Shown here in pieces: positions 1 to 64,000 of a stretch of 64,000 bases of DNA (positions are counted from its first letter, which is position 1; the number at the start of each line of letters is the position of its first letter). Made by a program: the position numbers and the translations under genes. The DNA is from Salpingoeca rosetta. Taxonomy: Eukaryota; Protista; Choanoflagellata. Under the pieces are notes generated by a model. It ran no database searches and was not told the origin of the DNA. It saw only the letters and a program-made list of their open reading frames with translations. The stretch covers positions 814,410 through 878,409 of the forward strand of contig JAWQFM010000023.1 in assembly GCA_033442325.1 (NCBI GenBank). The letters run 5' to 3'.

Positions 1-13
1 TCTCGTCCTACAG

Positions 14-168
14 CCACCTCGAGCCCATGAGGTGGTTTGATGGCGTCAGCGTCGCCCCAATCCACACCGACCAGACACAGGTGCGCGGAAGACATGATGC
101 TGGTGGTTGTTGAGGTGACGCTCGTGTCTCTTGGTTGATGTCATCGTGTCCGTCGTACAGTCGTTCTT

Positions 169-199
<31 letters not shown>

Positions 200-1502
200 C
201 ACACACGCACGCACACACACACACACGCACACACACACACACACACACCTGGTACCATAGGTGTCGTCGGAGCCGCCCTCCCCTGTGGAGAAGAAGAAAC
301 CAAACGGTCTGGAGGGATTTAGCGGCTCATACCTCGAGTACCTCATCGCAAACACCGCACACAACGGCGATGGTGATGGTGATGGTGATGGTGGCGGCGG
401 TGAAGCCACAACGTCTGCAGAGACACACGGCACAACGACAACCAACTCCACAGATGAACACCAACAGCAACAATTACAACAGCAGCAAAAGGACACTCAA
501 AGCGCCAACACAGCGACACCAACGAGTGACAAGACAGAAGACATCGATGTCGACGACGACGACGATGATGATGAGGAAGATAATGAAGAGCTGCGAGCCC
601 ACTTTGCCAGCGCTCAACTCTCACACAACAGCAAGCACGAGGCTGTTCACGCCCGCAGCGCTGCTGCTGCTGATGATGATGACGATGATGATGATGGCAG
701 AAGCACTGGCCAGCTGTCGAGCACGGTGACCACGGGCCGCGTGTCACCAGTGGTGCAGCGACAGCGGCGGTCGGATGCGATCGTCGTGGAGGGGAAGCCT
801 GAGGATGGGAAGCAAAGTGCAGGCAAAGACGAGCAACAACAGCACAGTGAACAGCAACAACAGCACATTGAACAGCCACAACAGCACAGCGAACAGCAAC
901 GCAGCCAGCAGAAGCCACAGAAGCAGGGTGACGATGGCGATGCTGATGACGATGAAGATCTGTTTGCAATGTTGCAGCGGTTCAAATCACACCAGAAAAT
1001 GGCAACGCCCGCCATCATTGCACACGAGGACAGCGCACGGTCAGGTTCGACCAACACCACAGCTGAGAACGATGCGCACAACGGCAGCCACCGCGCTGAT
1101 GACGGTGATGATGGTGATGATGTGGATGACCAGAATGAAGGGGCAGTTGTTGAGCGCACACCGAGCGCCCGCGATGCCCTGTTTGACGTGATTGTGGAGT
1201 ACCAGAAGCGGCAGTACAACGACCAGCGCAGCAACTCCGACGACTCCATCATCGTCGCCAGCATCATGGTCAATGACAAATGCACCAATGCAAAGGGCAG
1301 CCGTGATGGTCGCCATGCCAATGGCAATGGCACTCCCAAGCACGAGAATGGCAGCCAACGAGACGGCCACAGCCACGACGGCGTCAGCACCAGTGCACCA
1401 GCACCACCAGCACCACCGACACCACCACACGGCCTCGATTGCGATGGCGGCGTTGACGGTCACGACGATGACGCGTGGAGTAGCGTGAGCGACCTTCTCT
1501 AG
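14..1502 (+). CDS. 3' part of a gene for an acidic/Gln-rich, probably disordered protein with a GoLoco (GPR) motif; 5' end lies upstream of the window
   Basis: Exon 14-80 (HLEPMRWFDGVSVAPIHTDQTQ), phase-0 GT..AG intron 81-260, terminal exon 261-1502 ending in TAG. Contains DALFDVIVEYQKRQYNDQRS, which matches the GoLoco consensus ending in D/E-Q-R. Confidence 0.65.
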
Positions 1503-2174
1503 CGCAATCAGGAACATGTTCTTTGGTGGCTGGTCGCCGTTCCGTGACCACAGCCGTCTGCATTTGTGTTGCCCTTGACGACAGCTTGCTCACTTGCTCG
1601 CTTACTTGCTCGCTTGTACAAACGATCTTTCGTTGCGTGCACGCACTCACGTGGATCCATCCCCTTTGCAAGCAAGCCATGAACACACACCCCCCCTCCC
1701 CTTTCCTCTCTTTTTCTTCTCTTTATCTTCTGCTCGTGGTGGTGACTTTGCTGTTCGCTGGTCGTTGTTCATACGTTACCCACAACATGGTGAAGCGGGG
1801 AATGTCAGAGACATGATGTGTGCATAAAGGAGGGCTGCCAGTACACAAAAGACACAAGTGAAAGACAAGCGAAAGGGTGTGGTTATCTGCACGTGTGCAG
1901 GAGTGAAGCACAACAGCTATTCTTCTCATCAGTCGAAGCGAAAGAGTGACATGATAAGCTAAGTAGTCAAACAGAGCCAGTAACCGCACGTGCTACGTGC
2001 AACAAACAATCAAGGGCAAAGCAGAAATGATGCATGCAGAAGAAAAACAAAAACAAAAACAAAGCCAGAAACAGTGTGTACAACAATGCGAGCGCACACA
2101 CAACGAAAGCACGCATCCACACGACAACGTTTCACACACACACACACACACACACGCACACACACACACACACA

Positions 2175-2231
<57 letters not shown>

Positions 2232-2267
2232 TCACACACACTCACACACAGTCGTCTGGTTCCTTGT

Positions 2268-9493
<7,226 letters not shown>

Positions 9494-10476
9494 GGCTGGT
9501 TTGCTGAGTTGTGGGTGTGTATGCGTCAGCGGAAGAATGGATGGGTGGATTGGCACTGCTTTCCCGACTCAACGCCCTTTGCGGCCACGCGCCAATGTTG
9601 GCAGGTACAGCCGTCAGCGGCCACACCGTAACTCTGGCTTACAGCGACAAGCGAGCGAGTCTGGATCGCGAGGTCCAGTCACAAACGAACTGGCTGCGAC
9701 AGCACAGCGCAGCGCAGGGTCGGACAGGACAGGACACAGCCTGCTGCGCAACAACGCCGACAAGAGGACGGCAACGAGAGAGAGAGAGGGGGAGGAGGGG
9801 CAGCACCGAAATAACGAGCTAATTGGCCTTCGCACACTCCAATGCACCAACAGCGAGCGGTATTGAAAACGGGAAGGAGGCGCAACGCAACACACCAGAG
9901 CCGGTGTGGCGGCGTGGGCCGGGGAGGGAGAATTGGCACTCAAGAGAGGGGAGGAGAACAAGAGAAGCGCAGGCACAAAGGGAGGAGATGGATCAAGAAA
10001 CGCGTGGGGCAGCAAGCGGGGGAGAAAGAAGGGGGGCGAGCTCGTGGCAATGGTTGTGTGCATGCAGAAACAACAACGACGACGACGACGACGATGACAA
10101 ACAAACACACACACACACACACACACACACAAGACACACGCAAGGACGCAGCGAGCCAGCAACAAACACGCACCAAACACCCGTCAGCTTCGCTTCGCCT
10201 CTTTGTGTGACTGATGTGTCTCCGCAAGCAAGCAACAAGCAACGACAATGGGAAGCAAAAACTTTGCGGAAATTTATTGCAAGATATATTCACAAACGCT
10301 TGGCAGGAGGAGAAGCGAAAGCAAGAATGATTGACGTGCAGGGTGTGATGGCCACGCAGTGTTCATGCTCCACGCACAGACAACATACAGACACAGACAC
10401 ACAGACACACACAGAGACACATACAGACGCACACCAATAGGCGCCTCGGATATGAACAAGTGATAACGCCCACAGG

Positions 10477-31282
<20,806 letters not shown>

Positions 31283-31691
31283 GGCCGTGTGTCTTGATCT
31301 AGACTTGCGTGCGTGGTGTGGGTGTGCATGTACGTGTATTCGCGTGTGTGTGTGTGTGTGTGCGTACATGGGTGTGAGAGACACAAAAAGAACCAAGACA
31401 AGAACAGTTGCTAAAGAACATGTAGCACTGGCAAGGCTGACAACATGTGTCCACGCTATCCATCCATCCATCCACCATGTACACGTCCCCGCACCCACTC
31501 CTCACCCACGCACTGTTGCAGAGCACCAACCAACCAACCAAATCCTCCTCTTCCTCGCTCGCTCGCGGCCGACACAGCAGTGATCGCTTCACCGGCATAA
31601 ACTGATTTCAGTCTCCTTGCGTCAAGCCCCAATACGAACACAAGATAAGCACCCACACTCTCAACACGTGCATTCAAGTGCACACACGCAC

Positions 31692-31786
<95 letters not shown>

Positions 31787-31832
31787 CGCACACACACACA
31801 CGCACACACACACACACGCACACACACACACG

Positions 31833-31926
<94 letters not shown>

Positions 31927-31958
31927 CAAACACGCATCTACATACGCACACACACATC
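31283..31958. promoter_or_regulatory. Putative bidirectional promoter between divergent TOR and JmjC genes, containing a ~270-bp CA tract
   Basis: Head-to-head ATGs at 31282 (-) and 31959 (+). No specific motif was identified. Confidence 0.4.
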
Positions 31959-32688
31959 ATGGCAGAGGCGCGATTTGTTGTTGAGCAGCACAAGAAGGAG
32001 GGCGCGTTCGGTAGCGATGAATCGTCGTTCCTGTTCTCCGACATCCTGCGAGACTGGGGCCTGTGGGACCTGCTGAAGACCGCGTACGCAGACTCTGGCC
32101 TGCCCGATGAGCCACCAGCAGCCCTGCCTTGGGTGTGCCACATGTGCCCAACGGCATCCACGGAGGAGGAGCTCTTGCACTGGTTGAATGAGGGCGTGCC
32201 GTGCTTCGTCTCAGAGGACCATGCCAGGGACGTGTACGCCAAGTGCGGCGAGGATGCGCTGGAGTTTGTCACCGACGACAGGTGGAACACCTTCCCAAAG
32301 CCACGCATTGCCTTCAAGAGCGGGTGGGGGCAGCCTGGGACGCCAATCTCGGACTACGAGAAGCTGGCGCTCGTGTCGTCCTTCAAGGAGGTGCTTGACA
32401 GCGACGAGGTGCTGAACCTCCAGATGTTCCACCGCAAGGGCGCGGAGGAGCCCAACCTGCCCTGCCTCCCGCTCGACCTGCAGTGGCCGCTGCCCGAGGT
32501 TTTTGGCCACAAGGCCGAGAGCGTGCTTGAGAGCGAGCGCTTCAACGAAGACGAGCAGCAGGCTTTGCAAGGCGGCCGCCAGTCGCAACACGTGGGTGCA
32601 GGTGTCGTCGTGGACAATGCCACGCGCATCTCCAAACAGGCCGCCCTCACCTGGTGGCACCTCGACGATGGCGGCGAGTTTGTCTTCC

Positions 32689-32770
<82 letters not shown>

Positions 32771-33475
32771 CATGTGGCCTGTGACTGTGTATGCATCTGC
32801 GTGTTTACGATACATGTGTGTGTGTGTGGCTTGTGGCTTGTGGCTGTGACTACACACATGCACATGTGCGCGTGTTAATCACGCTCCAATCCCCCTTTCC
32901 CCAAACACACACGCACACACGCCAGGTTGCGCTGCCGCTGAAGGCGCCCGCATACCTGCGCGGGCCCACGGGGAAACCCGTGACAAAAGTGTTTGTGTTT
33001 GCGTCGCTGGACGCGTACGACCTCATGTACCAGGACGACCGCACCAACGACGACTACCTCATCTCCGCCCTCGATCTCTTCCGCACGCCCGCGCACCACC
33101 TCCCATATGACGCAGCAGCGCAGCGAGCGCGCGTGCCCCACCTGTGGATTGCAGCGCTGGAGGCCGGCGGGCGCCCGCTGCTGTCCACGCCAAACGTGCC
33201 GCACCTCGTGCTCACCACGCAGGACTGCGTGATGGTGGAGCAGCGACGTGTCGGCAAGCTGTTTGTGGACGAGGTTGCCTACTTTGTACAGCGGGTCAAG
33301 CGGTGGTCAGAGCCGCCCGTCATGTACTCGTTTATCACACACGAGCTGCAGAACGCGGCGTACCTCGCAAGCACGTTCGTCCCCTTTCTCATGCACGTTG
33401 CACGCAATGCCCTCAGTGGCAACAGCGACGACTCTGCTGGCAGCGGTGATGATGACGATGATGGTGGTGATGATG

Positions 33476-33507
<32 letters not shown>

Positions 33508-33769
33508 GATGCAAAGGCTGCTCATTCTCAACACCAACAACGGTATCATCACCAGCAGTTGGATAAGCCGACGCTGATTGCTCGGCGAGCGCTAGCGTCG
33601 CTGCGTGCACTGCACCAGCACCACAAGCTCTTCAACGTGGCCCCCGACACGCGAGAGGCCATTGCCGCGTTTCTTGCATCCATCGCAACTGCTGCTGCCG
33701 GTGGTGATGATGGTGATGATGTTGGCGCTGCAAAGCAGGACACACATCAGCAGCAGCAGCAGCAGCAGG

Positions 33770-33810
<41 letters not shown>

Positions 33811-34251
33811 GCGAAGGAGGGGGCGGCAAAGGGGCAGCAAGCTCACGACCACGCACCATCGTCATCACCATCATCACCACCATCGTCATCACCTGGCCAT
33901 GTTAATGCAGCGCGTGCACGCGCTGCCCTTGTGAGCGATCCGCGCGAGCAGACCATCAACACGGTCATCTCCCGTATCCGGCAGTCCGTTGTCGGCGTCT
34001 CCCCGATGTCCGATGCCGAGTTTGTTGCGCGTGTGCACGTGGACGGCTGCCCGCGCTTTGGTGTTGTGCGCACAGCCACCGCCGCAGCAACAGCCGACCT
34101 CGCTGTGCTCAGGGCCAAGGCGGACGAAGGCAGTGGTGTCCTGGACAGCGCACTGCTGCACATGCACACGCACCACGACACGGCCATGTTTGACGCTGCA
34201 TCCGCGCCCGCCGCCAATACCGAGCCCTCCTTTGATGACCTCTTTGACTGA
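31959..34251 (+). CDS. JmjC-domain Fe(II)/2-oxoglutarate dioxygenase (KDM2/KDM7-like core), 2 exons
   Basis: ATG at 31959, intron 32691-32925, TGA at 34249-34251. Motifs: ALTWWHLDDGG (T..HxD), TKVFVF (2OG-binding Lys) and PNVPHLVLTTQDCVMV (distal His). Poly-D and poly-Q tracts follow. Confidence 0.75.
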
Positions 34252-34336
34252 CGAGGGGGAGGAGGAGGTTATTTCTGCGTCTGTGCGTGTATGTATGTGT
34301 GTATACATGTGTGCTTGTGTGTGTGTGTGTGTTGTG

Positions 34337-34414
<78 letters not shown>

Positions 34415-34734
34415 TGTTCATGTGCTTGTGTGTGTGTGTGTGTTTTCGTCTGTGTGTGCGTTGCTTTGGTTGACGCCACATTTGTGGTTTGGGGCCGTTC
34501 ATTCGACGACTACAGTAAAGCTCGAACCAAACGATAGTGCGGACAGATAACACAGCAATAAAGAAGAGCAAACAGCGCACAAATGTGAAAATACACGTTT
34601 CTGTGCAACACAACCACAGATATTCAGCTTATGCACAAGCACACACTCAAGCACAAGCACGCACAAGCACACACAAGCACGCACAAGCACACACAAGCAC
34701 ATTTGCACACTTTCTCCCTCGTCTCTCGTTAGCG

Positions 34735-38791
<4,057 letters not shown>

Positions 38792-39016
38792 GTTGGTTGG
38801 CTTGTGCTGTGGGTGGACTGAATTCAGTTGCAGGGTGTAGAAACTGATTTCAGGGCGCAGTGTTGTTTGTGTTGATGCGAGGGGGGAAAGCAAGCAAAGG
38901 AGGCAGAAGCACAACAAGAGACAGCGTGCACAGAAGCACAGTCACATTGTCACAACCCTCCTCCAACTATTCTTCTTTGCGTCACTCGCTTGACACCAGC
39001 AACGACAGCAACGACG

Positions 39017-39137
39017 ATGGACGAGCAAAGACCACCTGCAGCGCCTATGTCGACTTCAGAGAAGGCAGCAAAGGAGGCAGCAGAAGCAGCAGCCAACAAG
39101 TCAGCCATGTTGCGTGTGTGTGTGTCTGTATGTGTGC

Positions 39138-39231
<94 letters not shown>

Positions 39232-39475
39232 TTGTGTGTGTCTGTCTGGCACTCGTTTCCCAACTCCCTGATACGACACAATTTTCCTGCCTAACCTGCT
39301 GCTGTGATTATGGATCACATAGGTACATGGTGGCTGCATATGAGCAGAGCGGCAAGCTGATCCCCCTCCTCAATGCCATCCTCCACCCCAGGACCTGCGA
39401 TCGCGCCTACAAGACAGGCACTGTCACACGAGACGTACGTGTCATCGCTGTATGTGTATGTATGTATGTGTGTGC

Positions 39476-39511
<36 letters not shown>

Positions 39512-41493
39512 CGAAGTGGAGACTGAGGGGTGATTGCAATGCGACACATAACGCGCTCACCACCTCACAACGTTGAAACACGCACTGTGCAGGTCCCTTC
39601 AAGTCCAGATCACATTGGCCTCTTCTGTGCTTCCTTCAATGACGAGGATGATCTCTCCTTCAGGTGCAGAGAATGTGTGCTTGTGGCATCCACCCTTGAT
39701 CCAGCTGTGCCCCAGCCGCCTTTCGACTTTGATTTCATTCTCACGCCAGTTCTTCCCACGTCCATCTTATGACGGCAGCTGGATCCCGATGATGTGTCTC
39801 CAATACCAGACGAGACCTACTACTGTCACGCCTGACGAGTACGTTGGGTTCTGGCATGCGCACTGCAGCTTATGTTGGCACGCAATCGATATGACATGTC
39901 TGATCATCGCACCCCACGCTAGCACAAGCAATTCCAAAATCACGCCTCTCCCCAACACACACTCACAAACGCACTCACACACACTCACACATGCACATGC
40001 ACATGCACATGCACATGCACACGCACATACACACACATGTCCACACACGTGAACTCTCTCGTTTCCGTCGGGGTGTAGGCCCGTCAACTTCTTCCACATG
40101 CCTGCGCATCAGCTGAATCACATTCGCATTGCAGAACAAGAGGTACGCCGTTCCAACTTGTACAGTCTCACCCACTCGATCTTGCTTATTCGTCAAGACA
40201 CACGCGCGTGTACACGTATGTACAGCACACGCACACACATGCACACACACGCACACACACACACAATGGACAAATGCACACTCGTGAGAGCTTGGACACT
40301 ACCACCCACACTGCTGTCTTTTCTCCCTCTGTCCACCTGTTCTCTGGTCACCAACAGGACCGAGCAGAAGTGGTGGTGTTCTTGGATCGCTACGCAACGC
40401 GGCTCCCAGCGTTCACCTTCAAGAACAAGGCGTTTACCCGCATCCTCTCTGAGCTGCAGAGCAACGACGGATATCAGGTGTTCTCTGATCCCGTCCTCGA
40501 TCAAGACGACGCAAAGGCCATTGCCCTTCTGCCCCCGCCCAGCCATGTCGCACGCGAGACACAGGTCGGTGTGTGTCTGTGTGATCTGTCTGTGTCTGTG
40601 TCTGTCTGTCTGTGATCTGTGTGTGTGTGGGTCTCTGTCTGTCTGTTTGAGAGTCAGAAACACAACTGCCCGCACCCTCCCTGATTCCTCACACCTGTGT
40701 GCGTGTCGGCTGATTGTTTGTCGTGCAGGCCGTGGACGTTCGACGGCGATCCCGCTCCGGATCGTACGTTCATATTCGCACATGCACACACACGCACACA
40801 TCCACATACAGAAGAGCACGTGCATTAACGTGCATTAATTCGAACACTCACGCTCACACCTTCCTCATCACTCCCTCGCCACCACTGCAGGCTCGGGCGC
40901 GCTGTTCGCAAGACCCTGCGCAGTTTCCACCAGCTCATGGGCGGCACCACCACCACCAGCAGCAGCAGCAGCAGCAGCACCACCACCACCACCACCACCA
41001 GCAGCAGCAGCAACAGCAATGGTAGTGGTGATTATGATGCGGTGTCCAACACGCGACCAGGAGCCAGTCATCATCGTGGTCGACATCGTCGACATGGCGG
41101 TGGCCGGCGTGGTGTTAGCTTGGCGTCGGCACCCGTGACAGCGCGGCACTCGTGCGATGCGAAGCTGTTGGCGCAACGGAGGGCTGTGCGTGAGGCGCCG
41201 GTGTGGACGGAGGACGAGGAGACGTTTCTAAACGCGTTTGTGTGCACGGCGCCTATCCCAACCATGGACGCATTGCATCAGGAAACGCTGCTGCTCTCCA
41301 TGAGTGGCGGTGACGATGGTGATGGTGGTGATACCAATGGCGGTGGTGGTGGTGATGGTGGTAATGGCGAGGATGATGTGGACGGACGTGGGAGGAGGGA
41401 CGAGCAGGTGAAGAGGGAAGAACGTGGGAACCTCCATGAGGAATCAGAACAACAACAACAACAACAGCAACAACAACAACAACAACAACAACT

Positions 41494-41565
<72 letters not shown>

Positions 41566-43646
41566 GCAGCAACAGCAACAACAACAACAGCAGCAGCAGC
41601 AGCAGCAGCAACAACAACAACAAGGAGATTATGACGATGATGACGGGAATGCGCTGCTGTTTCTGGCGCGCGTCTCAGGGCTGACTGGAGAGAATCTTGC
41701 GTTTATTGAGCGGCTCGTCGGTATCGGACACCAGCAGTTTTGCCAAATCGTCTACCACCACAGCATGCCACACGCGTGAGTGCTTGGTGACCTGTGACGT
41801 GGCACTGAATCGAAGCTGTCATGTGTGTGTGTGTGTGTGTGTGTGTGCGTATGCGTGTGTGTGTGTGTGTGTGTGTGTGTATTTCTGGTGGCTTTCTGCG
41901 TGCGTGCGCAACGGCCGTCGCACTTTGTTTGCTCTGTCTGCTTCACTTGCCATCATTCACAGACACACACGCACACATGCACATGCATATGCACGCTCTC
42001 TCACCTCTGTAAACACGCTTCCTCGTCTGCACTGCCTAATCCACACGCTCTCAACCTCCTCCGCCCAACCCCACAACCCACACGCCTCCTCCTCGTCTCC
42101 GCTGCAGTGTGCGCTGTGTGCTGTGGCCGTACCTGCTTGGCGTGTACACGTGGAACAGCACGTGTCGCGAGCTGCAGCAGCAGCAGGCGGCCATTTTCCG
42201 CGAGTACAGCGCTCTGCTGCACCTCATCAGCGATCCCGCTGCCAAGGACGTCGCCGCCATCCACGAACACGTGAGGGAGGGCGGGTGCTGGGCGATTGTG
42301 TCTGTCTGGGAGAAGCGGGGGGAAGGGGACTGTGTGTTGTTGTGCTCTAGTGTTGTGCGTGTGAGTGGCGAGGGGGGGGTGAGATTCGATTGCTTTGTTT
42401 GGCTTCTTGGATCTTGTTCTGACTCACGTATTTCACACACACACGCGCACGCTCACTCACTCACACGCGCTCACACACATACGCGTGTGAACAATGCGAA
42501 CGCCACAGGCGCGGATCATCGCGTGCGACATTGAGCGGGCGGATGTGCACTTCAGTCAGCGCTTCGGTGGTGGCAGAGACGAGTTTATGCGCCACCTCCA
42601 CAACATTCTCCACGCTTACCTCTACCACACGCGCGCGCACTACAGCCAGGCCATGAGCGGTGTGTGTGTGTCTGTGTGTGTGTGTGTGTGTGTGTGCGTG
42701 CGTGCGTGTGCGCGTGTGTGTCTGTGTGTCTGTGTGTGTGCGTGTGTGTCCGTGTGTGTGTCCGTGTGTCCGTGTGTGTCCGTGTGTGTCCGTGTGTGCG
42801 TGTGTCTGTGTCTGTGTCTGTGTGTGACATGGCAGGGTGATTGAACACGGCTTTATGCTCTCTCTACACGCGATGTTACTCGCCCTGCCCCTCACCCATC
42901 TCACTCGTCGTCTCCCCCCCCCCCTTCCCCATCAGACTTGGTTGAGCCGCTGCTCGCTGTTGTGCACGAGCCGCACATTGCGTACAAGTGCTTTGTCAAC
43001 CTCATGTCCTTTGCCCGCACCCGCTTTGACGCAGCAGACCCAAACAACGCACAGGTGGGACGTGAAGGAAAGGGGAAGGGGGAAGGGGGTTGTATGTTGC
43101 ACACACACGTACACACACACACACACACACAAATGTGGAAGGGGGCGGAGGGATGCATGTGTGCAAAGTCGAGACTTGGCGTGCTGAAGCGTGTGAGGAA
43201 AGTGATTGGGAAAGTGATTGGGAGTTGCCTCACATACAAGCACGCACGTACACACGCACGCACGCACATACATACACACTTGACTCGTGCCAGCACTCGC
43301 TCGGGCACCTGCAGCGGCTGCTGTTCATGTTTGACCGCCCGCTCCATGACGGACTCTCCATCGAGGTGCATCGCACGTGCTTGAGAGAGAGAGAGTGTGT
43401 GTGTGTGTGGGTGTGGGTGTGGGTGTGGGTGTGGGTGGGTGTGTGTGTGAGTGCTTTCGCGTCTGTCTTCCAACCATTCTGTCTGCCTGCACTTGTTCCT
43501 CACTTCATCTCACCCTTTCCTCCTCACCCTTAATCCCACCCCACCCAACTCCCCCTTCCACTGCAGTCTGCGGAGGATTTGTTCGTGTGCTACCGCTGGC
43601 TCCTCGTCGACTTTAAGCGCGAACTGAGCGCCGAGAACGTGAGCAA

Positions 43647-43699
<53 letters not shown>

Positions 43700-44113
43700 T
43701 ACACACATATTCATCGTGTGCCCAGCCCACATTCCGCAACAGCCCACCAACACCACGTCAAATACACAACACACCACATCCGCTTCTACACTCATCAGTC
43801 ACCTCCTCGTGTTCCTTTTGATCCAACACCCTCACCCGCTTCTTGCCCTTCCTCACACGGTGTCGCCTGCACTGCATCTTACATGGCCACGCTCCTCCTC
43901 TTCCTCTTCCTCCCTCCCTCCCTTCCTTCCTTCCTTCCTTCGTGGCGTGTGACAACATCAGGTGTTCTCTGTGTGGGAGCGACTGTGGGCCGGGCGGTGG
44001 GTCGTGTCGGCCAAGATGCCGCTACTCATGGCGTTTCTCTTCCTCCGCAGACACAGGTGGGCATCGTGGTAGCGGGTGGTGAAATGGTAAACTGGCACAT
44101 GTCCAAACCATTC

Positions 44114-44207
<94 letters not shown>

Positions 44208-44664
44208 TTTCACACAACTGTGCACGGCGTTTCCGCACATTTCACATACGCACACGTACACACACACGAAAACATAGGGGCGTGCTGATTGGCAAGACGC
44301 CGACGGATCTGCTGTCGTTCTTCAACTCGCGAACATCAACGATGACGTGGTGGACATCTTCAAGGATATGGACGTGTTCGTGGCGGAGATGCAAGCGCGC
44401 CTGCAGCACATTGCACCGCTCTCACCGCAGGTCACGCCGCTGTACACGGGGCAACACGGGGTGGAGGAGGGGGTGGACGGGGCGGAAGTGGAGGTGAGGC
44501 AGGGGTCGGAGAATGGAAAAGATAAGGCAGGTAGCGATACTCGGTGTGGTGATGACGACAAAAGGGACGACGGGGAGATGGTATTGGTATCTGAGGACGA
44601 GGGCACGAGGTTGGTGGACACACCACCACCACAGCAGCAACGAAAGGCTGAGAGTGCCACATGA
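39017..44664 (+). CDS. TBC-domain Rab GTPase-activating protein, SGSM/RUTBC or TBC1D15/16-like, with an N-terminal PH-like domain
   Basis: Motifs: LSFSWIPMM and RLPAFTF (PH-like region), [17 protein letters not shown] (Arg finger), HYSQAMSDL (Gln finger), [23 protein letters not shown] and DLLSFFN. Poly-Q at ~41445-41623. Apparent frameshift near 44330. Confidence 0.85.
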
Positions 44665-44733
44665 CCTGCTCGTGCACACGTCCCTTCTCCCCTCTTCTTC
44701 CACTCCCAACTGTCTACACCTCTGTGCGTGCAC

Positions 44734-44796
<63 letters not shown>

Positions 44797-45104
44797 CGTC
44801 GCTGTCGAATTTACATGAACGTGCACGCGATACTGATTGCGATTGCTGTTTTCGGTTTACATTAATGTAATGTTAGAATGTTACACGTGAGCGAATAGTA
44901 AACAAAGCAGGCACAGTCGAATGGCAGTCGCATTCGTGTGCGAGGGATGGATTGTGTAACAGGGCAATGACAGGGGGCGTGATTGTGGCGTGACAACACA
45001 CGTTGCACATGTACAAACACGGCTGTAACGTGTTGTCAATTCGCATCAAGTGTACAGGTCGTTAAATCCTGCTTCAGAAAGTCAGTGATCAACAACTCGC
45101 ACTG

Positions 45105-45866
45105 CTATTGGTGGTGCTGCGTGTATCTGTTTCCTGCCTGTGTTCCCTTCTTTATCTTCTTCGTGGTCCTCTTCGCCTTCTTCGTCTTCTTCACCTTCGC
45201 GCTATTCTGCTTGTCTCCGTGCTGTGTCGGTGTCTGCTGTGTCTGCGGCTGTATTGACGCGACTGTGCCCCGCGTGCCACGCTGCTCTCCATGCATCCCC
45301 TTTGTTCGCTTCAGCACCTGCTCTGCTCGCGTGTACTCCGCCTCCCACTGCCGATGCAGCTTCTCATTCGCCCTCACCATCGCCTCAAGCGTAAATTGCC
45401 CACAGTCTTGCGGCCGCACAACAACGCCGTGGCACGTATCTGGTATGCCTTCCTCTCCATGCTGATAGGCGGCGCTCCGCCGGAGGTTACGCCGCAACAG
45501 CACAGCGCCCTTTCCCTTCCTGCGTCAGTGCGCATGGAGCAGGCATGGATGGGAGGAGAGAAAGGGAGGACACTAAGAGTGACGAGGCAGACGAAGGGAT
45601 GGAAGGAATAGAAGAACCACCTCCGCGCGCACACACACACACACGTACACACACATGCGCATACCTTGGGCGTGCGAGAAAGGATGCTTTGGTGGCGCGC
45701 CGCCAGAGGTCCGTCAACTTGATCTGTCGTGCAGTTGCAGTGGACTGAAGTGGTGGAAATGTGGTGGAGTTAGTGTGTGCACAGATGGTTGAGCGAATGC
45801 GAGTTGGCATGTCACAAAGCAAAGCGAATGCGAGTTGGCCTGCAAACGCAGTCCACACGCACGCAC

Positions 45867-45918
<52 letters not shown>

Positions 45919-47259
45919 CTTGATGGCTGACGGTCGTTGAGCGATGAGAATGTAGGTGGCACGACCTTCAAGTAACTCCAAGAGCGGCCGTTCGCTCGTC
46001 GGCAACGCTTCCTCTTGTGCTACAAACTGAGTATCCTGCTGCTCGTTGTCCTGCTGCTCACTTTCCTTCTTCGCATCACCACTGTTTGTGTCCTCGTGTG
46101 ACTCCAATTGAACCTTCGGGTCCTTTCGTTTCTTCTTCTTCTTCTTCTTCTTTCCCCTCTTCTCCTCCTTGTCGTCGCTGCCCTTTGTCGTTGAGGCGTG
46201 ACTACCTTTGGCGTCCACAACTGGTTCATCTTTGGTAAAGCAACGGTTCTTGTCCACAATGGAGCCAGCCTCTTGCACAGGGTTCGCTCTGATCGCTGCT
46301 TGTGACGCCGTTGGCTGAGTTCGGGCTGCTACGCGTTCTTGGAAGCTGTTGGGTTGTATGTATGTGTATGCGTGTGAGTGTGTGTGCGTGCGTGTGTGTG
46401 CGTGTGTGTGTGGTGGTCGCGCAACAGACCAGTGAAAAAGGGAGCGAGCATGAAGCGAACAATGCGAGTCGCCCACTCACATGGCATCAAACGCTGAGGT
46501 GACGCGATGGAAGAAGCGCTCTGATGACATGGCCTGGCTGCTGGGTGGCCAGTGGAACGGGGTTGGATAACCGCCGCGGGCAAAAGGGCAAATTTGACTT
46601 GCTGGTGGCGCAAGGGAAATAAAAAAAAATGACTTTGCTTTGTTTGTTTTTCCCCAACAACTCTCACGAGGAGGTCTGGACGGAGGAGAGGACTGAGTGT
46701 CCTGGCGACGAACCAAGAACCAAGGTCAGCTACCAAGCAAGCAAGCAGGTGAGAAGGGAAAGAAAGAAGAAGAAAAGCCAGGGAACTGCAGGGAACGCCA
46801 CAAGGAAAGGAGGCTTCGGGTTTAGAGGGCTGCTGTTTGTGTTGCGTTTTGGTGCCGGCAATTGTTCTTCCATTCATTCTTGGCTTCTTAGCTTCTTGGC
46901 TTGGACGCACTGGCACTGCTAGACTGCTGTGGTAGTGTGGTTCCGAGGAGTGGTTTTGAAGCGGACAGAGACCCGCAGAGGAAGCAGGATACTAAGGCGG
47001 TCAATCACCAGACCACCGGGGACATTTCAAGCACAAGCAACGAGAACGCGCGCCGACTCTGAGGAGCGCCCTTCCATTTGGCACGGCACCGACCTCGCCA
47101 TCTTGCCATGTCATTGGAATTGGAGCTGAAACTCGGAGCCATATCTTGGCTCCATGAAGACTGTAAGAAGGCCATCAGATCTGTGTTCAACAACCGTTGC
47201 GGATCGTCCTTCAGGTCAGAGTTCATGAGGCGATGAAGTGAGACGTGCTCTCGTGTCAA
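45105..47259 (-). CDS. Hypothetical Lys/Glu-rich protein (multi-exon, 5' end uncertain)
   Basis: Open exon-like segments at ~45918-46347 (KEEKRGKKKKKKKRK), ~45664-45745 and 45105-45527 are bounded by plausible splice sites. No family was recognised. Confidence 0.35.
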
Positions 47260-47499
47260 GATGTGGAGTCAATACATCACACCTTGAGAGAGTGTGTGTG
47301 TGCATGTGCGCGCGTGCATGCGGGCGTGTGTATGTCTATCTATGTGGTGACGCTGTGGCAATTTCCGTGGTGCAGGGCCAATTGGATTGCTGCCACTAAC
47401 AAAACGGCACCAAGCACCGCGTGAGTTGATGCCATGACCAATTGCTGTCGGGTCGTGCCCACCGGTGATGTGGCAACAACCTATGCACTTCAAAACGAC

Positions 47500-48535
47500 A
47501 TGTTTGTCTTGTTTGTGGACGTATTCGCGTGGTTGGATGCCTCATCGCGATACTCATCTATTGTCCGCACCTGCATGAACATAATTGGGGTGTCTGACTC
47601 GGGGAACGTACGGCTAAATAGCGCGTAAGTCAAAGGATGAACGTGAAAGTGTTGGCGACATTTCTCATGGTGTTCTCATCTTCTGTGCTACTGCGAATCT
47701 GCCATGCATGCTCATTGTTTCGAGCGAGAGGGCTCAAAATCGGCCGCCAGTCCAATTTGATTTCTGTACAACAATCTCTTCTTTTCACCCAAACTGCTGG
47801 CCACATGCGCCGGTGTTCCTTCCCCAACTTCCCTGCGTTCCTTGCTGTCAGCAATCACTACATTGACGCCTTGGCCTTCGCCCTTCAGAGCAACAGCTGC
47901 TTGGAGAAACTCGAGTGTGTTCTTGCCGCTGTTGGTGCTTTCCCAATCCATTGCGCATTTCCTCACTTGTGCTGTTCGTCAAGTCAAACCTCACATCAAA
48001 TACGTTTGCCATTTGCAGCTTTACCGACGTGGACGTCACCCAGACCCATGCTGTCACCATCGCCAACGCCCTCGACCCTCACCGCAACATCGTCGTTGAC
48101 TTGTCGGTTCATTGTTTGAAATTGACGCCACGCACATGGTGAAGATCTTGCATGTTCTCGAATGAGCTTTCACATGCGTTCATGACATCTATTACACCTG
48201 CCACGAACCGTATCAAAACGCGCAGTGGCACCAACCGTCCTGATCTGCAACAGGCCTTTCATCTGCGAATGAGCGAACGTCGCAATCGTGGCCTACTTGG
48301 CATGTTCCGATGGCTTTGGCGGCGAGTGCAGCAGCTGTTCTGGGCATCTGTTGGCAATTACCTACTACCGGCCACGCTTGCGGTTCGTTGCAGTTATGAT
48401 CGTTTCCATGCCAAATTCCGTGGCGCTTGTTATGGCTTTGCTTCACCAATGTTAACATGCTGTCATTCACTATCAATGTGCATACACATGCTCACACTCT
48501 GGATCTCACGCGCACACACGCACACTCTCTATGTA

Positions 48536-48610
<75 letters not shown>

Positions 48611-49064
48611 TGTGTTCAGCCGAACAACGTCACCTTCAATCGGACGCTTGGTGTTCTGGGTGCGTGTTGCTGGAGTGATGATGACATGACTGCGCGTTCA
48701 AATTCAGCCTGGAATAATATGACAGGGGAGAATTCCTCACCATGCTCCCGCTTGCATTCTTGCATTGGAATTACAGAAGCCCAACTTAACCCTGCCCAAA
48801 CACAGAACGGCCTGTTGCAGCAGGCAAACGAACAATCTAGCGAGCAAGCTTCGGGACCCACAACCCTCAGTCCCCACTTTCGTGAGTACAACGACGGTTC
48901 CTCTCCTGCATTCCCCACCTGTACTGCGCTCGATCCATGCGAGTCTCTTCTCGTCCAACGTGTGCCAATCATTGGACGGTTTTTGTCAGAATCGCTCATG
49001 GAGGAGTTGACCAAGGAGAACGCCTTCTTGAAGGAGCTCAAGGATGACTGGGAAGACAAGCTCG
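47500..49064 (+). CDS. Probable 5' exons of the kinase-PARP gene, including RNI-type LRR-like fragments
   Basis: Segments YIDALAFALQSNSCLEKLE and VTQTHAVTIANALDPHRNIVVDL resemble RNI-like LRRs. The exon ending DDWEDKL-G|GT at ~49064 joins in phase 1 to the acceptor at 49284. The more upstream joins are uncertain. Confidence 0.35.
48536..48610. repeat. (CAT)~25 microsatellite, probably intronic
   Basis: Direct reading. It is followed by a candidate acceptor (TGTGTTCAG). Confidence 0.85.
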
Positions 49065-49178
49065 GTTGGGTCACTCATGTCTTAGACTTGTCTCAGCTGA
49101 TTACGTTTGTCCCTCTCTTGCGCTTTCATTCGCCCTCTCACTTGCCCACCCTCACACACACGCACGCACACACGCACG

Positions 49179-49247
<69 letters not shown>

Positions 49248-49284
49248 TGCATATTCACCACATCCCCTTGATTCATTGTATAAG

Positions 49285-50407
49285 AGAGCGTGTTGAACCT
49301 GAACATCCCATCGTCCCGTTTTGTGGGAAAAGTACGAGTTTTCGACACCAGTGGCAAGCCCGTTGGTGGTTCGTTTGGTTCCCTGTTCAAGGCGGAGCTG
49401 GCGGGCCAGCCGGTTGCTCTCAAGCAAATGCCCGTCCAGAATCGCCCTCGTCTCTCCGAGATCATTGCATGCGTTGCTGGGTCTGAGGACGTTCCAGACC
49501 ACTTGAAGCAGCTGCGACGCGAGGCGCTCATCCTGCTCTCCCTTCGTCATCCCAACATTGTGCACTTCCTTGGCCTCACCCACGATGAGCAGAGCCAGAC
49601 GCTGGCCTTTGTGCTGAGCTGGGCCGAGAATGGCTCTCTCTATGATGTCTTGCACGTGAAGAAGCAGCCGCTTGACGAGCCAACTTGTCTTCGTGTTGTA
49701 TTTGAGGTGGCCTGTGCCATGGCGTTCCTGCACGCCCACAACGTCGTGCACCGTGACCTCAAGTCGCCCAACGTGCTGCTGGACGCATCGCTCTCCGCCA
49801 AGGTGACGGACTTTGGCCTGAGCGCCTTCAAGTCGGCAGACAAGTCCGTGGTGTCGAAGGTCGACGGAACATCTCTGTGGGCATCCCCAGAGCAGCTATT
49901 CAAAATGCAAGAGCTCCGTATGGACACGGACGTGTTCTCCTTCGCCGTTCTCCTGTGGGAGCTGTTCCTCAACATCAAGCCATGGCATCACGGCAAATAC
50001 GCTGCACTGGGTGGCGCGTCATCCATTGTCATTTCTAAGGCGTATGAGGAGGGCCGGTATCTCCCGCTTGACGTTGAGATCAACGGTCGCAGGCTGAGCA
50101 ATGCGGTGCAGCAAGTGCTTGGTCAGTGCTTTGATGTGAGCGGCAACCGGCCTTCGTTTGTTCAGCTGCAAGGCACGCTGGGTGGGCAGTACACAGCGGC
50201 CAAAGAACAGCACGAAGTCGACATGGCGAAGCAACACAGGCTGCTGCACGGTCCTGCTGATGCCGTGTGGAAGTGGCAGCAAAGTGTTCTTGTACCACTG
50301 CAGTCCTTCACGGTGACTCATCCAACACGCGCGTCTGTGCACATTGCTGCTGTTGGCGCCGCACACGACACGGCCACCGCCATCGTCAAACAGGTGAGAT
50401 CGTGTGT

Positions 50408-50475
<68 letters not shown>

Positions 50476-51392
50476 CTGTGCGTGCGTGCGTGCGTATTCG
50501 TGTGAAGCGATGGGTTGCTGTGGCTTGCTTATCAGGTCTCTTCGCCACTGCTCTCACGGCCCATTGGCATCTTCCTTCCCTGTCCACAAACACACCACAG
50601 ATGATCACGGAAGCTGGTGGGCGCTCAAGCGATGAGGCGACAGCAGCGCCCTTTGGCAAGACCGTTGCTGGTGTTGCTGTTGTGCAGTGCAGCCAGAAGA
50701 ACGTTGCCTTCAACGGCTCCTTGCACCGCAACCAGACCCGTTATCTTGGTCACATGAGCTGCGCCAACCACCCGTTCCACCCCAAGTACCAGATCGATCC
50801 GGCAACAGGTGCTCCCACCAACGCCGAGGAAGCAGCCGTCCTTGCTCGCGTCACTCTCCACCCTGCTGGCGCTTCACCGTACAAGGTGCTGGATCAGACC
50901 ATGATGCAGCCCGATGTGCGTCTTCGCCTGCAGCGCGTGTTCCACGGCGTGCCGTCCTTTGCCGTGGCCATGAGCATCCTGGGCGGCGATTTCGCACAGC
51001 TGCAGAAGACTGACAACGGCTGGTACGGTGCTGGCTTCTACTTCACGCCAGACCTCGACTATGCTCTCGAGTACAGCGACGCGTGCCGTGACGTGCCGGC
51101 TGAACTGAAGAAGATGAAATTGCCTGCAGGCAAGCAGTTCCGGGTCGTGCTTGTGTGTGACGTGCAGTATGGCAACCCATACCCGGTCCGCGACGCTGCC
51201 ACCTTCAACGGCAAGCCACTCGTTGGCGGGCACGACGCCCATGTCGCCGTGGTTGATTTCAGCTCCGGCAGCGTCGTGGATGCCATGCCCATCAAGTCGT
51301 CCCAGTGGGCCAGCAAGCGCACCGCCGCCGAGGTTGTGATCAACGACCCATCATGCGTCCTCGTGCGCGGCATCCTCGTGTTTGAGGCCTGA
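49285..51392 (+). CDS. TKL (MLK/RIPK-like) Ser/Thr kinase fused to a C-terminal PARP-type ADP-ribosyltransferase domain
   Basis: Kinase motifs: GGSFG, VALK, REA, HPNIV, HRDLKSPN, DFG, GTSLWASPE, DVFSF. Intron 50394-50600. ART motifs: RVFHG, GWYGAGFYFT..YALEYS, VLVCDVQYGNPY, GHDAHV, AAEVVI..SCVLVRGILVF-stop. Confidence 0.85.
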
Positions 51393-52871
51393 ACGCAGCC
51401 GTAGGGGAGTATCACCCACACCCCAGCAGCACCTTCGTTGGTGTGTTTCATCCTGCAACTTCCTCCTTCCCTTTCGCTCACCTGTTATCCCATGTTGCGT
51501 TCCTGTCTTCGTTCCCTTGCGTGTCATCACAGTCACTGACCTTCGCCAACCCCAGCGTGCATTTGTGTTACATTACGTGCGTCCCACGCTCTTTTCCATT
51601 CACCACTTTCATCCAATCATTGGTTTGCGTTTGCGCGTTGACACTCACGTCCTTGAACGCGTTGTTTACCTGCCCTGCATTTGCCTTCTCCTCTTCCGTT
51701 CTTCCGTTCTGGCTTTCTTTCGTTCTCCTACACTGCCCTGCCATTTGCTTGCTGTTCCAAGGGGCAAATGTGGTTGCCCCTGAGAGCCTGTTTGCCCGAG
51801 CATTTCCGTTTCCGGCGATCATGAACTCGTTCTTGCCTTCCTACAACTGCACCCCCGTTCACCTCCACCTCTGCCAGCGCTGTTACGTTCCTTTCACCCT
51901 CCACACGCTTTTGTTCGTGTCCACCTGGTCTGCTTGTTTTGCGTTCCCCACCACGGACCAGCGCAGTCGTACACCTTTCCCCACGCGCAAATAATCAACC
52001 TCAAATGAAAGGAGTGGTGTGGCAGACATGATGTGAATGCGACACATAAACTGCTGAGTGCAACAACAGCAGCAGCAGCAACAACACAACAACAACAACT
52101 TAAACCATAACACTACTACTACTTAATAAACACCACACACACAACCCCCCCCCCCTTCCCACTTCCATGAATCATCATTGCATTGCCTTTAATGAGTTGA
52201 GCTTTGAGTTGATCTGGAACTCACGCCGCTGCGTGTGTCCTGGGGAGGAAAGGTGTACCCCGAGGCGCTAACCACCGCACGCGGAAGAAAACCAAAGGCA
52301 TGAAATGAACTGGAAGAAGAGCAAAGAGGGGGAGAACAACTGAGACGGGAAGAGACTCGAAAGCGCAAGTGGGCATTCAAGAACAATCAAAACCGGGTCA
52401 ACAGAAACGATGAGTAAGTAAGCTGTACGAGTACCAGGCCCGTGCCCGTGCATGAACGCTGGTCATGTATGTAATGAAGGGGGGCTTGTAGAGAAAGTGG
52501 CGTATGGAAAAGGTAAACGTATCCAATCCATGGAGCAACGGAAAAAAGCAAAAAAAGAGTGAAGGCTAGGAACAAAAGGAAGGAGGAAAAGAGGGGAAGG
52601 AAGAGGGAAGGAAGAGAAAAGAGGAAGAGGAAGAGATGGGAAGGAAGAAGAAGAGCAAGAACATGTTCGGAGCCAGAGACAACCCCGCTAAGAGAAGAAC
52701 AACACCACAACACCACAACACCACAACACCACAACTGTGCCGACATCGCACGCCACCCATGCAACCATCATCACACACAAGTCCAGTAGGTATAACACGT
52801 AACAAACAAACCAAACGAAAACATTCACAAAAACGACACATCACGACGCACGCGCGGCCGTGTGGTCAAGT

Positions 52872-55800
52872 TCAGGCGCTGGCATCGTGCTTCTCGGGTG
52901 GGAGGAGGTGGAATGGCTTGGGAAGGGTGCGCACATTGACGGGAGGGGCGTCCTCGTCGTCGTCAACGGTGGAGGCATCAGCGGCGCCGCCAACGAGGTG
53001 CGTCGGCTTGGGTGGCAGATCTTGGTAGCCGGGGTTGGCGACGACGCCACGCGGCGCAGTGAGCGGGTCGTAGCCGCCGCTGCTGCTGGCCGGGCCTTCA
53101 CGCGTGTAGTTGGGGTTGGAGAAGCCCTCCATGCCCGGCACCTCTGGCACGGGCTCGTTGTTCTGCTGCAGACGGAGCGGGCACGACATGCTCTCCTCGT
53201 TGGTGGCAAGGTGGTTGATCACCTCGCTCACCGTGTTGCAGCGCACGGACAGCGGAATGTCGTTGAGCACAAACTCCGAGCCGTTGTGGCGCAGCGAGTG
53301 GTGCTCCACGCGGCCGTCGTCAATCACCAGGCTGATGGCGTACGTGCCAGGGCGCGCCTTGCTCTCGCGCACGAGGAAGTTGCCCTTGGTGCGGTCCTGG
53401 GCCAGGATGGCCTCGGCCTCGCCGCGGGCAAGCGGGCCGTGCATGTACGTGGGGCGGTCCTTCTTCACCACGCTGCCATAAAAGTCCTGCTGCTCCTGGG
53501 ACAGGGCGCCGTAGAAGTCGCCCTCGGGCTCCGCGGCCTGCGGCGCGTGGCGCACCTGGCCATACTCTTCCTGGAGGTTGAGCAGGGCGCTCGTGCCGTC
53601 CATGGTGCGGCTCAGGTGGTCAATGAGCACGTCAAGCGTCATGCAGTCCGTCTTGGGGCGGTTGCCGTTGATCAGGAAGCGGCCCTGCGCGTCCTTGTAC
53701 AGCTTGTGGTGCTCAAACTGGTTGCCTTCAATCAGCAGCGTAAGCACAAAGTTGCCGTTGGCCGCGCTCTCGCGCACAACAAAGTCACCGACGTTGCCAG
53801 AGTTCTTCAGAACAAAGTCCTCGGCCTCGGCGCGCGTCATCTGGCCCACGTACCAGTCGGGCCGCTGGTTGCCGCCCGGCTGCGAGAACATGGGGTTGTC
53901 AAACAGCAGCACGCTCTGGTCGCGCAGGGACAGCTGGCGCAGGAGCGTGTTGGCCTGCGAAATCTCGTCCGACGCCTTGTTCATCGTCGCCCACTGCTGG
54001 ATGGCCTCGTTCTGGCGGCGGTCCTTGGTCGCCTTGCGGTTGCGCCACACAACAAGCACAATGGCCACAACGAGCACGAGCAGCGCCACAAGCGCAATCA
54101 CAGCCAGGATGCCTGGCGACAGGCTGGCCGCGCTGCCCGTCGAGGCGAGCGGCGTGGTCGTGGCGTTGGTGCTCGTGGTCGTCGTCGTGGTCGTCGTCGT
54201 TGTGCCGCACACGCGGTCCGTGGTGGCGGTAAACTCAGACACAACGTACTCGCCGAGGCGGCAGATGCGGGCCGTCTGGCACTCGCGGTCCGTGGTGGAC
54301 GTGGGCGGCGACACCTCAAACTGGTTGGAGCGGCACTCCTCCACAAGGCTGCACAGCACGGGCGCAAAAGGGTTGGGATCCGAGTCGTCCAGGAACTCGT
54401 CGGCCTCGCACGGCGATGCGGTGAAGCCCATGACGGTTATGTCGCCAGAGACGGACCGGTTGAAGAGGCGAGCCGTAAAGTCCTCGTTGAGGGAGGCGAC
54501 GGTGGCAATGATGGAGCCCTGGCGCAGGTCGATGCGCAGAATCTGCGACGCATCCTGCGTCGTGTTGATGGACTGCACCAGCGCGGCCTCAAACGCCTCG
54601 CGGCGCGACTGCGTGCCGGCAAGGGCGTTGAACTTGGCGTCAAAGATAAGCGAGACAGAGTACGCGGGCGCGCACACGCGGTCCGAGGTGGTGGTGGGCG
54701 GGAGCACCTCAAACTGCTCCATGGGGCAGGTGCTGATGGTGGCGCAGAGGCGGTCCGTCGTGGCCGTGGGCGCCGACACCTCGTACTCCGTGTCCTGGCA
54801 CGAGCGCACGCGCTGGCACTCGCGGTCGTTGACCAGCGACGGCGCAACGAGCTCGTACTCGTTGGACAGGCACTGCGTCCACGGCGAGCAGATGCGGTTC
54901 TGCGTGGGTGTGAGCGGGCGCGAGATGAACGTGTTGTTGGGGCACGTGCGGCCCATCTGGCACTCGCGGTCCGTGCTGATGGTAGGCGCGGCCGTCTCAA
55001 ACGAGCCAGGCTCGCAGGGCGACACGCGCGTGCAGAAGTCCGTGCTGCTGTCGCGGTAGAACAGGCCCTCGATGCAGCGGCGGCACTGGCGGTCGGTGAA
55101 GATGGTGGGGCGCACCACCTCCTCGTAGCCGAGGTCGCACTCCGTCACAGGCGTGCAATCGCGCTGGCCAGAGAGGGCGGCAAAGTCAAGGCCGGCCTGG
55201 CACGGCGTGCACGGCGTGCTGGCGTTGCGGTCCAGGTCGGCGGTGCCGGCCGGGCACAGGAACTGCTCGCAGGAGCCGATGGAGCCCGCGGGCACATAGT
55301 GGCCGTAAGGGCACGGCTGGCAGGCAGTGAGCGGGTTGCGGTCGTGGTCGGTGGTGCCGATGGGGCACGGTTCGCACTTGGCGTCAGAGGTAGAGGTGGG
55401 GGCGCGGATGCGCTGCTCGCCAGGGTCGCACTTGGTGATGAGGTGGCATAGGCGGTTCGACGACGCCGTGGGCGCGGTGCGCTCGTACTCCATCGACGGG
55501 TTGCACTGGGTCAGGTCGCGGCAGATGCGGTCCGTGGTTGGCGTGGCGGGGAACAGCTCAAACTGATCCTGGTCGCATACGTCGAGCGTCGTGCACTCCG
55601 TGTCGCTGGTGGAGGTGCATGGCGCGCTGCGGTACTGCTCATCAGAGCACGTGCTGCACTGCTGGCAAGACACATCGTTCTCCGAGTCGCAGGCGCGCAG
55701 GATGTATGTGTTCGGCGGGCACGCGGAGCAGCCGGCGCACTGCACGTCCTCCAGCGCGGAGCAAGCACGAATCTCGTAGCGGCCGCTGGGGCACTCGGAG

Positions 55801-58800
55801 CACTCCGTGCACTCACGGTCAGAGTCGAGCGTGGGCGCCTGGCTCTGGAAGGTGCCAAACTCGCACTTGCCCACGGCCGTGCACTGCACATCCGTGGTGA
55901 GCGTGGCGTGCGTGGAAATGTACTCTGAGGCCGCGCAACGCGACACGGGCACGCACGTGTCTGAGCCGGCGGGGCGGTAGGTAATGTCCTGGACGCACTT
56001 GCGGCAGAGGCGGTCGTGCTGGCGCGTGGGCTCGCGAATCTCTTCCTCATCCGGGCCGCACTGCGTCACGGGGCGGCACGACTCGGCCTGGCCGTCGACG
56101 GGCTTGAAGGTGGCGCCAAGCTCGCACTGGCTGCACACGCGGTCGCTCGTTGGGGTGGGCTTGGCCGTCTCCTCCTCGCCGGCGTCGCACGTGGTGACGG
56201 GGAGGCAGGGCACGCCCTGGCCAGAGACAGCCTTGTACGTGCCCTCAGGGCACTCGTCGCAGACACGGTCGCTGATGAGCGTCATGGCCTGCACCTCCTC
56301 AAACCCGGGCGCGCACTCTGTGACGTCCTTGCACGTGGTCTGGCCCTCCTCATCCTGGTATGTGATGCCAAAGACGCACGGATGGCACGGCGTGGCGGCG
56401 TCGCTGTCGTGGTCGTGGGTGCCTGCGCGGCAGGTGAAGCTGGAGCAGGAGCCGTGGGAGCCTGCCTCCGTGTAGTGGCCAGCGGGGCACATCTGGCAAC
56501 CCGTGGAGCCGTCGCTGTCCGAGTCGATGGTGCCGGCTGGGCAGTCACGGCACACGCGGTCCGACGAACGGGTTGGCGCAGAGACCTCCTCCTGGCCGCG
56601 CTCGCACTCCTCAATGGGCTCGCACTTGCTGCCGCCAACGGATGGGGAGAACTCCGTCACGCCGTCGCAAGGCAGACAGTCTGCCGAATCGGCGTCGTAG
56701 ACAAGGATGAAGCCAGCGCTGCACTCGCACGTGTCTGTGCAACCCGGGCAGGAACGGCGTGCCTCGTAGGCGTCCATCTGGCGAATGGTGTCGCGGATGC
56801 CATCCTCGCCCTGGCCGGAGCAGCACACGTCAAGCACGACGTCGAGCTGCTCGTCCGTGGGCTCGGCGCACACCATCTCCTCAAATAGCTGCGTGATGAG
56901 CTTGTTGCAGGTGAGCGTGTCACAGGAGCACAGGCGGTCCGTGGTGAGCGTGGGCGGGATGGTCTCGATGAAGGGATCCTCGCACACGCTGGTGGGGAAG
57001 CATGAGGCGCGGTCCGGCAGCGGCTGGTACTCCATGCCGAGGGTGCAGCTCACGCACGCGCGGTCGCGCACGGCGTTGCCAGAAACAGACTCCTTCTGGC
57101 CAGGCTTGCACTCAGTCCAGGGAGAGCAAACGGCGTCGGAGGACGCGGAGCATGGGGTGGAGGCCCAGGTGCCCATGCCACACGAGGTGCATGGCACGCA
57201 GCGGTGGTCCTTGGCGTAGTAGCCGGGAGGGCAATCGGCAATGCACGACTGGCCTTGCTCGTCGACCCAGAGGTTGAGGTTGCCGTCGCACAGGAGGCAG
57301 TTGGTGGCGTCCGGGCCATCACAGTCGGCACACGTGGAGTGGCATTCAGCACACCCGTTGCCGAGCTCATACTCGCCATCGGGGCACTCGCTGATGCAGC
57401 GGCCGTTGCGCAGCTGCAGGTTGGGTCCGCAGGCCGTGCACTCATCGATTGCCGGTCCAGTGCAGCCCTGTTCGAATTGACATGAGGGAATAGAGTGGGT
57501 GGGGGAACGGGTATTGTGGAGGTGAGGCAATGGTAGCACATTTTTGTGAGGTGTTGGGGCAACAAGCACATAGTTATTACACTGAATATCCTACTTGAGA
57601 ACACACACACGTACACGCTCACACACACACACATTCACACACAACACAACGTCTTACGTTGCAGGTGGGGTGGCAGGCGGCGCAGCGGGTGTTTTCGGTG
57701 CCTTCGTTGCCGCCGCAGGTGCCGGCAAGGTACTCGTTAGTGTTACAGGTCGAGGCGTCGGTGCAGTCGGCACAGACACGATCGCGGTTCGCGGCGGGCG
57801 GGGTCAGCTCGTACTGGGTGTTCTCCTCGCAGCGGGTGACGTTGAGGCAGTTGTCCTGGTTAGCCTTTGGCTGGTACGTGACGACGCCAGAGCAGTCGTC
57901 GCACACGCGGTCGGCAAACGTGCTGCCCTCAACGAGAATGTACTCGCCAGGCGAGCAGTCCGTCCACTCCTTGCACGTCGGGTATGCGTGGGACGCGCTG
58001 TCCTGGAAGTAGCCGTCGCGGCACGCCTCGCACACGCGGTCCGTGGAGGTGGTTGGGGCCTGCTTCTCGCGCTCGCCAAGGCCGCACATGGACACGGGCA
58101 TGCAGCCCTCAGCGTTGTCGGTGGTCGAGAACGTCTCGCCGAGCTTGCACGATTTGCACACGGCGTCGGACGTGCGTGTGGCGGGCGTGGCAAGGTACTC
58201 GCCGGGCTCGCACGTGGTCACGCGCGTGCACGAGTCGACAGAGTGCGAGTTGGAGTCCTGGAAGGTGTCGTCGTCACACGGCACGCAGCGGCGGTTGCTG
58301 GAAGTGGTGGGCTCCTCCACCTCCTTCTCGCCGGCGCCGCACAGCGTGTGTGGACGGCACGTCTTCTCGTTCTCTGACTCCGTGTACGTGTTGGGCCCAC
58401 AGGCCTGGCACACGCGGTCCGAGCTGGCTGTTGGGGCGGCCACCTCGCGCGTGCCGGGGCGGCAGTTGGTGACGGGCTTGCAAATCTCCAGGCCCGTGTC
58501 ATCGGCGTAGTTGGTACCGACCTGGCAAGCGCGGCACTTGCGGTCGGAGGTGGGGGTGGGGCCAACGAGCTCAGCCGTGCCGACGGGGCAGTCTGAGACG
58601 GGCCTGCACGTGCGCTGGTTCTCCTTATCCTGGAACGTCTCCGGGGCGTCGCAGCTGACACACGACTGGTCGCGGCGAGCGTTGCCTGTGGTGGAGATGT
58701 GCGTGCCGACGGGACAGGTGGTCCAGGGAATGCACTCGGTCATGTCGTGTCGTTGTCGTCCTGGTACGTGCCGTCGGGGCAAGGGGAGCACTCGCGGTCG

Positions 58801-61800
58801 CTGATGCTGGTGGGCTCCTTGGAGACAAGCTCGCCATCGCCGCACACGGTGAGGTCCACGCACTGGCTCTGCCCGGTCTCGGACTGGTACTGGTTGGGCG
58901 GGCAGGCCTGCTTGTCGTGGGAGCCGCCGAGGCAGTAGTAGCCACGCGGGCACTCGGCAATGCCCGTGCGGGTGGAGATGGTGCCGCCGACGCCGTAGTA
59001 GCCGGGCGGGATCTCCGCGCACTGCGTCTGGCCCTGCTCGGGCTCGTACATGCCGATGCCGCATTCCTGGCAGCTTGGGGAGTTTGTCTCGTCCTGGAAT
59101 GAACCTGCAGCACAGGGCAGGCAGCGCGCGGCGTTCTCCGAATTGGTGAAGGTGCCCGTGCCACAAGCGGAACACTGGCGGTCGGTGGTCAGGGTGGGTT
59201 CGGTTGACACGTACTGGCCGCGCTGGCACACGCTGACAGACTTGCAGAAGAGCTTGCCAGGCTGGTCCTGGTATTCCTTGTCCGCCTCGCATTTGCGGCA
59301 CACGCGGTCGCGAACGCTGTTGGGTGGAGTGTCCTCCTCCTCGCCCTCGTCGCACGTGCTCCACGGGCTGCACTGCGTATCGGTGAAGGTGTTGCCATCG
59401 CAAGGGGTCGAGGCAAACGTGCCGTCATCACAGCTGGTGCAGCGGCGGCAGACGTTGTCGCGCTCGCTGTTGGTGAACTTGAAGTACCCAGTCGGACACT
59501 TGGTCACGCACGAGTTGCCATCAAGGTAGCGATCGCCCTTGCACGAGATGCAGCGGTTCGAACCGGCGCCTGCAGAGGGAGGGTGTGAGTGGTTCAAAAA
59601 AGAGTGTGTGAGCCATGTTGGAGTGGTCGTGTTGGGGCGTGGTGCTTTGTGTGTTGACGTGTGGGGTCATGTGACAAGGATCAGAAATCAAGGAACAAGC
59701 TGGGCGCCGTCAGGAACCCCAGCGCAGAGCAAACAACGCAACAAACACACACCCAAAACGCAGCACAGCAACAACAGGGCACACTTACACACACACACAC
59801 ACGGCACACACACACGCACCGTCGCACTCGGCGCAAGAGGAGTCGCACGGCTTGCAGGTTGCGCCGTCGCGGTATTCGCCTTCGCCGCAGTCAGGGTTGA
59901 CACAGCGGCCGTCCAAAAGGGTGAGGCTTGAGTCGGCGCAAGAGAGGCAGTCGTTCTCCGTTGTTCCGTCACACGTGGCGCACGACGGGTGGCACGACTC
60001 GCACCGCTTGTCGGTGGTGGGACCGCAGGTGCCGACAAGCACCTTGCCGCTGGGGCAGGAGGTGGTGCAAGAGGCGCACACCCTGTTGTTGGAGGGGCTG
60101 GGCGCCGTGGTCTCGTACTGGGTGGAAGAGCACGTGCGCACGGTCTTGCACGAGGACTGGTGCTGTTCGTCCTGGTACTGCGTGACGCCGTTGCAGCGAC
60201 GGCAGGCGCGGTCAGAGGTCGGCGTGGCGGGGCTGGTCTCGATGAAACCGGCACCGCACTGCGTGTGAGGGTCGCACTCGTCACCGCCAGGGCGATCAGA
60301 GAAGGTACCTGGGTGACAGTCGTTGCAGACGCGGTCGTTGGAGCGGGTTGGAGCAACGGCCTGAAACTGGCCCGCCGGGCACTCGGGAGACACAGTCTTG
60401 CAGGACTGGCGGTTGTGGTTTGTCTCATCCTGGTAGGTGGAGCCAAGCGCGCAGGCGCGGCAGTCCACGCCCGAGGTGGACGAGGCGAAGAAGGCGTACT
60501 CGCCAGCATCGCACGTGCCAATGTCCTCGCACTGCTTCGCGTTGACGCCCGAGGAGTATGTGCCTTCCTGGCACTTGCCGCACACGCGGTCGGAGCTGAG
60601 GGTGGGGTCCGCGGCGACAAAGGTACCAGCAGGGCAGTTGCGCACGGGCTTGCAGCTGCCAAAGGTGTGGGAGCTGGCGTCCTGGTACGTGCGGCCCAGA
60701 GAGCACGAGCCGCACACGCGGTCCGTTGTCTGTGACGGGCCACGGCTCACGTACTGGCCAGCACCACACTGGCTTGCGCGCTTGCAGCTGAATAAAGGGG
60801 TTGGTGGAGGGGTTCGGTGGAGGAGGTTGTAGGGTTGTGAGGTTGTGGTGAGTGGAAGCGTAAGGGTACGAAAGCAAAACAAAGGCAGGGGAGACAACAA
60901 CAGCGCACTGCTTGACACTTTGGTGGCTCATGCACACACAGCCATATCACGTTATCTTCAGGGTTCACACAAGTGCACAACAAGTACACACTCACAGTTG
61001 TGGTGCATCCAACGACACTAACTCGTATGCGCGATGAACTTACTCGGATTGGCCGGCCGCGTTCTGGTAGAATTCGCCGTTGCACGCGCGGCGGTTGCAC
61101 GAGCTGCAGGCAAAGCCGGGCTGACAGCGCCTGGGGGCAGACGCGGCAGAGGTGGTGTAGTAGCCGTTGGCGCAGTTGTTGCAGCTGGACGCGCCAGACT
61201 CGGTCTGGTACTTGCCAGCCTCGCAGGACTTGCACGACACCTGGCGGTAGCTGTTCTGGTATGTGCCTGGGGAGCATGCAATGCGGGAGCACGAGCCAGG
61301 GCAGCGGTATCCGGGTTGGCAGCGCGTCTGCGTGCTGGGGCTGCTGCGGTAGTAGCCGGAGGAGCAGTCACGGCACGACGAGCGTCCGGTGTATGGGTTG
61401 TACTGGGAGCTGGGGCAGGTCTCGCAGTCGGCACGGCCATAGTCGTCCTGGAACTTGCCGGCGGGGCAGGAGGAGCACGTTGTGTCCGTATGTGACGAGT
61501 CAGACTGGAACGTGCCAGGGCGGCAGTCGTAGCAGTAGCGGTTGTTGCTGGACCTGAGTTTTGGAGAGCGGGGAGGGAAGAGGTGAGAGGGATTGAGAGT
61601 GTGCGTGTGCGTGTGCGTGTGTGTGTGTGTGTGAATGTGTGTGCGCGCGCGTGTGTGTGTGTGAATAAATGTGTGTTCACGAGGCGGCGCAGCGATGCAC
61701 GGCGAAACGCAGTGCAGTGCACTTCTGCAAGGGAGGCAGGCTCAAGCAGAGGACACGCGTGCGGTTTTGACTCACGAGGCGGCGTATTGGCCACGGCCAC

Positions 61801-63740
61801 ACTTGCGGCTGCTGACGCAATCGTTGCCCCTCTGGTACGAACCACTTGGGCACGTGCACTCGGTACCAGACTGGACCCATCCGCTGTTGTGGAGCGTGTG
61901 GGTGGGCGACGCGGGCGTGAGTATGTCAATAAGTGAGTGGGTGAGTGAGCAGAGGAGGCGCAGACATGTATACACACAAAACCACACACACGCGCGCACA
62001 CACACAACCACACACGTATGCAGGCACGTATTACCTGCGGCAGGAGACGCGGCACTGGTAGAAGCGCCAGCGGCGGTCACGGAAGGTGTAGCTGAAGTCG
62101 GACTGCACACCGCGGATCACATACTTGCTGTTTGCCGTGAAGCTGGTACTGCAAGGGTCAGGCGCAGGCGCGGGCAGGAGGAAGAGGAGGAGGAGGACGG
62201 TCATGCGAGTTGAGTGGAAGAGCTTGTGTCACATGGGATTGTGGGGCAGCGACACAAAGAAGGCGTTCACATGTGCACACATGCATGCACAGTACAAACG
62301 ACAGGCAAGCACAAGCAGCGTGTCTTACGTGGTAGTAGTAGAAGGGGTAGTAGAAGTAGTAGAAGTACTACACCACAAGCAAGCATCGCACAAACGCATG
62401 GTGAGTTGGTCCAGACAGGTCATGAACATTCACACAGCTAAGCGTGTATATGTATGTGTGTGTGGTGAGAACGTATGCCCATGTAGTCATGATCACAGCC
62501 TCCCTTGCACGATTGTCCACCCCCTGCCCCGAACACACATAACCCCATTAACTCCTTACGTAGTAGAAGTAGTATGGGTAGTAGCTGGGCCAGTTGTTGG
62601 TCCATCCACTCCACGAGCAGCTGCTGTGGTACGGGCCGTTGTTGTTCGTTGTTGTTTGTGTGGTCTGCACAGCCAATGCGCCAACGACTGTGTGTGTGTG
62701 TGGGGGGACAGCAGCAGACGATCGTGGTGTGCACGTTAATCAGCATGTGTACAGGGTGCAATGCACAGATGGACCAGCAACTTGGGTCAGCAGTTTGCTG
62801 ACACGCTGATCACATAAGAGCAAGCACACACAGTGACCGAAGCGTGGCTGCAGCAATAACAAGGGATACACAGGTGTACCAAACGGCCCAGACACACACA
62901 CACACACACTCTCTCTCACCGATCGCGGTAGCCATCGGAGTGGCCAGCCTGAATGCGGTAGATGGCCTGACCGTTGGGGCATGTCTTTGTGAACCCGCCA
63001 TAGTAGCTGTTCTCATAGCCACCAAAGCTGCGGTACGTGATGGAGTTGACTGAAGGCAGGAGGGAAAACCAGGTGAGGTAAGAAGGTGGCGTGATGGTGC
63101 GTTCGTATGGAAGCAGGCATGTGGCCGCACCCATGCACACGCACACACAAAGGCACATCTTCGCTGTCATGTCTCACCGTTGGTGCATCGGAAAGAGTAG
63201 CGACGGTCAACTGTCACGCGGATGCACATCAACACACAGAGATACATGTTGGTGAGATGCTGATTCAACAAGCACGCAGGACAAACAAACAAACAGGACG
63301 GCACAATTGCAATCTATCACAACAAGCAAACCCCAAGCAGGCACTTACGACGGCTGTTGCTGAAGACGCCATACCAGCCGTCAAGGACCTGGTTGGAAGG
63401 GCAGGTGAAACTCAGATAGCCACCAAAGTTGTTGGCCCTGTAAACAGACACAAATCATGCACGAGTTTGTTTTGTGTTGGCGTTTGCATGTAAGACAGGG
63501 CAGAAGAAGGAAGGTGAACGTGTGCACTTGTCCAATGTGCAGCAAGCAGTGTGCAGCGGTGGTGTTTGCCATGGGAAAACTGTTCAGGCAGGCAGACTGC
63601 GCCACGGGAACACACGCTGCCAAGACACAGAGGACACTGCTGCAGGCCGATACATGCGTGACCACCACCACCACCACCACCCTCCACGTCAGCACACGCA
63701 CGCACCAGCCATGAAAGCCGGACGGCTGTCCAGTGGCCAC
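52872..63740 (-). CDS. Giant single-pass receptor: dermatopontin-like N-terminus, many furin-like/TNFR/GCC2-GCC3 Cys repeats, SEA-like module, Thr-rich stalk, TM helix, two SH2 domains, no kinase; 5' end beyond the window
   Basis: About 12 exons, the largest 52872-57467. Repeated C..G.Y/F..PT.TSDRVC and CH.TC..C.GP units. TM ILAVIALVALLVLVVAIVLVVW followed by RNRK. SH2 motifs WYVGQMTRAEAE..FVVRES and HGPLARGEAE..FLVRES. Frame breaks at ~58744 and ~62640. Confidence 0.88.
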
Positions 63741-64000
63741 CTACAAACAGCAACAACAAAACCATCGTGCAGACATCATGCAGTCAGAGGGTCGTTTGGG
63801 CTCGGTCAATGCTGTGCCAAAGCAGCGGAGAAGCCACCAAAGGGGGATGATGACGACGGTCACCCCCTTAAACCCAAACAAACGCATTGGTTCCCACGCC
63901 AACAAAAGCAACGCAAACACAGAAAGAAAACACAGCGAAACAACAGCGCGACGCGCCCCACAAACCTCCACCAACAACCACCCGGCACACCCCACACCCA

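Follow-up and report, generated by a model that had tools for sequence, protein, structure and literature searches.

Protein phosphorylation and ADP-ribosylation are mostly treated as distinct signalling systems whose contacts occur in trans. A 64,000-nucleotide stretch of DNA (hereafter the window) from Salpingoeca rosetta, a close unicellular relative of animals, raises the question of whether one gene can place both enzymes on a single chain. An earlier analysis made without database searches (the sequence-only reading) had proposed such a gene, with a complete kinase followed by a PARP-type ADP-ribosyltransferase (ART). We found the kinase and the ART in that order in one gene, with all of the described features, including every motif of a complete kinase (Lys, αC Glu, HRDLKSPN and DFG), at the claimed coordinates. 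The gene corresponds to the public model P0001, a 655-residue protein annotated as "TKL protein kinase" that is 100% identical to the spliced translation. Matching to P0001 gives three exons on the plus strand (48998-49064, 49285-50393 and 50601-51392), and the locus contains the following features, in window coordinates.

47841-48097, plus strand: stretches with homology to the LRR-like N-terminal part of longer paralogues, either relics or exons missing from the annotation, in two different frames (tblastn).
48998-49064, plus strand: exon 1, with the start codon and a 22-residue helical N-terminus, a coiled-coil stub (P0001 residues 1-22; GT donor at 49065).
49065-49284, plus strand: intron 1 (GT..AG), with a long (CA)n microsatellite, read from the sequence and absent from P0001.
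49285-50393, plus strand: exon 2, which encodes the entire TKL kinase domain (about 49368-50177) and, after a linker, the first ART elements (from about 50328), placed by PF07714 and PF00069, fold alignments and stranded RNA reads.
49422-49811, plus strand: kinase catalytic residues Lys69 (49422), αC Glu102 (49521), HRDLKSPN (49749-49772) and DFG (49809-49817), from the sequence.
50394-50600, plus strand: intron 2 (207 nt, GT..AG, in frame, stop-free, with a (GT)n microsatellite), absent from P0001 and reflected in RNA depth.
50601-51392, plus strand: exon 3, with the remainder of the PARP-like ART domain and the stop codon, placed by a sub-threshold PF00644 match, fold comparison and hhalign.
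50943-51332, plus strand: ART active-site residues His507-Gly508 (50943-50948), Tyr539 (51039), Tyr550 (51072), the HDAHV strand (from about 51231) and Glu636 (51330), from family alignments A1 and A3.
51393-51700, plus strand: 3' untranslated region, extending at least to 51700 (stranded RNA depth 75-500, with many reads from the sister paralogue).

An AG acceptor precedes the start of exon 2 at 49285, and the stop codon lies at 51390-51392. The sequence-only reading had correctly placed exons at 49285 and 50601 and had missed the short exon 1, which is part of P0001 and coincides with a helix at residues 2-25 in the full-length structural model (pTM 0.79). It had also taken the intron at 50394-50600 as the boundary between the two domains. 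The intron is present, but the domain boundary is not there, as the ART begins in exon 2: intron 2 falls within the first helix of the ART module, and the first strand and half of the first helix are encoded by the kinase exon. Because intron 2 cuts inside the ART fold, it is unlikely that kinase and ART are carried on separate transcripts. In another organism, Microstomoeca roanoka, complete transcriptome open reading frames contain ankyrin repeats, a kinase and the ART in a single frame.

The kinase domain scored above the Pfam cut-offs for both PF07714 (134.6 bits, E 4.8e-39) and PF00069 (133.5 bits, E 1.1e-38). In a PDB search, the closest solved kinases were CTR1, RAF1, BRAF and TNNI3K (CTR1/RAF E 1e-31 to 1e-26), and by these nearest solved relatives the domain is predicted to be TKL-like. 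It contains the HRDLKSxN and SPE motifs of RAF/CTR1/MLK/TNNI3K-type TKL kinases. Unlike the S. rosetta gene, neither these kinases nor the LRRK/ROCO kinases contain an ART domain; S. rosetta paralogues add LRR, ankyrin or Roc-COR modules, as LRRK2 and TNNI3K do. Lys69, Glu102, HRD, Asn185 and DFG are conserved family-wide (alignment A3), and the activation segment is modelled with low confidence in the full-length prediction.

The fold of the second module was left unsettled by sequence alone, because a phmmer search of the ART part against the PDB gave no matches and the ART family profile gave only marginal PDB matches (E 0.03-0.7). Against PF00644 the module scored 20.3 bits (E 4.4e-4), under the 26.7-bit gathering cut-off, and 19 of 22 family members matched sub-threshold only (best E 3.8e-5). 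Structure and profile-profile comparison settled the fold. An AlphaFold model of the module had a pLDDT of 90.6, and Foldseek searches with it returned a probability of 1.00 and E 1e-8, with PDB matches led by PARP1/2/3. VIA-align aligned the model to PARP catalytic domains with Z-scores of 14.6-15.6 over 172-187 aligned residues; the matches were PARP15, PARP12, PARP14, PARP10 and tankyrase, with PARP15 aligned over 184 of 198 residues (rmsd 3.4) and tankyrase 1/2 at Z about 15. These alignments begin at model residues 7-36, equivalent to P0001 residues 344-373. In addition, hhalign matched the ART family to a second S. rosetta family that passes the Pfam threshold (family B, loci L013-L020) with a probability of 98.1% and E 1e-13 over 209 columns, with H, Y and E in register. 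Taken together, AlphaFold, Foldseek, VIA-align and hhalign place the predicted ART assignment beyond chance. The ART proposed earlier thus stands as a PARP catalytic fold, of the diphtheria-toxin/PARP type, by model comparison (best Z 15.6), and it does not reach the PF00644 cut-off.

With the PARP/ARTD catalytic domain the module has in common the H-G and G-x-G-x-Y-F-[TA] motifs, a D-[SA] strand, a Glu followed by a hydrophobic strand, and the last strand. It differs in its low identity (only 11-18%), in about 85-110 additional residues ahead of the His strand, and in its partner domains, since the S. rosetta gene has a kinase and no macro, WWE, zinc-finger, ankyrin or SAM domain. Family B shares WHG/FHG, G-A-G-x-Y-x-T-P, D-x-H and E-hydrophobic motifs with the module, but consists of single open frames of about 370-400 residues with no kinase in the stretches read.

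An intact H-Y-E triad had been read at 50943, 51039 and 51330, and His507 (in FHG), Tyr539 (in GFYFT) and Glu636 (in AAEVVI) do occupy these positions, in agreement with the H-Y-[E/I/L/Y] NAD+-site pattern of the PARP/ARTD superfamily. The active-site residues are invariant or nearly so in alignments A1 and A3; 29 of 32 domains close to it in the family have H-Y-E, which is also the commonest state among 55 more distant domains, and some paralogues have lost it (C-Y-Q in P0031 and R-Y-E in P0022). The His and Tyr align with FHG and GEGTY of PARP16, and the Glu aligns with the Glu in EEYVV of family B. Glu636 was placed as the putative third triad residue by profile alignment, by its motif and by the order of the strands. 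With H-G, G-x-G-x-Y-F-T, a second Tyr and a catalytic Glu, the NAD+ site is predicted to be complete.

From these analyses, this is a real protein-coding gene in which one chain joins a RAF/CTR1-like TKL Ser/Thr kinase to a divergent PARP-superfamily ART, and within a family expanded in this lineage it is one of the members with a short N-terminus. We consider it probable that the kinase is active and the NAD+ site complete, and that the predicted activities would act as coupled outputs in a presumed signalling role.

The triad raises the possibility of a genuine poly(ADP-ribose) polymerase of the PARP1/2 or tankyrase kind, with PAR chains written under kinase control. The conserved H-Y-E residues and the tankyrases among the structural matches are consistent with this proposal, as is the presence in the genome of PARG, the remover of PAR, which is encoded alongside many macrodomain loci. 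We nevertheless regard a polymerase as unlikely. The Z-scores of mono-ARTs (PARP10/12/14/15) and tankyrases are tied, and the closest sequence motifs belong to PARP16, PARP12 and ZAP, which are mono-ARTs or inactive members. A Pfam search of the gene found no helical regulatory domain, SAM or WGR, and so neither of the partner sets of poly-ARTs (WGR plus helical domain, or ARC plus SAM). The sequence-only reading had cautioned that the Glu alone is no proof of poly-ADP-ribose synthesis, and we agree, as PARP3 and PARP4 have the H-Y-E triad yet only mono-ADP-ribosylate (PMC9189837). For the S. rosetta ART, in which the third triad residue is Glu, unlike in PARP10/12/14/15, mono-ADP-ribosylation or the synthesis of short chains appears more likely than that of long polymers.

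Around the Tyr, the nearest local sequence pattern is that of PARP16, a clade 6 mono-ART and tail-anchored ER protein that has no kinase fusion. The segment FHG ... G-x-G-x-Y-[FL]-T-x-D-L-x-x-A-L-x-Y-S aligns with PARP16 residues 149-194 over 48 residues, with an E of only 0.28. Because of this weak score and the Glu as third residue, a PARP16 orthologue was rejected; the PARP16 triad is not H-Y-E and has a hydrophobic or aromatic residue in third place (PMC9189837), and clade 6 is further marked by an N-terminal helical domain. For S. rosetta, PARP16-like proteins that lack the helical domain have been listed (Perina et al. 2014). A tankyrase-like identity was also rejected, as the gene has no ankyrin or SAM domain.

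A second alternative concerns the state of this copy, in which the LRR and the long coiled coil found in its paralogues are missing. When the N-termini of P0002 and P0003 were used in tblastn searches for upstream exons, only out-of-frame relics were recovered (E 1e-6 to 1e-4, at 47841-47915 and 47957-48097), and stops, a frame change and microsatellite expansions lie between these relics and exon 1. At diagnostic positions in two raw RNA runs, letters of the sister paralogue, which is 92% identical, were present in nearly every read, for example in 78 of 78 at 49544 and in 208 of 210 at 50984; this copy is therefore weakly expressed in those runs. These observations would fit a duplicate that is redundant or in decay, truncated at its N-terminus and hardly transcribed, with the paralogues as the working genes. 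Several findings make this quite unlikely. The 655-codon frame is intact, as is that of P0004 (666 residues), another short-N-terminus paralogue. Both halves of the gene are under purifying selection: in comparisons with five paralogues, dN/dS was 0.17-0.27 in the kinase exon and 0.16-0.30 in the ART exon, and with the sister it was 0.23 and 0.16, respectively. Moreover, window-type contigs with zero mismatches, including a spliced one, were recovered in runs X1 and X4, and window-type depth at 50675 was about 130 versus about 227 for the paralogue type.

RNA depth within intron 2 was 0 at 50500-50580 in both raw runs, versus 1-14 on the flanks. The raw reads gave no splice joint above the listing threshold, with the (GT)n repeat skipped in mapping and depth low near the junction. 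The 50393/50601 junction, across which RNA reads had been suggested as a check, is bridged in one window-type contig (run X4) with 13 exon-2 letters on one side, and this bridge falls short of junction proof for this copy.

Very unlikely is a catalytically silent ART that serves as an NAD+/ADP-ribose-binding or regulatory appendage of the kinase (as ZAP/PARP13 and PARP9 do in animals), or else an ART that is mainly an NAD+-depleting NAD+ hydrolase: although the top sequence-level PDB match is the inactive PARP-like domain of ZAP (E 0.033), P0031 and P0022 have lost the triad, and one relative has a weak TIR match (25.8 bits, under the 28-bit cut-off), 29 of 32 close domains retain His, Gly, Glu and the two Tyr residues, with dN/dS of 0.16-0.30, which is the pattern expected of an active site, and ZAP lacks the H-Y-E triad that the S. 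rosetta ART contains.

The fusion is not a one-off. The S. rosetta genome contains at least 23 loci of this ART, and in at least 18 of them a TKL kinase in the same orientation lies 0.4-0.6 kb upstream. Other architectures among the relatives combine the ART with LRR, Ank, Roc-COR, TPR, WD40 or SidE_PDE modules; in one S. rosetta relative, P0025, it follows Roc-COR, with no kinase domain by Pfam. Proteins that combine Pkinase and PARP were also found in Cryptomonas paramecium (P0163), Paulinella (P0040) and environmental protists (P0092 and P0118). These uncharacterised proteins have the same kinase-then-ART order, and their ARTs fall in the same broad clade of the tree, but they pass PF00644, have SidE phosphodiesterase, WD40 and thioredoxin partners, and are at most distant kin (E 1e-10 to 1e-21 to the family profile). 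As the sequence-only reading held, no human PARP has a kinase-ART architecture. A narrow test of 185,579 bacterial and archaeal genomes with two signature peptides gave 49 pattern matches, none of which was confirmed.

The kinase-PARP architecture is not mentioned in Otto 2005, Citarelli 2010, Perina 2014, Sowa 2022, a 2026 fungal PARP preprint, the S. rosetta genome paper or the Aravind conflict-system papers, and a search that covered few subscription journals found no paper describing or testing kinase-ART genes. The sequence-only reading had named an architecture already widespread and characterised as a refuting outcome; half of this applies, since the architecture is widespread, but none of the papers found characterises it. 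Because the Pfam PARP model misses the ART domain, these proteins are publicly annotated as kinases only, and for the same reason choanoflagellate PARP censuses probably undercount them.

Across the family, a kinase-ART or ART cassette sits behind sensor or scaffold modules of the RNI-type LRR, coiled-coil, ankyrin, Roc-COR or TPR type. We propose that assembly or activation would be controlled by the N-terminal module, the kinase would then phosphorylate itself or a partner, and the ART would use NAD+ to ADP-ribosylate itself or targets. Both modifications, coupled in cis, would form the output of a signalling or defence-type pathway. The sensor-type modules of the paralogues and the lineage-specific expansion suggest that this role may lie in stress, cell death or anti-pathogen responses. 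More tentatively, and with considerable doubt, the cassette could be the output of pre-metazoan innate-immunity-like receptors with LRR, ankyrin, Roc-COR or TPR sensors, in which kinase-gated ADP-ribosylation or NAD+ consumption would lead to an anti-pathogen or cell-death response.

In animals, PARP12 is reported to mono-ADP-ribosylate the TKL kinases RIPK1 and RIPK3 (PMC12184365). If the receptor-family reading is true, the S. rosetta proteins would represent a cis-fused ancestor or analogue of such PARP-TKL kinase crosstalk. With both enzymes predicted on one chain in at least 18 genes of a close unicellular relative of animals, and with kinase-ART copies joined to the kinds of repeat and GTPase module that immune receptors typically have, the fusion offers a direct, testable handle on the coupling of phosphorylation and ADP-ribosylation, and it is relevant to whether defence or stress signalling based on ADP-ribosylation is older than animals.

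In the Salpingoeca rosetta assembly, the gene under study lies on the + strand of contig 23, and the spliced translation of its three exons is identical to P0001, a public 655-residue protein named only "TKL protein kinase". The sequence-only reading had placed every motif exactly, as checked on the sequence, and had exons 2 and 3 right but overlooked exon 1.

Exons and catalytic motifs of the kinase-ART gene (ART, PARP-type ADP-ribosyltransferase domain)
48998-49064, + strand: exon 1, part of P0001
49285-50393, + strand: exon 2
49422, + strand: Lys69, kinase
49521, + strand: Glu102, kinase
from 49749, + strand: HRDLKSPN, kinase
from 49809, + strand: DFG, kinase
50601-51392, + strand: exon 3
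50943, + strand: His507, ART
51039, + strand: Tyr539, ART
51330, + strand: Glu636, ART
51390, + strand: stop codon

Intron 2 (207 nt) is by chance in frame and stop-free, which lets the whole region read through as a single ORF of 700 codons. Directly downstream and convergent with this gene is a long - strand ORF (52872-57569), whose product combines an ectodomain of cysteine-rich repeats with a transmembrane stretch and SH2-like repeats on the cytoplasmic side.

Pfam detects the kinase with PF07714 (E 4.8e-39) and PF00069 (E 1.1e-38), and we place it in the TKL group because its closest solved kinases are plant CTR1, RAF1, BRAF and TNNI3K. The VAxK Lys, αC Glu, HRDLKSxN, DFG and SPE are all found, and these motifs are kept across 19 aligned relatives except in two gene models gapped at DFG and one divergent member; from its motifs, the kinase is predicted to be active. 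In the assembly of the sister paralogue P0002 (locus L021 on G000:C23), we observed a 1-nt deletion within the DFG codons (L021:1880-2000; GAC-TTGGC vs GACTTTGGC), and the public P0002 model skips this motif. P0002-type RNA reads aligned to the window have no listed 1-nt gap at DFG, and the deletion may reflect misassembly instead of loss of the kinase.

Pfam PF00644 (PARP) matched P0001 below its 26.7-bit cut-off (20.3 bits, E 4.4e-4), a phmmer search of the ART part against PDB returned no match, and a family profile gave only marginal PDB matches, to ZAP, PARP16, PARP12 and PARP4. Taken alone, this sequence evidence would be thin, and the weak match explains why the domain is missing from the public name; some automatic pipelines do pick it up, as two kinase-less relatives are named "PARP catalytic domain-containing protein" in UniRef. 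An AlphaFold model of the ART, built from an alignment of 22 relatives, had a mean pLDDT of 90.6 and a pTM of 0.91. The Foldseek matches listed for this model were all PARP1, PARP2 or PARP3 catalytic fragments (from E 1e-8), and VIA-align aligned 172-187 of its residues (Z 14.6-15.6) to the PARP15, PARP12, PARP14, PARP10 and tankyrase catalytic domains, of ~190 residues each. The comparison with PF00644 and PDB proposed by the sequence-only reading was therefore sub-threshold or blank by sequence, but the predicted fold matches PARP catalytic domains.

In PARP enzymes, NAD+ is positioned by the His and Tyr of the H-Y-E triad; the Glu, which elongation requires, stabilises the oxocarbenium transition state. 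We compared the ART family with family B, a second S. rosetta PARP family (loci L013-L020) that passes PF00644, and hhalign joined the two with a probability of 98.1% (E 1e-13), pairing FHG with WHG, G-A-G-F-Y-F-T-P with G-A-G-I-Y-L-T-P, H-D-A-H with C-D-S/T-H and A-E-V-V-I with E-E-Y-V-V. In PARP16, FHG aligns with His507 and GEGTY with Tyr539. In the model, Glu636 starts the penultimate strand (model residues 296-302), ahead of the last strand (308-317), the same order as in the PARP strand layout. Profile alignment, motif and strand order together point to Glu636 as the catalytic-position Glu. In the ART alignment (own numbering), Gly171, Tyr202 and Glu299 are invariant and His170 nearly so (Arg in one member); H-Y-E is present in 29 of 32 close-family members among all domain hits and is also the most frequent combination (55) in more distant relatives with all three columns aligned. 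Family B itself comprises at least nine loci (e.g. G000:C13:1698408-1699484 and C32:33575-34654) with single open frames of ~370-400 aa above the PF00644 cut-off; its members are 60-71% identical and carry the WHG, G-A-G-I-Y-L-T-P and E-E-Y-V-V motifs.

P0001 is one conserved chain with two complete catalytic domains. PARP-fold alignments start at model residues 7-36 (P0001 344-373), and the exon 2/3 boundary (residues 392/393) falls within the first long ART helix (model residues 47-60), so that the kinase exon encodes the first ART strand and half a helix. The kinase-intron-ART order of the sequence-only reading stands, but intron 2 lies inside the ART module and does not divide the domains; the product of exon 3 alone would be an incomplete ART. 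The full-length model (pTM 0.79) is compatible with a defined kinase-ART arrangement, and complete transcriptome-derived ORFs of Microstomoeca roanoka encode ankyrin repeats, kinase and ART in one frame. Against five paralogues, dN/dS ranged over 0.17-0.27 in exon 2 and 0.16-0.30 in exon 3, which indicates purifying selection on the kinase and ART halves alike. Relative to P0004, a paralogue with a short N-terminus (L024, G000:C23:1066300-1070600), dS was 0.33 for the ART exon vs 0.77 for the kinase exon, a pattern suggestive of gene conversion or of exons exchanged between paralogues.

In two 2026 runs, stranded raw RNA reads fall on both exon 2 and exon 3, oriented as + strand RNA would be, and depth is zero at 50500-50580, the non-repeat part of intron 2, which agrees with a single kinase-ART product. 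The sister paralogue (contig 23:783400-787800) shares 91.6% identity across the entire compared stretch, including the intron and 3' UTR, and most diagnostic read positions in the two runs carry its letters (e.g. 78/78 at 49544 and 208/210 at 50984), so the window copy is a minor transcript in those samples. Mismatch-free window-type contigs are present in runs X1 and X4. Across the 50393/50601 junction, where the sequence-only reading had called for RNA reads, one X4 contig (depth ~130) is of the spliced form, passing from nine letters of the exon 2 end through four letters common to the exon and intron ends into exon 3; as one side has just 13 letters, the junction is suggested, not proven.

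The S. rosetta genome has 23 ART loci with open frames; 18 of them, including the gene under study, are preceded at 0.4-0.6 kb by a TKL kinase in the same orientation. L022 and L023 (G000:C21:969300-973700 and 1041000-1045500) are near-identical paralogues, oppositely oriented and separated by 75 kb; between its kinase and ART exons, each carries a partial second copy of the kinase-exon 3' end, which in one of the two is interrupted by a stop. Searched against 1.84 billion cluster representatives, the family profile found 23 at E <= 1e-30, 89 at <= 1e-10 and 568 at <= 1e-3; in the close set, every named member is from S. rosetta or M. roanoka, and the others are from environmental and run assemblies. 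P0001 is sister to P0002 (SH-aLRT 98) within a five-member S. rosetta clade (99).

Domain architectures of ART proteins assigned with Pfam
Coiled coil-kinase-ART: the five-member S. rosetta clade of P0001
LRR-kinase-ART: P0006, P0009, P0024, P0031
Ankyrin-kinase-ART: P0010, P0022
Ankyrin-ART: P0013
LRR-Roc-COR-(weak TIR)-ART: P0025
TPR-ART and COR-ART: Didymoeca costata
WD40-kinase-ART: Apiculatamorpha
SidE phosphodiesterase-kinase-PARP: Paulinella
Pkinase+PARP, ART above Pfam's cut-off: Cryptomonas paramecium; environmental P0092, P0118

These architectures make the kinase-ART order widespread among protists, and it is either old or of more than one origin. The TIR match of P0025 (S. rosetta PTSG_11903) is below cut-off (25.8 vs 28 bits), and Pfam finds no kinase domain in this protein; P0040, from the Paulinella chromatophora transcriptome, joins a Legionella-type SidE phosphodiesterase, a protein kinase and PARP in one chain.

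P0001 has only a 22-residue helix ahead of the kinase. Upstream of the annotated start, 47841-47915 and 47957-48097 are homologous to the LRR-like N-terminus of the longer paralogues P0002 and P0003; their frames differ, and between them and exon 1 there are stops and microsatellites, including a (CAT)n run (~48530-48610) and (CA)n tracts. We read the window copy as an N-terminally shortened family member.

We propose that P0001 would phosphorylate and ADP-ribosylate itself and/or partners, and that one of the two activities may gate the other. The earlier caution that the Glu alone does not prove polymer synthesis holds, as PARP3 and PARP4 carry H-Y-E yet are mono-ARTs (PMC9189837). Mono-ADP-ribosylation seems likelier than long polymers because PAR-type accessory domains are absent, mono- and poly-ARTs reach equal structural scores, and the closest sequence motifs are of the mono-ART type. 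PARG and many macrodomain loci are also present in the genome, which would allow ADP-ribose marks to be both read and removed. Accessible PARP surveys and the genome paper give choanoflagellate PARPs and no kinase fusion, and further literature searches likewise turned up no description; of the sequence-only reading's concern that the architecture might be widespread and already characterised, only the first part applies, in several protist groups. PARP-type ARTs and TKL kinases are known kinds, and it is their combination that appears new against the papers searched. The sensor-like modules of the paralogues and the lineage-specific expansion fit, as an indication rather than proof, a sensor-effector or conflict-type role.

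What the first reader, a model, noticed from the sequence alone, without database searches (positions are those of the whole stretch)
62042..63740. Dermatopontin-like domain caps a kinase-less dual-SH2 receptor
Hand splicing of small exons that the ORF track does not join gives GWANNFGGYLSFTCPSNQVLDGWYGVFSNSRLDRRYSFRC, YENSYYGGFTKTCPNGQAIYRIQAGHSDGYRDRRWRIGC and CSWSGWTNNW..YVIRGVQSDFSYTFRDRRWRFYQC. This is the three-fold W.N..F.CP..S..DR.W.F.C pattern of dermatopontin. Established: dermatopontins are small secreted ECM/agglutinin proteins of animals, and TM-SH2 proteins are known from choanoflagellates. Inference: an adhesion or agglutination module on a very long stalk wired to phosphotyrosine signalling, a candidate for bacterial capture or colony adhesion.
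Basis: partly seen in the sequence, partly recalled or inferred. Interest (0 to 1): 0.72.

Follow-up and report, generated by a model that had tools for sequence, protein, structure and literature searches.

The report
Dermatopontin-headed receptor with two SH2 domains
This choanoflagellate gene encodes a single 2,905-residue surface protein with a dermatopontin head, a very long cysteine-rich stalk, one membrane span and two phosphotyrosine-binding SH2 domains but no kinase. It is made as one mRNA and is conserved in a second species, but its function is untested and the assembled DNA here has frame-breaking indels in the head.

Summary
Minus-strand exons at 63740-62035 match Pfam DERM in colinear order; the last exon alone scores above the curated cut-off. 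RNA reads and RNA contigs splice these exons, through canonical junctions and consistent phases, to Ephrin_rec_like/TNFR_c6 exons. Those run into the 4.6-kb last exon with a membrane span and two SH2 domains; no kinase domain was found. The start codon and signal peptide lie just beyond the window end. The mRNA-supported coding sequence is 8,715 nt, or 2,905 aa.

One caveat: as assembled, the third DERM repeat is out of frame. The window differs from the mRNA by +10, -12 and -8 nt there, and lacks one base at 58748. A silent, decayed partial duplicate on another contig and an orthologue both show the intact form.

The orthologue, from ocean metagenomes, has the same DERM-stalk-membrane-SH2 order on one contig. 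This is the only locus in the genome where DERM and SH2 lie together.

The adhesion, capture or signalling role is inference. The scan and one paper already record many dermatopontin-headed surface proteins in this organism, so I rate this a new variant of known kinds, of moderate interest.

The parts
63706..63740 (-). Exon 1b: end of the signal peptide and first residues of the DERM head. Exon 1 (ATG plus 15 codons) lies outside the window, at the equivalent of 64056-64012 (L001 1544-1500).
   Evidence: RNA joint 63436/63705. RNA loose end at 63741 matches G000:C23:878422-878451 exactly.
63349..63437 (-). Exon 2: DERM repeat 1, first part.
   Evidence: Pfam DERM profile 1-27, E 3e-4; RNA joints on both sides.
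63178..63210 (-). Exon 3: DRRYSFRC end of DERM repeat 1.
   Evidence: RNA joints 63210/63349 and 63049/63178; phase-consistent. Too short to scan alone.
62920..63049 (-). Exon 4: DERM repeat 2.
   Evidence: Pfam DERM profile 46-86, E 2.7e-5.
62560..62687 (-). Exon 5: end of repeat 2 and start of repeat 3 with a Tyr-rich run. It is 128 nt in the window and 130 nt in the mRNA. The window has an extra 10-nt tandem copy (62637-62656) and lacks 12 nt near 62567, which breaks the frame.
   Evidence: The orthologue reads the same two motifs in one frame.
62329..62367 (-). Exon 6: 39-nt tyrosine-rich micro-exon inside DERM repeat 3.
   Evidence: RNA joint at 62367 (175 reads in X22) and loose end at 62329. 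The orthologue has the Tyr-rich run in one open frame.
62035..62148 (-). Exon 7: last part of DERM repeat 3. It is 114 nt in the window and 122 nt in the mRNA (8 nt missing after 62148).
   Evidence: Pfam DERM profile 118-152, E 1.2e-10, 42.2 bits; RNA joint 61883/62035; alignment to the second copy.
61776..61883 (-). Exon 8: first cysteine-rich linker module after the head.
   Evidence: RNA joints 61883/62035 and 61551/61774 (cut +2); open frame in the required phase.
61044..61553 (-). Exon 9: Ephrin_rec_like repeats.
   Evidence: Pfam PF07699, E 1.4e-13; RNA joints.
59820..60787 (-). Exon 10: TNFR_c6 repeats.
   Evidence: Pfam PF00020, E 1.9e-21; RNA joint 60787/61044; RNA contig pieces.
57658..59569 (-). 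Exon 11: TNFR_c6 and Ephrin_rec_like repeats. The window lacks one base after 58748.
   Evidence: Pfam. An extra G is seen in 226/249 and 20/24 reads and in both contig runs. The frame and the orthologue residue agree.
52872..57467 (-). Exon 12 (1,531 codons plus stop): more TNFR_c6 repeats, a SEA-like module, a poly-Thr segment, the membrane span, and the cytoplasmic tail with two SH2 domains.
   Evidence: Pfam TNFR_c6 E 1.5e-57 and SH2 E 3.6e-25; splice sites. The 7,907-nt RNA contig extends 5,451 nt beyond 58001.
54045..54113 (-). Membrane-spanning helix, followed by a basic stop-transfer stretch.
   Evidence: Sequence; predicted as a long helix.
53886..53903 (-). Invariant juxtamembrane F-D-N-P-x-F motif, of the LDL-receptor-type FxNPx[YF] class.
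   Evidence: Invariant in five homologues (alignment A1). The resemblance to the LDLR motif is from my own knowledge.
53616..53855 (-). SH2 domain 1.
   Evidence: PF00017 hit at C23:868025-868264; FVVRES arginine invariant; fold pLDDT about 80.
53211..53447 (-). SH2 domain 2.
   Evidence: PF00017 hit at C23:867620-867856; FLVRES arginine invariant; fold pLDDT about 80.

Best explanation
One single-copy, 13-exon gene on the minus strand encodes a type I membrane protein of about 2,905 residues. Per an earlier scan note, the organism is Salpingoeca rosetta. In order, the protein has a signal peptide, a three-repeat dermatopontin (DERM) head, and roughly 2,300 residues of Ephrin_rec_like and TNFR_c6 cysteine-rich repeats forming a long stalk. 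Then come a SEA-like module, a poly-threonine segment, one membrane helix, and a cytoplasmic tail. The tail has an FDNPxF motif, two SH2 domains joined by a disordered linker with three invariant Tyr-Gly sites, and NPxY-type motifs. It has no kinase.

Shown: the exon structure, the single transcript, the domain content, conservation of the architecture in a second species, and strong conservation of the tail.

Inferred: the DERM head at the tip of the stalk binds an external surface or matrix component, and binding clusters the protein. The two SH2 domains then dock it onto tyrosine-phosphorylated partners at the membrane, such as activated receptor tyrosine kinases or Src-phosphorylated adaptors. 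Its own tyrosines may become docking sites in turn. On this reading, an adhesion or capture event is read into the phosphotyrosine network without a kinase in the receptor itself.

The frame breaks in the assembled head are most likely assembly errors.
For: DERM: the exons hit only PF14704, in colinear order.

One transcript: canonical RNA joints link every exon from 63705 to 60787. RNA contigs of 1,411 and 7,907 nt tile the gene to its 3' end, and read orientation fits minus-strand RNA. Phases are consistent throughout, and the exon lengths sum to 8,715 nt, which is 3 x 2,905. The first exon encodes a typical signal peptide.

Stalk: PF07699 and PF00020.

SH2 domains: two matches, each with an invariant FLVRES arginine. 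The closest solved relative is the Syk tandem SH2 (E 7e-15), and two SH2 folds are predicted at pLDDT about 80.

Conservation: ocean-metagenome contig L002 has DERM exons (profile 1-28, 70-107, 116-152) upstream, on the same strand, of a 2,459-aa open frame. That frame is 77% identical in the tail and has TNFR_c6, Ephrin_rec_like and two SH2 domains. The tail is 46-79% identical in five homologues.

Uniqueness in the genome: no other DERM hit lies within 20 kb of an SH2 hit; the two loci 24-26 kb apart have the wrong order for one gene with a DERM head. The tail has no close paralogue.

Assembly errors: every run, including DNA, shows an extra base at 58748. At sites where the second copy differs, the RNA reads the window's base (0/133 at 62980, 0/120 at 60156, 0/162 at 58872) yet carries the intact head.
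Against: No functional data of any kind: no ligand, localisation, phosphorylation or partner is known.

As assembled, the window's DNA encodes a stop inside the last DERM exon. I have no DNA read evidence for an intact head at this locus in the assembled strain.

The 10-nt deletion is seen directly only in one RNA contig (X4). In X22 it is inferred from a drop in depth to 38, against about 140 in the neighbouring exon. A 10-nt gap would also put a 101-nt read below the 95% likeness limit, so those reads could not have shown it.

The full DERM head was never scanned or folded as one joined sequence.

The two RNA contigs overlap by only about 5 nt at 60701-60705. Continuity there rests on even raw-read depth across a single open exon.
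Confidence: 0.7

Rival explanations
1. It is an uptake (endocytic or phagocytic) receptor rather than an adhesion or signalling receptor. The head binds prey bacteria or particles. The FDNPxF and NPxY motifs recruit PTB-type endocytic adaptors. The built-in Syk-like tandem SH2 takes the place of the separate SH2 kinase used by animal engulfment receptors such as Draper with Shark.
For: FDNPxF next to the membrane is invariant, and NPxY and NPGY motifs are conserved in the tail. The best solved match of the SH2 pair is the Syk tandem SH2. The ectodomain is long and built of cysteine-rich repeats. The parallels with LDLR, CED-1, Draper and Shark come from my own knowledge.
Against: Motif-level resemblance only. 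No ITAM-bearing partner and no PTB adaptor has been identified. The similarity to Syk is at the level of single SH2 domains, and the model gives no defined arrangement of the two domains (pTM 0.30).
Confidence: 0.25
2. In the assembled strain, the gene at this locus is a broken allele. The three indels are real, translation stops in the last DERM exon, only a two-repeat secreted fragment is made, and the receptor part is not translated from this start.
For: The window's exon 5 (128 nt) and exon 7 (114 nt) give a stop in exon 7 when read from exon 4. The indels lie in repeat-rich sequence that mutates easily. DNA run X1 shows rearranged contig ends at 62444-62707.
Against: RNA from three runs in two studies shows only the intact junction forms: 175 reads for the 12-nt form and none listed for the window form. 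These reads carry the window's own bases at sites that distinguish it from the second copy. The same gene has a proven 1-nt assembly error at 58748. The exons are otherwise under visible constraint, and the orthologue is intact.
Confidence: 0.1
3. The dermatopontin exons belong to a separate small secreted protein, as another first-stage note on the same stretch read them, and the SH2 receptor is an independent neighbouring gene.
For: Most described dermatopontins are small secreted proteins. The last DERM exon ends close to a cysteine-rich boundary where a gene could plausibly end.
Against: There are 46 to 85 spliced reads per junction in X22 linking 62035 to 61883 and 61774 to 61551. One RNA contig spans from exon 1 to exon 10. 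There is no in-frame stop at the end of exon 7 and no start codon or signal peptide at exon 8. The orthologue has the same order, with the last DERM repeat and the next cysteine-rich module in a single open frame.
Confidence: 0.03

Closest known systems
Dermatopontin (DPT/TRAMP) and invertebrate DERM proteins, Pfam PF14704
   Same: Three tandem repeats, each ending in a D-R-x-W-x-[FY]-x-C type motif. There is a C-P pair in repeats 1 and 2 but not in repeat 3, a tyrosine-rich stretch inside repeat 3, and a position straight after the signal peptide. The HMM match is colinear over the profile. The comparison with human DPT is from my own knowledge.
   Different: Classical dermatopontins are free secreted proteins of about 20 kDa. 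Here the domain is the tip of a 2,905-residue membrane protein. Repeat 3 is interrupted by a longer Tyr-rich insert, encoded partly by a 39-nt micro-exon.
Other dermatopontin-headed surface proteins of S. rosetta (DERM/EGF_CA genes of PMC7971027; DERM-tipped collagen, Sushi and lectin proteins in earlier scan notes)
   Same: A DERM head on a very long extracellular stalk in the same organism. The family is greatly expanded: 89 exon matches.
   Different: This is the only locus where DERM lies with SH2. The stalk is made of TNFR_c6 and Ephrin_rec_like repeats rather than EGF_CA, collagen or Sushi. The gene is not among the PF14704 entries I could see in that paper's supplement, which held no SH2 entry; the file was cut when stored.
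Syk/ZAP-70/Shark tandem SH2 modules and their ITAM receptors
   Same: Two SH2 domains in tandem, both with the phosphotyrosine-binding arginine. The best solved sequence match is the Syk tandem SH2 (E 7e-15, two stretches).
   Different: There is no kinase domain. The SH2 pair is tethered to the membrane as part of the receptor itself. The linker is about 40 residues, predicted disordered, and carries three invariant tyrosines, rather than forming a helical interdomain.
Choanoflagellate receptor tyrosine kinases with TNFR- or furin-like cysteine-rich ectodomains (for example M. brevicollis RTKB2, PMC3584944)
   Same: Type I topology and a cysteine-rich TNFR-like ectodomain, in a lineage with a very large phosphotyrosine toolkit. 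Phosphorylated RTKB2 tail repeats bind SH2 domains, which suggests the kind of partner this protein could dock on.
   Different: The cytoplasmic part has SH2 readers instead of a kinase writer.

Membership tests
Dermatopontin domain (Pfam DERM, PF14704) | HMM match above the curated gathering score | tested here: met
   The last DERM exon alone scores 42.2 bits against a cut-off of 28.3 (E 1.2e-10). Exons 2 and 4 add 21.4 and 24.9 bits. The whole-genome six-frame scan also finds this locus.
Dermatopontin domain (Pfam DERM, PF14704) | Colinear coverage of the whole 152-position profile by one reading frame | tested here: inconclusive
Profile positions 1-27, 46-86 and 118-152 are covered in order. 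The orthologue's exon covers 70-107. Exon 3 is too short to scan, and exon 5 gave no hit alone. The frame is continuous in the mRNA but not in the window's DNA.
Dermatopontin domain (Pfam DERM, PF14704) | Three internal repeats, each closed by a D-R-x-W/Y-x-F/I-x-C motif | tested here: met
   Read directly from exons 3, 4/5 and 7. The same three motifs are in the orthologue.
Dermatopontin domain (Pfam DERM, PF14704) | Extracellular location (signal peptide upstream) | tested here: met
   RNA-supported exon 1 encodes Met, a basic residue, a hydrophobic run and a small-residue cleavage region, directly before the head. Judged by inspection, with no predictor run.
SH2 domain (PF00017) | HMM match above cut-off, twice | tested here: met
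   88.3 bits in two stretches; 51.5 and 48.2 bits in the genome scan.
SH2 domain (PF00017) | Phosphotyrosine-binding arginine of the FLVRES motif | tested here: met
   R117 and R252 of alignment A1 are invariant in five homologues.
SH2 domain (PF00017) | Actual phosphopeptide binding | not testable with these tools
   Needs recombinant protein and phosphopeptides.
Receptor tyrosine kinase | Cytoplasmic protein kinase domain | tested here: not met
   No kinase family among the Pfam hits on any exon. The tail is fully accounted for by the helix, two SH2 folds and disordered segments.
Syk/ZAP-70 family | Tandem SH2 followed by a tyrosine kinase domain, cytosolic | tested here: not met
   The SH2 pair resembles Syk at the domain level only. 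There is no kinase, and the pair is membrane-tethered.
TNF receptor superfamily | A few TNFR_c6 repeats that bind a TNF-like trimer, plus a death domain or TRAF-binding tail | tested here: not met
   TNFR_c6 repeats are abundant, but there are dozens of them along about 2,300 residues, and the tail has SH2 domains and no death domain. Only the repeat type is shared.
SEA domain | HMM or fold match, and a G-S-[VI]-V-V type self-cleavage site in the beta2-beta3 turn | tested here: inconclusive
   G-S is invariant in five homologues (GSII, GSIV or GSVV). It sits between two predicted strands in a beta-alpha-beta-beta-alpha-beta model of low confidence (pLDDT 60). There is no Pfam SEA hit and no significant Foldseek match, only generic ferredoxin-like folds at E 0.07 or worse.

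The most novel reading that the evidence does not exclude
This is a pre-animal capture or adhesion receptor built with the opposite logic to animal immunoreceptors. Instead of carrying tyrosine motifs that recruit a cytosolic tandem-SH2 kinase, the receptor carries the Syk-like tandem SH2 reader itself. It also has endocytic NPx[YF] motifs and a self-cleaving SEA-like force-sensitive module under a 2,300-residue stalk tipped by dermatopontin. Binding of a bacterium, the theca or a neighbouring cell would pull on or cluster the receptor. That would dock it onto phosphorylated kinases or adaptors, linking prey capture or cell-cell contact to phosphotyrosine signalling in the closest relatives of animals.
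Probability: 0.25. Interest if true: 0.75.

Novelty: new variant of a known kind. Interest (0 to 1): 0.5.

Why it matters
Choanoflagellates have a phosphotyrosine toolkit as large as that of animals, yet almost none of their receptors has a known ligand or function. This protein joins an extracellular matrix and agglutination module that animals also use to phosphotyrosine readers in a single chain, without a kinase. It is single-copy, well expressed, differs about 11-fold between two samples of one study, and is conserved in at least one other marine species. Genetic tools exist in S. rosetta, so it is a concrete, testable candidate for how a unicellular relative of animals couples surface contact (prey, substrate or sister cells) to tyrosine-phosphorylation signalling. 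It also shows that dermatopontin heads were being combined with many kinds of stalks and anchors before animals arose. On the practical side, the public assembly has frame-breaking errors in this gene, so automatic gene models probably split or truncate it.

Tried and rejected
1. I looked in the window for micro-exons that could supply the 20 and 9 extra RNA letters. There were none. The letters turned out to be indel differences, present intact in a second gene copy on contig C30.

2. I considered that the RNA comes from the C30 copy. Rejected for four reasons. The RNA reads the window's bases at sites that distinguish the copies. It starts at the window locus's exon 1. It covers 58001-58280, which C30 lacks. 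And C30 has no membrane span or SH2 end and is broken into many open frames.

3. The key 2008 and 2012 papers on choanoflagellate SH2 architectures are not held. Phrase searches for membrane-spanning SH2 proteins found nothing.

4. N-termini of the more distant homologues P0002, P0003 and P0004: their contigs are too short, or no DNA was served, so I could not test whether they also carry a DERM head.

5. A metagenome scan with the orthologue's third repeat found only that same species again.

6. A sequence search of solved structures with the DERM repeat found no relative.

7. SEA-like module: no Pfam hit and no significant fold match. It is kept only as something noticed.

8. All searches were made exon by exon, by reference.

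9. Not used: the large representative-protein search (no claim here rests on absence from all databases) and complex prediction (no specific binding pair is claimed).
Full report
WHAT IS THERE. The finding lies at the 5' end of a large minus-strand gene. An earlier scan note names the genome as Salpingoeca rosetta. I did not verify the name independently. It fits the 55.4-Mb genome size and a paper on dermatopontin genes in that species. Reading the minus strand gives short exons with canonical AG|..|GT borders at 63740-63706, 63437-63349, 63210-63178, 63049-62920, 62687-62560, 62367-62329 and 62148-62035.

IS IT DERMATOPONTIN? Against Pfam, exon 2 matches DERM profile positions 1-27 (E 3e-4) and exon 4 matches 46-86 (E 2.7e-5). 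The last head exon matches 118-152 (E 1.2e-10; 42.2 bits, above the curated 28.3). No other family is hit, and the order is colinear. Each of the three repeats ends in the D-R-x-W/Y-x-F/I-x-C motif.

IS IT ONE TRANSCRIPT WITH THE SH2 RECEPTOR? Raw RNA reads of two 2026 runs and contigs of a 2011 run were laid on 58001-64000.
- Spliced reads join 63436/63705, 63210/63349, 63049/63178, 62367/62568, 61883/62035, 61551/61774 and 60787/61044, with 39-175 reads each in run X22.
- One 1,411-nt RNA contig runs from upstream of 63741 to 60701. A 7,907-nt contig runs from 60705 through 58001 and 5,451 nt further. That length equals the rest of exon 11, the 4,596-nt last exon and about 500 nt of 3' UTR.
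- The two contigs overlap by only about 5 nt, but they meet inside one open exon that has even read depth.
- Exon phases are consistent at every junction.
- An RNA loose end at 63741 matches, without mismatch, a sequence 13 nt beyond the window end. There an ATG opens a 15-codon exon that, together with exon 1b, forms a typical signal peptide directly in front of the head.
- With the RNA-supported exon lengths, the coding sequence is 8,715 nt, or 2,905 codons.

THE REST OF THE PROTEIN.
- Exons 9-12 carry Ephrin_rec_like (E 1e-13 and 2.5e-11) and many TNFR_c6 repeats (E down to 1.5e-57).
- The last exon then has a poly-threonine stretch, a 23-residue hydrophobic helix followed by basic residues, and two SH2 domains (88 bits in total).
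- No kinase or any other catalytic family is found.
- In an alignment with four database homologues, the tail is 46-79% identical. Invariant features are an F-D-N-P-x-F motif near the membrane, the FLVRES arginine of both SH2 domains, and three Tyr-Gly sites in the inter-SH2 linker. NPxY-type motifs in the C-terminal tail are conserved but not invariant.
- The closest solved sequences are the Syk tandem SH2 (E 7e-15), then the SHP2 and ABL SH2 domains.
- A structure prediction gives the helix and two SH2 folds at pLDDT about 80. The linker and C-tail are disordered, and there is no confident inter-domain arrangement.

THE FRAME PROBLEM AND THE SECOND COPY. In the window's DNA, the end of repeat 2 and the start of repeat 3 lie in different frames of exon 5, and exon 7 needs a phase that exons 5 and 6 do not supply. 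Read literally, translation stops in exon 7. The RNA differs from the window in exactly this region:
- one copy instead of two of a 10-nt tandem repeat (62637-62656; seen in the X4 contig);
- 12 extra nt near 62567 (175 reads in X22, 9 in X21, and X4);
- 8 extra nt at the start of exon 7 (41 loose-end reads, and X4).
With these three changes the head is a single open frame.

The extra letters are absent from the window but are found on contig C30. That contig holds a second, partial copy of the gene at C30:63417-72176. It is about 94% identical overall, with nearly identical exons, and carries exactly these three indel states. This copy lacks exon 1, the equivalent of 57610-58280, and the membrane span and SH2 end. 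Its last-exon part is broken into many frames.

The RNA does not come from C30. At positions where C30 differs from the window, the RNA reads the window's base (0/133 at 62980, 0/120 and 0/121 at 60156 and 60164, 0/162 at 58872). It also starts at the window locus's exon 1 and covers 58001-58280. A further one-base omission in the window at 58748 is seen by every run, DNA included. Restoring it gives a histidine that the orthologue also has.

My reading is that the expressed allele at this locus is intact, and that the window's indels are assembly errors in low-complexity sequence. A private broken allele remains possible at about 10%. For X22 the 10-nt state is inferred, not seen. Depth there falls to 38, against about 140 in exon 4, and a 10-nt gap would put a 101-nt read below the 95% likeness limit.

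CONSERVATION.
- The best database homologue is P0001: 2,459 aa, 77% identical in the tail, with TNFR_c6, Ephrin_rec_like and two SH2 domains. It is encoded on contigs of about 10.4 kb from ocean metagenomes.
- Upstream on the same strand of contig L002 lie DERM exons matching profile 1-28, 70-107 and 116-152.
- There the end of repeat 2 and the start of repeat 3 are in a single frame. The Tyr-rich run, the last DERM repeat and the next cysteine-rich module form one open frame.
- This independently supports the mRNA reading here. It also shows that the architecture is conserved in a second species.
- A metagenome scan found no third species. The contigs of the more distant homologues are too short to test.

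HOW UNUSUAL IS IT?
- DERM is not restricted to animals. This genome has 89 DERM exon matches at roughly 25-30 loci.
- A published survey lists ten DERM/EGF_CA genes in S. rosetta (PMC7971027).
- Earlier notes of this scan describe DERM heads on collagen, Sushi, lectin and other stalks, and also kinase-less membrane proteins with their own SH2 domain. Those notes are leads, not evidence.
- Crossing the DERM and SH2 genome scans, this is the only locus where both lie together.
- The held supplement of that paper has PF14704 entries but no SH2 entry.
- I could not read the 2008 papers on choanoflagellate SH2 architectures.

MECHANISM (INFERENCE). The anatomy is that of a receptor whose tip is an adhesion and agglutination-type module, held far from the membrane on a rigid cysteine-rich stalk. 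Its tail can read but not write phosphotyrosine. The most economical model is that ligand or surface binding clusters the protein, and the SH2 pair docks it on tyrosine-phosphorylated neighbours. Candidates include choanoflagellate receptor kinases, whose phosphorylated tail repeats are known to bind SH2 domains (PMC3584944). Its own conserved tyrosines could then extend the scaffold. The FDNPxF and NPxY motifs and the Syk-like SH2 pair make an uptake-receptor variant a serious rival. None of this is tested.

VERDICT. The functional reading remains a hypothesis. This is a new combination of two module types that are each already recorded in this lineage, so I rate it a new variant of a known kind, of moderate interest. 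It also has practical value in flagging assembly errors that break the gene.

Noticed in passing
G000:C30:63417-72176 (loci L011, L014, L013); matches window 63747-58281 and 57609-54388: A second, partial copy of this gene on another contig, about 94% identical, with nearly identical exons but diverged introns. It lacks exon 1, the equivalent of 57610-58280 and the membrane span and SH2 end. Its last-exon part is broken into many frames, and it appears silent in the RNA runs. It nevertheless keeps the intact form of the three indels that break the window's head. DNA run X1 carries its diagnostic bases, so it is real DNA rather than only an assembly artefact.
   Followed up: partly
window 58748: The window lacks one base here. 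226/249 and 20/24 RNA reads and both contig runs, one probably DNA, have an extra G. Restoring it fuses the open frames 58740..59597 and 57619..59403 and yields a histidine that the orthologue shares.
   Followed up: yes
window 54345-54677 (-): A roughly 110-residue module just outside the membrane, with a G-S pair (GSII, GSIV or GSVV) invariant in five homologues. The pair sits in the turn between two predicted strands of a beta-alpha-beta-beta-alpha-beta fold, which is the layout of self-cleaving SEA domains. The model has low confidence (pLDDT 60), and there is no Pfam SEA hit and no significant fold match.
   Followed up: partly
window 58001-64000, runs X21 and X22: With equal amounts of data read (about 1.6 billion letters each), run X22 lays 6,027 reads on the gene and run X21 lays 535. 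That is roughly an 11-fold difference in expression between two samples of the same 2026 study. The sample conditions are coded and unknown to me.
   Followed up: no
window 62444-62707: Contigs of DNA run X1 end here or jump with unrelated letters in between (62464 to 62690; 62707 to 62444). This suggests structural polymorphism or repeat-driven assembly breaks around exon 5 and its flanking introns in that strain.
   Followed up: no
window 58106-62988: The RNA runs of 2026 differ from the window at about 30 fixed positions in 6 kb, and the 2011 run differs at a partly different set. Some of the 2026 variants equal the C30 copy's base (58381, 58658, 58693, 58702, 59845). This could reflect strain differences or gene conversion between the two copies.
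   Followed up: partly
window 53886-53903 (-): An F-D-N-P-x-F motif 20-odd residues inside the membrane is invariant in all five homologues. It resembles the LDL-receptor internalisation signal.
   Followed up: no
G000 contigs C11:421761, C21:359536, C15:393503, C13:775398, C3:2499889, C12:1075051: Other SH2 matches sit inside very long single open frames (about 1,200-1,900 aa). This may mark further large SH2-bearing proteins or receptors in this genome. None is a close relative of this gene's tail.
   Followed up: no
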